A DNA stretch of 64,000 bases from Planctomycetota bacterium (GTDB lineage Bacteria > Planctomycetota > GCA-002687715 > DRQF01), in the NCBI GenBank assembly GCA_036479435.1, contig JAZGFI010000170.1, positions 1-64,000 of the forward strand. Direction: 5' to 3'. Shown piece after piece: positions 1 to 64,000 of the stretch (positions are counted from its first letter, which is position 1; each line of letters starts with the position of its first letter). The notes under the pieces are model-generated. The model saw only the letters and a program-made list of their open reading frames with translations. It was not told where the DNA came from and ran no database searches. The position numbers and the translations under genes were made by a program.

Positions 1-1
1 G

Positions 2-1222
2 AATCACCCCTCAGACGGTCCCGATGTCGATCTTCGCTTGCGCTTGGAGGCCGATGAACTGGTCGTGACGGTCATCGTCAATCTTGCCTTCTGCGACGAG
101 TTTTTGGACTTGGCGCGCGAGGATGAGGAGTTCTTGGCGGAGGAGGAGAAAGCCTCGCTCTACGAGGCTCTTGGCGAAATCATCGCTGAGAAGATGCGGG
201 TCGCGACCGATGGGATTGCCGTGGACGCGGTCAAGCGCGAGTTCGAAGCCTTGCCGATTGAGCTGAGTGTGTTGTCGCAGTTTCCAAAATTTGGGATGCG
301 GGCGATCACCCGGGTACGCGCTCGATTCGTCTACTCCTTGAAAGCGGCTCCGCGCTCGGTGGGGCTGTCGTGGAATCTATACCCAGAAAACCTCGCCATT
401 GGCGAGCGGGGCGTCGTGCCCTTGCTTGAAATCAAATCTGAATGGTTGATGTACGGCGAGTCTGTCCTCGTTGACTTTAAGCCTGGAGAGCCGGAACACA
501 CTTGGCATGGCGAAGGCAAGGCGATGGCCCGAAGACTTGCGGCAGTAAGTGATGTGCTCGTGCCGGTGGAGTTGGGAAATGGCGGGCCGAGCAGTCCCTG
601 GATTTTGCCCTTGGTCATTGTTGGCGGGCTCATCGTCGCTGGGGCTTGTCTGTTCGCGGGGATGCGGCGACGGTCTGTCGTGGTGGCGGGAGTTGCTGTC
701 TTTGTTCTGGCCGCAGGTTTTTGGTGGCAAGAAAGGGGAAGCGGAGATTCGCCATTCGCTTCGGAGGCTCCAAATGGCGCCAAGGCTCTCGCGATCTTTG
801 AGCCACTACATGCCAACATCTACCGCGCCTTCGATTTTTCGCGCGAGGAAGAGGTTTACGACGCTCTCGCGCGCAGCATCGCCGGTGAACATCTCGACGA
901 GATTTACAATCAAGTTTACCGCGGCCTTGTTCTGCAAGACCAAGGTGGCGCCGTCAGCCGGATTCAGTCGGTTGACATGATCGAACTAAAAGACGAAGCC
1001 CAATCTGAGGCGCAGGCGAAGGGGCGCATCGCGTTTGCCGTTGTTGCCAAGTGGCGCGTCAAGGGCCGCGTGTTCCATTGGGGGCATACCCACTGGCGTA
1101 CGAACGAGTATCAGGCGCGCTATGTCGTGGCCCAAAAAGGTGAGGCCTGGAAGATCATTGAAAGCAAAGTCCTCGGTCAGCGCCGGATTGCGCTGGACGG
1201 TGACGATCCAGTCGATGACTAA
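2..1222 (+). CDS. 5'-truncated membrane protein of unknown function with a C-terminal FHWGHTH motif; first visible gene of an ABC-transporter operon
   Basis: The frame is open from the window edge. It has two hydrophobic helices (PWILPLVIVGGLIVAGACLF, VVVAGVAVFVLAAGFWW) and a C-terminal VFHWGHTHWRTNEY, and it abuts the ABC ATPase. Confidence 0.75.
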   Translation, partial: NHPSDGPDVDLRLRLEADELVVTVIVNLAFCDEFLDLAREDEEFLAEEEKASLYEALGEIIAEKMRVATDGIAVDAVKREFEALPIELSVLSQFPKFGMRAITRVRARFVYSLKAAPRSVGLSWNLYPENLAIGERGVVPLLEIKSEWLMYGESVLVDFKPGEPEHTWHGEGKAMARRLAAVSDVLVPVELGNGGPSSPWILPLVIVGGLIVAGACLFAGMRRRSVVVAGVAVFVLAAGFWWQERGSGDSPFASEAPNGAKALAIFEPLHANIYRAFDFSREEEVYDALARSIAGEHLDEIYNQVYRGLVLQDQGGAVSRIQSVDMIELKDEAQSEAQAKGRIAFAVVAKWRVKGRVFHWGHTHWRTNEYQARYVVAQKGEAWKIIESKVLGQRRIALDGDDPVDD

Positions 1223-1274
1223 GGCGGCGACCTAGACGATGACTAAGGCGGCGACCTAGACGATGACTAAGGCG
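1213..1274 (+). repeat. 24-bp tandem repeat, about 2.6 copies (CGATGACTAAGGCGGCGACCTAGA)
   Basis: Exact copies at 1213-1236 and 1237-1260, plus a partial copy at 1261-1274. Confidence 0.95.
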
Positions 1275-1940
1275 ATGATCGAACTGAATGACGTTGCTTT
1301 TGGCTACGGCGATGAATTTTCGCTCGCAGTTCCGAAGCTGCAGGTCAATCGTGGCGAAAAAGTCGCCTGTATCGGCCCGAGCGGCACCGGTAAGACCACG
1401 CTTATCAATCTGATGACGGGGATCTTGCAGCCCGACCAGGGCGAAGTTCGCCTCGATGGCGTTGACATCCAAAAACTTGGTGAAGACGCGAGACGCAGAA
1501 TCCGGATTCAAACCGTGGGCATGGTCTTTCAGCAGTTCGAGCTGCTTGAGTACCTCAGTGCCCTTGAGAATATCCTGTTGCCCTATCACCTGAACCCAGC
1601 GCTCAAACTAGATGCGGCCGCCAAAGCGCGCGCCCGCAAAATCGCGCAAGACATGGGCATCTCGCGGATCTTGAATCGAAAACCAAGACAGCTTTCGCAA
1701 GGCGAGCGCCAACGGGTGGCGATCTCAAGAGCACTGGTTACGGAACCTGCGCTTTTAATCGCAGATGAACCGACCGGGAACCTTGATCCCGAAAACTCGG
1801 ATACGATTTTAGATCTTCTGTTCGCACCTTGCGAGGAGCGCGGCGCGACCCTGTTGGTGGTGACTCATGACCATGGGCTTTTGCCGCGCTTTGATCGCGT
1901 GATTGACATCATGGCCATGGCTGAGGTTGCCCAGGCATGA
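1263..1940 (+). CDS. ABC transporter ATP-binding protein (LolD/MacB-type)
   Basis: Walker A GPSGTGKT, Q-loop VFQQF, signature LSQGERQRVAI, Walker B LIADEPTGNLD, H-loop VTHD. Confidence 0.95.
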   Translation: MTKAMIELNDVAFGYGDEFSLAVPKLQVNRGEKVACIGPSGTGKTTLINLMTGILQPDQGEVRLDGVDIQKLGEDARRRIRIQTVGMVFQQFELLEYLSALENILLPYHLNPALKLDAAAKARARKIAQDMGISRILNRKPRQLSQGERQRVAISRALVTEPALLIADEPTGNLDPENSDTILDLLFAPCEERGATLLVVTHDHGLLPRFDRVIDIMAMAEVAQA

Positions 1941-3103
1941 GAGGAGTGTTGCTGCTCTCTTGGAAACATCTTTGTTTTCATCGCGCCCGGTCGCTTATTC
2001 TGATCGCCAGCATTGCCGTTTCGTTCTTTTTGCCGCTATTGACGCGGGCTTTGGTGGAGCGCTACCAAACCGTGCTGCGCTCGCGCGCCAAGGAGAGCCC
2101 TCTGGTCGCCGGAGCCAAGGGCAATCGCTTTGATCTCACCCTAGCCACGCTTTACTTTCGCGATAGCGAGCTCGAGACGATCCCTTTTTCCGAATACGAA
2201 AAGATTCGCGACGCCGGCTTTGGCGTCGCCATCCCCCTTAACTTGCGCTTTAAGGCCCGAGGGTATCCCATCGTCGCATGCGGCGCGGAGTATTTCGAAA
2301 AGCGTGGCCTCGGCTGTGATCGCGGCCATCTGCCGTTTCGGATCGGGCAGTGTGTGCTCGGTGCGACGGTAGCGGAAGACTTGGATTTGGGGCCGGGAGA
2401 CTATTTGTTTTCGGACCAACCCGAGCTCTACGACATCACGAAGCCACCGGCGCTCAAGATGAGCGTTCTTGGGACTTTGGCACGAAGCGGCGGGCCGGAC
2501 GACGGGGCGGTCTTTGTCGGTATCAAGACCGCCTGGATCTTGGAGGGGATCGCGCACGGCCACCGCGGCGATGAGGAGATCGACCCCAAGCTGATTCTCA
2601 GCGAAGACGACAACAATGTCGCCATTAGTGCTGCGATGGTCGAGCACAACGAAGTTACCGACGAGAATATCGCCTCCTTCCACTACCACGGATCGACGGA
2701 AGGTCTGCCTCTAAGCTCGGTGTTGGTGTTCCCGCGGGACGAGAAGTCACGGACCTTGGTGAAGGCGCGGCTCAACGCATCGCGCTTGTATCAGATGGTG
2801 GTGCCGACAGACGTCGTGGAAGACCTGTTGTCATTCGTGTTCAAGATCAAAGCGCTGCTGGATTTGGTGGCGGCGATCTTAGCCGCGACCACCTTGTTGT
2901 TGATCGTACTCGTTCTCATGCTTTCACTGAAGATGCGTGCCCGTGAGATTGAAGCCTTGAATCGGATCGGCTGCAGTCGCTTTCGGGTGCTGCAGCTCTA
3001 CGCCGTTGAGATCGCAATCTTGGTGGCGGCCTCGGCGGCCCTTGCCGCTGCGGCCATGATGCTCACTCTCAGTTTCCTGCCCGACCTCACCCGGGCGCTC
3101 TGA
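1937..3103 (+). CDS. FtsX/MacB-family ABC permease
   Basis: ATGA overlap with the ATPase. N-terminal TM, a large periplasmic loop, and C-terminal TMs with the FtsX-like motif RAREIEALNRIGCSR. Confidence 0.85.
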   Translation: MRGVLLLSWKHLCFHRARSLILIASIAVSFFLPLLTRALVERYQTVLRSRAKESPLVAGAKGNRFDLTLATLYFRDSELETIPFSEYEKIRDAGFGVAIPLNLRFKARGYPIVACGAEYFEKRGLGCDRGHLPFRIGQCVLGATVAEDLDLGPGDYLFSDQPELYDITKPPALKMSVLGTLARSGGPDDGAVFVGIKTAWILEGIAHGHRGDEEIDPKLILSEDDNNVAISAAMVEHNEVTDENIASFHYHGSTEGLPLSSVLVFPRDEKSRTLVKARLNASRLYQMVVPTDVVEDLLSFVFKIKALLDLVAAILAATTLLLIVLVLMLSLKMRAREIEALNRIGCSRFRVLQLYAVEIAILVAASAALAAAAMMLTLSFLPDLTRAL

Positions 3104-3114
3104 TTTTTCTGACG

Positions 3115-4674
3115 CTATTTCAAAAACGCGGCGACGAGGGCGACCACGGGGGCGGCGGTCGGCTTGCCATGTTGCCAATCGCCGTCGCCGACGAAACTGC
3201 CGCCGATATCGATGTGCGTGTAGGGCAAAGCACCGTCACTGTCTGCACCGTGGCGATCTAAGCCCGAAGCAATAGCGAGGAATGCCATCGGAAACTGGTG
3301 GCCGCGGCTCGTCATGGTTGAAGGGGCGTTGTTGCAAGAAAGAATGTCGTCGGCCGTCGTGCGCGGGCGGACGAAAGCCCAGTCTTCACGGCGCAGCCGG
3401 GAAATGTCAAAGGCGTCTCCCCACAAATCACCCACTCGCGACAAGGTCTCAGAAATCCCCAAGTCGCGTGCGGGTCGGTTGTCGAGTGCAATGCTGTACT
3501 CACCGACCGCGCGACCGGAGTGCCCAGTGAGAGTCGCTACCGATAAAACGCGGGCGTTCTCGCAGCGGGCCGCTTCTTCTCGTAAGTGCGAAAGGAGATC
3601 GGCCAAAACCAGACGGCCTTCGGCGTCGGTGTTGCCGATGCGAACGCGGCAACCGGCGTGGCTGGTGATAATCTCGTCCGACACGAAACAATCGGCGCCA
3701 ATGCTGTTGCGAACGCAGCCAATTTCGGCCACGACGGCAAGATTGTCGGGTGCAAGCTCAGCGATGGTTCGCATGAAGCCCGCGACCGAAGCCCCGCCGC
3801 CTTTATCGCGGCTCATGCCCGCCATGTGGCCGCCAGCCTTGATGTCGGCACCACCAGTGTCGTAGCTCAGGCCCTTGCCGGCGAAAAAGAGCGTTTGCGT
3901 CGGCTTGGCATTCGGCTCGTAGCGCAGCCGGACGATGCGCGGATGATGCCGGGGCACCGAGAAAGACGCGCGGGCCACGGCCGACAGCAGGGGATAGTCG
4001 CGCTGAATGAGTTCGATGTCGTCCAGGACTTCGACGCTGACCTTGGTGCCCGCGAAGGCCTCCAAACAAAATTCAGCCATGCGCGGCGGTGACATGCGCT
4101 CGGGCTCGCTGCCTCCCATGTCGCGGGATAGTCGTCGGCCTAGCTCCAAGGCCTTCACGAAAGCGACTTTTTCCTCGAGCCGCTCAACCGGGGCGGCAAA
4201 GCCGATCGTCTCCACTGGCTCCATGTTGTCTTCGCCGTGCGCCTCGCGCGCTTCGAGCGGTTGCCAAAGGCCGTGTAGCGCACCGAGGAGGCAGACCTCA
4301 GCTCCGTGTTCAAAAAGAGGGTCGGCGGGAAAACCGGCCACGATCAGCAGCGGTCGTGTCGATCCCGCATCGCGAGCACGTTGGGCCCCGGCGCCAGCCG
4401 CATCGGCGAAGCAACGCGCATCGTCTTGGTCGCGCGTTACCGGTCCCGTCGGAGAAAAAATGAGGCGCTGACCGGCGAGTTCCGGGGCGGGATAAAGGGC
4501 GAGTTGGGTTCCGCCTTGCTTGTCAATGGCTGCCGCCTGAGCCAGCAGGGTCGCGATGGGATGGATCGCATCAAAGGCACCTTTGGGCCCAACGGCGATG
4601 ACCGCATCGTAAGGCCCGGAAGACGAAAGGGCGGTGTCGAGGTTTGTGACGGCTTCGAGGCGAGGTATGGCCAT
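3115..4674 (-). CDS. M17-family leucyl aminopeptidase
   Basis: GKGLSYDTGG, MSRDKGG and the NTDAEGRL signature. Start placed at MAIPRL, after a GGAG RBS. Confidence 0.92.
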   Translation of the reverse strand: MAIPRLEAVTNLDTALSSSGPYDAVIAVGPKGAFDAIHPIATLLAQAAAIDKQGGTQLALYPAPELAGQRLIFSPTGPVTRDQDDARCFADAAGAGAQRARDAGSTRPLLIVAGFPADPLFEHGAEVCLLGALHGLWQPLEAREAHGEDNMEPVETIGFAAPVERLEEKVAFVKALELGRRLSRDMGGSEPERMSPPRMAEFCLEAFAGTKVSVEVLDDIELIQRDYPLLSAVARASFSVPRHHPRIVRLRYEPNAKPTQTLFFAGKGLSYDTGGADIKAGGHMAGMSRDKGGGASVAGFMRTIAELAPDNLAVVAEIGCVRNSIGADCFVSDEIITSHAGCRVRIGNTDAEGRLVLADLLSHLREEAARCENARVLSVATLTGHSGRAVGEYSIALDNRPARDLGISETLSRVGDLWGDAFDISRLRREDWAFVRPRTTADDILSCNNAPSTMTSRGHQFPMAFLAIASGLDRHGADSDGALPYTHIDIGGSFVGDGDWQHGKPTAAPVVALVAAFLK

Positions 4675-4802
4675 GCCATTCTCCGTTGATGATGGGGACT
4701 CCTGTGGTTTTATACCGGACGGTCCTCGGGCACAATCGCCGAGGTCTTGATCCTCGATTAAGATGGGGGAGTCCGACAACAGAACAGAATAGGAATCCAA
4801 AG

Positions 4803-5636
4803 ATGGACGGCCCTCGACGCATCGTCTGCATGACCGAAGAAACCACTGAAGCCCTTTACGCCATGGGTGAGGAGGATCGCATTGTCGGTATTTCGGCCTT
4901 CACGAAACGCCCGCCTCGAGCCCGCGACGAAAAGCCTGTGGTGAGTCAATTCATCAAGGCCGACGTCGAAAAAATCAAGGCGGTCAAGCCAGACCTCGTG
5001 CTCGGCTTCTCAGATCTTCAAGCTGATATCTGCGCGGACCTGATACGCGAAGGGCTTGATGTCTATTGTTTCAATCAAAGATCGTTAGCCGGCGCCTTGC
5101 GCATGGTGCGGACTTTGGGACGTCTCATCGACGAGAAGGAAAAAGGAGAGGCCTTGGCCGCGAGCTACGAATCGGGACTAAGAGCAGCAAAGGCGCGTGG
5201 AGCCGCGTTGAAAGTTCATCCACGCATCTACTTCGAAGAGTGGCCGGACCCGATTATCACTGGAATCCGTTGGGTGGGTGAGCTCATTGAGATAGCGGGC
5301 GGCGTGGATTGCTTTGCGCAATTGCGCGACAAGGCCCTCGCCAAAGACCGCATCGTCGACGTCGCCGCCGTCATGGCATCGGAGCCGGACCTGTATCTCG
5401 CCTCTTGGTGCGGAAAGAAGTTTCGCGAAAAAGAGGCCTTTGCCCGTGAGGGTTTTGGTAACGATCAGCTCCGCCAACCCGGCCGGACCGTCGAGATCGA
5501 CTCGGCCATTATCTTGGCGCCAGGCCCCGCTGCCTTGACCGATGGCCTGGCGGCCCTTGAATCCGAAATCCACCGGGTAGCGAGAGAGATGGAGGGTTGT
5601 GAGTCAAAAGGCGGACCTGGCAAAGGCGGGTGCTAA
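4803..5636 (+). CDS. BtuF-like cobalamin/Fe-siderophore-binding family protein, no signal peptide
   Basis: PRRIVCMTEETTEALYAMG, KPDLVLGFSDLQ, YFEEWPDP, WCGKKF. Confidence 0.85.
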   Translation: MDGPRRIVCMTEETTEALYAMGEEDRIVGISAFTKRPPRARDEKPVVSQFIKADVEKIKAVKPDLVLGFSDLQADICADLIREGLDVYCFNQRSLAGALRMVRTLGRLIDEKEKGEALAASYESGLRAAKARGAALKVHPRIYFEEWPDPIITGIRWVGELIEIAGGVDCFAQLRDKALAKDRIVDVAAVMASEPDLYLASWCGKKFREKEAFAREGFGNDQLRQPGRTVEIDSAIILAPGPAALTDGLAALESEIHRVAREMEGCESKGGPGKGGC

Positions 5637-5715
5637 GACGGTAAAGGGCGGTGAAAAGCGTATCCCAGTCGGGCCAACTTGGCTATACTCCGGCAAAGTT
5701 ATAGCGGGGTCTGTC

Positions 5716-6291
5716 TTGAGCGACGATAAGAACGACACCGTCATTCAGCTCCTTGCCCGTGCCCGGGCTGGCGATGCCGAGGCATCGAGTGAGCTATTGC
5801 CGGTTATTTACGATGAACTGCGGTCTTTGGCGGGCGGAATTTTTCGCAGCCAGAATCCAGGTCACACTTTGCAGCCGACGGTGCTGGTTCACGATGCCTT
5901 CGTGCGCCTGGTCGATAGCGATGTGGAATTGAACGGGGCACGGCATTTTTACGCCTTGGCCGCCAAGGCCATGCGCCAGATCCTGACGGATCACGCCCGA
6001 AAAAAGCAGGCCCAAAAGCGCGGCGGTGAATGGGACAAAGTGACCATCAGCGATCAGTCGGCCCTCGGTACCTCCGATGAGGTCGACATCCTCGTCCTGG
6101 AAGAGGCGCTTGAGGACCTCGCCAAACTTAACCCACGGCACGCTCAATTGGTCGAGTTGCGTTTTTTCGGTGGCCTCACCATTGATGAAGCAGCGGAAGA
6201 ACTTGGCGTGTCGCGCCAGACTGCGGTCAATGATTGGACTGTGGCGAGAAGTTGGCTGAAAAAAGAGATGTGTCGCGACGAAGACCTGTGA
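5716..6291 (+). CDS. ECF sigma factor of the Planctomycete kinase-associated type
   Basis: YDELRSLA, HTLQPTVLVHDAFVRL, AMRQILTDHAR, KRGG, VELRFFGGLT, region-4 HTH. The TTG start is inferred. Confidence 0.92.
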   Translation: MSDDKNDTVIQLLARARAGDAEASSELLPVIYDELRSLAGGIFRSQNPGHTLQPTVLVHDAFVRLVDSDVELNGARHFYALAAKAMRQILTDHARKKQAQKRGGEWDKVTISDQSALGTSDEVDILVLEEALEDLAKLNPRHAQLVELRFFGGLTIDEAAEELGVSRQTAVNDWTVARSWLKKEMCRDEDL

Positions 6292-7421
6292 ATCCCGAAC
6301 GCTATCAACGGGTCCAAGAGCTGTTTCTCGCAGCACTTGATCATAGGGCTGAGGACCAGGGCGCTTTTGTCCGCGCCGCAGAAGATGATGAGGCCATTGC
6401 GAATGAAGTCGTCGAGATGCTCAAACATCATGACGACGAGGGCGTTCTCAGCGAAGAGAGCATTGGCCTCAATCGGCGAATCGTAACCGATGCCTTCAAC
6501 AACTCGGTTGACACAAGCTCGACGCCGGTTGCCCGAGTCTTCGGTGATCTCAGTCTCGACCCCACGTTACTTCCAGAGCAAATCGGTGGGTATCGCATTG
6601 ACGATATTTTAGGGGAGGGCGGCAGTGGCGTCGTGTTTCGATCTACCGCGCCGAGTGGGCAGCAGATCGCGCTCAAGGTACTGCGTGCGACTGACCTTGA
6701 CTCCCAGGCCCAGAAGCGGTTTCGCCGCGAAATTCGAATCCTCGAACACTTGGATCACCCGGGGATCGTTAAAGTAATAGACTCGGGTGTTGACGAAACG
6801 AACGTCGGTATGGGCGTCACGCACTTACCTTGGCTGGCGATGGAACTTGTACAGGGAAAAGGACTGAGTGAATGGGCGACGCGGTGTCAACCAAGCCTTG
6901 AGGAATCGAGCCTTCTCATGGCCCGCGTGCTCGACGCCTTGGCTCACGCCCATGAGCAAAAGATCTACCACCGCGATCTCAAGCCGCAAAACCTTCTCAT
7001 TGGGGAAGACGGTTCACTTAAGGTGTTGGACTTTGGCGCGGCCGCTATTCGCCAGCTAGACGAAGGCGAGAACGACTCGGTCTTGACGGCGACGGGACAG
7101 ATCATTGGGACCATGGCCTACATGAGTCCGGAGCAAGTTGGCGGGAATTCAGGCGCCGTCGATGAGCAGGCCGATGTCTATGCAGTAGGGGCGATGCTTT
7201 ACGAATTGGCTTCTGGCCAAACTCCCTACGACCTTCGCCACCTCTCCTTCATAGCTTGTCTAAGGAAGCTCAGGCTTGAGGAACCGCCGCCGCTAAAAGA
7301 TCTTGTGCCCGATGCGCCAAGAGTTTTTGTCGACTTGGTCGAGCAGGCCCTCGCGAAAGAGCCGCAAGATCGGCCAGCCGGCGCGGCGGTCTTTGCCGAG
7401 GCATTGCGGCGACTTGCTTAG
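6288..7421 (+). CDS. Hanks-type Ser/Thr protein kinase, kinase domain only
   Basis: GTGA overlap with the ECF stop. GEGGSG, IALK, HRDLKPQN, DFG, YMSPEQ. The protein ends right after the kinase domain. Confidence 0.93.
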   Translation: MNPERYQRVQELFLAALDHRAEDQGAFVRAAEDDEAIANEVVEMLKHHDDEGVLSEESIGLNRRIVTDAFNNSVDTSSTPVARVFGDLSLDPTLLPEQIGGYRIDDILGEGGSGVVFRSTAPSGQQIALKVLRATDLDSQAQKRFRREIRILEHLDHPGIVKVIDSGVDETNVGMGVTHLPWLAMELVQGKGLSEWATRCQPSLEESSLLMARVLDALAHAHEQKIYHRDLKPQNLLIGEDGSLKVLDFGAAAIRQLDEGENDSVLTATGQIIGTMAYMSPEQVGGNSGAVDEQADVYAVGAMLYELASGQTPYDLRHLSFIACLRKLRLEEPPPLKDLVPDAPRVFVDLVEQALAKEPQDRPAGAAVFAEALRRLA

Positions 7422-7644
7422 TAGTGGTCTAGACCCAGCTTACGGCGATCACCTAATGACGACTCAAGCCATAGGGGGACTAAGGCTGATTTTGGTGGGT
7501 TAGGTGTTGGATATCGCGAAGCCAAACGCTATGAATCGAAGTACGAAGTGATGCTTCGCCTTGCAAAATGAGGTCGTAGTTGAGCCTTTGTCGTAGACCT
7601 TTTTTTTGATGCCTACCCAGCACTGAAACGGTGAAAGAGAATTC

Positions 7645-9504
7645 ATGAATCGATCCCTTGTCATTGTCCCGCTTATGGGACTCGCGCTCTTGTTTGCGCA
7701 AACCTGCTTCGCGCAGGCGAACGGAAGTTTTGAAACAGGCTTGGTCAACTGGACTGCAGTCCCGGCGGCTAACGTCACGATCAGCAGCACGGCCGACAGC
7801 CGTTTTCCAAGTGACGGTGCTCAATTCGCAGTGCTCAGATCTTCACAAACTGGCCCCGGTGTGCCGGGCTACGGCCCTCATCTTCCGGGCGCCGGTTCGG
7901 GGCAATCCGTGGTGTTGTCCAGAACGTTCACGCGGCCCACTGGTGTGAACTGTGAAGTTCAGATCGACTGGACACTCCTTAACAACGAAGGTTCCGGATC
8001 TTCCTTCAACGACTTCATCTCCATCGACATCATCGACGTTGCGTCCAACACCCTAGTCCAAAACATGGTGTTTGCAGACACCGGGTTCCTTGCTGGGACT
8101 CCGAACTACAACGGCGTGCCTGGTGCTGGCAACGGCGAAATAGCCTACGTCGACTCACAGTCGGCCATTTTTGGCAGCAGTTATTTCGAACCTTTGCCGC
8201 ACGGCTTTAAGCGAGCGCGCGCTGAACTGGGATTGTCAACGTTGGCCGGCCAAGCCCTTCGCATCGATGTGACCGTCGGAAATGGGAATGATGGTTCCTT
8301 TTCTAGTACTGTCTACGTCGACAATTTCAAAGTTCTTAGCGGCGGTTCCAACAGCGGTGCCGGCGCATTGCGAGTGTTGGGAGCCAGCAGCTCCGATGGC
8401 ACACAGTTTTCTGGTGATTCTGGTGGCGACAACGTCATGGATGGGCCGATTGACTTCACGATTCGTCCGGGCCAGCGTATTGCGCTACGCACCTCAGCAT
8501 CCTCAGGCGGCGTTGCCTTTGCAATCTTGACCGGTACGGTCCGCAATGACGGATCGGATTTCGGATTTGACGAGTTCAACCTGAACGTCAGTGCCGGTAT
8601 CAACACGCTCGTGGACGGCCTCAACCCCTCGAATCCTTTCGACGTCCTGTTCGGTACCCTCAACGAAGATTTTTCCTTCATCGAGGGGGCCTTGCCCATC
8701 ACGGCTCTTGCGGGTGAGTTTGGCATCATCGCCATTTTCGCCGATCCGACTTCGGCCACGGGCCTTGAAGGCACGGCAACCACGAGAGTTGAAGTGAAGA
8801 CCGACGTCGGCATTCCGCTCGGCAGCACGCAAGTGCTGGATTCCGGTGGCAGTCCTTTGAGTGACGACGACTTCGGGGCTGTGGATTTGACGGGCATGTC
8901 CGGCGGCGGATTCACTTTTTACGGGACCCTTTACACCGAGTGTTTTGTGGGATCGAACGGCTATGTCACCTTTGGCTCTGGAGATGCTGACTTTACAGCC
9001 TCGGTGACCGAGATGTACACCCAAGAGCCGCGGATTGCTCCGCTTTGGACGGACTTCAGCCCGAATACGACCACGAACGTCATCATCTCGTCGGAGGTGA
9101 CTTTGCGTACCACGACGATTTCTTGGGACGGACTTGCTGAATTCTCAAGCAGCGTCGAAGGGAATAGCTTTTCGGTACAGCTTCACAGCAACGGATCAAT
9201 CTCGATTGCCTGGGACCGTCTGACAGCAGACGTTGGAGTCGTTGGGATTTCGCCGGGGGGCCTTGCGGCGCCGACGGGTTTCCTACTGGATTCGACCGTT
9301 GGCTTCAGCGGCATCGGCCTGTTCAACGGAAATGACACGACCCTTGGGGACACGACACCCTTCTTCCAGGTTTTCGGATTGGCTTCGTCGTCGAATAACG
9401 ACACTGGCCCCAGCGACATCATGACTCTTGGCATCAACGGTCCCGCTCGACTGAGCTTTGTGCCCGATGGCACCGGGTATCGAGGATTCGCGGGAACTCG
9501 CTAA
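7645..9504 (+). CDS. Secreted multidomain protein (CBM-like N-terminus, shared module, NIDO-like domain), paralogue 1
   Basis: Signal peptide ending CFA-Q, then NGSFETG..W. Contains FTFYGTLYTECFVGSNGYVTFG and IAPLWTDF. Collinear with 9943-11808. Confidence 0.8.
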   Translation: MNRSLVIVPLMGLALLFAQTCFAQANGSFETGLVNWTAVPAANVTISSTADSRFPSDGAQFAVLRSSQTGPGVPGYGPHLPGAGSGQSVVLSRTFTRPTGVNCEVQIDWTLLNNEGSGSSFNDFISIDIIDVASNTLVQNMVFADTGFLAGTPNYNGVPGAGNGEIAYVDSQSAIFGSSYFEPLPHGFKRARAELGLSTLAGQALRIDVTVGNGNDGSFSSTVYVDNFKVLSGGSNSGAGALRVLGASSSDGTQFSGDSGGDNVMDGPIDFTIRPGQRIALRTSASSGGVAFAILTGTVRNDGSDFGFDEFNLNVSAGINTLVDGLNPSNPFDVLFGTLNEDFSFIEGALPITALAGEFGIIAIFADPTSATGLEGTATTRVEVKTDVGIPLGSTQVLDSGGSPLSDDDFGAVDLTGMSGGGFTFYGTLYTECFVGSNGYVTFGSGDADFTASVTEMYTQEPRIAPLWTDFSPNTTTNVIISSEVTLRTTTISWDGLAEFSSSVEGNSFSVQLHSNGSISIAWDRLTADVGVVGISPGGLAAPTGFLLDSTVGFSGIGLFNGNDTTLGDTTPFFQVFGLASSSNNDTGPSDIMTLGINGPARLSFVPDGTGYRGFAGTR

Positions 9505-9550
9505 CCTCGCTCCCGTTGGTCTGGGACCTGCCGAAAAATAATTCGGAAAC

Positions 9551-9688
9551 CGCTGATCGTGAACCTGAGGTTTTGCGTGAGGATCATAAGGGGGTGGCCC
9601 CTTTGATTGGCAGCTCGGAAATCCCGGTTCTTGAAATGAGCTGACCAGTACAAAAGACCTTCACTGGAATCGTTTCTTCGTCGCAGCG
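9551..9688 (+). ncRNA. Candidate structured RNA: long stem with a branched junction
   Basis: Nested pairings found by eye: CGCTG 9551/CAGCG 9684; GTGAGGATC 9577/GACCTTCAC 9656; AAGGGG/CCCCTT 9588-9603; ATTGG-CAGCTC 9606/GAGCTG-A-CCAGT 9638. A terminator follows. Confidence 0.35.
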
Positions 9689-9707
9689 CAGCTAGCTCGA
9701 AGGCATG

Positions 9708-9741
9708 GCCAGCCCCCCCAAAAGGGGCTGGCTTTTTCTTT
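9708..9741 (+). terminator. Intrinsic terminator
   Basis: GCCAGCCCC-loop-GGGGCTGGC followed by TTTTTCTTT. Confidence 0.85.
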
Positions 9742-9942
9742 GCTGGAACTGTGAAGATCTGAGCGGGCCCCGGGGGAGTTTCATGGGAGGAGTACTTGGT
9801 CAGTCAATTGAGAGGGAGTCGTACAAACTGTTGAGATTCGAGAGGGTTTTCGCCATTTGGGGGTTGGATGGCCATTGGTTTTTCGCTGTAATCATCGATG
9901 TGAATTGTAGAGCCTCAGCCCACAACCATGGAAAACAGAATC

Positions 9943-11842
<1,900 letters not shown>

Positions 11843-12278
11843 GGAACTCCGAGGTCCGCTTCGAGCCCCTTAGATCATCATTGAGCTTCGGCTTCCGCCG
11901 CAGGCCCTACCCTGGGTCAGCGGCTTTTCTCGTGGCCCTGGCTGCGGACAACGAATTCGAGATTTCTCGCTTGGATTCGCTTCAAGTCTTCCGCTGTCAG
12001 TCCGTGTGCGAAGGCCAGCGACGGTGCTGGAGTCGCTTCTTATCCATGAGGAGACGGAAAGACGACGCCGTGCTTGGGGCGATCGAAGGCTCGATCAAGG
12101 GATCATCGATGCTTTTGATGACCGGCAGTGGTGAGCGCCCGTTTCCTTCAGTTCGAAACAGGATCCCTTTTCCAGGGAGCCGGTTTTTTGAGGGTCCGCC
12201 TCGGATCTCGTGCCACCTTGCCCCCCCCGGTCGATAAGACTTGAGGCGCGCGAGGCGCAAACTGCAGGGAGGATCTTG

Positions 12279-13685
12279 ATGCTCATTTTTGAACAGTTCT
12301 ATCTTTCGTGCTTGGCGCAGGCTTCTTACCTGATCGGCGATTCGGAAACGGGCGTGGCCGTCGTGGTCGATCCGCGCCGCGACGTCGACGTTTATTTCGA
12401 TGCGGCCGAGGCTCAAGGGCTGCGCATCGAGCACGTCTTGTTGACGCATTTTCACGCCGACTTTCTCGCTGGACACATTGAACTGCGCGACCGCGTCGGC
12501 GCGAAACTCCACCTCGGTGCCGCCGCGCAGGCGGACTACAAGTTCTTGCCCATGATCGATGGCGATGAGCTGAGCTTGGGGGCGGTCCGGCTTTGGTTCT
12601 TGGCGACACCGGGGCACACTCCGGAAAGCACTTCGATCTTGGTTTTCGATGGCGTTCAGAAAAACCCTCATGCCGTGCTGACGGGGGATACGCTGTTCAT
12701 TGGCGATGTCGGGCGCCCGGACCTCATGGCCTCCATCGGTATCAGCGCGGAAGAACTCGCAGGCGATTTATTCCAGTCACTGCACCACAAACTGCTGATG
12801 CTCCCCGACGAGACCCTGGTTTATCCCGGTCATGGCGCGGGCTCGATGTGTGGCAAAAGTCTATCCAGCGAAACCGTATCGACGATTGGCGCTCAACGTG
12901 CCACCAACTACGCCCTGCAGCCGATGTCGAAAAGTGACTTCATCGAGCTCGTAACTTCCAACCTCCCGAAAACTCCCGGCTACTTCGCCTACAACGCCGA
13001 CCTCAATCGCCGCGAGCGACCGAATCTCGAAAGTGCATTGCGAGAATCAGTCAGGGGATTAGACCTCGAAGAATTTCTCGCTTTGCGCGACAGGTCCGGA
13101 GCCTGGGTTGTTGATAGCCGCAGCGCCGGTGATTTTGCCCCAGCTCATCTCGCTGGCAGTCTCAACGTTGGACTCGACGGCATGCTGGCGACTTGGGCGG
13201 GTTCGACCATTCCCTCCGATCAGCCGCTGATGATCGTGGCCGAGCCCGGTCGCGAGCATGAGACAATCCTCCGCTTCGGGCGCATTGGCTACGACCGAGT
13301 CTTGGGCTTTCTCGAAGGTGGGTTTGGAGCCTTGGCCGAACATCCCGACCAGCACCGGCAGATCGGAAGGGTATCCGTTGAGGGACTTTTCGCGGAGAGG
13401 CAAATCGGCGACGCCGCTGCACTTCTCGACGTTCGCAACGAAGGAGAATGGGAGCAGACAAAGATCGAGGGCTCCTTCAACATTCCCCTTCGCGAGCTCG
13501 AAAACCGTGCTTCCGAGTTGCCGCAGAACCGCGCGCTCGTGGTTCATTGTCGCACTGGGTACCGATCATCGTTGGCAGTATCCATCCTCCAGAGACTTGG
13601 CATCATGGGTGCCCGCGATCTCGTCGGCGGCATCGTAGCTTGGGAAGAGAATGGTCAGCCGGTGGTCAGGCCGCCCGCGGGCTAG
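12279..13685 (+). CDS. MBL-fold persulfide dioxygenase-like / rhodanese fusion (CstB/ETHE1-like)
   Basis: THFHADF metal motif, TPGHTPE, TGDTLFIGDVGRPDL, YPGHGAGSMCG. Two rhodanese domains, the last with HCRTGYRS. GGGAGG RBS. Confidence 0.9.
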   Translation: MLIFEQFYLSCLAQASYLIGDSETGVAVVVDPRRDVDVYFDAAEAQGLRIEHVLLTHFHADFLAGHIELRDRVGAKLHLGAAAQADYKFLPMIDGDELSLGAVRLWFLATPGHTPESTSILVFDGVQKNPHAVLTGDTLFIGDVGRPDLMASIGISAEELAGDLFQSLHHKLLMLPDETLVYPGHGAGSMCGKSLSSETVSTIGAQRATNYALQPMSKSDFIELVTSNLPKTPGYFAYNADLNRRERPNLESALRESVRGLDLEEFLALRDRSGAWVVDSRSAGDFAPAHLAGSLNVGLDGMLATWAGSTIPSDQPLMIVAEPGREHETILRFGRIGYDRVLGFLEGGFGALAEHPDQHRQIGRVSVEGLFAERQIGDAAALLDVRNEGEWEQTKIEGSFNIPLRELENRASELPQNRALVVHCRTGYRSSLAVSILQRLGIMGARDLVGGIVAWEENGQPVVRPPAG

Positions 13686-13736
13686 TCTTGAGGCGAGTTT
13701 GATAGACTCCGGTGCCGAACGAACGCGGAGCCTGCC

Positions 13737-16700
13737 TTGTCTAAATCGCCCCTCAATTGGAAAGCCGTCGCCTTCTTCTCGATGCTGCTTGGTCTTATTG
13801 CGGTCTCGATTGGAATAAGGACCTTGGTCCCCAACGCCGATGCGGCATGGAGGCCAGAACCAAGCCTCCCACAAGAGGAAAGCCTGCCGCCGGTCGACTT
13901 TGCTCGCGACGTCTTGCCGATCCTCAGCGATACCTGTTTCGCCTGCCACGGCCCCGATGCTGCGGCGCGCGAGGGGGATCTCCGGCTCGATCAGAAAAGC
14001 CAGATGATGCAGCAACTCGACGACGAGCTGTGGATCGTCGCACCGGGTAAGCCCCACTTGAGCGAGCTGATTGCGCGTATCGAAACCGATGACCTAGAAG
14101 AGGTGATGCCGCCTTCGGATTCAAAGACCCGGCTTACGGCAAAACAAAAGCAAGTGCTGCGTCGTTGGGTCCAAGAGGGAGCGGTGTGGGAAGAACATTG
14201 GGCCTTTCGTGCGCCCAAAAAGGCAGCGATTCCCCTTGGCGCCGACGCTAGCCCTTCGCGTCACCCGATCGATGGCTTTGTTTCGGCTCGTCATCGGGCG
14301 GCTGGCCTTAGCCCCTCGCCGGTCGCCGCAAAGGACTCTCTGCTGCGTCGCGCATTCCTCGACCTCGGCGGGTTGCCTCCGAGCCCCAAAGAGCGGGCAG
14401 CGTTTCTCGCCGACTCCAGCCAACAGGCCTACGCAAAGGCCCTCGACCGGCAGCTGTCTTCGCCGCGCTTCGGCCAACACTTAGCGGCTTATTGGATGGA
14501 TTTGGCCCGCTACGCCGACACCAACGGGCACTACTTCGACAACGAACGTACCATGTGGCCTTGGCGCGACTGGGTCGTCAACGCCTTCAACAGCAACCTG
14601 CCCTATAGCGAGTTTATCGTGGCGCAGATCGCCGGCGACCTGTTGCCCAACGCGACGGATGAACAGCGCATCGCCTCGGGTTTTAACCGCAACCATCCCG
14701 TGAGTTGGGAGAACGGGATCATCCCCGAAGAATACCGCGTCAAGTACGTATTCGACCGTACGGACACGACTGCGGCTGCGTTTTTAGGTCTGACGATGGG
14801 TTGCGCGCAATGCCACGACCATAAGTTCGATCCCATCTCCCACCTTGAGTACTTCAGTTTCTTCGCCTTTTTTAATCAGGTCACCGATCTTGGGGCGGAT
14901 GGGATCTACGGCAATGCACAGCCGACCTTGCCCGCACCCTCCACCGCACAACGAGATCGTTTGCGTGTCGTCTTGAATGAACGCCAAGGCCTGGACAAGG
15001 CGTTGAATGTGCCCCGGCCGATAGTCGAAGCCGCAGAGGAGGCTTGGATCAAGAACTGGGCTCCCCGCATCTTGAAGGCTTGGAAACCCTTGGGCGTCAT
15101 CAGTGCGAAATCGGAATCCGGGGCGACCCTGTCAATCGTCGATGACGGCGAGATGACCGCCAGTGGTGCTTTGCCCGCCAACGACGTTTATGATGTGCAT
15201 ACGACGACCGCACTCGAAACCGTTGCGCGTTTCCGCTTGGATGCGCTGAATGATCCAGCTTTGCCCAAAGGCGGTCCGGGGCGAGCTGTCGATGGCAACT
15301 TCATCCTCAATGATCTGGAGCTGACGGTTTCGCGCGACGGCGGCAAGACTTTTCAAGCCATCGCCCTGGAAAGGGCTGTCGCGGATACCGCTCGCCTTGG
15401 ATTCCACGCTTCCGCGGCCATCGACGACGACCCGAAGACGGGTTGGGCAGTGGGGCTAAACAACAAGGGGGCTACGCGCTCGTTGATGCTGGAACTCGAC
15501 CAGCTTTTGACGCGACAGCCCCAGGACCCCGCCTTCATTATTCGATGGCGCCTTCACCACGACGTCGGCTATCCCGATCACTCCTTGGGCCGCTTTGCTC
15601 TCTGGGCTTGTTCCGAGGCGGAACTCGGTCCCGATGACGTTCGCCTATCCTTGGGGCCCTGGCGTAGCCGCGACCTGGCGCCCGATCAAGCCGACATGCC
15701 CGCTGAAGACCTGGCCGCATCCGGCGGCTTTGTCGAGCAGCCGACTTGGCGGGACGGCCGTCTGCTCAAGATCTCTGCAGAGTCTTCACGCGTCTTGTTG
15801 CGTCGGAGCCTCGACGTCAGTGCTGACGCGAGTTTTCGGCTTGAGATTTCCGCCGCTTCCGGTCTTAGGGTCTGGCTAGACGGCGAACTAAAACACCATC
15901 ATCTGCAAGAGCGCAGCATCATCCCCGCGCAGGACCGGGTGCCGCTCGTGTTAACAGCGGGGCACCACAAACTCTTGGTCGAGTTAAGGACCGACGCCAA
16001 AAATCCCGCGGACTTCTACTTCGATCTTCGCCGGGCCGCGACCGAAAGCCTAGAGTTCGAAGCCGAAGTGATCGTCACCCGCCCAGAGTTTCACAAAAAC
16101 GAGCCGGCCCTGATGGCGCTGCGGCGCTACTACCGGCGGCGTTTTCATCCCGAGCTTCGCGAGCTCATCGACGAATATGATCGCGTCGATCAACTCGCGC
16201 ATCGGCTCGTCGATGAAGTCCCAACTCCGATGGTGATGGAAGACCGTAAGAATCCTCGCAAGTCTCATCTGCTTTTGCGAGGTCGCTACGATCAACCTGG
16301 TGAGGAAGTTACCCCGAACACCCCGGCGGCCCTGCCGCCGCTAAACGCCCGCGGTCCAGGTCTCGCCGACCGCTTGGATCTGGCGCGTTGGATGATCGAC
16401 CCGTCCCATCCTCTTACTGCTCGTGTCGTCGTGAACCGAGTCTGGGAGCAGCTTTTTGGCAAAGGGTTCGTGCCCACGGCGCAAGATTTTGGGATACGCG
16501 GCGAAAGGCCTTCTCATCCAAAACTGCTAGACTGGTTGGCCGTCGAATTCGTTGAATCCGCTTGGGATCTAAAAGCGCTCTACAAGCTCATCATGACGTC
16601 TGATACTTACCGAAGAAACTCAGTGGCCGTGGCGAACAGCCGGCAATCCGATCCTGAGAACCGCTGGCTCACCCGGGGACCTCGCACTCGGCTTTCCGCT

Positions 16701-17321
16701 GAAACCTTGCGTGATCAGGCGCTTTACGTCGCGGGTCGACTTAATGAGGCACAGGGCGGGCGGTCCTTTTTTCCTTATCAGCCCCCGGGAATCTGGGAAG
16801 AGGTGAGTGGGACCGGCGGCGCATCAGCGCAGTTTTACCGGCAAAGCCACGGCGATGACCTTTATCGTCGGAGCCTTTATGTGTTTTGGAAACGCTCTGC
16901 GCCCTGGCCGCCATTTTTGATCTTCGATGCCCCGACCCGAGATATTTGCACGGTCTCACGTCAGGTCACTAACACCCCGCAGCAGGCCTTGGTGTTGATG
17001 AACGAAACCTCTTTTGTCGAAGCGGCACGACTCTTCGCCGAGCGCCTCTTGAACGATCCAGCCGTCGAGGACGAAGCTCGGCTGAAACGGGCCTTTTTGT
17101 ACGCACTGTCGCGTGAAGCCGAAACCGAGGAACTTCGCACTCTGCAGGTCTTGTTGGCGGCGGAGCGGCGCTCTTTCCGTGAGAATCCACAGGCGGCGAA
17201 GCTGCTTCTTGAAGTTGGCGAGACGCCAGCGTCTACGGAGTTCGACGCGATCGAGTTGGCCGCCTGGGCTCTCGTTGCGAACACCATCATGAATCTCGAT
17301 GAAATGGTGACCAAAGAATGA
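13737..17321 (+). CDS. Planctomycete cytochrome c / DUF1549 / DUF1553 (PSCyt, PSD1) protein
   Basis: CFACHGPD, WMDLARYADT, CAQCHDHKFDP, VNRVWEQLFG, HPKLLDWLA, TNTPQQALVLMN. Confidence 0.93.
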   Translation: MSKSPLNWKAVAFFSMLLGLIAVSIGIRTLVPNADAAWRPEPSLPQEESLPPVDFARDVLPILSDTCFACHGPDAAAREGDLRLDQKSQMMQQLDDELWIVAPGKPHLSELIARIETDDLEEVMPPSDSKTRLTAKQKQVLRRWVQEGAVWEEHWAFRAPKKAAIPLGADASPSRHPIDGFVSARHRAAGLSPSPVAAKDSLLRRAFLDLGGLPPSPKERAAFLADSSQQAYAKALDRQLSSPRFGQHLAAYWMDLARYADTNGHYFDNERTMWPWRDWVVNAFNSNLPYSEFIVAQIAGDLLPNATDEQRIASGFNRNHPVSWENGIIPEEYRVKYVFDRTDTTAAAFLGLTMGCAQCHDHKFDPISHLEYFSFFAFFNQVTDLGADGIYGNAQPTLPAPSTAQRDRLRVVLNERQGLDKALNVPRPIVEAAEEAWIKNWAPRILKAWKPLGVISAKSESGATLSIVDDGEMTASGALPANDVYDVHTTTALETVARFRLDALNDPALPKGGPGRAVDGNFILNDLELTVSRDGGKTFQAIALERAVADTARLGFHASAAIDDDPKTGWAVGLNNKGATRSLMLELDQLLTRQPQDPAFIIRWRLHHDVGYPDHSLGRFALWACSEAELGPDDVRLSLGPWRSRDLAPDQADMPAEDLAASGGFVEQPTWRDGRLLKISAESSRVLLRRSLDVSADASFRLEISAASGLRVWLDGELKHHHLQERSIIPAQDRVPLVLTAGHHKLLVELRTDAKNPADFYFDLRRAATESLEFEAEVIVTRPEFHKNEPALMALRRYYRRRFHPELRELIDEYDRVDQLAHRLVDEVPTPMVMEDRKNPRKSHLLLRGRYDQPGEEVTPNTPAALPPLNARGPGLADRLDLARWMIDPSHPLTARVVVNRVWEQLFGKGFVPTAQDFGIRGERPSHPKLLDWLAVEFVESAWDLKALYKLIMTSDTYRRNSVAVANSRQSDPENRWLTRGPRTRLSAETLRDQALYVAGRLNEAQGGRSFFPYQPPGIWEEVSGTGGASAQFYRQSHGDDLYRRSLYVFWKRSAPWPPFLIFDAPTRDICTVSRQVTNTPQQALVLMNETSFVEAARLFAERLLNDPAVEDEARLKRAFLYALSREAETEELRTLQVLLAAERRSFRENPQAAKLLLEVGETPASTEFDAIELAAWALVANTIMNLDEMVTKE

Positions 17322-18751
17322 GGCGCGAAGACCGACGACAATTTTTGGCTCGCCTCGGTGCCGGGGCCTTTGCTAGCGCCGCCATGGGATCGCGAATCGG
17401 CCCGACCTTGGCTAACACTGCCGAGGTCGGGGGCACCCTGGGCCCGATCCCACACCATCGACCGCGAGCCAAACGCGTGGTGTTTTTGTTTCAGTCCGGC
17501 GCGCCTTCGCAGTTGGAACTCATCGACTACAAGCCCGGTTTGAAAAAACTGCACGGCAGCGAGTTTCCCCCTTCGGTCCGCGATGGACAACGTCTCACGT
17601 TGATGACCGCTAATCAGAGTTCTTTTCCCATTGTCTCACCGATGTTTGGTTTTTCGCAACAGGGCCAAAGTGGGAGATGGTGGGGCGATCTCACACCGCA
17701 TACCGCAAAGATTGTGGATGACCTATGCGTGATCAAGTCGATGCACACCGAAGCGATCAATCACGATCCCGGCATCACCATGTTTCAGACCGGTTCTCAG
17801 ATTCCCGGCCGGCCATCCATGGGATCATGGGTGGCATGGGCTCTCGGCGGGTTTTCAAAGGACCTACCGCCCTTCGTCGTCTTGATCTCTCAAGGCAGCG
17901 CCTTACGCGCCGCTCAGCCCTTATTCGCGCGGCTGTGGGGTGCGGGGTTTTTGCCTTCCTCGCATCAGGGGGTGAAGTTTCGCAGCCAAAACGATCCGGT
18001 GCTGTATCTGCAAGATCCTCCCGGTGTTTCATCGGCAGCCCGGCGGCGGATGTTGAACGCCCTGCGCGAACTGAACTCGCGCAAGGCCGCGCTTAGTGGA
18101 GACCCCGAGGTCGGCACACGAATGGGACAGTACGACTTGGCGCACCGGATGCAGAATTCGGTGCCCGAACTCGCGGATTTATCGAAAGAGCCGGATTCGA
18201 CCTTTGAGCTTTACGGCCAAGACGCTCGCAAGCCCGGGACTTACGCCTCGAACTGTCTGATGGCAAGGCGGCTTTTGGAACGCGGAGTGCGTTTCGTACA
18301 GCTTTACCACCGCGGCTGGGACCAACACGAAAACCTCCCCGCTGACATTCAGCGGCAATGCCGCGACACCGATCAGGGTAGCGCTGCCTTAGTGATGGAC
18401 CTAAAGCGCCGCGGCTTGTTGGAAGACACCCTCGTGATCTGGGGGGGAGAGTTTGGGCGCACGGCGTTTTGCCAGGGTCGGCTTACGGGCAGCAACTACG
18501 GGCGAGACCACCATCCGCGTGCTTTCTCAATGTGGATGGCGGGGGCTGGCGTGAAGGCCGGAACGGAGTACGGAAAAACCGACGACTTCTCCTACAACAT
18601 CGTCGAGAATCCCGTCCATGTTCACGACCTTCAGGCGACGATCCTTCACCTTTTGGGAATGGATCACGAGCGTGTCACCTACCGCTATCTCGGCCGCGAC
18701 TTCCGACTCACTGATGTCGCGGGAAAGGTCGTCCACGACATCTTGACCTAA
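17318..18751 (+). CDS. DUF1501 family protein with a Tat signal
   Basis: RRQFL Tat motif, GAPSQLE, AINHDP, GWDQH, WGGEFGRT, GRDHHP. ATGA overlap with the PSCyt gene. Confidence 0.93.
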   Translation: MRREDRRQFLARLGAGAFASAAMGSRIGPTLANTAEVGGTLGPIPHHRPRAKRVVFLFQSGAPSQLELIDYKPGLKKLHGSEFPPSVRDGQRLTLMTANQSSFPIVSPMFGFSQQGQSGRWWGDLTPHTAKIVDDLCVIKSMHTEAINHDPGITMFQTGSQIPGRPSMGSWVAWALGGFSKDLPPFVVLISQGSALRAAQPLFARLWGAGFLPSSHQGVKFRSQNDPVLYLQDPPGVSSAARRRMLNALRELNSRKAALSGDPEVGTRMGQYDLAHRMQNSVPELADLSKEPDSTFELYGQDARKPGTYASNCLMARRLLERGVRFVQLYHRGWDQHENLPADIQRQCRDTDQGSAALVMDLKRRGLLEDTLVIWGGEFGRTAFCQGRLTGSNYGRDHHPRAFSMWMAGAGVKAGTEYGKTDDFSYNIVENPVHVHDLQATILHLLGMDHERVTYRYLGRDFRLTDVAGKVVHDILT

Positions 18752-18761
18752 GACCTCAAGG

Positions 18762-20828
18762 CTATTCTGCCTTAAGGTGCCGATCGAAGAACTCCCAAAG
18801 GGTCTTGCTGGCTCCGCGCCCCAAGCCGTGGCCGCTGTTGGGGAAAAACCGGCTTTCGTAGCTCGCATCGTTGCGATCGAGCGCGGCGATGAGCTGAAAG
18901 GCGTTGGTGGGATGGACGTTGTCATCAATCATGCCGTGCATGATGAGAAGATGGCTACCCGAGCGTTTGTAGTTGCGGATGTATTTTTTGTTCATGGCGC
19001 GCCCGACGTCGTAGCCCTTTTTGTTGAGCTGTGGCGTGCTCATGTAGCGTTCGGTGTAGATCGTGTCGTAGTGACGCCAGTCCGTAACTCCTGACATGTT
19101 GACGCCAGCGTGATAGACATCGGGGTGTTTTAGGACGCCCATTGCTGTCATGTAGCCGCCGTAGGACGACCCAATGATGCCGACGCGGTCGCCATTGAAG
19201 TAAGGGCGTTTACTCAACAGGCGAATGGCATCGGCGTGGTCTTGGATATCGACATCACCGAGTCGAAGGTAGTTGGCCCCCAGAAAGGCCTTGCCCCGGT
19301 TGCCAGTGCCGCGGTTGTTAACTTTGACGACGAGGTATCCCCGGCCGTTTTCGCGGCGCGGCCTGGAAACATAGCGAGCCGAAATTTCGTTGGACCCGGG
19401 GCCGGCGTAGAGCGAGTTGATGACGGGATAGACTTTCGATGCGTCGAAGTCCTTGGGTTTGTAGAGAATGCCGTAGATATCAAAGCGGTCGTCGGCGGAT
19501 CGAAACTTGAACATCTCCGCCAGGTTGGCCGCGTCTTTGGGATCGGCTTCCGCCAGCTTGGCGATGAGTTTTCCCTTCGTGTCGTAAAGCACGGTACAGG
19601 GAGGCGTGTTGACCTCTTCGTACTGGGCGACCAGCCATTTACGATCCGGAGATAAGTTGAACTTCGAATGGTGATAGTCGAGACTCGTCACCCGGTGTTG
19701 TTTCGTGCCATCGAGATTGCCGATGTGGAATTGCAGGTAGTAGGGGTTATTCTTGGAGCTATAAGCGGCAAAGGCCAACTCGCCGGCATCTTCGTCTAGC
19801 CAGCGAATGCCCGCGGTTTGATAGTCACCTCGGGTGACAGTGTGGTGAAGAGTCCCGTCGAGATCGCGTAGCTCGTAGTGCGTGAAGCCGGATTTTTCGG
19901 TCGGCCATAAAAAGCGATGCCCATCGGCAAGGTAGCGCATCGAAGGTCTGTTGGACTGCCAGGTGTCTTGGTTTTCTTCAACGATGGTCGTGCAAGCACC
20001 GGTCTCAAGGTCGATGCGAAAGACCTTGAGGTGCTGTTGCAAGCGGTCTGTCCAGTTGACCAGCATCGCCTTGCCATCGGCCGACGCGCGCACGCCGTAG
20101 ATATACTCCTCAGATCCGCCTCCGGCGTCGATCTCGACGGTTTTCTTCGTGGCGAGGTCGTAGACTAAAAGCGCGGCGGCGGGATTTTGGGCGCCGGCCT
20201 TGGGGTAAAACTCTGGGTAGTGTTTCGTGTTGAGTTTGCTCCAACCCGTCACGAGGTGAAAAGGTATGACGCCGGTGTCGTCGAATTTGTAGAATAAGAT
20301 CTTCTTCGAGTCAGGCGTCCACCACATGGCCGTGTTTTGGTTGAGTTCTTCGCCGTAGACCCAGCTTGCGGTGCCGTAGTGAACCCTTGCGTTGCCGTCA
20401 GCCGTGACGGCAACACTGCCCGACCCGTTTTTGGGTTTTAAGACGAGGTTCCAGTTTTCGTAGTGAGCTTCCCAGGCACCATCAGGGGAGTCGACCCGAG
20501 TGTACTGTCTGCCTCGCCCGGGACGTCCCTTGTAGTCACCGGTCGAGGCCGGGGCGGTGTCGCGGCTCGACCGCCGGCTGGCGAGACTTTTGGAGTTGTC
20601 ATCCGCTTCGCCATCGAATTCGATTTGCTTTTTGCTCTCAAGATCGAAGCGATAGGCCGTCTTTTGCTTGCTGAAGTAAAGATAGCGACCGTCGTCACTC
20701 CAACGAACTTTCGATACGACACCGGGGCCGTTCCCGCTTCCGCGCTGGGCTTGCAAAGTCGATGTCGATGACAACAACAAGATCGAGCTGGCGAGGGTGA
20801 AAAGAGCGATCGGCAGGACTCGTAGCAT
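18762..20828 (-). CDS. Secreted S9B dipeptidyl-peptidase IV-like peptidase
   Basis: Signal peptide, WVYGEEL, nucleophile elbow GSSYGG, YDTIYTERYM, HGMIDDNVH, catalytic His in SGHG. Confidence 0.92.
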   Translation of the reverse strand: MLRVLPIALFTLASSILLLSSTSTLQAQRGSGNGPGVVSKVRWSDDGRYLYFSKQKTAYRFDLESKKQIEFDGEADDNSKSLASRRSSRDTAPASTGDYKGRPGRGRQYTRVDSPDGAWEAHYENWNLVLKPKNGSGSVAVTADGNARVHYGTASWVYGEELNQNTAMWWTPDSKKILFYKFDDTGVIPFHLVTGWSKLNTKHYPEFYPKAGAQNPAAALLVYDLATKKTVEIDAGGGSEEYIYGVRASADGKAMLVNWTDRLQQHLKVFRIDLETGACTTIVEENQDTWQSNRPSMRYLADGHRFLWPTEKSGFTHYELRDLDGTLHHTVTRGDYQTAGIRWLDEDAGELAFAAYSSKNNPYYLQFHIGNLDGTKQHRVTSLDYHHSKFNLSPDRKWLVAQYEEVNTPPCTVLYDTKGKLIAKLAEADPKDAANLAEMFKFRSADDRFDIYGILYKPKDFDASKVYPVINSLYAGPGSNEISARYVSRPRRENGRGYLVVKVNNRGTGNRGKAFLGANYLRLGDVDIQDHADAIRLLSKRPYFNGDRVGIIGSSYGGYMTAMGVLKHPDVYHAGVNMSGVTDWRHYDTIYTERYMSTPQLNKKGYDVGRAMNKKYIRNYKRSGSHLLIMHGMIDDNVHPTNAFQLIAALDRNDASYESRFFPNSGHGLGRGASKTLWEFFDRHLKAE

Positions 20829-21148
20829 GTTCTTTTTCCTTGGTGACCTAGGCTCTGGGCAGTCTATGCGATTCTGGCGGGACCGGATCTTGGCCCGCAA
20901 AAGATACGCGTTGGAGAAAGAGAGCCTTTCATCCTCTGCGGCTAAGCTTTTGATATTTGCGGACGATCCCGGGCCTGGTCAAATCGCTCAAACGCGGCCT
21001 CAGAGCCGAAATCAGCCTTCCATCGTGCACCGAGGAGAATACTGAGGAAAACCCGAAGGCAAAAACCGTGATAAGAAAGGCGAACACTCGCGTTATAAGA
21101 CCCAATCACGGCGGGACACTTGGTCCGCGCCCATCCCGAGGAAACCGA

Positions 21149-22372
21149 ATGAACTTGAAATTACTGATCATGGCGCTCTTGCTGAGCGCGGTCGCTCTGT
21201 CGACCACCTTGGCGCAAACGAGTAAACCGGCGAGCAAGCCGACGAGCCAAACAAGCGTCGAAGATGCCGGTGAAACCATGAAGGCGCTTCGGACGGCCTT
21301 TGAGAAGAAGTCGATGGAAGTCTTCGGCGAGTTCCAAAAAATTAGGTCCACGATGAGTCCTGAGGAGATGCAAGCTTGGGTCGACAAGAACCGACCGAAG
21401 TTCGCGGAGGTTGGAGTGCCGCTTCAAAAGCTGATTCTCGCGAATCCGAAGCACGAGCAGAGTCAAGAATCTCTCTCGTGGATGATGAGCCGAGGACAAG
21501 ACGATGCTCTGGGAGACTGGGCGGTAGACCAGGCCTTAGCGAAGTATTCCGACAGAAAATGCGCCGGGGACGCCTTCGAGGTGTTGCAAAATGACATTCG
21601 AGTCAAGGCGACTAAAAAGCTCGAGCAGCTCGCCAAGAGTCAAAATGCTAGCCAGAGCGTACGCGCCCTGTTCGCTTTGGCCGGTCAGCTCAAGGCGCGC
21701 TCCAAGTTTGTTGAGGCGGCACCTGGGTTTAGTGGGGCACAAAAAAAGAGCATCGTGAAGGCCTTCGGCCAAGACGAACTCGATGCGGCCCTCAAGAGCG
21801 ACGCCAGCAAGCTCGTGGCCAGATCCGAAGCGACTTTGCTTGCCGTGATCGCTCATCCCGCCGCTAAATCCACGAAGTTAAATGGACAAGCGATCGAAGC
21901 ACTCGCGCAGCAACAGCTCGATAGGATGCAATCTTTGACCGTGGGCAAGATGGCACCCGAGATTACAGGAGCCGACGTCGATGGCGCCAAGTTCAAACTT
22001 AGCGACTATCGCGGTAAAGTTGTTCTGCTCGATTTTTGGGGCACTTGGTGAGGACCTTGTGTGGCCATGTTGCCCCACGAGCGGTCGCTCGTCAGTAGTT
22101 ACAAAAACCGTCCCTTCGCCCTCGTTGGAGTCCAAGTGGGAGACGCGCCCGAAAAGGCGAAGTCTTTCGCCAAAGAGAACTCCATTACTTGGCGCTCTTT
22201 CTTCGACCAAGCCGGAGCCATCGCCAATGCTTGGGGCGTTGAAGGCTACCCTTCGCTGTACTTGATCGATCACGAGGGCATTCTTCGCGAAGCCGCTTTC
22301 CGTGGCGAAGACAAGGTCGACGAGTTCGTCGCCAAGTACGTCGCCATCGCCGAAAAGGCCATGAAGAAGTAA
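21149..22372 (+). CDS. Exported TlpA/redoxin-family selenoprotein (UxxC); Sec at UGA 22049-22051
   Basis: ORFs 20957-22051 and 22061-22372 are in the same frame, joined as DFWGTW-TGA-GPC-VAMLPHE. The TGA occupies the first Cys of WCxxC. LSDYRGKVVLLDFW precedes it and WGVEGYPSLYLID (cis-Pro loop) follows. Signal peptide MNLKLLIMALLL. Confidence 0.9.
22077..22092 (+). promoter_or_regulatory. Bacterial SECIS-like hairpin
   Basis: ACGAGC-GGTC-GCTCGT is a perfect 6-bp stem with a G-first loop starting 31 nt after the UGA. Confidence 0.75.
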
Positions 22373-22402
22373 AGTTGAACGCGTTCAGTCGCACTGATTG
22401 AC

Positions 22403-22445
22403 CCGCCGCGGAGTGAGCACAGCTCGCTGCGCGGCGGTTTTTCTT
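22403..22445 (+). terminator. Intrinsic terminator after the redoxin
   Basis: CCGCCGCG..AGTGAGC-ACA-GCTCGCT..CGCGGCGG followed by TTTTTCTT. Confidence 0.75.
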
Positions 22446-22472
22446 GGGTCCAAACCAAACGGGAGTAGCGCT

Positions 22473-24086
22473 CTACTTCTGCTGGCCGAGTTTCCGATCA
22501 CAAAGGGCGATCTGTGCATCCAAGACCTTGAGCACGCCGTCTTGGCCCCGGTAGTGGGGCTCTTGGCGCAAACGTAGGTAGAGGCTACGAGCACGAGCGA
22601 ACTGATTTTTCCCCATCAACCAGCTGGCGCAAGCGAGAGCGGCGTTCGAAAAGAACGGGCCGCTCAGTCGAGGGTGCGCGCGGACGTGGGTTTCGACTTT
22701 TCCAAAGTCCGCGGGATTGCCGATCTGGCCCATGAGTTGCCGTAAGAAATCCATCGCGGCCTTGTCGCGGGCCGTCTTTTCGCGGAACTCGCGAAAGACT
22801 AGGGCTGCGGCATTGAGAGTTCCCTCGTGCAGGGTTTTTGCGTCGCGGTTACGAAACTGGAATTTCAATTCCTTCGCGCTGACGTCGAGTCGAAGGTAGG
22901 AGTAAGGGGCTCCTTGATCCCACAGCAAACCCGGATGCGGCTGATTGGCGGCCCCGATAATGCGTCCGTGCATCGGTGAGCTAATGAACTCGTGAAGGCG
23001 ATAGCCGGCGGACTTTTCGCTGAGGTGGCTAAGGTGGCGGGAACGGTGAATGTCACCTCCGATTAGCACGACGCCAGAGATTTTTTCTTCACCGATGAAG
23101 CGAAACAGCGCCTCCCGCTCGGCGGGATAACTCGCCCAATGGTCGGGCTTTCCTGGTCTTACCGCGCCGTTCCAGATCATCCCGCAAGCGAGGATCTTAA
23201 ACGGTGCGCGGCTTTTCCTAAGACTCTCGGTTAGCCACTGCCACTGATCTTTGCCGAGCAGAGTTGGCGTTCCGGGCGCAGCGCTGGAATCTTCAGTAGC
23301 GGCAAAAGTGCGCGTATCGAGCAAAAAAACCTCGGCGGCACCGCAGCTAAATCGTTGATAGATGCCCGCATGCTTGCCGGGATCATTCGGATGGCGGCGA
23401 TACTCAATGAACGCGCGGCGTGAATTCTCTTTGCCCGGCAGATTCCCGTCGCTGTCGTTGCGGCCAAAATCGTGGTCGTCCCAGATGGAGTACAGCGGTG
23501 TGCGGCGAACGACGCGAGCCAAAGCTCCCCAGCCTGCGAATTCTCGGTAGCGCCGGCGCTGGACCGAAAGGCGCGTGGTGTCGATGTAAGGCGTATCGCC
23601 CAAAAGCACCAAGGCATCGGGCCTATCTTCGCCGATGCGTTCTAAGACGCGGCCGGTTGCTTCATTTTCGTCGGCGCAGGATGCGAAGACGAGGCGGGTT
23701 GACGCGCGCCTTCGCGGCGGAGTGCGGACAAAAAGCGCCGAGCCGGCCATAAAGGAGCCAGTGCTGGTCAACAGCCGGATACCGTAGAGCGTGTCGGGAT
23801 GGAGCTTTCTTAGTCGAATTGTCGCGCAGAAATCTCGTTTTTCGAGCGCGATCAGGTCGATGAGAACGGGATTAGTCGGCTCAGGACTTTCGAACTTGCT
23901 GAGTTCGACTTGGTAGCGCCCTTCGCGGTCGAACCTGAACCACAGTTCGCATTGGGTGGCGTCGCGCTGCAGTAGCACCGGGCCTTGAAGGAGTGCGCCC
24001 TGAGGCGCCTCACTTTGCGCGGCTATTGACGCCAGCAAGATCAATGAAAAGGATAGAGCCACAAGTTGAAAGGGAATTTTGGGCAT
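22473..24086 (-). CDS. phoD: PhoD-family alkaline phosphatase with a helical C-terminal extension
   Basis: FASC, LLGDTPY, IWDDHDF, LLDTR, LLGKDQWQWL, GGDIH. Sec-pathway-type signal peptide. Confidence 0.85.
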   Translation of the reverse strand: MPKIPFQLVALSFSLILLASIAAQSEAPQGALLQGPVLLQRDATQCELWFRFDREGRYQVELSKFESPEPTNPVLIDLIALEKRDFCATIRLRKLHPDTLYGIRLLTSTGSFMAGSALFVRTPPRRRASTRLVFASCADENEATGRVLERIGEDRPDALVLLGDTPYIDTTRLSVQRRRYREFAGWGALARVVRRTPLYSIWDDHDFGRNDSDGNLPGKENSRRAFIEYRRHPNDPGKHAGIYQRFSCGAAEVFLLDTRTFAATEDSSAAPGTPTLLGKDQWQWLTESLRKSRAPFKILACGMIWNGAVRPGKPDHWASYPAEREALFRFIGEEKISGVVLIGGDIHRSRHLSHLSEKSAGYRLHEFISSPMHGRIIGAANQPHPGLLWDQGAPYSYLRLDVSAKELKFQFRNRDAKTLHEGTLNAAALVFREFREKTARDKAAMDFLRQLMGQIGNPADFGKVETHVRAHPRLSGPFFSNAALACASWLMGKNQFARARSLYLRLRQEPHYRGQDGVLKVLDAQIALCDRKLGQQK

Positions 24087-24122
24087 GGTGAGGCTCGATG
24101 GAGAATGACGAGTCCCGAGACT

Positions 24123-24968
24123 TTACTCCAGTCTCAGAGTCTTGGCGAGCGAGCGCTGCGTGTCTTTCGTCAAGCCCAGTTCGTCGATGCTAATCCCCAG
24201 TTGCTCCGGAGATCCCCAATTTGCGAACCAGGCATTGAGCCGCATCGTGGCCGTGGAGTTGACGTAGTCTTTAAGATTGGGGTAAATCGCTTGCAGCTCG
24301 GCGTCAATCTGCTGGTAGCGGCGTAGTTGGTATTTTTGATGATAGTCTTCCGCGAGCCAGAACTTGAATTCAGATTCGATGGCCGTGGTCGTCGGCCGGT
24401 TTTTTTCTTCTGCGACTTTGGCTAAGGCCGCTCGCGAGATGTCGGCTTGACGCGCATTGTGCGCGAAGACGACGGAGCGGTATTGCTTGGACCAACTGGG
24501 ACCGGTTGCGTCATGCGCGCCTATGAACACTTGGACGAGTTCTTCGTAGTCGATGACCGAGGGGTCGAAGTCGATCTCGATCGTCTCGCTGTGATCGGCA
24601 ATCCTGCGGTAGGTTGGCGATGGCGAACTGCCGCCGCAGTAGCCGACTCGGGTGCGGATGACTCCAGGAAGACCCCCAAACTGGGCGTCGGGTCCCCAAA
24701 ATCAACCGAGCCCGAATGTCGCCGTCTCAAAGGCTGAAGGCGCCTTTTGGTCGAGGATGGGGCGCCTATAACGAAGCGTGAACTCTGGTTTGGGGCGGAT
24801 TTCTGGAGACGGCATGATCGGGGCGCTCCTGAAGCTTGATGCGGCGGGCTGAGGGCTGGGCTTTGATGTGGGGCCCTTGGTTATGATTTTGACTTGGCGC
24901 GGATTTGAGCCACAGGAGAAAAGTGCCAAGAGCAGGCAGCCTAAGGCGAGCGCGGCTATTGATTTCAT
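24123..24968 (-). CDS. msrA: Lipoprotein peptide-methionine (S)-S-oxide reductase MsrA, selenoprotein; Sec at UGA 24704-24702
   Basis: ORFs 24702-25049 and 24123-24530 are in frame and read ETATFGLG-TGA-FWGPDAQFGGLPGVIRTRVGYCGG...PTY...DHSETIEIDFDP...QYRS...AEDYHQKY. The TGA replaces the Cys of GCFWG. Lipobox LFSC. Confidence 0.92.
24671..24694 (-). promoter_or_regulatory. SECIS-like hairpin of msrA
   Basis: Minus strand GACC-CGACG-CCCA-GTT-TGGG-GGTC; the apical G lies about 20 nt after the UGA. Confidence 0.5.
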
Positions 24969-25067
24969 GGCGTGATTCCCCAATATTCCCTTCGCTAGCA
25001 GACGGCCATCATAAGATGTTTTGGACCCGGGCACGATTTTCCCCGCCAAAACGCCAGGAGACGACTT

Positions 25068-25907
25068 GTGTCTGAATTTCGCGGAACTGAATCCTATGTC
25101 GCCACCGAAGATCTGATGATCTCAGTGAACGCTGCCCTGGCCCTAGAGCGCCCGCTGCTGGTCAAAGGCGAGCCGGGCACTGGCAAGACTCAGTTGGCCC
25201 ATGAAGTCGCGGCCAGTTTGGGCAAGTCGCTTTTGACCTGGCACATCAAGTCGACCACCAAGGCTCAGCAGGGGCTCTACGAGTACGATGCCGTAGCGCG
25301 CCTGCGCGACTCCCAGCTCGGTGATCCTCGCGTTGGTGACATTGAAAGCTACCTGGTGAAAGGACCACTTTGGGAAGCCTTCGAAGATCGGACAGGAGCG
25401 GTCTTGTTGATCGATGAAGTCGACAAGGCGGACCTGGAGTTTCCCAACGACTTGTTGCTCGAACTCGACGCCATGCAGTTTTATGTCTACGAGACCAAAA
25501 AAACCATCAAGGCCGAAAAGCGGCCCTTGGTCATCATCACGTCCAACAACGAAAAAGAACTGCCCGACGCTTTTCTGCGGCGCTGCTTTTTTCACTACAT
25601 ACGCTTTCCCGATCGGGGCACTATGCGCGCCATTGTGGCCGTCCACTTTCCTGATCTTCGCGCCAAGCTACTCGAGAGTGCTTTGGAGGTTTTCTACGGA
25701 CTTCGCGAGGTCTCGGGCTTGAAGAAGAAACCCTCGACCTCTGAGCTCCTCGATTGGTTGAAGTTACTGGACTCTGAGTCCGACGGACTCAGCTTGTTGA
25801 AAGACGGTGAGGAAGGGCTTCCCCCGCGGCTCGGTGCCTTGCTGAAGAACGAACAAGACCAGGCCTTGTTGCGTTACCGCGCCGAGACTCGCGGCAGCGC
25901 GCTATAG
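25068..25907 (+). CDS. MoxR-family AAA+ ATPase (CoxD-like)
   Basis: GEPGTGKT, LYEYDAVARLRDSQL, LLIDEVDKAD, ELPDAFLRRC. Confidence 0.93.
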   Translation: MSEFRGTESYVATEDLMISVNAALALERPLLVKGEPGTGKTQLAHEVAASLGKSLLTWHIKSTTKAQQGLYEYDAVARLRDSQLGDPRVGDIESYLVKGPLWEAFEDRTGAVLLIDEVDKADLEFPNDLLLELDAMQFYVYETKKTIKAEKRPLVIITSNNEKELPDAFLRRCFFHYIRFPDRGTMRAIVAVHFPDLRAKLLESALEVFYGLREVSGLKKKPSTSELLDWLKLLDSESDGLSLLKDGEEGLPPRLGALLKNEQDQALLRYRAETRGSAL

Positions 25908-25913
25908 ACCGCG

Positions 25914-27122
25914 ATGTTTCTCGACTTCTTCGATGATCTGAAGGCGCAAGGTATTCCGGTCACGCTCCGCGAATACCTCGACCTTCTGGCAGCCCTGTTG
26001 GCTGGGCTCGGTGGTTTTTCCTTGGAGCGCTTTTACTACTTGTCGCGCACGGTGCTGGTGAAAGACGAAAAGCACTTTGATCGCTTTGATCAGGTCTTCA
26101 AACATCGTTTCGAGGGATACGCGGCTCCCGCCGCATTGGACCCTCAGGCTTTGCCCGCGGAGTGGCTAGAAAACCTCAGCGAGACTTTTCTAAGCGAAGC
26201 GAAGCGACGTCAAGCGCAAGAACGGGGTAGTTTCGACGAGATTCTTGAGGAACTGAGGAAAAGACTGGCCGAACAAAAAGAACGTCATGCGGGTGGCTCG
26301 AAGTGGATTGGGACGGAGGGCACCTCGCCTTTCGGCGCCAACGGCTATAACCCCGCCGGCGTTCGCATTGGGGCGAACGGGCCCGGCCAGCAGCGCGCCC
26401 TCAAAGTCTGGGATGAGCGCCAGTACTCGAACCTCGACGACCGGCGCGAGATTGGCACTCGCAACTTCAAGGTCGCCTTGCGTCGACTCCGTTCCTTCGT
26501 GAGAGAGGGCGCCGAAGAAGAGTTTGACTTGGACGCGACGATTAAGGCTACGGCGGCGAGCGGGGGATTGCTGGATGTCGTCATGCGTCCCGAGAAACGC
26601 AACAAGACGCGACTGTTGATGTTGCTGGATGTCGGCGGTTCGATGGACCGTTACGTGAAACTAACGGAGGAGCTCTTTTCCGCGGCTCGGTCTGAGTTTG
26701 CAGACTTGCAGTTTTTCTATTTTCACAACTGCGTTTACGAAACCTTGTGGCGTGACAATCCGCGAAGGCCGGCGGCCGAGCTGAGCACGCAGGATCTTTT
26801 GGCGACTTTCGGGACCGACTACACCTTGATTGTCGTCGGTGACGCCTCGATGAGCCCCTATGAGATCATCGAAGTGGGGGGAAGCGTTGAGCACTGGAAT
26901 CAAAAAAGCGGCGAGTATTGGCTCGGTCAGCTGCTTGCGCATTTCCCCAAGCGGATTTGGCTCAACCCGATTCCGGAATCTGATTGGTTGTACACCACGT
27001 CTATTGGCATGGTCCGCGCTCTCGCCAAGGGTCAAATGGAAGAACTCAGCGTCGCCGGACTTGACCGCGCGTTTGGTTTTCTCCGCGGCAGGGTTCAGAC
27101 GTCGAGGCCAAGGGCTCGGTAA
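25914..27122 (+). CDS. VWA-domain protein (CoxE-like), MoxR partner
   Basis: GGSKWIGTEGTSPFG, MIDAS-like DVGGSM, YFHNCVYE, VGDASMSPYE, WLNP. Confidence 0.9.
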   Translation: MFLDFFDDLKAQGIPVTLREYLDLLAALLAGLGGFSLERFYYLSRTVLVKDEKHFDRFDQVFKHRFEGYAAPAALDPQALPAEWLENLSETFLSEAKRRQAQERGSFDEILEELRKRLAEQKERHAGGSKWIGTEGTSPFGANGYNPAGVRIGANGPGQQRALKVWDERQYSNLDDRREIGTRNFKVALRRLRSFVREGAEEEFDLDATIKATAASGGLLDVVMRPEKRNKTRLLMLLDVGGSMDRYVKLTEELFSAARSEFADLQFFYFHNCVYETLWRDNPRRPAAELSTQDLLATFGTDYTLIVVGDASMSPYEIIEVGGSVEHWNQKSGEYWLGQLLAHFPKRIWLNPIPESDWLYTTSIGMVRALAKGQMEELSVAGLDRAFGFLRGRVQTSRPRAR

Positions 27123-27952
27123 AAGTCCCGCACGACGCGCGACTTTTTCGCCAGCCTTGGGTGTTTGGCGCAGAGTTTTGCCAAGGCCGCCGGACGGGTC
27201 AGCAGCCACTTCGTCACCGTGTTGAAGTCGTTCTCCAAGCTGCTGGTCGAATAGGGCGTCAAGAATCCTCGCTTCAGCAATGATCGAGTTTGGCGGAAGA
27301 GGCCGGTCGTTCCCAACATCTCGACGCCACTGCCTTCGTAGTTCCAGCTCGCTTCGTTGGCCTTGAGCCAGCGTTTGCGGGCGAACAGATCAGGGTAGTA
27401 TGTCAAGAGGATGCTGGAAAATTCGGCGTGCAGCAGATCCAGCAAGAAGGCGTCGTCATATCCCAGGCTCTCGCCCTTGCTGGTGACGAAAATCGTCGAC
27501 TCCGAGTAGGTTCCCCCGTAGCCCTTGCCTTCGAACTCGAGGTTTTTGGCGAGGACGATTCGCTTGAGGTTGTAGCGCACGAGAGTCCGCGGATAGGCGT
27601 TCAAGAAAGTCTCGATGATCGGCAGATAGCGGAGCGCTTCTTCGAGCGCGATCTGGGTGCTTCGGCCGCCGCTCATGGCGCGCCAAGGAGCGGAGAAGTC
27701 GCGATCGGCGTCGAGCTGGAGGACGACCGCGACGCCCGTCTTTTCACGAACGAGGGCCGCGTCATGATGGAGTTGGCGGATTTGCTCGGCTTCGGCCTTT
27801 GAGACCCGGCCGTTTGATCCCGAGGGTACCCAAGAAGTCTCCGTTCGCGGGGACTCGGATTGAGCGGACGGAATGACCGAGCAGGCGAGAGCAAACGTTA
27901 AGGCGAAGAGGGGAAGGATGGGCACCTTGACCAAGGTTAACGGTGATCTCAT
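27095..27952 (-). CDS. Exported hypothetical protein, possibly with a degenerate zincin-like fold
   Basis: Signal or lipoprotein-like N-terminus (LALAC). HAEFSS at an HExxH-like position; GFLTPYSTSSLENDF. Confidence 0.6.
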   Translation of the reverse strand: MRSPLTLVKVPILPLFALTFALACSVIPSAQSESPRTETSWVPSGSNGRVSKAEAEQIRQLHHDAALVREKTGVAVVLQLDADRDFSAPWRAMSGGRSTQIALEEALRYLPIIETFLNAYPRTLVRYNLKRIVLAKNLEFEGKGYGGTYSESTIFVTSKGESLGYDDAFLLDLLHAEFSSILLTYYPDLFARKRWLKANEASWNYEGSGVEMLGTTGLFRQTRSLLKRGFLTPYSTSSLENDFNTVTKWLLTRPAALAKLCAKHPRLAKKSRVVRDFYRALGLDV

Positions 27953-28003
27953 GTGATTAGAGTAGTTGAGAGTCGCCGCCAGATATAGCCACCGCGATCC
28001 CAG

Positions 28004-28040
28004 AAAAAAACGTTGGACTCTCGGGCTCGAGAATCCAACG
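28004..28040 (-). terminator. Intrinsic terminator, minus strand
   Basis: CGTTGGATTCTCG-AGCC-CGAGAGTCCAACG followed by T7 on the minus strand. Confidence 0.8.
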
Positions 28041-28100
28041 CGGGGAAAGGTGCGTCATGTTGGGCAAGTAGATGACGGTCGGCTTGGCAAAGCCGACTTA

Positions 28101-28279
28101 GGGCTCAGTCAAGAATAACTTCACATTCTCGCCGCTCAGCTTCACGCCATCTTCGGTCCGTGCTCATTCGCGAGAATCCTCGAATACAGGAAGTATGCTG
28201 CGGTTCTCGCTCAATCGCCCGAACCGAAGTTGGCGCAAATCTGAGTGCGAACTCTGCGAACTTACTCTTGACCGAGCCC
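28101..28279. mobile_element. 179-bp palindromic MITE-like element with a TTA target-site duplication
   Basis: Ends GGGCTCAGTCAAGA...TCTTGACCGAGCCC. The arms pair imperfectly over about 87 bp. TTA occurs at both 28098-28100 and 28280-28282. Confidence 0.75.
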
Positions 28280-29434
28280 TTAGACCTTACGGGAAGACGG
28301 TCGTGGGGCCTTGCGGCATGGGCTCTTGAGCGCTCGGAAAGTACGCATGCCCTTGTTTGGGCGGAAAAGTTCGACTTCGACTTCTTCATCGTCGTCGGTG
28401 GCACGAATCGTTCTGCCGACGGCCTCAATCTTGTTGATCGGAGTACCGTTGACCTTGATGAGGATGTCACCAACTTGGATGCCGAGGCGTTCCGCGAGGC
28501 TGGCTTTGGCGACACTGTTGACGACCATGCCTTTTTCGCCGTCGAGCACCGAGGCCTTGTCGTCATCGATGGAGCTAACGGTGACGCCGAGCCGGCCCTT
28601 GTTCGAAGGCAGGCGGCGAGAGGGGAAATTGGGACGACTAGGAAGACGCGGCGCGAACAGGGAGCCTGGGCCCCGACCTTGACCTATGCCAGGAACCAAG
28701 TTCTTGCGCAATCTGTCGAACTGACCCTGAAAGTCGTCGAAGTTGAAATCTAGGTTCAGGTCTCCAAGCTGCGGAAACTGGAAGTTGCCAGGGCTGAACT
28801 TGAATTTCTCTTTGAGCTCGGGATTCTCACGATAAAGCTCTTCAAGGCTGTCGGCCTCGTAGGTCGAGCGCTGCTGATTGCCATCTTCGTCGGTCTCTTC
28901 GATCGTCATCGTGACATGACCTTCATCATCCGTCTTCATGGACATGTTCGTGCCCTGACCGGGAGTGCTGAGCTGCAGATTGAGCCCGCGGCCGCTAAAT
29001 AAGTCGTTGAGGTCGAGGCGCATGCCCGGAGTGTCGAGGTCCTCGTTATCGAACTTGAATTGGAACTCGCCGAGACCGTGGAGGAGGTCTTTCAAGTTGT
29101 CGTGCCGGTCCTGGTTTTGGCCAAGACCGAGGCCGCGGTGACGCCTCAGGCGGCTTTTTTTACCCTGCGAAGAGTGCAACTTTTGTAGCTTTTTTTTGAT
29201 CGCTCGCTTTTTGGTTTCGAGCTCGGCGAGCTTTTGTTTCAAAGCCGCGATCTTGGCCGCTTCGTCTTGGCGGTCGGCTCGCTCTTGGACTTTGGATGCG
29301 CGCCGCTCGGCGTCGATCTTGCGAAGTTCCTTCGAGTTGGCGTCGGCATCCGAGGCATCTTGTTGGCCAAAGGAAAGACCGGCACCGCCGAAGATGAGGC
29401 CGGTTAGCAATAAGGAGCTGAGAATGCGGTTCAT
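28280..29434 (-). CDS. Secreted coiled-coil and PDZ-domain protein
   Basis: Signal peptide, a heptad-rich segment, and a C-terminal PDZ domain (RLGVTV, SLAERLGIQVGDILIKVNG). Confidence 0.85.
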   Translation of the reverse strand: MNRILSSLLLTGLIFGGAGLSFGQQDASDADANSKELRKIDAERRASKVQERADRQDEAAKIAALKQKLAELETKKRAIKKKLQKLHSSQGKKSRLRRHRGLGLGQNQDRHDNLKDLLHGLGEFQFKFDNEDLDTPGMRLDLNDLFSGRGLNLQLSTPGQGTNMSMKTDDEGHVTMTIEETDEDGNQQRSTYEADSLEELYRENPELKEKFKFSPGNFQFPQLGDLNLDFNFDDFQGQFDRLRKNLVPGIGQGRGPGSLFAPRLPSRPNFPSRRLPSNKGRLGVTVSSIDDDKASVLDGEKGMVVNSVAKASLAERLGIQVGDILIKVNGTPINKIEAVGRTIRATDDDEEVEVELFRPNKGMRTFRALKSPCRKAPRPSSRKV

Positions 29435-29579
29435 CGTAAACCTCCGGGGAGTTGGGATTCGTTCACCCCTGGAGTACGGTCCTAGAGCCAGATTGACCCC
29501 CCGAAAGTCTTTGGAGGCGCTATTTTTTGGTCTGCGTCATTTGGCGTCCGAATGAGACCCTGCGACCGAGTGAATATCC

Positions 29580-29942
29580 ATGCCCAATCCCAGACGACGA
29601 TCCCTAGACTCTCAGGATTTCAACGCTCGAGCCGTGTTCTCCAGTGATGAAGGCGACATCAGCCGCCGCCCCGCCGAAGAAGCGCCCGCAAACGTCTCCG
29701 GAGACGGTGTGGTACGCATCCGACGTGAGACGGCACACCGTGGGGGCAAGACCGTGACGGTTGTGTTGGGCTTGCCGCTAGCCCCCAAAGAGCTGAAGGC
29801 GCTGGCGAAAAAACTCAAAGCGGCCTGCGGAACGGGCGGCTCAACGAAAGATGGCGTGGTGGAGATCCAAGGGGATCACCGCGAAAAGATCAAAGCCACT
29901 TTGGAGCGGCTTGGCTACGTCGTGAAGTTGGCGGGCGGTTAA
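29580..29942 (+). CDS. yciH: SUI1/YciH translation initiation factor homologue
   Basis: RGGKTVTVV, LKAACGTGGS, IQGDHRE. Confidence 0.92.
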   Translation: MPNPRRRSLDSQDFNARAVFSSDEGDISRRPAEEAPANVSGDGVVRIRRETAHRGGKTVTVVLGLPLAPKELKALAKKLKAACGTGGSTKDGVVEIQGDHREKIKATLERLGYVVKLAGG

Positions 29943-29952
29943 GCCTAAGGGC

Positions 29953-29986
29953 AAAAAAATGCTCGCCCTCCGAAGAGGGCGGGCAT
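29953..29986 (-). terminator. Intrinsic terminator between convergent genes
   Basis: ATGCTCGCCCTC-CGAA-GAGGGCGGGCAT with A7 on the left, which is a U-tract for the minus strand. Confidence 0.75.
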
Positions 29987-30012
29987 CCAATCCAAACCTG
30001 AATTGCTCTGGG

Positions 30013-30819
30013 TTATCGACGCGAAAAGGTCCGGTTGTGGCGGCTCTGACGGCGGCCTGACCGGCGATTCACCCTGGTCACCGGCTGGCGGTGGCCGTAG
30101 CCTCGCTTTCGGTTGGCGAGAGCTCGCGAGGTCCGACGCAATTCATCTTTCGCCCGGCTCAGGGCCAACTCGCTGCGATCACAGCGGCATTGGAGTCGGC
30201 TGATCCGGCGGTCTAGTCGATTCAAGTCCTCAAGACGCTCTGCACAGGCGCGGCGCAAGCCGATGATCCGGTCGCAAAGTTCGTCGTAGCGAGCTTTTTC
30301 ATCAGCCAGTCTGTGTTCGGTGTCCGCAAGGTCACGGCGAAGGGCACGCAGCCGACATCTACGGTCTCCGTGGCGGTGGCGGCGGTCGTGACCGAAAGCA
30401 AGGCGTTCGAAGACCGACACGATCTGCTTGAGATCGCTGCGGCGACCGCGACGGCGGCGCCGCGATTCCAAAACTTCGATCTCGTCGTGAAGTTCGTGGT
30501 CGCGAACCTCAAGGTCGGCGATGAGAGACTTCGAGTGAGTGATGGCGTGTTCGAGGCGATCGCGCCTTGAAAACAACAGGTCTTTGTCGCGCAGGATGTC
30601 GACGCGAGTGTGTTCCAAATCGGCCAAACGGATCTTGGTCGCGTTGTAGTTTTTTTGGGCCTCGACCAAGCGTTGTACGGCGATGCGCCGCGCATTCGTG
30701 TAGGGATCGACCTGGCGGTGGCGTTGCGCCCGAACGCTCGGGCGGCTCCCCTGGTACTGAGCGAAGAGGGGCGAGGAGATCGCGCAGGACGCGAGGAGGA
30801 TGGCGGATAAGAACTTCAT
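30013..30819 (-). CDS. Secreted Arg-rich coiled-coil protein
   Basis: AAAGGAGG RBS, signal peptide MKFLSAILLASCAISSPLFA, long heptad repeats. Confidence 0.75.
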   Translation of the reverse strand: MKFLSAILLASCAISSPLFAQYQGSRPSVRAQRHRQVDPYTNARRIAVQRLVEAQKNYNATKIRLADLEHTRVDILRDKDLLFSRRDRLEHAITHSKSLIADLEVRDHELHDEIEVLESRRRRRGRRSDLKQIVSVFERLAFGHDRRHRHGDRRCRLRALRRDLADTEHRLADEKARYDELCDRIIGLRRACAERLEDLNRLDRRISRLQCRCDRSELALSRAKDELRRTSRALANRKRGYGHRQPVTRVNRRSGRRQSRHNRTFSRR

Positions 30820-30892
30820 GGTGAGGCCTCCTTTGCATTCGGGGGTTCTTTGCCTTTTTTCAAAGCGCGTCGAACCCAACGCCCTTCCTTTC

Positions 30893-30907
30893 GCGAAGCC
30901 CGTGCCG
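30893..30907 (-). promoter_or_regulatory. Putative sigma-54 (-24/-12) promoter
   Basis: CGGCACGGGCTTCGC (GG-N10-GC) about 75 nt upstream of the start, with an AT-rich IHF-like tract further upstream. Confidence 0.4.
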
Positions 30908-31122
30908 GAACCCTTAAGTTCGACCCACAGAGTCGTTAAGTGATGATATATATGTGGCTTAGGAGTTTTTTCGCCTGTCGAGTGAGGCGATCGGAGGCCT
31001 CCGGGGTAGGGGAGATGTCTACTGGGGAGGTCACTTGGTGTCCCAGAATCTGCCGCTACGATTCCCTGTAATAAGAGCGGTCGATACAACTTATCTCAAA
31101 TGACACTTTAGGGAGTTCAACG

Positions 31123-31923
31123 ATGTCCATTCGCCTTCAGTCCCTCCTCTTCTTGTTGCTAGCGGGCGCGATGTGCCTGCCGGCTTGCCAGACCAATCCC
31201 GTGACCGGACGTTCGAGTCTGAACATGGTGCCAGACTCCACTCTCAACAGTTTGGGAGCCCAGGGTTACCAAGAAGTGTTGAGCAAAGAGCCCCTCAGTC
31301 GCGATGCTCGGAAGACCGAGATTGTGCGGCGCGTCGCCCAGCGCATCGCGGCCGTGAGCCCGGTTCAAATGGACTGGGAGATCTCGCTGATCGAAAGCAA
31401 TCAGGCGAACGCCTTCGTTTTGCCGGGCGGCAAGATCGTGGTCTACACCGGCATCTTGCCCATCTGTGAAACCGAAGCGGGCTTGGCCTTTGTCTTGGGC
31501 CATGAAGTTGGGCACGCGGTCGCAAAACACGGCGGCGAGCGGATGACGCAGTCCTTGTTGATCCAAGGCGGACTTACCGCGGCTAGCCTATCTTTGGGCG
31601 ACAGCCAAAACGCTCCCATGATCATGGGGGCTCTTGGCCTGGGCGCGCAATATGGAGTCGCGTTGCCGTTTTCGAGATCGCACGAGAGCGAAGCCGATGA
31701 GATGGGCATCTTATTCATGGCCGAAGCTGGCTATGATCCCCGCGTAGCCCCTGATCTTTGGGTTCGCATGGGACAAGCCTCGGGCGGCCAAGCCCCCCCG
31801 GAGTTCACTTCAACTCATCCCGCCAACGAGCGGCGCACAAGGGACCTGCAAGGGCACATGGATCAGGCCATGAAGATCTATGACGCCAGCGCCAAGAAGT
31901 ACGGAGTCGGCGTCAAGCTCTAA
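31123..31923 (+). CDS. M48-family metallopeptidase lipoprotein
   Basis: LPAC lipobox then TNPVTGR; NAFVLPGG, HEVGH, ESEAD, STHP. Confidence 0.93.
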   Translation: MSIRLQSLLFLLLAGAMCLPACQTNPVTGRSSLNMVPDSTLNSLGAQGYQEVLSKEPLSRDARKTEIVRRVAQRIAAVSPVQMDWEISLIESNQANAFVLPGGKIVVYTGILPICETEAGLAFVLGHEVGHAVAKHGGERMTQSLLIQGGLTAASLSLGDSQNAPMIMGALGLGAQYGVALPFSRSHESEADEMGILFMAEAGYDPRVAPDLWVRMGQASGGQAPPEFTSTHPANERRTRDLQGHMDQAMKIYDASAKKYGVGVKL

Positions 31924-31945
31924 GCCTTCATCCTGAATGAGCATG

Positions 31946-31979
31946 AAAAAAGGGCCGCTCCGAGGAGCGGCCCTTTTTT
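31946..31979. terminator. Bidirectional intrinsic terminator
   Basis: A6-GGGCCGCTC-loop-GAGCGGCCC-T6 between convergent genes. Confidence 0.92.
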
Positions 31980-32011
31980 GTTGGTTCTTCGAACCCCTAA
32001 AGACGGCGGTC

Positions 32012-33151
32012 TTAAGGAATCGTCATGATCTGAAGCTGACTGGTGAAGAAGGGCAACACCGGGTTGGTGGGGTAACCCAAGACCTGGGTGAAGATCTGAA
32101 TGCCTGAAGGCAACAGTCCCGCCGGGATGACGAGCGCGTTGACCTTGCAGTTCACCGGGTGTCCCGTCATCGGCGGCACGCCGTAGTCGATCACGCCGAT
32201 CGAGTTCGCGACGTTGAAGTCACCGATCAGCACGATGGGCTGGTTCGGGACGCTCACGATCGGGAAGGGAATCGGGTTCAAGAACAGCGAGAAGAGCAAG
32301 CAGCAGCCGTATCCGTCCAAGAGGCCGAATTCGGTGGGGTAGCTGATGTCGCCGTTCATCAGAACTTCGGGATCGCCGATGAGCCAGTTGTTCGGGATCG
32401 GGAAGCACTCGGGAGGAGCGACTTCGAGAACCACGAGCGCCGGCAAGAAGTCTTCGCCAATGCCGTCATCTTCGAGCGAGCCCATGAAGACGTGGAGACC
32501 GATGCTCTCAGTCGGGACGCCAAACATGGCCGTGATAGCCGAGAAGTTGGGGATGGTGAACTCAATGTCACCAGCGCCAGCGACGGGCATAGCCGGGATC
32601 GGTCCGACGTTGGCGGGCAAGGTGGCACCGAAGCGGTTGTAGGGGTCACTCAAAACGGCCTGGCCGGGAAAGGCCACGGTGCCATCGAAAACGGCAACGG
32701 TGAATCCAGAGAGATCGGCGCCGGCGGGCACGCCTGCGACAAAGTCAATGATACCGTCGGAGTTGAGGTCCATTCCGAAGGTAAAGGACTCAGTTCCACC
32801 GAAGTTCGCGCTATCAATGCCACCGTTCGCGGTGATCGAGGGATCGGTCACGCCGCCATCGCCGTTGCCATCTGCGTCACCTGCGATACCGAAGGTGTCG
32901 ATGCCGACGAAGAGCGTGTCGGAATCATCGTGGTAGCTGAAAGCAACGCTGTTGATGTCCCAGCCGCTCACGACGCCGGGGATGGCCGCAGCGAGGTTGG
33001 CGGGGATACCGACGTCCATACCACCGGGATCAAGGGTGATTTGGGCACCCGCGAAGTCGGTCGCGACATCGCCGGTGAAGGTGATGACTTGCGCGCTGGC
33101 CAGGCCAGCGATCAAGAGCAGGGCAGCGAACCCCATCGTTAACTGTTTCAT
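32012..33151 (-). CDS. Secreted acidic protein with DxDxDG-like Ca-binding loops and a C-terminal shared module
   Basis: Signal peptide ASA-Q; GDADGNGDGG, DLNSDGIID; C-terminal IFTQVLGYPTNPVLPFFTSQ. Confidence 0.75.
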   Translation of the reverse strand: MKQLTMGFAALLLIAGLASAQVITFTGDVATDFAGAQITLDPGGMDVGIPANLAAAIPGVVSGWDINSVAFSYHDDSDTLFVGIDTFGIAGDADGNGDGGVTDPSITANGGIDSANFGGTESFTFGMDLNSDGIIDFVAGVPAGADLSGFTVAVFDGTVAFPGQAVLSDPYNRFGATLPANVGPIPAMPVAGAGDIEFTIPNFSAITAMFGVPTESIGLHVFMGSLEDDGIGEDFLPALVVLEVAPPECFPIPNNWLIGDPEVLMNGDISYPTEFGLLDGYGCCLLFSLFLNPIPFPIVSVPNQPIVLIGDFNVANSIGVIDYGVPPMTGHPVNCKVNALVIPAGLLPSGIQIFTQVLGYPTNPVLPFFTSQLQIMTIP

Positions 33152-33615
33152 GTATCTACTTCCTCTCTCGTCGAAGATGATGCTCAGGATGACCTTGAGG
33201 CGAGTCGGCGTTGGCCAGCTCAGCTTTCACGTCTGAATATGTTGTTTGTTCGAAAAGACAAATGTCGAATTGGGGAAAACACCTGCCAGCCTGCACCATT
33301 TGGTTTGGCGCAGATGCTTTCTGAACTCCGGGATAGTACTGACTGAGGGCCTGGGCACGCAAAGAAATTCCAATCTTGCTGCGGCCTTAGGCCGGTTCTC
33401 GAGCTGCTCGCCTCTTGCAGCCAAAAGCCAGGTCATAACCTCCTGTTAATAGCGTGTTTGCGCTCAAAGGAGGTAATTTGTCCCAGGGCCATTGTTTTGT
33501 GAATTTTCCGTAAACGAAGCAAATTAAGCTCTTTGAGTGGGGCCAAAACTCCCTTTTTGATGGGACTGAGTCGTTGCGGGCCTCATTTTTTGTCCCTCGA
33601 GGTCGACGGTTGCGA

Positions 33616-34296
33616 TCAAGCCTTTTTTTGAGCCACGAGGGCGAGACTGCCCACTCGTTGCCGAAAATCCTCGATGGCCCGGCGCTCGGATTCCGACTGG
33701 CCAGTCGTCTCAACGGCACGTGGATCGAGACAACGAAATCGCTCGCTGACTGCAAAGCCGTTTTCCTCGAGATGTCGTACCCATTCTTCGGCTGAAAGAA
33801 GGGTCATCTTGACGTCGAGTTCCTGAGGCCAGGAATGGCAATGAGGGTTTTCGGCGTAGTAGTCCGTCGCGACATAAAGGCGGCCTTTCGGCTTGAGGAC
33901 TCGCGCGATTTCTCTAAGCGCAGCATCGAAGTCGGTGGCGTAGTAAAGCGCCTCCATGCTGAAGATTTCTTCGAACTTGGCGTTGCTAAAAGGCAGCTTA
34001 GAGAAGCTTGCTCTGATGAACTGCAGGCGCGCGTCGCCGTGGCGTCGCGCCTTGGCGATCATGTTCTTGGCGAGGTCGACGCCCGTGACTTGGACCGGCG
34101 GCTTAGCGGCGATGCTTTGGCTGAGCATCCACCGTGCGGCCCAGCCGTTTCCACAACCCAAATCCAAGACATGAGTGCCGGCATTCAATTCCATACGACT
34201 CAGAAGTTGGGCTGCCCTCGGAAAGTGGCCGGACTCCATACCCTTGTCTCGGCCTCGTTGCGCCCATTCATCGAAGATTTCTTCAGCTGTTTTCAC
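33616..34296 (-). CDS. Class I SAM-dependent methyltransferase
   Basis: VLDLGCGNG, GVDLA, LPF, IARVLKPKG. Confidence 0.9.
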   Translation of the reverse strand: MKTAEEIFDEWAQRGRDKGMESGHFPRAAQLLSRMELNAGTHVLDLGCGNGWAARWMLSQSIAAKPPVQVTGVDLAKNMIAKARRHGDARLQFIRASFSKLPFSNAKFEEIFSMEALYYATDFDAALREIARVLKPKGRLYVATDYYAENPHCHSWPQELDVKMTLLSAEEWVRHLEENGFAVSERFRCLDPRAVETTGQSESERRAIEDFRQRVGSLALVAQKKA

Positions 34297-34367
34297 GGCA
34301 AGCCTCGTTTCCTGTCAGAGGCTTATGGCATGAACGAGCTACCTTTTGCAACCACTCGGGGAGCTAT

Positions 34368-35123
34368 ATGGCTGAAAATGACTCTGCCCAGGTCGGGCTG
34401 TTGCTCGACTTTGAAAACCTCGTGATTCCCTTTCAAAAAAAGAGCGCCTACAAGCCCGGTTCGCTGCCGCTGGCACCGGTGATTGACTTTCTCGAGGAGA
34501 ATTTCGGCAACGTCATTTTTCGTCGCGCCTATGCCGATTGGTCGAACCCCCCCTTCAAGGCTTACGAGAGAACTTTGCAAGACATGGGGGTCGAGATGAT
34601 CCACGTTTGTCGCCGTACCCGTGCCTCGAAGAAGAACGGTGCCGACATTCTCTTGACGGCTGACGCCGTCGAGTGCCTGCTCTTGCGCCCCTTCATTACC
34701 GACTACGCAATCGTCAGTGGCGATAGCGATATCGGTCCCTTGGTGACGAAACTCAAATCCCACGGCAAGACGGTGATCGTCATCGGTCCGGACAAAGAAT
34801 CAACCGCCAAGCACGTCATCGAGCTGGCGGATCGTTTCAAGTTCTATGCCGACATTGCGCAGCCACCCTCTGAACGCCCCTCGACGCGAGGTCGGCGTAG
34901 TCGCCTCAGTCCCGAAATGGCGGTGGTCAGGATTTTGGAGGAGCGCAACGAAGCGATGGAAAGCGCGTCCTTGAAGCGAGAGCTCTGCAGCCAGCCGGGA
35001 TTTGCCGACTTCAATCAAAAGGCCTTCGGGTTTAGGACCTGGACGAGTTTTCTGCGTTCGATCGATGGTGTCGTGATCCAGCATCGCAGCGACCTCGGCG
35101 TCGAAGTTGACCTTCGCGATTAA
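34368..35123 (+). CDS. NYN (LabA/DUF88 PIN-fold) domain protein with a C-terminal OST-HTH/LOTUS-like domain
   Basis: LDFEN, RAYADW, KNGADILL, VSGDSDI, ADRFKFY; C-terminal FNQKAFGFRTWTSFL. Confidence 0.88.
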   Translation: MAENDSAQVGLLLDFENLVIPFQKKSAYKPGSLPLAPVIDFLEENFGNVIFRRAYADWSNPPFKAYERTLQDMGVEMIHVCRRTRASKKNGADILLTADAVECLLLRPFITDYAIVSGDSDIGPLVTKLKSHGKTVIVIGPDKESTAKHVIELADRFKFYADIAQPPSERPSTRGRRSRLSPEMAVVRILEERNEAMESASLKRELCSQPGFADFNQKAFGFRTWTSFLRSIDGVVIQHRSDLGVEVDLRD

Positions 35124-35497
35124 GCGGTCGATTTCGATTGAGAATTGTGTCGAGAGATGAAACGATGTCACGTCGGCTCAGGCGGCCGGGGCCGATCGCG
35201 TCGAGCTGCTCGCAGATTTAGGAGCGGGTGGCCTAAGCGCTAGCATCGGCTTTCTCGAACTCGCGGTGAGCGCGGCCCCGCAGCTTGAGTGTGTCGCCTT
35301 GATTCGATCTCGTGCCGGAGATTTTCGCTACGACCCCGGCGAAATGGAGGTCATGCATCGCTATTTCCAGCGCGCGGCGGGATAGGGGATTTCGTCTTTG
35401 GCCTTGGGAGCCATTATTCACAGCAGCGACAGGTCTCTATTGCCCCCGAGCCGCGGATTTCGCCATCATCAAGTCTTTGTGCGACATCGTTGCCTAA
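35107..35497 (+). pseudogene. cutC: Degraded cutC (copper homeostasis protein family) remnant
   Basis: One frame reads IENCVER*NDVTSAQAAGADRVELLADLGAGGLSASIG...LIRSRAGDFRY...EMEVM, matching the CutC N-terminus. It has a TGA at 35158, a frameshift into GDFVFG, and most of the barrel is missing. Confidence 0.75.
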
Positions 35498-35538
35498 CTC
35501 GCCAGCTTGGCAAGAAGGGCTAAGTCGGGAGCCCTAGA

Positions 35539-36426
35539 CTATTCACTTTCAAGCCGACTGATGAGAGCATTGACAAAGTCGGTCGCGGCTTGCGGGCGGT
35601 GACGAAAAAACAATGAGGGCTCTATTTGCTCGAATTCGTTCAGCATCGGACGGCCGTCTGATGCAAACAACAGGTCTACGCGCGCATAGAGTGCGCGCGC
35701 GGGAAGCACTTTCAATAGGGACTCAGCCAGCTCAAGAGCTGCAGCGGGAGGCGTGACGGGAAAGTCCTTCGCGCCAAAGTCGTCTTGGACTCGATAGTCT
35801 CCGGCCACCGGGACTTTTTGCACGGCGTGGCTGAATTCGTGATCAAAGTAAATCAGGGACAACTCGCCTTTTGTCTGCACCGACTTAAGAAATGGTTGCA
35901 GCAAAAAGATGCCGTCGCCTTGGTGCTCATCGAGGTGTTGTTGAGCAGTCTCGATGGACTCGGCATTGTCGTTGAAGGGGAGCGTTTGCTGAGACCCGAC
36001 GCCGACTGCGGGCTTTAGGAACGCAGATCTCCAGCCTTTTTCCTTGAGAATGACAGCGAGCTCATGCCGAGTTCCAGATTCGAGCCAATGGGTGGGAACA
36101 GTTGGGATGCCGGCCGCTTCCAGCGCTCGCAAGTAGCGTTTGTCGAGATTGGCTTCGATCAAGACCAAAGGATTGAACAAGCGGATCTTGACCGCGGTCG
36201 AGCGCAGCCAGTTTCGAAAATCCTCTAGGTGTTGGGTGTAGTCCCAAGTGGTTCGCACCAAGCAGGCGTCGAAACTCGACCAGTTCGCTTTAGGGTCGTT
36301 CCAAACAACCGGCGTATGATCGATTCCACGCTTTTTCAGAGCCGCATGCAGGAAATCATCGTCGCATTCGAACTCGGGGAGCGTCGAACAGGTTGCCAGC
36401 GCAATCTTCCACGACTTCAGACTCAT
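35539..36426 (-). CDS. ATP-grasp (RimK/glutathione synthetase-like) protein
   Basis: RTTWDY, NLDKRYL, LKPAVG, LQPFL, DYRVQDDFG, YARVD, NEFEQIEPSLF. Confidence 0.88.
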   Translation of the reverse strand: MSLKSWKIALATCSTLPEFECDDDFLHAALKKRGIDHTPVVWNDPKANWSSFDACLVRTTWDYTQHLEDFRNWLRSTAVKIRLFNPLVLIEANLDKRYLRALEAAGIPTVPTHWLESGTRHELAVILKEKGWRSAFLKPAVGVGSQQTLPFNDNAESIETAQQHLDEHQGDGIFLLQPFLKSVQTKGELSLIYFDHEFSHAVQKVPVAGDYRVQDDFGAKDFPVTPPAAALELAESLLKVLPARALYARVDLLFASDGRPMLNEFEQIEPSLFFRHRPQAATDFVNALISRLESE

Positions 36427-36477
36427 TTGGGACCTCCGTTCAGCTCAGACTCATCTTAGTTGCTATTGTCTCGCTCT

Positions 36478-38754
36478 ATGGTCGAATCAACAAGCAAGTC
36501 GGAGTCTGAGATCGACACCGCTCCAGTCGCGATGATGTCCGGCGCGATGGAGGTGGCGAGGTGGCGCGTGTTCCTGGGGGTCACGTTTATCCTCGTCACT
36601 TTGGGATTCGCCTACCGCTCAGTTTGGGAGGCCGGGTTCATCTGGGACGACGATGCTTACGTCGAAAACAATCGGACCTTGCGGAGCCCGGAAGGCCTCG
36701 CGAAGATCTGGACCGATCCCAAAGCGACTCCCCAGTACTACCCCTTGGTTCACAGCTCTTACTGGATCGAATACAGATTTGCCGAGCAGAACCCAAGAAC
36801 CTACCACCTCACAAACGTAATCCTGCACGCGCTGAGCGCGATGTGTTTGTGGGGCCTGCTCGCACGGCTTCGGCTCCCCGGGGCCTTTTGGGCCGCCTTG
36901 TTGTTCGCGCTCCATCCGGTCCAGGTCGAATCTGTCGCTTGGATTACGGAGCGAAAAAACGTCCTTTCGGGCCTGTTCTACTTCCTCACGTTTCACGCTT
37001 GGCTGAGTTTTAGATCGCCGCCTGATCGTCGGCGCTACTGGCCGGCCTACGCACTTACCTTATTGCTGTTTGCCGCCGCGATTCTCTCAAAAACCGTGAC
37101 CTGTACCTGGCCTTGTGTTGCGGCCCTCGTGATTTGGTGGAAGTCGGGACGCCTTCGTTGGCGCGATCTTTTGGAACTCGCGCCCTTTTTATGGCTGGGG
37201 GTCATGCAGGGCCTATTGACGGCGAAGCTGGAGACGACCCATGTCCTTGCCGTTGGCGAGGCCTGGGACATCAGTTTTGGCGAGCGTATCCTGATTGCGG
37301 GTCGCGCCATCTGGTTTTATTTGGGCAAAGTTGTTTGGCCTTACCCTTTGGCTTTTTCCTACGAACGATGGTCGCTCAGTACGGGCGCATGGATGCAATG
37401 GCTGGCCCCGATTGCGGTGCTTGTCGCCAGTCTTCGGCTATTTATCTGTCGCCATCGCTGGGGCCGCGGACCGCTCGTCGCCTGGCTTATTTTCATCGGG
37501 ACGCTTTTTCCCGCGCTGGGATTTGTCAACGTCTATCCGATGCGCTTCTCCTTCGTCGCCGACCACTTTCAATACCTCGCTATCGCGGCAGCTATTGCCT
37601 TTTTGGTGGGCGGCGGCGCACGCGTGGCTGCCCGTCGCGGTCGAGTTGGCAGAGCCCTGTTCTTCGTGCTTTGTCTGCTGCTTGCAGCGCTTGCCGCTTG
37701 GCGCACGGCAGAACAAACGCGCATTTACGACAGCCGAGAAACGCTGTGGCGAGACACGATCGACAAGACGCCAGATTCTGGCCTCGCCCACAACAACTTG
37801 GGCATCTTGCTCTTTGGCCGCGGCGAGTTCAGCGAAGCGCTGACACACTTTAGAGCGGCCCTCGTCAGCAATCAAAACGAACCGGAGCTTCGAGCGCAGG
37901 CCGCAACGGCCCTCAGTCGTCTCGGCCGTCATGACGAGGCCACGGCTGAGCTCGAAAAAGCTCTGGAGTTACAACCTGACAACGCCTTTGTCGAAGACGC
38001 CTACGCGAGTTTGTTGATCACGCAGGGACGACATCTGCAAGCTCTGCGAAAAGCCGAACGGGCCTATGTCCTGGACGCACGATTCGCGTCGGCGCTGACG
38101 ACCAAGGGCGTCGCTTTGCACAATTTAGGACGCAGCGCCGAGGCGCTGGAGGCTTTCGATGCCGCGATTGCGCAAGATCCCATGCTCGTCAGTGCCTGGA
38201 ACGGCCGGGGTTTAATCATGATGGTCCTTAACGACACGGATGCGGCGGTCGAGGCTTTCGCCAAGGCTCAGGCACTCGCGCCCCACAACCGCGAGATCGG
38301 GCTGAACCTGGTGCAAGTATTGGGGCGATCAGGGCGGGCTTCGGAGGGATTGCAGTTGCTCCGGTATCTAAGGAACGCGGGTTTGCGCGGGCTCGAAACG
38401 GATCTCGTGGAGGCGGGCCTATTGTTGAAATGTGGCCGCAGCGAAGATGCCTGGCGTCAATATCAACTCATTGCCCGAGCCCCCGCCCACCACGCTATTC
38501 GCCGCGCCGCACGCCGTGGGAGTGTTCGCTGCCTGGCGGCGGCGGGGCGGCATGACGACGCGAAAAAACTCGCTCGCAAAGAGCTGGAGTCCACGCGTTC
38601 CGATCCTGCAGCTTGGCGTCTCCTTGCGGGATTGTCTTTGGCCACCGGCGGGAAGGAGGCCGTCGCCGAGATTTGGCGAGAGGCGCGACTTTGGGCGCAG
38701 CGCGCCGGGCGCGAAGACTTGGTGCACCTTTTCGATGCGGAGGCGGCGAAATAG
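36478..38754 (+). CDS. TMTC-like GT-C membrane glycosyltransferase with TPR repeats
   Basis: FIWDDDAYV, YYPL, HPVQVESVAWITERKN, ADHFQY, many TMs, then TPRs (AHNNLG...). The start codon is uncertain. Confidence 0.85.
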   Translation: MVESTSKSESEIDTAPVAMMSGAMEVARWRVFLGVTFILVTLGFAYRSVWEAGFIWDDDAYVENNRTLRSPEGLAKIWTDPKATPQYYPLVHSSYWIEYRFAEQNPRTYHLTNVILHALSAMCLWGLLARLRLPGAFWAALLFALHPVQVESVAWITERKNVLSGLFYFLTFHAWLSFRSPPDRRRYWPAYALTLLLFAAAILSKTVTCTWPCVAALVIWWKSGRLRWRDLLELAPFLWLGVMQGLLTAKLETTHVLAVGEAWDISFGERILIAGRAIWFYLGKVVWPYPLAFSYERWSLSTGAWMQWLAPIAVLVASLRLFICRHRWGRGPLVAWLIFIGTLFPALGFVNVYPMRFSFVADHFQYLAIAAAIAFLVGGGARVAARRGRVGRALFFVLCLLLAALAAWRTAEQTRIYDSRETLWRDTIDKTPDSGLAHNNLGILLFGRGEFSEALTHFRAALVSNQNEPELRAQAATALSRLGRHDEATAELEKALELQPDNAFVEDAYASLLITQGRHLQALRKAERAYVLDARFASALTTKGVALHNLGRSAEALEAFDAAIAQDPMLVSAWNGRGLIMMVLNDTDAAVEAFAKAQALAPHNREIGLNLVQVLGRSGRASEGLQLLRYLRNAGLRGLETDLVEAGLLLKCGRSEDAWRQYQLIARAPAHHAIRRAARRGSVRCLAAAGRHDDAKKLARKELESTRSDPAAWRLLAGLSLATGGKEAVAEIWREARLWAQRAGREDLVHLFDAEAAK

Positions 38755-38755
38755 A

Positions 38756-38789
38756 ACGAGGCCCCGCGATGATGGTGGCGGGGCCTCGT
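38756..38789. terminator. 12-bp hairpin between convergent genes
   Basis: ACGAGGCCCCGC-N10-GCGGGGCCTCGT, with no clear U-tract. Confidence 0.55.
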
Positions 38790-38820
38790 GCATCGAATTG
38801 CGTGATCGTGGCGACGATCT

Positions 38821-41175
38821 CTAAAAGAGAATAAAGGTCCCGAAGGGCACCGCCGCGCCGCTGCCGGTTTCGAGGGCAGTCCAGAGCGAAAGCGCGGGTT
38901 GCGTTCCAATCGGAATGAGCTCTAAGATTGAATCCGGAGCCATGGTCGAGGAATAAGTGCCGAGAACGTTCGAGATTCCCGTTCCTAAGCCGTCGCTGAG
39001 GTCGGTGTCGGGTCCCACGGTGTCGTCGCCGTCGGTGATGCCGATGATGAGGTCGTGGTTGTTCGACGCTGGAGTCACATCGGCGAGGTAGTTGCTGAGA
39101 TCGAAAGTGATCGAACCGGGGCCGAAACAACCAAAGCACACCGAAGCCGAGCCCGCGGGGCTTTGAGTGTCCCAGTGATCTTGGTTTTTGAACTCGACCA
39201 TCGTCGATCCCAAGGTGAGGTCTTCGGTGACTTCGAAGGTTGCGGCGGCGTTGGCCGGATTGTTTAGGTCTGAGTAGATCACCGCGACCAAGGGGTTGGG
39301 AGTAACTGTTGGGGGGACAACCAAGCCCGCGAAAACCTCGGGGATCGACTCCTCGAAGTTCAAGATGGCAGAGCCGAAGGTGATGTAGCCGTAGCGGGAA
39401 ATCCAGAAGCTCGAGTAGGATACGCCGTAATAATTGATGGTGTTAGCCGTCAGGTTATGCAACTGAGATTGACTGTTGGCGTTACTGAAGACGCTCAGTG
39501 GATAGCTCGTAAACAAGCTCGTTGCGGTGGCCAACTGCAAGGTTTTGGTGATGACGGTGCCGCTGTTGAAGGTCACCTGGACGTCGATGGGACCGGGCAT
39601 AAAACCCGCCGCCGTGAAGGCCGGGGTGACAATCTGTAAACCTTCGCCGTTGCGGAAGGGCGAAGTGGCGGGGTTGTTGGCAAGGGCCGGGGCCGCGGTG
39701 TTACTGCCGTCGAAAATTCCGATCACGGTGCCCGGCAGGGCGATGCCGTTGGGATCGAAGATAACGCTGCCACCTAATCCGCTAGTGCCGTCGTTGAAGT
39801 TGAGAAATTTGCCGACCAAGTTGACGGTTTCGGCGCCGATGGCATCTAGGGACGCCACATCGGCCCCCAAGAAGTCGTCAAGAGCCGGAGCACTTGGCTG
39901 GCTCGTGTAGCCCGCGTCTCCCGGTATGAACACCCAGGGGTTCGGGACAAAGGTCACCGATTGTGCATTCCAGCTATGCATACTGGAATAGGCGCGCGGC
40001 GTCCCCATTCCGTCGAAGCCCAGTAGACTGTTGGCGGTACCGGAGGCGTCGTGCTCTTCGAGCTGCGCCAAGCCAGGACCGACGATTTGGGAAGAGTGGA
40101 GGTCAAGGTCTCCGGGAGTACCCGCAAGGAGCGCGCCCCCTGGAGTATGGCCGATAATGCCGTCACCGTTTTGGCTGGTTGCCGTCGGGTCCGTAACCAA
40201 GATGTCGACGGTGAACTCGCCTTCGAGCGGGTTGACGACCAAGGGGTCACTCAGTTCGAGACGAACTTCGAAGTTGTTGCTGTCGTTGCCGAGGAAATGA
40301 TCGATGCCGGTCGGGTCAACCGCCGGGTCTCCGAAGGCGATGCGCACAGAGTTTCCGATTTCTTCGTAGAGCAAGGATTCCATTCCAGCTTGGTTTTGCC
40401 AGTCAGCAACCCAAGCTGCGATCGAAGGCGTACCGAGGGCGAAGGCAACCGTGTCGGTGTTGAATCCGGGCGGCGAGTAGGAAGTAGCGGTGCCAAAAGA
40501 AAGGATGCCTTTTGAACCGATCCACACGCTGGTATAGGCCACGCCGTGAAAGTTGAAGGTGCGACCCGCCAGGAAGCCGACATTAACGGAACCAAGTGAG
40601 CCGGTTTGAATGGGGAGGATCTGGCCCGCGACGAAGTTGGCGTCGACGGCTTCCGTCATATCGAGGAAAAAAGGCTGAGTGGGGTCTTCCACAATCGCCT
40701 GCAAGGCGTAGTGCGAGCCAGCCAGCCCGGCGGATGCCGTCAGGTCAAAGTCAAAGCGCGGAGGAGTGCTTGTCGTCAAGTCTCCGGAGTCGGTGGCGAA
40801 AAAGCCGTCGAGGGGGCCGGAACTGAGGTTGATGCCGTCGCCTAAGATGTCGATGACCATGGGCACTGAAGGCGCGAACACGCCGATGTCGACGCTGCCG
40901 CCCCAGGGGACTGGGAATACGGATCCCGTCGGGTCGATGACGCTGCCCAACAAGATCAAGGGCGCGTTAGGATTGGCGTTGCTTTCGATGTCAATATCGA
41001 AGGGGCCAGGGACAAAGACGTTGACGTTGTGAGCGGTGGGGTCGGCCACGCTCGGCGTCATCTGTTGGAGTCTGAAGACGGCGTTCGGGCCGTCTGTGTC
41101 AAATTGGCCGACGGCCGTCGAAACGGAGCCGATTAGCAGCCAGAGCGCAGCAAGTGAGACGATTGAGATTCTCAT
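38821..41175 (-). CDS. Secreted protein with the shared module and two NIDO-like domains
   Basis: Signal peptide MRISIVSLAALWLL; FNFHGVAYTSVWIGSKGILSFG and INYYGVSYSSFWISRYGYITFG. Confidence 0.8.
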   Translation of the reverse strand: MRISIVSLAALWLLIGSVSTAVGQFDTDGPNAVFRLQQMTPSVADPTAHNVNVFVPGPFDIDIESNANPNAPLILLGSVIDPTGSVFPVPWGGSVDIGVFAPSVPMVIDILGDGINLSSGPLDGFFATDSGDLTTSTPPRFDFDLTASAGLAGSHYALQAIVEDPTQPFFLDMTEAVDANFVAGQILPIQTGSLGSVNVGFLAGRTFNFHGVAYTSVWIGSKGILSFGTATSYSPPGFNTDTVAFALGTPSIAAWVADWQNQAGMESLLYEEIGNSVRIAFGDPAVDPTGIDHFLGNDSNNFEVRLELSDPLVVNPLEGEFTVDILVTDPTATSQNGDGIIGHTPGGALLAGTPGDLDLHSSQIVGPGLAQLEEHDASGTANSLLGFDGMGTPRAYSSMHSWNAQSVTFVPNPWVFIPGDAGYTSQPSAPALDDFLGADVASLDAIGAETVNLVGKFLNFNDGTSGLGGSVIFDPNGIALPGTVIGIFDGSNTAAPALANNPATSPFRNGEGLQIVTPAFTAAGFMPGPIDVQVTFNSGTVITKTLQLATATSLFTSYPLSVFSNANSQSQLHNLTANTINYYGVSYSSFWISRYGYITFGSAILNFEESIPEVFAGLVVPPTVTPNPLVAVIYSDLNNPANAAATFEVTEDLTLGSTMVEFKNQDHWDTQSPAGSASVCFGCFGPGSITFDLSNYLADVTPASNNHDLIIGITDGDDTVGPDTDLSDGLGTGISNVLGTYSSTMAPDSILELIPIGTQPALSLWTALETGSGAAVPFGTFILF

Positions 41176-41394
41176 CGAACAGTGCCTTCCGGTGATATGG
41201 CAAGAGTGAATGGGTTCGTGGGATCGTAGAGTCGCAGCGGCGCCTGTGAAGTTTGTCGCCGCAAGGCGCGATTCTAACAAGCTGGGCGGTCAAGATCAGT
41301 TGGCTTGCAATCGCTTGGCAACTTGGCGCTTCCAAGCGGTGGGGGCTTGGGTTAACCTCCTTGTCAACTGTAGCTTGTGGAAGAGGGATAGTTC

Positions 41395-44300
41395 ATGACC
41401 GGCTTTGTTCAATCGTGGGGCGCCTGGGTCGCTCTCAGCTTTTTTACCTTGGCAGCCTGGGGCCAGAACCAAGCGCCGGTCGTGAGCATCGCCGCGGTGC
41501 CGAATCTGACCGCGCCGGCGACCATCGCTTCGCTAAGCGCCACGGTCAGCGATGACGGTCTTTCGGGCCAGCCCCTAGTTCTTTGGTGGGCGAAATTCGA
41601 AGGGCCCGGTCGGGTGACCTTTGAGGACCGGGAAGTGGCGGCAACCACCGCCCACTTTGATGTCGCCGGAGACTACGTCTTGCAGCTAACCGCCGACGAT
41701 GGTCTTTTGAGAACGCGTACCTTCGTCAATGTCACCTTGAATGATCCGGCGAATCTTCCGGTCGTGGTGCAAGACATCCTCGACGCGACGGCAAGCAACG
41801 GACTCGATCCGCTCTTTGAGGAACGCTTTTTGACGCGTTCGGCCGGGACCGTTCCGCCGAACGCGACCGGGGCGCAATACTACGCGGCCATCGACCCCCT
41901 CAATGAACGCACTACCTTTACCGATTGGAAACAGATCAACGGATTCCCGCTGGCCGCGCCGCCATTGGTCTTGGTGGCTTCCGACACGAGCACCGGTTGT
42001 TGCGCGGCCGCGGTTTACGGCAATGCATCAGATCTTGGATTCGGGCGGCGCATGGTGATGGGGCGCAACGGCGAAGATGTGTCGTTTTACGTCGAGAACT
42101 ACCGTAGCGTCGATTCGACGGTTGCAGAGAACGGTGCCGACTTTTTGGCAACTGTGACGATGGAGTACTCCGGCCTGCCCGGTGACGATCCGGCGAACCG
42201 TTACATCAAGTTCTTTGTCTTTGACGAGCAAGGCAACCGCATCACGGACATCGACTTCGATGGCCGGGGTCCGAAGACGGTACCCGCGGCCTGCGTTGTG
42301 TGCCATGGCGGCACCTATATGCCCGACGGTTCCCTGCCGGCGGAGGGACGACTTGGCTCGATCTACTTGCCCTTTGACACCTCTAACCTCGACTACCCGG
42401 CTGACCCTGAGTTCGCTTTGCGCGAGCAAGAGGCTCCGATCCGAGAGTTTAACCTGGCGATCATGGACACCAACATCCCGATGGCCGTGCGCGAACTCAT
42501 CGAGGGTTTCTACGGCGGGTTTGGCCTGCCTTCCATGCAGCAAAACCAGGCCTTTGTCCCCTCGGGCTGGACGAATGAGCCCGAGCTCTATCGCCAAGTC
42601 GTGGCTCCCTCCTGTCGCAGTTGCCATGTCGCGCGAACGAGTACCTTGGGCGACTTCGACCGCATCGAGGATTGGTCGGATCCAGCGCGGGCTTTGATTA
42701 TCAGCGGCTCATTTGTGTTTGGGCCGACTCCGTCTGGTTTTCGCATGCCTCATGCGCTGACAACCTTCACTCGCTTTTGGTTGAGTACGAGTCCGAGCCA
42801 ACCGGATGTGTTGGCCTCCGCATTTGATGCTAGCGGAGCTTTCATCGGGCTCGGCGCGCCTCCCGGACGGATCTACGTCGATGCTAATGCCATCGGGGCC
42901 GCAACGGACGGATCGAGCTGGGAGAATGCCATGCTCGAAGTGTCGGACGCGCTCGACCAAGCCGCGATTCCCGCCAATGGCATCACGGAGATCTGGGTTG
43001 CGGCCGGCACTTACTTGCCCTCGACCGCCGGACTCGGCGATGTGCGCGATGCGACCTTCAATCTGGCATCAAGTGTTTCAATCTATGGCGGATTCCTCGG
43101 CGGCGAGACGCTGCTTGAAGAGCGAGTCCCGGGCGCGAACGCCACTGTGCTTAGCGGCGACCTTTCCGGCGACGACGACGACGCTTTCGGATTCATCGGC
43201 GATAATGTCCGTCATGTGGTGACGGCGAATGCGACGAGTTCCGCGACGCGCCTCGACGGCTTGACGATTCGCGGTGGCAATGCCGAAGGGGCCTTCGATG
43301 CCAGGGGGGGTGGTGTTCATCTGAGCGCTGGTGCCCTCGCCTTAGTGAATTGCGTCGTCAATCTAAATACGGCCACCGAGGGCGGCGGCGTCTTTGTGGA
43401 TGCCGGGATCTTGCGAGCGGTCGCGAGCAACTGGACAGAGAACCGTGCCGAACTTGTGGGCGCGGGCCTGAGTTTGGACAACGGCGCTGAAGTTGAGGCG
43501 ACGAGTTCGGTTTTTCATCACAATGTCGTGACGATGGCGACGGGACTCGGCGGCGCCATCTACGCATTCGGAGGCGACGTGCAGCTGCGCAATGTCAGCA
43601 TGAACCGAAACGTTGCGGACGTCTCTGGCGGCGGTTTGCATGCAGTCGGTGGTGGTGATGTGCGCATCGTCAACTCGATCTTTTGGGAAAACGACTCCAC
43701 GGGCTTTAACGAAGACGCACAGATTGCGTTCGACAATTCTCAGGGGGTCGTGGTCTTCGCCGTCGATCGTTCCATCGTGACCGGCCTGACCGGTGCGCTT
43801 GGGGGCATGGACAACAGTGGGGCCGACCCTTTGTTTGTCGATGCGCTCGGTGCCGATGGTGTCCTTGGAACCCTAGATGAGATCTTTGAGCTTGGGGAAG
43901 GGTCCCCGGCGATCGACCAGGGCGACAACAACTCGCTTAGCAGCGACTTTTTCGACCTGGACAACGACGGCGACCTCGGGGAGTTGAGCTCGCTCGATGC
44001 CGCGGCCAAGCCGCGTTTCTTCGAGGATTTCATCTCGGCCAACTTTGTTGCCGGCGGGGTGACGCCTCTCGACTTGGGGGCTTTCGAATATGACCGCCCC
44101 TCTCTCGGGGCGGTTGGTGCCGGGAACGTCGGCATCGGCGTTGGCGGTCCCTTCGACATCTTGTCGGTCAACGCTAGCTTTGGCGGAGCGCCGCGTCGGG
44201 TGGATGTTGGTTTGAACCAGCCGATCCTCATTGACGTCGCGCAGCCGCCTTCGAATCCGAGCCCGGCTCCCTTTGCGGTCTTTGGACGTATTGGCGTGCC

Positions 44301-45522
44301 GCAGCCGAGCGAGGCCTTCATTCTTCCTTTCGGCATTGGCTTCATTGCTTTTCCGCCGGAGTTCGTCTCGCCCTTCCAAACTTCATTCGGCTTCACATTG
44401 GCGGACAATATCGGTTTGGGGCGGCCTCCCTTGCTGCCGTCAACGCCGACGCCTTGGTCGGTTAATGTGGCCGGTGGCTTAGATGTCGTTTCAGACATTG
44501 TGTTGCAAGGCATCGTGTTTGATCCGACAAGTCCCTTTTTCGTGCGCGTCACCAATGGCGTCGTCGTGAGTTTGCGCGAGAACTTCTTGGGCAACGAGAT
44601 TCCGACGGCGGTGGTCACCGAGGAGTCCATTCGTGTTTGCGTCAACCAGGCGGTCACGATGATGGGAGTCGACTCTAGCGACCCCGACGGCGACATGCTC
44701 GGATTTACTTGGACGCAGACGATGGGAACGGCGGTGGTTCTGATCGGGGCCGATACGGATACAGCGAGCTTCACGGCGCCTGCCGTTGGCGAGATATTGA
44801 CCTTCGAGTTGGTCGTCGATGATGGCGTTGCCTCCAGCGACCCAGTCGTGGTGACCGTGGAAGTCGCAGATAGCGGTGAGCCGATTGCCATTGCGGGCGC
44901 GGACGTGGAAGCCATCACCAATGCAACGGTGACGCTCGACGGTTCGGCTTCTTGTGATCCCGACCAAGTCGCGCTGGTCAGTTTCAATTGGACTCTCATC
45001 AGTGGTCCTGCGGTGGTGCCGCCGATCGCCATGACGGCGATGCCAAGCTTCACGGCGCCGTCTACTTCAACCACTTACGTCTTCGAGTTGACGGTTACAG
45101 ATGCGGAAGGTTTGACTTCAGATCCCGATTCGGTGGTGGTTCAAGTCTTCACGTCCTTTGACAACGACGTGTTCCCGCTGTTTGACTCGATCACGGGTGA
45201 CTTGGGCCTAGTGTGCATCATTTGCCACTCCGCGAGCCACCCCGGAGGCGCGAGCGGCGGGATGGACTTCGACCAGGCGCCGGCCACGGTACGTACGGAC
45301 CTGTTGCTGGGACGCGTCAACGTCCCAGGCGCCGGAAACGGCGACCCCCTGGATAGCCAGCTCCTCACAAGGCCTTTGATGCCGGATGTCGGTCCGGCGG
45401 ATGCGACCCCGCCCACAGGGGATGGCATTTCCCACCCTGGCGGCGTCTTTTTCATGACGGCCTCAGATTCGAACTACCTGATCATCCGCGCTTGGATTGA
45501 AGAAGGCGCCCAAGCGAACTGA
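41395..45522 (+). CDS. Large secreted c-type cytochrome (3 CxxCH) with PKD-like, beta-helix and shared-module domains
   Basis: Signal peptide; N-terminal PKD-like domain (GDYVLQLTADDG); CVVCH and CRSCH; a beta-helix region (IWVAAGTY, GGG repeats, SPAIDQG); two PKD-like repeats; C-terminal CIICH...AWIEEGA. Confidence 0.85.
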   Translation: MTGFVQSWGAWVALSFFTLAAWGQNQAPVVSIAAVPNLTAPATIASLSATVSDDGLSGQPLVLWWAKFEGPGRVTFEDREVAATTAHFDVAGDYVLQLTADDGLLRTRTFVNVTLNDPANLPVVVQDILDATASNGLDPLFEERFLTRSAGTVPPNATGAQYYAAIDPLNERTTFTDWKQINGFPLAAPPLVLVASDTSTGCCAAAVYGNASDLGFGRRMVMGRNGEDVSFYVENYRSVDSTVAENGADFLATVTMEYSGLPGDDPANRYIKFFVFDEQGNRITDIDFDGRGPKTVPAACVVCHGGTYMPDGSLPAEGRLGSIYLPFDTSNLDYPADPEFALREQEAPIREFNLAIMDTNIPMAVRELIEGFYGGFGLPSMQQNQAFVPSGWTNEPELYRQVVAPSCRSCHVARTSTLGDFDRIEDWSDPARALIISGSFVFGPTPSGFRMPHALTTFTRFWLSTSPSQPDVLASAFDASGAFIGLGAPPGRIYVDANAIGAATDGSSWENAMLEVSDALDQAAIPANGITEIWVAAGTYLPSTAGLGDVRDATFNLASSVSIYGGFLGGETLLEERVPGANATVLSGDLSGDDDDAFGFIGDNVRHVVTANATSSATRLDGLTIRGGNAEGAFDARGGGVHLSAGALALVNCVVNLNTATEGGGVFVDAGILRAVASNWTENRAELVGAGLSLDNGAEVEATSSVFHHNVVTMATGLGGAIYAFGGDVQLRNVSMNRNVADVSGGGLHAVGGGDVRIVNSIFWENDSTGFNEDAQIAFDNSQGVVVFAVDRSIVTGLTGALGGMDNSGADPLFVDALGADGVLGTLDEIFELGEGSPAIDQGDNNSLSSDFFDLDNDGDLGELSSLDAAAKPRFFEDFISANFVAGGVTPLDLGAFEYDRPSLGAVGAGNVGIGVGGPFDILSVNASFGGAPRRVDVGLNQPILIDVAQPPSNPSPAPFAVFGRIGVPQPSEAFILPFGIGFIAFPPEFVSPFQTSFGFTLADNIGLGRPPLLPSTPTPWSVNVAGGLDVVSDIVLQGIVFDPTSPFFVRVTNGVVVSLRENFLGNEIPTAVVTEESIRVCVNQAVTMMGVDSSDPDGDMLGFTWTQTMGTAVVLIGADTDTASFTAPAVGEILTFELVVDDGVASSDPVVVTVEVADSGEPIAIAGADVEAITNATVTLDGSASCDPDQVALVSFNWTLISGPAVVPPIAMTAMPSFTAPSTSTTYVFELTVTDAEGLTSDPDSVVVQVFTSFDNDVFPLFDSITGDLGLVCIICHSASHPGGASGGMDFDQAPATVRTDLLLGRVNVPGAGNGDPLDSQLLTRPLMPDVGPADATPPTGDGISHPGGVFFMTASDSNYLIIRAWIEEGAQAN

Positions 45523-45556
45523 TCTTGGGCATCGGAGTGTCGAGGGGCTGGGCTTG

Positions 45557-45639
45557 AAAGGGTGGTGAAAATGGTCTGACGCGAATGAGCGGGGCTCAAA
45601 CCCATGCCCATTCGTGTCAGACCATTTTCACCACCCTTT
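45557..45639. repeat. Long near-perfect inverted repeat, REP/REPIN-like
   Basis: AAAGGGTGGTGAAAATGGTCTGAC and GTCAGACCATTTTCACCACCCTTT form a perfect 24-bp stem that continues inward imperfectly. Confidence 0.85.
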
Positions 45640-45912
45640 TGGGCCTGCTGGCCTCTGGCCACCAACGAGCGAGATCTTAATGGAGCTGCGACGGGGCTTG
45701 GTCTCGGCCGTGGCTCTTTTTTTTCGGGAACTTTGTAGGGCTTCTTTCACGCGTTTCTCCCGATATGGCCCTATGTTACAGTCACCGCCGTGATGAAGGA
45801 GCGGAGTGGGTAAAGACCCTCTTGGCTCGATACCTAGTCGAAGCCGATGACATTCACGGAGTCGTGCTTCGGCCGAATCAGTGGCGATCTCGGTCATGCA
45901 AAGGGGCGTGAA

Positions 45913-46758
45913 ATGTCTGTTCTTAACTTCAAGTCGTTTGCTATTGGCGTCGCCGTCTTTCTCGGCGTCCTTTCACTCGTGGGCTGCGGCTCGACGGGAG
46001 GTGGCTCCGGATCGGGCGGTGGAAGCTCTTCAGCGGGTGCGAGCGCTGGTGGCCCCGATGTTCTCGACCTGACCTGGGGTACAACGCGCGGCGGCTACGG
46101 CACGGCCCGCGGTCGGACGCGTGATCGCTATGAAGAAGTCGTGCAGCAAGTGCGTCGCTACGACAAGGACTACTACGTCCGCCAAGTGAGAACCGTTGAT
46201 GCGCAAGGTGCGCCGCTGCGTCCGATCGAACAGGTGAAGTTCAAACAGAACGTGCGCCCTAACGTGAAGCCGAAGTCGGTGAGTCTGAAGCCCAAAAAGA
46301 TGGCCAACGACACGACCTTTTTGGATTCGGACGGCAATCCGCGCAAGTTCTCGAGCTTCCGTGGCAAACCTCTCGTTCTCGTCTTCACACGAGGATTCCC
46401 GGGTTACATTTGCCCGATGTGTACATCCTACACCGCGCAGATCACGGTCAACTACTCAAAGATCCAAGCCTTGGGCGCGGAAGTGGCTATTGTCTTTCCC
46501 GGATCTGAGGACGAAGTCGACGACTTCGTGAATGCCGCACAGGATATCGCCGAGACCGACGATGACATCCCCTTTCCGATTCTTCTCGATCCGCGTTTGT
46601 TAGCTGTGTCGCGTTTTGGAATTGAGGCTGACCTCGCTCGTCCTTCGACCTACATCTTCGATTCCCAAGGTGAAATGCAATGGGGTTATGTCGGTGACCA
46701 ACCCCACGACCGTCCGGATGTCGCGACGATTCTGAAAGAACTCGCCAAGATCAAGTGA
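45913..46758 (+). CDS. Lipoprotein AhpC/TSA-family redoxin (CxxC)
   Basis: LVGC lipobox, Gly/Ser linker, FRGKPLVLVF, CPMC, FPILLDP, PSTYIFD. Confidence 0.85.
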   Translation: MSVLNFKSFAIGVAVFLGVLSLVGCGSTGGGSGSGGGSSSAGASAGGPDVLDLTWGTTRGGYGTARGRTRDRYEEVVQQVRRYDKDYYVRQVRTVDAQGAPLRPIEQVKFKQNVRPNVKPKSVSLKPKKMANDTTFLDSDGNPRKFSSFRGKPLVLVFTRGFPGYICPMCTSYTAQITVNYSKIQALGAEVAIVFPGSEDEVDDFVNAAQDIAETDDDIPFPILLDPRLLAVSRFGIEADLARPSTYIFDSQGEMQWGYVGDQPHDRPDVATILKELAKIK

Positions 46759-46768
46759 GGGCTTCGCC

Positions 46769-49492
46769 TTGAGCGAACGCGATCCCAGTCAACCCAACGA
46801 TGGTGCATCTGCTCCGCAGGATCACACCTCTTTTCGCCCGTCGACGACGAGTAAGAAGACGGTGCGTATTGAGGTTACAGAAGCGAAAGCCGATTTTCCG
46901 AGCGAGCCCGAGTTCATACCTGGCTACCAAGTCGTAAGGAAAATCGGCGAAGGCGGCATGGGAGTCGTCTATCAAGCACTTCAAGTCAGTCTCAATCGAC
47001 AGGTCGCCATCAAGGTAGTCAAAGGTGTCGGCAATCAAGACACCGACTTCAAGCGCCGCTTTCAACGCGAGGCGATCGCCGGAGCCTTGCTCAATCATCC
47101 CAATATCGTGGCGGTCTACGATCACGGCAACTACCAAAACACGGTCTACATGGTGTTGGAGTTTGTCGAGGGTCGCGACTGCAGTGAGATTCTGAAGGAA
47201 AGCGGACCCTTCGAAGAACGCTTCGCCTTCGAACTGGCTCGTGATGTGGTCCTTGGACTGAGTCACGCCTGCGCTGCGGGGGTCATTCACCGCGATATCA
47301 AACCGGCGAACATCATGGTCGCCGATGTCGCACAGACCGACGCCCGCCAGGTCGCCCACGGTGCCGCGAAGATCATGGACTTCGGCATCGCTTCGCTTAG
47401 AGAGTCGGTGAGGGGTGAGGATGCCACCGAGCTAACGCAGATGGGGACCGTCGTGGGCACCCCCGGCTACATGTCGCCCGAGCAGGCGATGGGCAAGGGC
47501 GTGGATTTCCGCGCCGACATCTACAGTTTGGGTAGCACCCTCTACTACTTCTTGGTGGGATCGGCACCTTGGCCCGGTGAAACGGCGATCGAAGTCTTCC
47601 ACAACAAGATGACCTCGCAGATTCCCAGCCCCGCCGATCTCGCCTCCGGAGTTACCCAAGGGGCCGTTCAAGTCATCGCGCGCATGATGGCGCGCGATGC
47701 CAATGACCGTTACCAAAGCTACGAAGACTTGCTGTCGGACATTGAAGCGGTCTTAAAGGGAGAGCAACCCTCAAGCGCTTCCATACCTTTGGCGTCCCAG
47801 AGCATTGCGCCATCCGAGGACGGCGAGGATCTCGACCAAACGGAGCTTGCCGCGACGATCCAGGCCTCCGCCGCTGTCTTGAGCCCGCCGACACCGGCGC
47901 GCCGCGGGGCCGCAAGCTCTGGCCTAAAGTCGCGCAAGACCGTGTGGGCAGCCTGTGCGATCGCTGTCGTCTTGCTGGCTTGCGTTGTCGGGTTAATGGT
48001 TTGGCAGAGCGATGGGAAGGTCGACGATCGAGAAACCAAGAACAAAGCCGATGGAAGCGCGTCGCCCAAAGTCGCCGACGAGCCCGCCGGCAATGGCGAA
48101 AGCGAAAATATCGCTGGCAACCCGCCACCTTTGACACCGGCGCCGCTCACGGCGGCAGAAAAAGCCAAGGCCGCCGCCGTCGAATGCAAGCTAATCATGG
48201 ACGAGCTTGAGTCCATGCCCGATGACGAATTCGCTGGTGAACTCGTCAGCCTGAGAGAAAACTTGGCGGCGAAACAAGCGGACCTCATGCCGAGACAGCG
48301 CCGCGCCTTACGCCGCAGTCTTCGCGAGTTGTTGAACAAACGCGGCCGCGCCATGGGCGGCGCCCTGATTGAAAAAGCGGATGCCGCTTGGCAGATCGGC
48401 GATTACGAGGCGATGGGTAAGGCTGTGGCCCAAACCGAGTCTTTGCTGCGGGACAGTTTTGAGTTGATTGCAGACGACGTCGAGAAAGTCGCACCTCGCT
48501 TGGCGGAACTTCGAAAAATCCGAAACGCGGCGCTTGGAGAAGGTCTCGGGAGTTTGGAGCGAGATCGCTGGACCAAAACTCAAGCAACCTCCGATCCGGT
48601 GGAGACCATTCGCCTCCTCGCTGATTTCGAGAGTTCGTATTGGTTCAGCCCCGTCCTGAGCGAGGCTCGCACGCGTCTCGCCGAGGCGCAAGCGGCGGCG
48701 CCTCACTTGGAGATCACCACGATCCCGAGAACGGCGATGCTCACGGTCAACACGCGCGAACTCGGAAACGACTCGTTTTCGGGTCCGATTCCCAAAGGTA
48801 GCGTGAGTCTCAAAGCGTCGGCGGCAGGTTTCTACGCCCTAGACTACGAGTTCGAGCACCAAGAAAAGAGTTCAAAGGTCCTTCGGCTGTCGCCGCGACC
48901 CGCCACGGTCTTGAAGATCAAGGGGCGTGGCCTAAGACACCTGCCCTTTGTTGGCGGGGCAAGGATGCCCGTTAAGGCGGATTGGAGTGTTCCGGTTGGA
49001 GCTCCATTTGGCATTCTCAGTGAGAGCGCGGCGATCGAGCTAGAGAATGAAAAAGGCCGCGAAGGTTGGTCCGATACCGGAGTCCGCCTTCAGCCATTCC
49101 TCGATCATCGAATGTTCAAAGACCGCCGAGGCTTCGCCATCAGTGTCGTTTTGGGTTGGACGAAAGGACGTGCGGAAGTGCGTTTGTCCCAGCAAAAAGG
49201 GCAGACGGCCGTCGTGGGTTGCGACGCCGAAGGTTACTACTACGGAACCCAAAGTGATTCTGGCGAAGACATCCAGCGTCTTCCCCAACTAAAATTGAAG
49301 CCGGGAATTGCTCAGGCTTTCTCATTGGAGTGGCACGGCGACGTTCTCGTCATTCGCGACGGATTTGGCGAAAACTCCAGTGTCGTCGGCTCGCTCAAGT
49401 TCGAAGGCGCCCAGTGGACGCGCTTCGCCTTGGCCGCCAAAGAGTCGAAAGTCAGTTTTGGCGACCTTCGCATCTATCCGATGACGCACTAA
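46769..49492 (+). CDS. Membrane Ser/Thr kinase with an extracytoplasmic region (PEGA-like and beta-sandwich)
   Basis: GEGGMG, VAIK, HRDIKPAN, DFG, YMSPEQ; TM VWAACAIAVVLLACVVGLMVW; LEITTIPRTAMLTVN. Confidence 0.9.
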   Translation: MSERDPSQPNDGASAPQDHTSFRPSTTSKKTVRIEVTEAKADFPSEPEFIPGYQVVRKIGEGGMGVVYQALQVSLNRQVAIKVVKGVGNQDTDFKRRFQREAIAGALLNHPNIVAVYDHGNYQNTVYMVLEFVEGRDCSEILKESGPFEERFAFELARDVVLGLSHACAAGVIHRDIKPANIMVADVAQTDARQVAHGAAKIMDFGIASLRESVRGEDATELTQMGTVVGTPGYMSPEQAMGKGVDFRADIYSLGSTLYYFLVGSAPWPGETAIEVFHNKMTSQIPSPADLASGVTQGAVQVIARMMARDANDRYQSYEDLLSDIEAVLKGEQPSSASIPLASQSIAPSEDGEDLDQTELAATIQASAAVLSPPTPARRGAASSGLKSRKTVWAACAIAVVLLACVVGLMVWQSDGKVDDRETKNKADGSASPKVADEPAGNGESENIAGNPPPLTPAPLTAAEKAKAAAVECKLIMDELESMPDDEFAGELVSLRENLAAKQADLMPRQRRALRRSLRELLNKRGRAMGGALIEKADAAWQIGDYEAMGKAVAQTESLLRDSFELIADDVEKVAPRLAELRKIRNAALGEGLGSLERDRWTKTQATSDPVETIRLLADFESSYWFSPVLSEARTRLAEAQAAAPHLEITTIPRTAMLTVNTRELGNDSFSGPIPKGSVSLKASAAGFYALDYEFEHQEKSSKVLRLSPRPATVLKIKGRGLRHLPFVGGARMPVKADWSVPVGAPFGILSESAAIELENEKGREGWSDTGVRLQPFLDHRMFKDRRGFAISVVLGWTKGRAEVRLSQQKGQTAVVGCDAEGYYYGTQSDSGEDIQRLPQLKLKPGIAQAFSLEWHGDVLVIRDGFGENSSVVGSLKFEGAQWTRFALAAKESKVSFGDLRIYPMTH

Positions 49493-49514
49493 AGCCGCTG
49501 TTGCCCCGCGGCCT

Positions 49515-50981
49515 TCAGAACCCAATCTCAATAAAGGCATTGAAGCGCCAAGCGTCGCCGTCTTCGCGGCCAACGTATTGCGTTTTCCAAAAGATGGCGT
49601 CTAAGCCGAGTTGCAAACCGCCTCCGAGGTCATAGCGCGTGGCGACGTAGGCCGTCCAGTTCGAGGCTCTTGAGGCTACCTCGAGGTCATCGAATTCTGG
49701 GTTATCGATAGAGGCGCCGACGCCAATTCCGAAGCGCTTCGTCGCTTGCCAAAAGAGCTCGGCAAACCCGCCCATGGTGTCAATTTCATCGCCGGTAGAG
49801 CGGTTGATGCTCTGGCCGATGCCGCCGCGCCAATCTCCGAGCGCGCTGCCGATGAAGGCCTCACCCTTGAGATGAACCCCGGCAAAGATGGGGATGAAGA
49901 AGTCGACGCCTAGCATCCAGCTATCGAAGTGGCGCTCGCCGTTGAGCCTCGTGTCGGTCTCAAGGCGAGCGATGAGTCCCGACAGGCCGATCGTCATACG
50001 GTCGCCGCGCACCCAAGAATCAACCGTGATCGAAGCTGCGACTTGTAGGTGTGGGATACCGGAGTCGACGCCGTCGAGTTCGGTCGTCAAGAACGTTCCG
50101 AATCCGGTATCGGCGTCTTCAGCGTTGACGGCACCCGTCGTTCCCAGAGCGACGCGAAAATCGTACTCGATGCCGCGACGGCTGCCACCGTGGTAGGCGG
50201 CTTGGATCATCGGTCGGCGATCGCCCAAGTTGCCGGTGTCCCAGAGGTGACGGTGTTGGTCAACGATGGGATCGTAGGGAGAGATGACGTCCCAGTCTTG
50301 TCCGAAACGAAGGCTCCAGGAACCGAAATTCAAATCGATGTAGGCCAAGAGCAAGCGTGCCCCGGCTCTCGATTCCGTTTCCGAACTGAATCCGCCGAAG
50401 TCGAATTCGACCTTGGCTGCGGTACGGCGCGTGCCCGCAATCGGTCCAAAGTCGTAGTTGAGTCCGATTGTGGTGTTGCGCGAATCTAAGGCGAAGGCGT
50501 CGTCATCTTCAGAGGCATTGATGCCGTCTTCGGGACGCACCCAGCGAGGGTCAATAGCGCGGTCAAATCGGGCGGTGTTGTGGTAAAGATCTAAGCGCAA
50601 CCGGCCATAGAACTGGAGTTTGGATCCGGAACGAGTCAGGTCATAACGCGTGAGGTAGTCCCGTCCGTAGGACGAAGCACTGGCACTACCGCCACCTTCG
50701 GACTCGATCATGTCTTCGAGCCCTTTGAGCATGGTCTCCAGACGATTGTCTTCGTGGCCTTCGCGACGCTCAATACGTTCAACCAGCGCTTGGTTGTTGC
50801 GCTCGGTGGTACTGAGACGATCGAGCACCTGGTTGTGACTGCTCGTCAGGCGCTGGTTCTGCTGGATGAGCTGGCGGTTTTGCTCTTCGAGAGTGCGCAC
50901 GCGCTCCTCAAGAGTCTGCGCCGAGAGGCTCAGTGTGAAAATGGCAAAGACCAAGATGGCGTTGCGGCAATAGGCGAACAC
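49515..50981 (-). CDS. Outer-membrane beta-barrel porin (DcaP-like) with an N-terminal coiled coil
   Basis: GGAGG RBS and GTG start, signal peptide, LEERVRTLEEQ coiled coil, LQFYGRLRLD, RFGQDW, C-terminal Phe (FIEIGF). Confidence 0.8.
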   Translation of the reverse strand: MFAYCRNAILVFAIFTLSLSAQTLEERVRTLEEQNRQLIQQNQRLTSSHNQVLDRLSTTERNNQALVERIERREGHEDNRLETMLKGLEDMIESEGGGSASASSYGRDYLTRYDLTRSGSKLQFYGRLRLDLYHNTARFDRAIDPRWVRPEDGINASEDDDAFALDSRNTTIGLNYDFGPIAGTRRTAAKVEFDFGGFSSETESRAGARLLLAYIDLNFGSWSLRFGQDWDVISPYDPIVDQHRHLWDTGNLGDRRPMIQAAYHGGSRRGIEYDFRVALGTTGAVNAEDADTGFGTFLTTELDGVDSGIPHLQVAASITVDSWVRGDRMTIGLSGLIARLETDTRLNGERHFDSWMLGVDFFIPIFAGVHLKGEAFIGSALGDWRGGIGQSINRSTGDEIDTMGGFAELFWQATKRFGIGVGASIDNPEFDDLEVASRASNWTAYVATRYDLGGGLQLGLDAIFWKTQYVGREDGDAWRFNAFIEIGF

Positions 50982-51144
50982 AGGATCCCTCCTCCGGTCC
51001 AATCGATAACGCAAACTATGGCGTATTCTTAGTTTCTGTCAACGGCGTCCGGTGCCGGGACGGCTGATAGTTTTAGTATCCTCGCAGAGGATGACACGAT
51101 TTGCCAGCTGCCCTGAAAGCGGCCAGAAGAAGGCGAGTAGAGGC

Positions 51145-51909
51145 ATGAATGAAGACGAGAACAAGGCGATTGAGCAGTGGCGGCGGCGCCGCCGCCAACG
51201 AAAAGCGGATGAGCTCATTCGTTTTTTGGTCTCACAGGCCGAGCCGTCCAGTATCGAGCTGCTAACGACAGCTTTTGCCAAGACGGCAGCGCCGACGACC
51301 GGTGAGCTGGAATTGTCCGACTTATTGCGGCAATTCGCATCAGCAACCGATCGACGCGACGGCCTGCAGCTTGCTCTTGACGCCGCTATAGCCTCTCATC
51401 CGGCTCTGGGGGCGGCCATGAACCAGGCGCGGATAGATTTGGAAAACTCCGGCGATGAGGTCGAGTACAAGCGTACGGAAACGGAGCGTTTTTTGGGGCC
51501 AGCGGGTTGGAGACTGCGTGAGCAGCGACTTCGCGCCGCCTGGGAGCAACATCTCTCCCAACATGGTGCAGAAAAGGCGGCGGCGAGGCTGTGGGCTGCC
51601 GCCTACGAAATTGAATCTGAAGCGCCCGAAGTCGAATTCGAAAGCGCCCTCGCCAATGTCATCGCCGACGACGACATGGAAAGTGGCTACGCACTGGTCC
51701 AAGGTCTCGTCGAAGGCGCGCAAGATCCCCAAGAGATGCAGGACATCCTCGAGGGCCCCTTCGCCAAATTGTTCGACCGCTGGCCCACAAAGTGTTTGGA
51801 GCGCTGGGAAGACCAAGGCCTTGGTGCCTTCGAGTCACTCATTCAGCCGCTCAATCGCGGTGACATCCAAGAGCGATACTGGGACCGCCTCGTCCGCCTT
51901 CAGCGCTGA
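51145..51909 (+). CDS. Hypothetical helical protein
   Basis: Long ORF with an upstream GAGG RBS; no motif recognised with confidence. Confidence 0.6.
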   Translation: MNEDENKAIEQWRRRRRQRKADELIRFLVSQAEPSSIELLTTAFAKTAAPTTGELELSDLLRQFASATDRRDGLQLALDAAIASHPALGAAMNQARIDLENSGDEVEYKRTETERFLGPAGWRLREQRLRAAWEQHLSQHGAEKAAARLWAAAYEIESEAPEVEFESALANVIADDDMESGYALVQGLVEGAQDPQEMQDILEGPFAKLFDRWPTKCLERWEDQGLGAFESLIQPLNRGDIQERYWDRLVRLQR

Positions 51910-51915
51910 ACGCCA

Positions 51916-54036
51916 TCACTTGAGCCAGGGGCCGTAGTCGACGTCGACGGGGGGGAGGTCCTTTGCCCGCGAGTTGGCATCTTTCAGGTAGTGATCGAAC
52001 CATCGCAAAGTTCGGACACAGTAGTCGTAGCGATTGACGTTCTTGCGGTTGCCGTGGCCTTCGCCCGCATATTGAATGTAGCGCACCGGCGTGTCCGTTG
52101 CGGTTTTCACGGCGCGATAAAGCATGTGCGGCTGACTGGGGTGGACGCGAGGGTCAGCGGTTCCGCCCAAGAGTAAAAGCGGAGTCTTGCAACGTGGCGC
52201 GTAGGTTAAAGGGCTTCGATCCGCGAGGAAGGCCTCCTGCTCATGCGGCCACTTCTCTTGGTAGTGGACGAGGAAAAACTCGATCGGGATGTCGGTCGTC
52301 AGCCACTTGGTACGGATGTCGACGAAGGGCACGAAGCTGACCGCTGCGGCAAAATGTTCGCTGTGCCGAGTTGCGGCCCAGGCCGCTGTGTAGCCCCCGT
52401 AGGAGCCGCCGCCGATGCCGACCCGCTTGCGGTCAATCAGCTTTTCGTCTGCGAATAGGGCAATGGCGTCCAGGTGATCGTTGAACTCGCCGCCCATGGG
52501 GTCGCCGTGGTCAGCCTTGGCAAAAGCGACTCCGTAGCCGGTGCTGGCGCGATAGTTGGGCATCCATACCAGGTAACCCCGCGCGGCGAGAACTTGACCC
52601 CAAGTGCTGTAGTGCGTGTTCCAACCGTTTGAATAGTGGGATTCAGGGCCTCCGTGAGCGACGATAACGAGGGGGTAGAGCTTCGCGGCGTCGTAGTCGA
52701 TGGGGTAGATCAGCAGCCCTTCGATCTCGAGCCCGTCGCGGGCCTTGAACTTGCGAACGACCTGTCGTCCAAGCTCCTCATTGTCGAGGGTGGGGTTTGA
52801 ATTCGTGAGGCGCTTTGCCCTGCCGCTTCCAAAACTGAGTTCGAACACCTCGGCGGGGTGATGTGGCGTCGACGCGGCGGCGAAGACCTGTCCGGATTTT
52901 GTTTTCTCGCTGAAGCCGTGAAAGGCGCGACCCTTGCCGACAAAAAGTGGAGTCCGCTTGCCGCTTTTGGCGTCCACCCGAACGGCGATAGATTCGACGC
53001 CCTCGGAAACGCAGGCGAGTAAGTTTTTGGAATTCTCCCATTTGACCGTGTGGTACATGCCGCGGTAATCGGCCGACAAAGCTCGCGCTTCGCTAGCCCC
53101 CTCGTCCATGATGTAGAGCATCCCCGCGTGCGGGTCGCGTTTGTCAGCGGCGCTGATGTAGGCCAGCGACTTGCCGTCGGGCGACCACGCAAGGGCCCCG
53201 AGCTTGCCAGGATTGTCAACGAAATCTCGCATGCCGCCCGAAGGCAAGTCGATGATCTTCAGGCGCTTCGCCATGTAGCTGTCATCGACGAGGTTGCGGG
53301 GGGCCACGGCGCAAGCTAGTTTTTTACCATCGGGAGAAAAGGCGAGATCAAAAACGGAGACGCCTTGGGTTAACTGTCGCGACTCGCCCGTGCTGGCGTC
53401 CCAGATCCACAGGCTGAGGTGACGGTAGTCTTCGTCGAAGACCTTGGGCCTAAAGCCTGCTTTTTGGGCTTTGGCTCGTGCGGGTGGCAAGGGATCGGTT
53501 TTGCTGAAAGCCATCGCCATCCCGTCCGGTCGCCAATGGAATCGACCCACACCGTGCTTCGTCTTGGTGAGGCGTTGCGCCTCACCGCCGGACAAAGGCA
53601 ATGAGTAGACCTCGCGATGCGAGTCGCCGTTGCGTTGATCGAGAAAAGTCAAAGCATTGTGGCCGGGCCGGTAGCTGAACCCACCGACGTTGCGCTTGGC
53701 ACTAAGAATGGGAGTTAGTTCGTCTTGGGGTCCCGCGGGTACGCGGTAGGCCCGGACGTGCACTCCGCCTGGAGCCTCCGATGGTTTACGCGGTTCGACG
53801 CGGATAAAGATGGCGTGATCGTGCTCTGAGCTGCTAACGACTTGAGAAACGTAGCGAAGTTGGTCGAGCTCGAAGGCATCGAGCCCCTTAGAACTCGGCT
53901 GCGGCTGAGCTTCAGCTGAGCGGCTGGTTTGTGCCACCGCGCCCAGGCCGTTGATCGCCATGGCGACCATCACGAGTAAAAATGCGAAGTGAGTGAAGAA
54001 CTTTGCGTTGGCGAGTTTTGGATGGTGCATTGTCAT
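51916..54036 (-). CDS. Secreted S9-family (acylaminoacyl-peptidase-like) serine peptidase
   Basis: Propeller repeats WSPDG, HGGPE, NYRAS, GGSYGG, DPRV, GEGHG. Confidence 0.92.
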   Translation of the reverse strand: MTMHHPKLANAKFFTHFAFLLVMVAMAINGLGAVAQTSRSAEAQPQPSSKGLDAFELDQLRYVSQVVSSSEHDHAIFIRVEPRKPSEAPGGVHVRAYRVPAGPQDELTPILSAKRNVGGFSYRPGHNALTFLDQRNGDSHREVYSLPLSGGEAQRLTKTKHGVGRFHWRPDGMAMAFSKTDPLPPARAKAQKAGFRPKVFDEDYRHLSLWIWDASTGESRQLTQGVSVFDLAFSPDGKKLACAVAPRNLVDDSYMAKRLKIIDLPSGGMRDFVDNPGKLGALAWSPDGKSLAYISAADKRDPHAGMLYIMDEGASEARALSADYRGMYHTVKWENSKNLLACVSEGVESIAVRVDAKSGKRTPLFVGKGRAFHGFSEKTKSGQVFAAASTPHHPAEVFELSFGSGRAKRLTNSNPTLDNEELGRQVVRKFKARDGLEIEGLLIYPIDYDAAKLYPLVIVAHGGPESHYSNGWNTHYSTWGQVLAARGYLVWMPNYRASTGYGVAFAKADHGDPMGGEFNDHLDAIALFADEKLIDRKRVGIGGGSYGGYTAAWAATRHSEHFAAAVSFVPFVDIRTKWLTTDIPIEFFLVHYQEKWPHEQEAFLADRSPLTYAPRCKTPLLLLGGTADPRVHPSQPHMLYRAVKTATDTPVRYIQYAGEGHGNRKNVNRYDYCVRTLRWFDHYLKDANSRAKDLPPVDVDYGPWLK

Positions 54037-54172
54037 GAATTCCGAAACGACAAGTACTTGTGATGAGGGCTGAGGATCGGCCAGATTGCTCCGCCTGTCA
54101 AACTAGGAATAGAAGTCGGGCTTCAGAACCCGAATAGATAGGCTTCGGGGCCCCCCACATTGGAGACATCTC

Positions 54173-57100
54173 TTGTCTCAAGACAGCCCGAATTCCGCCG
54201 GCCAAACCGACCCCAAAGAGATCGATACCAGCGCTGATACCGGACGAATAGCGTCGGATACCCATAACGAGGTGACCTTGGGCGTTTCGCGCGACGAAAG
54301 AACTGCGACTGCGACCTACGATCAGCCTTTTGAGATCGCTGGCTTTAAGATTCGCGAGGAACTGGGTCGGGGCGGGATGGGGATTGTCTACCTCGCCGAA
54401 GATCTGGACCTGAACCGCTTGGTTGCCCTAAAGATTCTTCCGGAGGGTTTCGCAACCTCGCCCGCGGCGCGAGCTCGTTTTCAGCGCGAAGCCGCGATCG
54501 CGTCGCGCTTTGAGCATCCCAATCTCTGCGGCGTTCAGCGTGTCGGCGAAACCGACGGCAAGCTTTGGATCGCGATGCGATACATCAAGGGTCAGCCTTT
54601 CGAAGAACTGTTGGAGTCATCTCCGACAAGATCTAGCGGCGCGCTGAGTCGACTGAGCCATGCCGACTCGAAGCTGAGCCGCCATCTACGAATCTTGGAG
54701 AAAGTCGCTCGAGGTCTCGAAGTGGCCCACGATGCGGGCGTGATTCATCGCGATCTTAAGCCCGGCAACATCATGATTGCCGAGGACGGTGAGCCCGTGC
54801 TGCTTGACTTCGGTTTGGCCCAAGATATCGACAGCCGAATGGCGGGTGCGGGGCTTACTCAATCGGGCGACCTTTTGGGGACGCCCGTCTACATGGCACC
54901 GGAACAAATCCGCGGCGAATCTCACCGCGCGGATGCTGGCGTGGACGTTTGGGCCTTAGGGGTCATGCTCTACGAGTTGGCCGCGGGCCAAAGGCCTTTT
55001 GACGGGGCGACGCGCGACGCGCTTTACCACAATATTCTAGAGCAAGAGCCGAGGTCGTTGCGAAAAGTGCGCCCCGGCGTCCCTCGCGACCTGGAAACCA
55101 TTGTTGAGACCGCATTGAGCAAGGACCGCAACGGGCGTTACGCGAGCGCCGGTGCACTGGCCGATGACCTTGAGGCGCTTCGCGAGATCCGTCCGATTCG
55201 GGCGCGTCCGGCCAGTCTTGTCGAAAAGACGATCAAGTGGTCGCGGCGGCGGCCGGCGGCCGCGGCTCTCTTACTGCTCGCCTGCCTTACCCTGCCCACG
55301 GTGAGCTGGCTCTACTGGAGCGGCAAAAACAAAGACGCAAGTCTCTACCGCGTCGCCGACGGTCACCTCGAAGACGCCGAGAGTGCCTTGTACTCCCGTC
55401 GGCCCCTGCTGGCGGCTCGGGCGCTCGCCGAGTTCGACCGTCTAAGGCTCGACGCCAACGGCCATGAATCACGCGTCGCGAGCCTACGAGAGAGGCTTGA
55501 GACCGCTCGGCTTCGCCAGCAAGTCGAAGTCCTCGTTTTTGACGAGGACGGTGACCCCAAGGGTCAGGCCGCTCTGGCGCGACTTGACGAACTGAGCCGT
55601 CGTCCCGGCGCGAAGCTCGCCGCGACCAAACTCCGTGCCTTGGTATTGGTCCGCACGGGTCGCGAAGAAGAGGCGAAGCAACTCTTGCGAGCTCGATCCC
55701 CGGAACAGGATCCCGAACTGGTGGAACTGCGCCAAGGGCTGTTCGAAGATCAGACGATCGTTGTGAAGGAGGAGCTGTCTGCTGCGAGTCTCGATGAAGC
55801 TTTGGCCGCCAGCGTTCGCGGTCGACATCTTGATGCTCTCGTCATTCTCGAAAGCCTGATGGAACAACAGCCCGAGGCACATTGGCTCGCTTGGTTCGCG
55901 GCCGAACAATCCACGCGCTTGCAGGACTATCACGCAGCTCTCGCTCATGCAGGACGGGCTCGGGCCCTCTTGGGAGAAATGTCGCCGCTGCAGAAGGGGC
56001 GCTACTCGGTTCATCTGCGCCGCGCGGGTCATGTTCAAGAAGCGCTACGTCAGGCCATGACAGCTATGGTGGCCGCGCCCAACCAACTCCTGTTGCGTCT
56101 ACATCTAGCGGGGGCATCTTCCGATGCCGGCAACTTGGACGGCGCGATTCGCATTTATCGGGACGCATTGAAACGCAACCCCGAGTTCGCCGCAGCCTGG
56201 CGTGGACTGGGTACCGTCTACCACGATCGCGGACGATTTGCCGAGGCGGAAGAAGCGGTCCGCAAGAGCCTTGAGATCGAACCCGAAGACCCGGCGGCGC
56301 TCAACAACTTGGCCTCCTGCCTCATCGAACAAGAAAAAAACGTTGAGGCGGTCACGGTCTTGGAGAAGTCCCTCCAGCTGCGACCCGACTTCCCCTTTGC
56401 CCTAAACTCGCTTTCCGTGGCACGGCTTCGCAGTGGAGACCTCGACGGTGCGATGGAGGTTATTGATCGCACTCTAGAACTGACACCTCTTTATGCGCAG
56501 GGTCACCATAATCGTGGCAACATCCTCTTCTCCAAGGGCGATTTGGATTCGGCCTTTGCCAGCTATCGCCGAGCTTTTGAGTTGTCGCCAGAGTTCATCG
56601 AGCCACGCCTTAAGATGGCGACGGTTCTACTGCGACAAAAACGGCCCGAAGCGGCTGAGAAGATCTACCGCGAAGTCATCGAGCGTGGCGAGTGGAACGA
56701 AGCCCTCACGAATCTGTCGAACATCCTTCTCGGCCGCGGCGAAATGAAAGAAGCGCTGGGCTACGCCGAGCGCGCGGTCAAAGCGGTTCCCGGAGATGTC
56801 AACTGTCTACGGAATCTTGCCAGCGCACAAATGAGCAATGGACTGATGGCTGCCGCCGTGGAAACTTTGGCCCAAGCGCTCAGCCATGAGCCGGCGAACG
56901 AAGCTCTCATAGTGGGAATCGCAGTCTTGTCGGCCCAGACGGATGCTCTGGTTGCGTACGCCCTCGCGCGGCGGCTCGAAGTCCTGAACTCTCCTTTGCT
57001 GGCCCATGCAAAAGCGCTCTTAGGTCCTCTTAGTGTGGTCATCAAAGAAACGATGCCGCAGCGGGCGCTTAGTTGTGCCCTGCAAGGAAAAGCTCACTTC

Positions 57101-57337
57101 GGGGCGGGGCGCAAAGCCGAGGCGCAGGAGGCGCTAGAAAAAGCGATCGCGCTCTGCTCTAAGACCGAGGCTCCAACTGATCACCGCCAACGCTACGTCG
57201 TGTGGATTGGCGAGCACGAGATCTCGGAGTTGGCGCAACTATTGGGAGCCGAAGAACGAAAAAAGGAATGTGCCGCGGCGCTCCTGCGGTGCCAGGCACC
57301 GCGCCGTCACTCTGTGGTGCCTGGCACGGAAAAGTGA
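54173..57337 (+). CDS. Ser/Thr kinase with a TM segment and many TPR repeats
   Basis: GRGGMG, VALK, HRDLKPGN, DFGLA, YMAPEQ, RPIRARP linker, TPRs (AWRGLG, ALNNLA, GHHNRG). Confidence 0.92.
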   Translation: MSQDSPNSAGQTDPKEIDTSADTGRIASDTHNEVTLGVSRDERTATATYDQPFEIAGFKIREELGRGGMGIVYLAEDLDLNRLVALKILPEGFATSPAARARFQREAAIASRFEHPNLCGVQRVGETDGKLWIAMRYIKGQPFEELLESSPTRSSGALSRLSHADSKLSRHLRILEKVARGLEVAHDAGVIHRDLKPGNIMIAEDGEPVLLDFGLAQDIDSRMAGAGLTQSGDLLGTPVYMAPEQIRGESHRADAGVDVWALGVMLYELAAGQRPFDGATRDALYHNILEQEPRSLRKVRPGVPRDLETIVETALSKDRNGRYASAGALADDLEALREIRPIRARPASLVEKTIKWSRRRPAAAALLLLACLTLPTVSWLYWSGKNKDASLYRVADGHLEDAESALYSRRPLLAARALAEFDRLRLDANGHESRVASLRERLETARLRQQVEVLVFDEDGDPKGQAALARLDELSRRPGAKLAATKLRALVLVRTGREEEAKQLLRARSPEQDPELVELRQGLFEDQTIVVKEELSAASLDEALAASVRGRHLDALVILESLMEQQPEAHWLAWFAAEQSTRLQDYHAALAHAGRARALLGEMSPLQKGRYSVHLRRAGHVQEALRQAMTAMVAAPNQLLLRLHLAGASSDAGNLDGAIRIYRDALKRNPEFAAAWRGLGTVYHDRGRFAEAEEAVRKSLEIEPEDPAALNNLASCLIEQEKNVEAVTVLEKSLQLRPDFPFALNSLSVARLRSGDLDGAMEVIDRTLELTPLYAQGHHNRGNILFSKGDLDSAFASYRRAFELSPEFIEPRLKMATVLLRQKRPEAAEKIYREVIERGEWNEALTNLSNILLGRGEMKEALGYAERAVKAVPGDVNCLRNLASAQMSNGLMAAAVETLAQALSHEPANEALIVGIAVLSAQTDALVAYALARRLEVLNSPLLAHAKALLGPLSVVIKETMPQRALSCALQGKAHFGAGRKAEAQEALEKAIALCSKTEAPTDHRQRYVVWIGEHEISELAQLLGAEERKKECAAALLRCQAPRRHSVVPGTEK

Positions 57338-57356
57338 CGGCGTGGTGCCTGGCACC
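57288..57356. repeat. Three REP-like palindromes GGTGCC(A/T)GGCAC(C/G) at 28-bp spacing
   Basis: Copies start at 57288, 57316 and 57344; the outer two close a 24-bp stem. Confidence 0.88.
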
Positions 57357-57365
57357 CGGTGTGCG

Positions 57366-58181
57366 CTATAAGTCGAGGACCATCTCTTGACGTGCGGCTA
57401 GCGTGTTCGGCCAGACTTGCTGGGCTTCTTTTTCGATGGCACGACAGGCGTCGTCAGCGTGCGAGGGATCGTGGCTGAACAAGATGAGTTGTTTCGCCTT
57501 GGCTTTTTCGATGACCGCCACTCCCTCGCGAAAAGTGCTGTGTCCCCAACCCTGTTTGCCGCGCTGGTATTCGTCCGGGGTGTACTGCGCGTCATAAATG
57601 AGCGCGTCCGTTCCCTTGGCGAATTCAACGAGTCGCTCGTTGATTCCGGTGGAGGGATGTTCGGTGTCGGTGGCGAGAACGAAAGACTTGCCATCTTCGT
57701 CGACACGAAAAGCCGTTGACTCCTGCGGGTGGGGAAGTGGGATCCAACTGACTGCCGCATCTCCAAGCATTACTTTTTGATCCGGCTGAAGTCGATGGAA
57801 CGTCCGGGGCGCCAACATGGCGTCGAGGCCGACGGGGAAAAAGGGCGGTGACATTTGCCGCGACAAAAACTCCTCGGCGTCCTTTGAGCAATAAATGTGG
57901 AGGCGGAATTCAGGAGAATACGCGGCACCAAAAAATGGAAAACCCTGAATGTGATCCCAGTGTGCGTGGGTCAAAAAGAGGTGGATGTTGGGGCTAGGTT
58001 TTGCCCCTCGCGAGAAAAGATCGTTCGAGAATTCACGGATGCCGGTGCCCGCATCGATGAGTAAGACATCGGGGCTACTTTCCAGCCTCACTTCAAGACA
58101 GGGCGTATTGCCGCCGAACTCCGCGAAACGGGCGCCGGATACCGGAACACTTCCCCGAGTTCCCCAAAACTTTACTTGCAT
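57366..58181 (-). CDS. MBL-fold metallo-hydrolase (PhnP/RNase Z-like family)
   Basis: FWGTRGS, GGNTPC, IDAGTG, THAHWDHIQG, TDTE, WGHS, SHDP. Confidence 0.9.
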   Translation of the reverse strand: MQVKFWGTRGSVPVSGARFAEFGGNTPCLEVRLESSPDVLLIDAGTGIREFSNDLFSRGAKPSPNIHLFLTHAHWDHIQGFPFFGAAYSPEFRLHIYCSKDAEEFLSRQMSPPFFPVGLDAMLAPRTFHRLQPDQKVMLGDAAVSWIPLPHPQESTAFRVDEDGKSFVLATDTEHPSTGINERLVEFAKGTDALIYDAQYTPDEYQRGKQGWGHSTFREGVAVIEKAKAKQLILFSHDPSHADDACRAIEKEAQQVWPNTLAARQEMVLDL

Positions 58182-58521
58182 GCGCCTCTCTCGAATCATC
58201 CCGCACTGTGTTCTGTGCCTAAGGTAATCCATGGGGTGCGGAGTCCGCAAGGTGCAGGCTCGGTGGGAGTTGCGATTCTCTTTCCCTGAGGTTTCGCACT
58301 TTTTGCGGAATTTTCCCGCAATATTCGAATCTATGCCTCAAAAAACTGAATGTTGCGGCGGTCCGATGCGCCGTGGATGACGTCTGACTAGAAGATGTAG
58401 CTATAAAACAGCAATAGGACTAGAATTCGGGGTCTGAGTGTGAGGGCCCCTTGGGACGACTTGATTTCTGCGGAAGGTGTCGTGACGCCATCTGGGAACC
58501 AATAGGAGCAGATAGAGAGCG

Positions 58522-61167
58522 ATGCCGAAATCCCCCCTAATCGTGACGGTGCTGGCGCTGTGCTTGCTTGGTGTTTTGGGCTCGCTGTGGTGGCTGAACC
58601 AAGCCGACGAAGAAGAGATCAAACCCGGCAAGCCGGGCGCGGCCCCGTCCAATATCGAGGGCGAAGAGACCAAATCCGAGCGGCGTGAGGCCACCCGGGA
58701 GTCTTCCAAGGTGATTGAGGGCCGCCGCGAGACCCTTCGCGATGAAGAAAAAATCGCGGCCGCAGCGATTGCCTGGATAGCCGGGCAGGCTCTCGATGAG
58801 GCAAATCGTCAGCCGGTCGTGGGCGCGCTAGTGAAGATGACCGCACCCGGCGCCGCCGTCGAGACTCGAACGGACGAGCAGGGGCGCTTCCGTGTCGCGG
58901 CCACCGCCGCGAATCTCGCTTGGCGCTTGCGCCTGCGATCAGAGGGAATGACGAGTGCGATTATCGATGTTGATGAGTTGATACGCGACGAAGAACGCGA
59001 TCTTGGCGTCGTCCTCATGCTGGCCGCCGGTCGAGTCCGCGGCGTGGTGACGGCGGCAGGGGGCGTCCCGGTCAAGGACGGAGAGGTCGCGCTTTTTCGG
59101 GAGACCACCACCTCGCCAACGGGCGGTTTGGATCTCCAGAAGATCTTCAAGGCGATCTTTCAGGACGACGATCCGATCGAGTGGGTCGCGACGCGCGATG
59201 ACGGAAGTTTCGTTTTTGAGGATGTTCCCGCCGGTCGCTACGTCATCCGCGCATCGGGTCCTGCTCTGGAGTCGCGATTCGCGAGGCCCTTTAACGTCGA
59301 TAGTCAGGCCGCAGCACCTCGTGTCAATATTCAGTTGCCCTCAGGAGGGATACTGCGCGGCAAGATTGTGGACGAAAATGAGCGTCCGATCGCAGGGGCA
59401 ACGGTGGCAGCCTTGCCCAACACCGATAACAACATCCCCGAAGTCTTCATGACCCAAAAGGCCTGGAGTACTGGCGATGGTAGTTTTGAATTCACGACTC
59501 TCGGGCGAGAGAAGCACTTCATCATGGTTCGCGCTGAAGGTTATACCGGGGGTACGGTGAAAGACGTCGTCCCTGGGCAATCGAAAGATCTGGTCATCAA
59601 GTTGACGGTGGGGGGGCGCTTGCACGGCCGCGCCTTCGACAAGGCCACAGGCACCAGTCTCAAGGGAATTCAAGTCATGGTGATGACCAACAAAAACTCT
59701 TTTCTTGTTGAAACCGTGACGGACGAAGATGGCAATTACGAGCTCAATGGCATCAATCGGGACGACTCCATGATGGTCATGGTGCGAGACGCCAAATACT
59801 CGCTTGACCTGGGCAAGGGAATGAGCCGAGCCGTCATCATGGGTGGTCTGCAGGTGGATGCGGAACAGTTCAAAAAGACCGGCGGCAAATTCGACCTTGC
59901 GCTCATCCGTGGCGCGACGGTCAAAGGACGTGTCTTTGACCGGTTGACCAATCAAGGCGTCTCCGGCGCCTGGGTTCGTGTAGGCGCCACCGGCTCGTTG
60001 ATCTTCAACATGAATGCCGGCTCGAAGCGGCGTGTCTACGCAAAGACCGATGAGAATGGTCACTACGAACTTAGCGATGTGCCGGCGGGTGAAAAGATGG
60101 TCGCTTTGGCTTGGCACCCCAACTATCACAACTACGCTGATCCGAAGGCTAAAGGCCGAGGCATGATGGGTATCATGGGAAGTCTTGGACCCGACACTTT
60201 TGAGTTGTCCTCCGGCGTGACATCAGAAAATCACGACATCGGCTTGGTCAAGGGCGTGAGCTTGCAGGGCAAGGTTGTGGACGTCGAAGGAAACGCCGTT
60301 AAGGGAGCGCGAATTTTTGGCCTTTCTTCGGAAGGGCAACCCGACCTCGTCACCATGCTATTCGATTCAAAACGTCCATTTGATCTCAGCGACAAGTCTG
60401 GATTTTTCAAACTCAGGGGTCTAAAGGGCGACGAAGGGATGACGGTGCAGGTGACCCATCCTGACTATCCGACCGGTGGCAAGGCCGTCATCGAAAACGT
60501 CGCAACTCTCGGCGGCGAAATCAAAGTCGTGATTGAGGCGGGCACGTCTCTCTCCGGAGTCTTGAGCGATCACACCGGTCAGGAACTTGTTGAGCAGACT
60601 ATTATGGTCAGCGTCGAAACTGGCGTCCCACGCACACTCGGTTCACCGATGATCATGTTCATGGGAGCGGACACAAAGAGCGTCACGCAAACGGCGATCA
60701 CCGATAGATCCGGGCATTTCGAATTCACCGACTTACCGGCGGGCGAGGCAACGCTCAGTTGTCCAAAGGATAGCGGCAAGACTCTTGCCGGCGAGGGAAC
60801 GAAAGTGACCCTAGAAGCGGGCGGATCGAAGACGGTTGCTTTGCAGCTGGTCAAGACGCTCGAGATATCGGGTCGCGTGGTGGATGCCGACGGTAAGCCA
60901 GTGGAAGGCACCTGGGTTCAAGTTAAAAAGAAGGAGGAGGGGCAAGCGGACTTGCCTGAGTCACTGAAATACGGGCTCTCGTCCGGGGAGGACGGTGAAT
61001 TCGTTCTGAAGGGTTTGCCCCCGGGATATCGAGTTGAAATTAGCGGCAATAGCATGAGCGCCTCGTCTGGCGAGGAAGGGCAAAGTACAACGCCGGTCAT
61101 GCAAACCGGCAGTGTTAGCGCCACGGCCGGCGATACCGGAGTCCGGCTGATTCTTAGTGAAGAATAG
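58522..61167 (+). CDS. Membrane-anchored protein with repeated carboxypeptidase-regulatory-like (prealbumin-fold) domains
   Basis: N-terminal TM, then about 8 repeats of the pattern GxVxDxxGxPVxGAxV...TDxxGxF. Confidence 0.88.
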   Translation: MPKSPLIVTVLALCLLGVLGSLWWLNQADEEEIKPGKPGAAPSNIEGEETKSERREATRESSKVIEGRRETLRDEEKIAAAAIAWIAGQALDEANRQPVVGALVKMTAPGAAVETRTDEQGRFRVAATAANLAWRLRLRSEGMTSAIIDVDELIRDEERDLGVVLMLAAGRVRGVVTAAGGVPVKDGEVALFRETTTSPTGGLDLQKIFKAIFQDDDPIEWVATRDDGSFVFEDVPAGRYVIRASGPALESRFARPFNVDSQAAAPRVNIQLPSGGILRGKIVDENERPIAGATVAALPNTDNNIPEVFMTQKAWSTGDGSFEFTTLGREKHFIMVRAEGYTGGTVKDVVPGQSKDLVIKLTVGGRLHGRAFDKATGTSLKGIQVMVMTNKNSFLVETVTDEDGNYELNGINRDDSMMVMVRDAKYSLDLGKGMSRAVIMGGLQVDAEQFKKTGGKFDLALIRGATVKGRVFDRLTNQGVSGAWVRVGATGSLIFNMNAGSKRRVYAKTDENGHYELSDVPAGEKMVALAWHPNYHNYADPKAKGRGMMGIMGSLGPDTFELSSGVTSENHDIGLVKGVSLQGKVVDVEGNAVKGARIFGLSSEGQPDLVTMLFDSKRPFDLSDKSGFFKLRGLKGDEGMTVQVTHPDYPTGGKAVIENVATLGGEIKVVIEAGTSLSGVLSDHTGQELVEQTIMVSVETGVPRTLGSPMIMFMGADTKSVTQTAITDRSGHFEFTDLPAGEATLSCPKDSGKTLAGEGTKVTLEAGGSKTVALQLVKTLEISGRVVDADGKPVEGTWVQVKKKEEGQADLPESLKYGLSSGEDGEFVLKGLPPGYRVEISGNSMSASSGEEGQSTTPVMQTGSVSATAGDTGVRLILSEE

Positions 61168-61286
61168 CGCTACTGAATAAAGGCCTTTTGAGGCGCGAGG
61201 AGCGACTTGAATCCCCAGGTGCAGCAGGCCTCGCCCCCGGGGAGGGCGGTCGAGATGCCGCAACCCCGGTTCTTGGCAAAAATAAA

Positions 61287-61327
61287 GGCGCCCCTCGGGT
61301 TTTCGCCTTGCGAGCCCGAGGAGCGCC
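61287..61327 (-). terminator. Intrinsic terminator between convergent genes
   Basis: GGCGC-C-CCTCGGGTTT...GAGCCCGAGG-A-GCGCC, with AAAAATAAA to the left. Confidence 0.65.
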
Positions 61328-61351
61328 AAAATTAATGACAAAAGGTCGAAG

Positions 61352-62881
61352 TTATACCGGCGTCAGGTCTTCCATCTTTGAGAAAGCGGCTTTCTCGGGG
61401 ATATAGCCCATCAACTCGTGCAAAGTTGTGAACTTGTTGCTGCCCGTCGAAAACTCGATGTCGTCACCCGTGAATTGGCCGGGGTGCTCATAGCCCGCCG
61501 CGTGCGCAAGGGCCAACAGCTCCTTGCGGAAAGAACGAACGTAGCGAGCGAAGCGGGCCGTCTTGTGGTCGATATCGAGGCCTTTTTGCAACCACATGGT
61601 TTGAGTGGCGACGCCAGCGGGGCACTCGCCGGTGTGGCATTTCAAAGCCTGAATGCAGCCGATCGAGATCATGGCTTCACGTGCAATGGCGATCAGATCG
61701 CAACCCATCGCCAAGGCAATGACGGCGCGATCGGGGAAGCCAAGTTTTGCGCTGCCGATCCACACGATTTCGTTGGCGATGCCGCGCTGCAAAAAGATCT
61801 TGTAGACCCGTTCGAAGCCGATCTTGAAGGGCAAAGAAACGTGGTCGGCGAAGGTCAAAGGCGCTGCGCCGGTGCCGCCTTCACCACCGTCGATGGTGAT
61901 GAAATCGGGACCGCGTTTGGCGGCTGCCATCTTGTCCGCTAGCTCTTCCCAAAAGTCCAAGGCTCCGATCGCCGACTTAATGCCGACGGGCAGACCAGTT
62001 CGATCGGCGATGGTCTCGATAAAATCGATGAGCTCATCGACGTTCGAAAACTCCGCGTGCGAGTTGGGAGACATGCAGTCTTCGCCCTCGGGAATGTCGC
62101 GGATAGCGGCGATTTCGGCGGTGACCTTGGCCCCGGGCAGGATGCCGCCTTTGCCAGGTTTCGCGCCCTGCGAGAGCTTGATCTCGATGCAGCGAACCTC
62201 GGGGACCTCTTTGACGCGGTCTGCGACACGGTCTAAGGAGAACTTTCCGTTTTTGTCTCGAGCCCCGAAGTAACCGGTGCCAAGTTGCCACATGATGTCG
62301 GCGCCTTTGCGGTGATAGGGACTGATGCCGCCTTCACCTGAGTTGTGGTAACAACCGGCCTCCCGGGCCCCGGCGTTTAGAGCCGAGATGGCGCGGTAGC
62401 CAAGCGAGCCGAATGACATCGCCGAAATGTTGATGATGGAATTCGGTCGGTAGGGCCGCTTGCGACTGTGGCGTTCGCCCATGATCTTCAGGCAGGGAAT
62501 GACGGTTTTGTCGTCGCCAGGATAGGTCGCATTCTTTTCGGGGAAGGGGAAGGCGGCGTTCTTGATGATCGGGTAGCCAACTCCGTAGATCATCTCGGAA
62601 GTTCCAAAACCAAAGGTGTTGTTTTGGCCCTTCGATGAGGCGTATATCCAGGAGCGTTCCGAGCGGTTAAAGGGAAGCTCCTCGCGGTCGTTGGCCACCC
62701 AATATTGGCGCAGCTCCGGACCGATCATTTCGAGGAAGTAGCGCAGTCGACCAACCAAGGGATAGTTGTGTCGGATCGCATGTCGCTTTTGAAAAATATC
62801 GTACACCGTCATGTACACGATGATGACCAGAACGATCCACAAGATCGTCAAGTAAGGATGGGTGGTGACATAGTTCCACAT
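61352..62881 (-). CDS. FMN-binding glutamate synthase family protein
   Basis: ISAMSFGSL, SGEGG, IKLSQGAKPGKGG, IDGGEGGTGAAP, [3Fe-4S] motif CIQALKCHTGEC; N-terminal TM. Confidence 0.93.
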   Translation of the reverse strand: MWNYVTTHPYLTILWIVLVIIVYMTVYDIFQKRHAIRHNYPLVGRLRYFLEMIGPELRQYWVANDREELPFNRSERSWIYASSKGQNNTFGFGTSEMIYGVGYPIIKNAAFPFPEKNATYPGDDKTVIPCLKIMGERHSRKRPYRPNSIINISAMSFGSLGYRAISALNAGAREAGCYHNSGEGGISPYHRKGADIMWQLGTGYFGARDKNGKFSLDRVADRVKEVPEVRCIEIKLSQGAKPGKGGILPGAKVTAEIAAIRDIPEGEDCMSPNSHAEFSNVDELIDFIETIADRTGLPVGIKSAIGALDFWEELADKMAAAKRGPDFITIDGGEGGTGAAPLTFADHVSLPFKIGFERVYKIFLQRGIANEIVWIGSAKLGFPDRAVIALAMGCDLIAIAREAMISIGCIQALKCHTGECPAGVATQTMWLQKGLDIDHKTARFARYVRSFRKELLALAHAAGYEHPGQFTGDDIEFSTGSNKFTTLHELMGYIPEKAAFSKMEDLTPV

Positions 62882-63140
62882 CGCTCATTCCTCTCACTGC
62901 GTTGCCGGTCGCTCCGGCTAGCTGCGGCTCCCAAGGGCTGGATTAGCAGCAAATCCTTGAGGTCGCATAACCGGGTTTGAGTGCTCGCCAGATGCCAGCA
63001 CTTGCTCTTAGGACAATTCGAAGCCGTTGCGATCGGGTCGCAAGGCTTGATTGACTGAGGCGAGGAATACCAGAAAGGCGCTCCTGGTGTAAGTCCGCAG
63101 GCCCGGTTGTTCGCGTTTTCTATCGGTTAATGTCGGAGGG

Positions 63141-64000
63141 TCACTCAATTTTTGGCCGCGCCGCGAGGTAGGGACTTGGCCAGTATTGGTCCGGATTCTC
63201 CAGCTCCGTTGCCGCGTGGAGGGTTAGATAGGGATTAGCAAGGTGAGGGCGCGCCATCGCCGTCAAGTCGGCACGGCCCGCGGCTAAGACGGTGTTGGCG
63301 TGGTCGTATCCTTGAATGGCGCCCACCGCCATGACTTTGAGCCCCGTTTCATAGCGAATGCGCTCCGCGAAGGGGACTTGGTACATACGACCGTAGATAG
63401 GGTTGGATTCGGGCGAATTGCCGGCACTCGACACGTCGATGACGTCACAGCCAGCCTCGGCGAGCCAACGCGACAGTTGCACGCTTTCTTCAATCGTTGT
63501 GCCTCGTCCCTTGAGCCAATCGCTGGCGGAAATACGGACGAACATGGCTTTTCGTTCGGGCCAGACCGTGCGCATGGCGCGGAGCACTTGGAGCGGAAAG
63601 CGCGCTCGATTATCCAAGGAGCCGCCATACTGGTCCTGCCGCTGGTTGCAAAGCGGCGAGAGAAAACTCGACAGCAAATAACCATGTGCCATGTGCAGCT
63701 CGACAAGATCAAAGCCGGCGCGCTCGGCGCGTTGAGTCGCGGCGACGAAGTCGGCGCAGACGCCTTCCATATCCGCCTCCGTCATCTCCCGCGGGGTCGG
63801 CCATCCGCTGTCGAGGGGAAGGGCCGATGGGGCGATCAAGTCCCAGGCCCCTTCGTCGGCTCTCAGCGGACGGCCAGGGCCGTCCCACTCGTGGTGAGCT
63901 GATCCCTTTCGACCCGCGTGGGCGAGCTGAATCCCGATTTTGGTCGGGCCATTTTCGTGGACGAAGCCGACGATACGTTTCCAGGCTTGCTCTTGTTCTT
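63141..64000 (-). CDS. Old-yellow-enzyme (NADH:flavin oxidoreductase) domain, 5'-truncated; resembles the C-terminus of bifunctional aminobenzoyl-/salicylyl-CoA hydroxylase-reductases
   Basis: The frame is open to the window edge. QLAHAGRKG, HMAHGYLLSSFLSP, YGGSLDNR, YGRMYQVPFAERIR, ARPHLANP. Confidence 0.88.
   Translation of the reverse strand, partial: EQEQAWKRIVGFVHENGPTKIGIQLAHAGRKGSAHHEWDGPGRPLRADEGAWDLIAPSALPLDSGWPTPREMTEADMEGVCADFVAATQRAERAGFDLVELHMAHGYLLSSFLSPLCNQRQDQYGGSLDNRARFPLQVLRAMRTVWPERKAMFVRISASDWLKGRGTTIEESVQLSRWLAEAGCDVIDVSSAGNSPESNPIYGRMYQVPFAERIRYETGLKVMAVGAIQGYDHANTVLAAGRADLTAMARPHLANPYLTLHAATELENPDQYWPSPYLAARPKIE

Follow-up and report, generated by a model that had tools for sequence, protein, structure and literature searches.

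Two selenoprotein genes near each other in a planctomycete genome: an exported TlpA-like redoxin and a CoMsrA-type MsrA with a predicted second start

The locus and its two in-frame TGA codons

In the window, the whole 64,000-nt stretch of planctomycete contig JAZGFI010000170.1 that was analyzed, genes for a TlpA/ResA-like redoxin (tlpA) and a methionine sulfoxide reductase (msrA) converge within 4 kb, each with an export signal (Table 1). The preliminary description presented them as a clustered pair; their orientation, spacing and signals hold, but the genes are not adjacent, with a PhoD-like phosphatase gene standing between them. The phoD gene begins 37 nt past the msrA stop and is possibly co-transcribed with msrA; in relatives, it is not a recurring msrA neighbor. 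A consensus scan picks up the tip of the hairpin 3' of tlpA, and a sigma-70 promoter scan returned 0 sites.

Table 1. Features of the tlpA-msrA locus (window coordinates)
Feature	Position	Strand	Details
Sec-redoxin (TlpA/ResA-like) gene, tlpA	21149..22372	+	407 aa; predicted exported
In-frame TGA of tlpA	22049..22051	+	Sec301 (U301), attacking residue of UxxC
tlpA SECIS	22077..22092	+	6-bp stem, GGUC loop 31 nt after UGA
Terminator-like hairpin and T-tract closing the tlpA unit	22403..22444	+	-32.1 kcal/mol
PhoD-like phosphatase gene between tlpA and msrA	22473..24086	-	537 aa, signal-like N-terminus
CoMsrA-type Sec-MsrA gene (C-terminal helical domain present), msrA	24123..24968	-	long form 281 aa
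msrA SECIS	24671..24689	-	short stem, AGUUU loop 19 nt after UGA, G at second loop position
In-frame TGA of msrA	24702..24704	-	Sec89 (U89) in GUFWG; written 24704-24702
Predicted second start of msrA	24813..24830	-	AGGAG Shine-Dalgarno 24830-24826, 10-nt spacer, ATG 24815 (Met52)
Upstream start and predicted lipoprotein signal of msrA	24912..24968	-	h-region, LFSC lipobox, Cys19

Each gene contains a single in-frame TGA that aligns with the catalytic Cys of its homologues (WUGPC in TlpA, GUFWG in MsrA), as first described and as expected of a bacterial selenoprotein. The genome encodes the complete Sec machinery: profile and tRNA searches recover selA, selB, selC and selD, with selA, selB and selD scoring above curated cut-offs and tRNA-Sec at 67 bits. 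Bacterial SECIS elements have a 3-9 nt loop with a G in one of its first two positions, 16-37 nt after the UGA (PMC13188914), and the spacings and loops of both genes comply. Given the catalytic-Cys position, the conserved SECIS hairpins and the machinery, both UGAs are almost certainly read as Sec. The hairpin energies over 60 nt are no better than those of shuffled sequences (z -1.59 and -0.78); support for the SECIS elements comes from conservation at synonymous sites, not from energy alone. In tlpA, 28-30 of 30 sequences agree at each of positions +28 to +44, even at synonymous sites, and the consensus folds at -8.6 kcal/mol; the conserved tlpA SECIS is this short hairpin rather than a long one that begins at the UGA itself. 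In msrA, the three core pairs are intact in 89, 89 and 90 of the 90 Sec genes, while pair 20:30 is broken in all four Cys genes; by itself, the consensus core has a folding energy of -6.8, which does not reach the -7.5 of the bSECIS model, and the window's own 41-nt stretch folds at -16.3.

Standard gene callers do split both genes, as anticipated: 300-aa, 101/103-aa and 135-aa fragments are separate entries in the public protein collection, in which the 88-aa MsrA front piece was not found. This splitting and the unremarkable hairpin energies would fit pseudogenes, with the TGAs acting as real stops or stemming from assembly errors. Such a reading has a negligible chance of being right: the codon at the Sec position is TGA in 90 of 94 msrA clade loci (TGC/TGT in the other 4) and in 53/53 tlpA homologues, the SECIS constraint is Sec-specific, the machinery is complete, and contigs of three sequencing runs are identical to the window. 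Those of runs X1 and X2 cover the whole stretch and that of X4 both TGAs, each with 0 differing letters; those of X7 cover neither TGA. This comparison concerns contigs rather than raw reads; X1 and X4 are potential sources of this very DNA, and the whole-stretch records of X1 and X2 carry a flag as near-identical, potential sources as well. The search of sequencing runs listed no RNA run holding this sequence.

TlpA comprises a signal peptide, a ~240-aa region of no Pfam family and a C-terminal thioredoxin fold with the WUGPC motif. Its Sec/SPI-type signal, like the MsrA lipobox, was recognized by eye and with a hydropathy rule, not with a signal-peptide predictor. With this signal, an AhpC-TSA match (7e-25), a Redoxin match above the cut-off and a (C/U)xxC motif, the protein is TlpA/ResA-like, but no NCBIfam model is reached (ResA, the best, at 93.5 versus 170; TlpA at 60.1 versus 230). 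Catalogued UxxC selenoprotein families include the PF00578 Prx-like thiol:disulfide oxidoreductase, PF08534 Redoxin and cd02966 thiol-disulfide isomerase-like groups (PMC13188914, Table 1 therein); the window TlpA likewise carries UxxC in an AhpC-TSA/Redoxin domain but differs by its long N-terminal region outside Pfam and by scores below all NCBIfam cut-offs. It belongs to a family with six copies in this genome and is one among at least 19 Sec thioredoxin-fold loci; across the class, the TGA lies inside 53/53 family matches, found in 22/23 genomes. The family's HERSLV motif is encoded by the tlpA SECIS and appears to be fixed by it, which would provide a simple DNA signature for finding mis-annotated members. 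In a metagenome scan that combined the TlpA query with a Cys pattern, 71 of 78 loci matched this pattern, all 71 of Cys type, with msrA nearby in one of the 78; the scan therefore supplied no Cys control for the HERSLV hairpin.

By sequence and predicted fold, the msrA product is a one-Sec methionine-S-sulfoxide reductase of the CoMsrA type: a PMSR domain with GUFWG (TIGR00401 score 108.7, cut-off 108.1) is followed by a C-terminal helical domain. Its best PDB match, both by sequence (residues 81-270, 9e-38) and by the fold of the predicted model (TM 0.90 on the target, rmsd 2.1), is CoMsrA, the selenoprotein MsrA of Clostridium (Alkaliphilus) oremlandii OhILAs (PDB 4LWJ, 4U66; PMC4479559). 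The two share the active site and the two-domain architecture, and apparently also the lack of a conserved resolving Cys; the one other Cys of the mature window domain, Cys111, is present in 3/16 aligned sequences. By contrast, CoMsrA is a 209-aa, glutaredoxin (Grx)-reduced enzyme with Sec at residue 16, leaving no room for an export signal, whereas the window MsrA combines a predicted lipoprotein signal with a linker and a predicted second start. The genome contains just one further PMSR match, which likewise bears a lipoprotein-like signal.

A conserved predicted second start after the export signal

In the structure model of MsrA, an N-terminal helix (residues 2-16) is followed by a disordered linker that ends at Met52, and initiation at this codon, ATG 24815, is predicted to yield a signal-less 230-aa isoform. 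The arrangement recurs in the clade, sampled here as 94 loci (at least 588 exist, of which 80 were examined; L075 and L076 fell outside the clade and were left out, and three loci that duplicated others were not counted again). An export signal, defined as an h-region with an upstream start, is found in 70/94 loci, as compared to 2/188 in control frames. Among the 70 signal-bearing loci, 55 have an internal in-frame ATG 20-40 codons before Sec, 35 of these ATGs falling at -31 to -33, and 45 have a Shine-Dalgarno (SD) sequence of -5.5 kcal/mol or lower at the internal start versus 4.1% expected; this energy cut-off and the zone of -20 to -40 were set after inspecting the first 16 loci, and the relatives counted are not independent. 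An SD 4-mer precedes 43/55 internal ATGs versus 27/216 downstream ATGs. Signal and second start occur together in 35 clusters at 70% identity, spread over many phyla, and an in-frame internal start with a ribosome-binding site is conserved downstream of the export signal; the spacing is mostly 4-10 nt. The window gene itself is off the clade peak, with its long 10-nt spacer and its ATG at -37.

The internal ATG and its SD downstream of the export signal suggest that msrA is probably translated from two in-frame starts, with exported and cytoplasmic isoforms as the predicted products. Initiation at ATG 24968 would yield a lipoprotein anchored outside the cytoplasmic membrane; initiation at ATG 24815, from its own SD, would yield a cytoplasmic enzyme that keeps every folded part. 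The two isoforms would depend on one UGA and one SECIS. A precedent exists in Neisseria PilB, where an internal AUG allows one msr gene to give periplasmic and cytoplasmic forms, the former engaged in DsbD-fed envelope Met repair (PMC6210582). PilB, however, is a Cys-based TlpA-MsrA-MsrB fusion whose internal start drops a whole domain (PMC6210582), whereas the window's second start would drop only the signal and linker of a Sec enzyme that has no fused redoxin.

Alternatively, msrA may make a single product, the internal ATG being a relic of an ancestral cytoplasmic start or the upstream signal going unused. A relic origin is plausible since translation of signal-less members begins in this zone as well (an ATG lies at -20 to -40 in 18 of 24); in addition, the internal ATG is missing from 15/70 signal-bearing loci, and the residues before it are Glu-rich, which by itself makes the DNA GAG-rich. 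Yet the purine tract is retained even though these residues differ, the internal SD exceeds the best upstream SD in strength at 36/55 loci, and both features are kept together across the 35 clusters, making a single product unlikely. The one studied Sec-MsrA is signal-less and Grx-dependent, yet most sampled clade loci carry export signals, 45 of them together with a conserved predicted second start and its ribosome-binding site. If both starts are used, the clade offers a broad, testable case of bacterial dual localization by alternative initiation.

Proximity of tlpA and msrA

The two genes had been proposed to form a clustered selenium-based repair module. Comparison does not support this: at the 93 other loci of the msrA clade, none from the same genus and many truncated by contig ends, no member of the TlpA family lies alongside. 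No thioredoxin-fold gene lies near 16 Sec-MsrA loci of 15 relatives (up to 10 kb on each side); among 80 further loci, any thioredoxin-fold gene is found in only 4 and the TlpA family in none. The neighbor Pfam screen was restricted to table-11 ORFs of 80 aa or longer and left out 2 of the 80 loci (L092, L148); given this floor, small or UGA-split glutaredoxins could escape it. Across the class, with 26 msrA and 53 tlpA matches, just one other pair shares a contig, its members 149 kb from each other, and the distributions differ, with the TlpA family in 22/23 genomes and the Sec-MsrA clade in 9/23. Outside the class, 4/7 Sec-MsrA genomes have no match to the TlpA query at 1e-20.

That the window TlpA is the dedicated reductant of the window MsrA, and the clustering functional, is therefore very improbable. 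In its favor, both proteins are Sec-containing and predicted to be exported, redoxin-Msr linkage is a known pattern in etrx1-msrAB2-ccdA1 operons (PMC3914529) and PilB fusions (PMC6210582), and searches of the 92%-complete genome yielded neither glutaredoxin nor GshB. The chance of a given pair lying within 4 kb is also low in itself, 0.8-2.4%, the upper value being that for any one of 19 Sec thioredoxin-fold genes near msrA. However, for any pair among 25-45 selenoprotein genes, a range assumed because a coding-potential census of the genome was too noisy for a count, the chance is 34-73%. Against a module also stand the convergent orientation, the phoD gene and terminator-like hairpin in between, the six TlpA copies and the lack of linkage described above. 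The pneumococcal CcdA-Etrx-MsrAB2 system, a conserved, Cys-based three-gene operon with ccdA in which electron transfer was demonstrated (PMC3914529), resembles the window in pairing exported thioredoxin-like proteins with an exported Msr; in the window, however, redoxin and Msr are neither fused nor in one operon with ccdA or dsbD, no such gene is nearby, and relatives do not preserve the linkage. Most likely, tlpA and msrA are separate transcription units whose proximity, in a genome with many exported selenoproteins, is accidental, and the local module is probably a coincidence.

Proposed recycling of the exported MsrA

A DsbD, one of the partners that the preliminary description suggested looking for, is present in the genome on contig C271, away from the window genes, and has Sec in its C-terminal domain; 12 DsbD sequences gave no consensus fold. 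The genome also encodes several other exported Sec thioredoxin-fold proteins. This single DsbD would probably feed the exported Sec-redoxin family that includes the window TlpA, electrons passing from cytoplasmic Trx to a Cys membrane pair, then to the Sec gamma domain, Cys alpha domains and redoxins. The exported MsrA would most likely be recycled from this shared pool, with no special role for the neighboring TlpA; an unlinked, Sec-rich envelope relay, DsbD included, is thus possible.

Recycling of MsrA by any TlpA is uncertain given that CoMsrA, which lacks a resolving Cys, cannot be reduced by Trx and is regenerated through attack by Grx or through its homodimer (PMC4479559). The window MsrA has the same fold with no conserved second Cys, and a small thiol or selenol could instead recycle its exported form, as could DsbD directly or a dimer-mediated exchange with one of the other thioredoxin-fold selenoproteins. 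Such TlpA-independent routes are somewhat unlikely: known envelope Msr enzymes use TlpA-type partners (PMC6210582, PMC3914529), and neither Grx (PF00462) nor GshB (PF02955) has a match in this 92%-complete genome. They are compatible with the remainder of the favored explanation.

On balance, that explanation, which is likely as a whole, comprises two genuine selenoprotein genes that are chance neighbors, a dual-start CoMsrA-type msrA and a shared, DsbD-fed redoxin pool. A wider reading is offered tentatively: a widespread Sec-MsrA clade would use two conserved starts to act on either side of the membrane, while in this lineage a genome-wide chain would recycle the exported form, with Sec at three redox steps, i.e., the gamma domain of DsbD, a redoxin of the TlpA type (possibly the neighboring one) and MsrA. 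The locus raises the question of which reductant, in a genome that yielded no Grx match, would serve a one-Sec MsrA located outside the cytoplasm. No selenium-based pathway for methionine repair in the envelope turned up in the literature searched, but an all-Sec MsrA relay appears to be in print for the cytoplasm: going by its title, as cited in PMC4479559, a study of the C. oremlandii Sec-Grx1/Sec-MsrA tandem (Kim et al., 2011) also describes a selenoprotein reductant serving a selenoprotein MsrA. The partner there is a glutaredoxin, presumably cytoplasmic.

Reading frames and Sec decoding

Two selenoprotein genes with UGA at the catalytic site had been proposed, and reading TGA as Sec indeed gives an intact exported WUGPC redoxin and GUFWG MsrA (table). 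The TGA is kept in 53/53 redoxin-domain matches, which come from 22/23 genomes of the class, and in 90/94 loci of the clade formed by Sec-MsrA relatives of the window's msrA. Contigs of three of four sequencing runs (X1, X2 and X4, each a possible source of the window DNA) show both TGAs unchanged, not TGC or TGT; the fourth, X7, has no coverage there. As anticipated, gene callers split both genes, fragments of which stand as separate entries in a public protein collection (4/6 look-ups positive). The genome, G000 (5.47 Mb, 92% complete), encodes the Sec machinery: selA, a TGA-containing selD and tRNA-Sec lie together on contig C117, and selB on C237.

The hairpins downstream of the two UGAs stand by their conservation, but not by folding energy, which by itself is unremarkable for both. 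Synonymous sites are frozen in the SECIS regions of both genes, and both hairpins follow the spacing and loop-G rules that PMC13188914 gives for the bSECIS model. In the redoxin family, each position from +28 to +44 is the same in 28-30 of 30 genes, and the segment folds into a 6-bp stem capped by GGUC. The motif after which we call the family, HERSLV, thus appears to be its SECIS read as protein, in a comparison comprising Sec genes alone. The three core pairs of the msrA SECIS are kept in 89, 89 and 90 of 90 Sec-msrA genes, and pair 20:30 is broken in 4/4 Cys genes. Both proteins are genuine selenoproteins and belong to families already known; Table 1 of PMC13188914 lists Sec-MsrA as well as UxxC redoxins. 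The window redoxin reaches no NCBIfam cut-off.

Features of the window and, under contig (C) or locus (L) names, of its genome and a clade locus
Feature	Position	Strand	Remarks
Exported redoxin gene (tlpA)	21149-22372	+	407 aa, WUGPC; Pfam AhpC-TSA/Redoxin
PhoD-like gene	22473-24086	-	Pfam; between redoxin and msrA genes
msrA	24123-24968	-	281 aa, GUFWG; Pfam PMSR
Second ATG of msrA (Met52)	24815	-	10 nt after AGGAG
MoxR-like AAA ATPase and probable VWA partner	25068-27122	+	diverge from msrA
Putative planctomycete-type DUF1549/DUF1553-like and DUF1501-like genes; DPP-IV/S9 peptidase (Pfam)	13737-18751; 18762-20828	+; -	region upstream of tlpA
Cys-MsrA	C201:18555-19178		lipoprotein-like signal
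MsrB (C116)	L158:1441-2190		lipoprotein-like signal
Sec-containing DsbD	C271:81298-82050 (L157, L189)		TUPNC in C-terminal thioredoxin motif
Two-Sec protein, exported	C274:3989-5113	-	VPGUxxC in thioredoxin-like part, GMSUYW in MsrA-like part
UGA read-through candidate	C124:11104-12024		three GU/AU motifs in single frame
UGA read-through candidate	C109:1144-1572		HMA-like TUGVGC
UGA read-through candidates	C295:6580-8394; C220:516-1859		WUC motifs in FG-GAP-like repeat proteins
UGA read-through candidate	C293:2013-2957		SUCC
Open frame (TGA=U) with Sec AhpC-like redoxin	L141:7770-10618		HMA-like stretch precedes Sec-MsrA

A predicted second start in Sec-msrA

The clade set analyzed, 94 loci once 3 duplicates were taken out, combines the window with 16 loci of relatives and 80, the best of 588, from a genome collection. 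With thresholds chosen after the first loci were seen, and in loci that are related, not independent, and have a Glu-rich linker, a hydrophobic stretch free of charged residues, preceded by a start codon, is found in 70/94 (with a lipobox in 29 of the 70); only 2/188 control frames pass this test. Past the stretch, 55 of these 70 show a further ATG, in frame and 20-40 codons ahead of Sec, 35 internal ATGs lying at -31 to -33, and alignment places a Met ~32 codons before Sec in most clade members. In 45/70 the internal ATG comes with an anti-SD duplex at least as stable as -5.5 kcal/mol; the mature-domain background predicts an ATG in such a zone in 22% and an ATG with SD in 4.1%. An SD 4-mer precedes 43/55 internal ATGs vs 27/216 downstream ones, and the residues encoded there vary. 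In 36/55 loci the internal SD exceeds the best upstream SD in strength. Signal and second start occur together in 35 clusters (70% identity) that are dispersed across the tree; 18/24 signal-less loci also have an ATG in the -20 to -40 zone. Read from sequence, the conserved dual start is a well-supported, if unproven, variant feature of Sec-msrA.

In the AlphaFold model (pLDDT 84.8), Met52 lies at the end of a low-confidence linker, so the short form would retain the whole folded enzyme. The only other PMSR match in G000, the Cys-MsrA, also has a lipoprotein-like signal, so the predicted short form may act as the MsrA of the cytoplasm; every Msr gene found in this genome looks exported. Neisseria pilB offers a precedent, its cytoplasmic product being translated from an AUG inside the gene (PMC6210582). 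Such N-terminal proteoforms are a recognised, thinly characterised class according to PMC13515050, whose passages on them do not mention Msr. Literature titles and abstract openings, subscription papers lying outside the search, contained no exported or dual-start Sec-MsrA.

Linkage of the two genes

The two genes had also been described as a clustered pair and a candidate module. They are convergent, and phoD and a terminator-like hairpin (-32 kcal/mol) intervene. Among 60 genomes of relatives, 15 hold 16 clade loci; in stretches of up to 10 kb on either side of these, a TlpA profile that detects the window gene and the TlpA genes of 9/9 control loci finds nothing convincing (one match, E 0.45). 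Around the best 80 of 588 further loci (many phyla, 1.21 Mb, many ended by contig edges) it finds four thioredoxin-fold genes, two Sec, AhpC-like and two Cys, none of the HERSLV family. The 150 immediate neighbours, from 78 of these best 80 loci, include no thioredoxin-fold Pfam match, nine MsrB or MsrAB and one second MsrA. In the class, 26 msrA and 53 tlpA matches have a contig in common only in the window and once more, 149 kb apart; the TlpA family is present in 22/23 genomes vs 9/23 for the Sec-MsrA clade. Random placement on the G000 assembly brings the given pairing within 4 kb in 0.8-2.4% of cases (6-19 genes) and some selenoprotein pair in 34-73%, assuming 25-45 such genes. We read the clustering as chance, the relatives compared being all outside the genus, and these comparisons argue that there is no conserved tlpA-msrA module.

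An MsrB or MsrAB fusion, not a redoxin, recurs beside clade members (L081, L095, L101, L114, L117, L131, L140, L147, L150), and in five loci (L109, L111, L132, L138, L154) Sec-msrA has a gene for a sulfite-oxidase-family molybdoenzyme next to it or one gene away. L141, with its redoxin ~1 kb upstream, is the only tight same-strand Sec-redoxin/Sec-MsrA pairing among the best 80 of 588 loci.

Probable electron source and other Sec thioredoxin-fold genes

Residues 81-270 of the window MsrA match CoMsrA, the selenoprotein MsrA of Clostridium (Alkaliphilus) oremlandii, including its distinctive helical domain (9e-38), and the model superposes on it with TM 0.90. CoMsrA, which lacks a resolving Cys, takes electrons from Grx and cannot be reduced by Trx (PMC4479559). 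Neither Grx nor GshB was found in the 92% complete G000. By analogy, the Sec selenolate most likely acts by reducing Met-S-sulfoxide in proteins; once oxidised, this Sec, with no conserved resolving Cys, would most likely be attacked by an external reductant. Electrons for the exported form probably come from the single DsbD, on C271, with alpha domains, a membrane domain and a C-terminal UxxC. Its C-terminal part has a TGA in 13/23 class genomes, with UxxC in 12/12 loci inspected. Such a chain would mix Cys and Sec, making it Sec-rich rather than the all-Sec relay once envisaged. One redoxin or another may serve the exported MsrA.

The window redoxin has five close paralogs in G000 (6 matches in total), and in a tree of 30 redoxins it groups with two of these own-genome paralogs and one relative's gene. 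G000 holds at least 19 Sec thioredoxin-fold loci, mostly with signal-like N-termini by eye, e.g., on C181, C290, C263, C211, C112, C279, C141, C69, C75, C96, C185, C218, C175, C97, C289 and C294; that on C290 has a long N-terminal part, protease-like by eye, and that on C218 a UxxU motif. The C274 two-Sec protein, which by motif resembles NCBIfam NF041383, is a better candidate than the window pair for a fused all-Sec redoxin/Msr-like unit.
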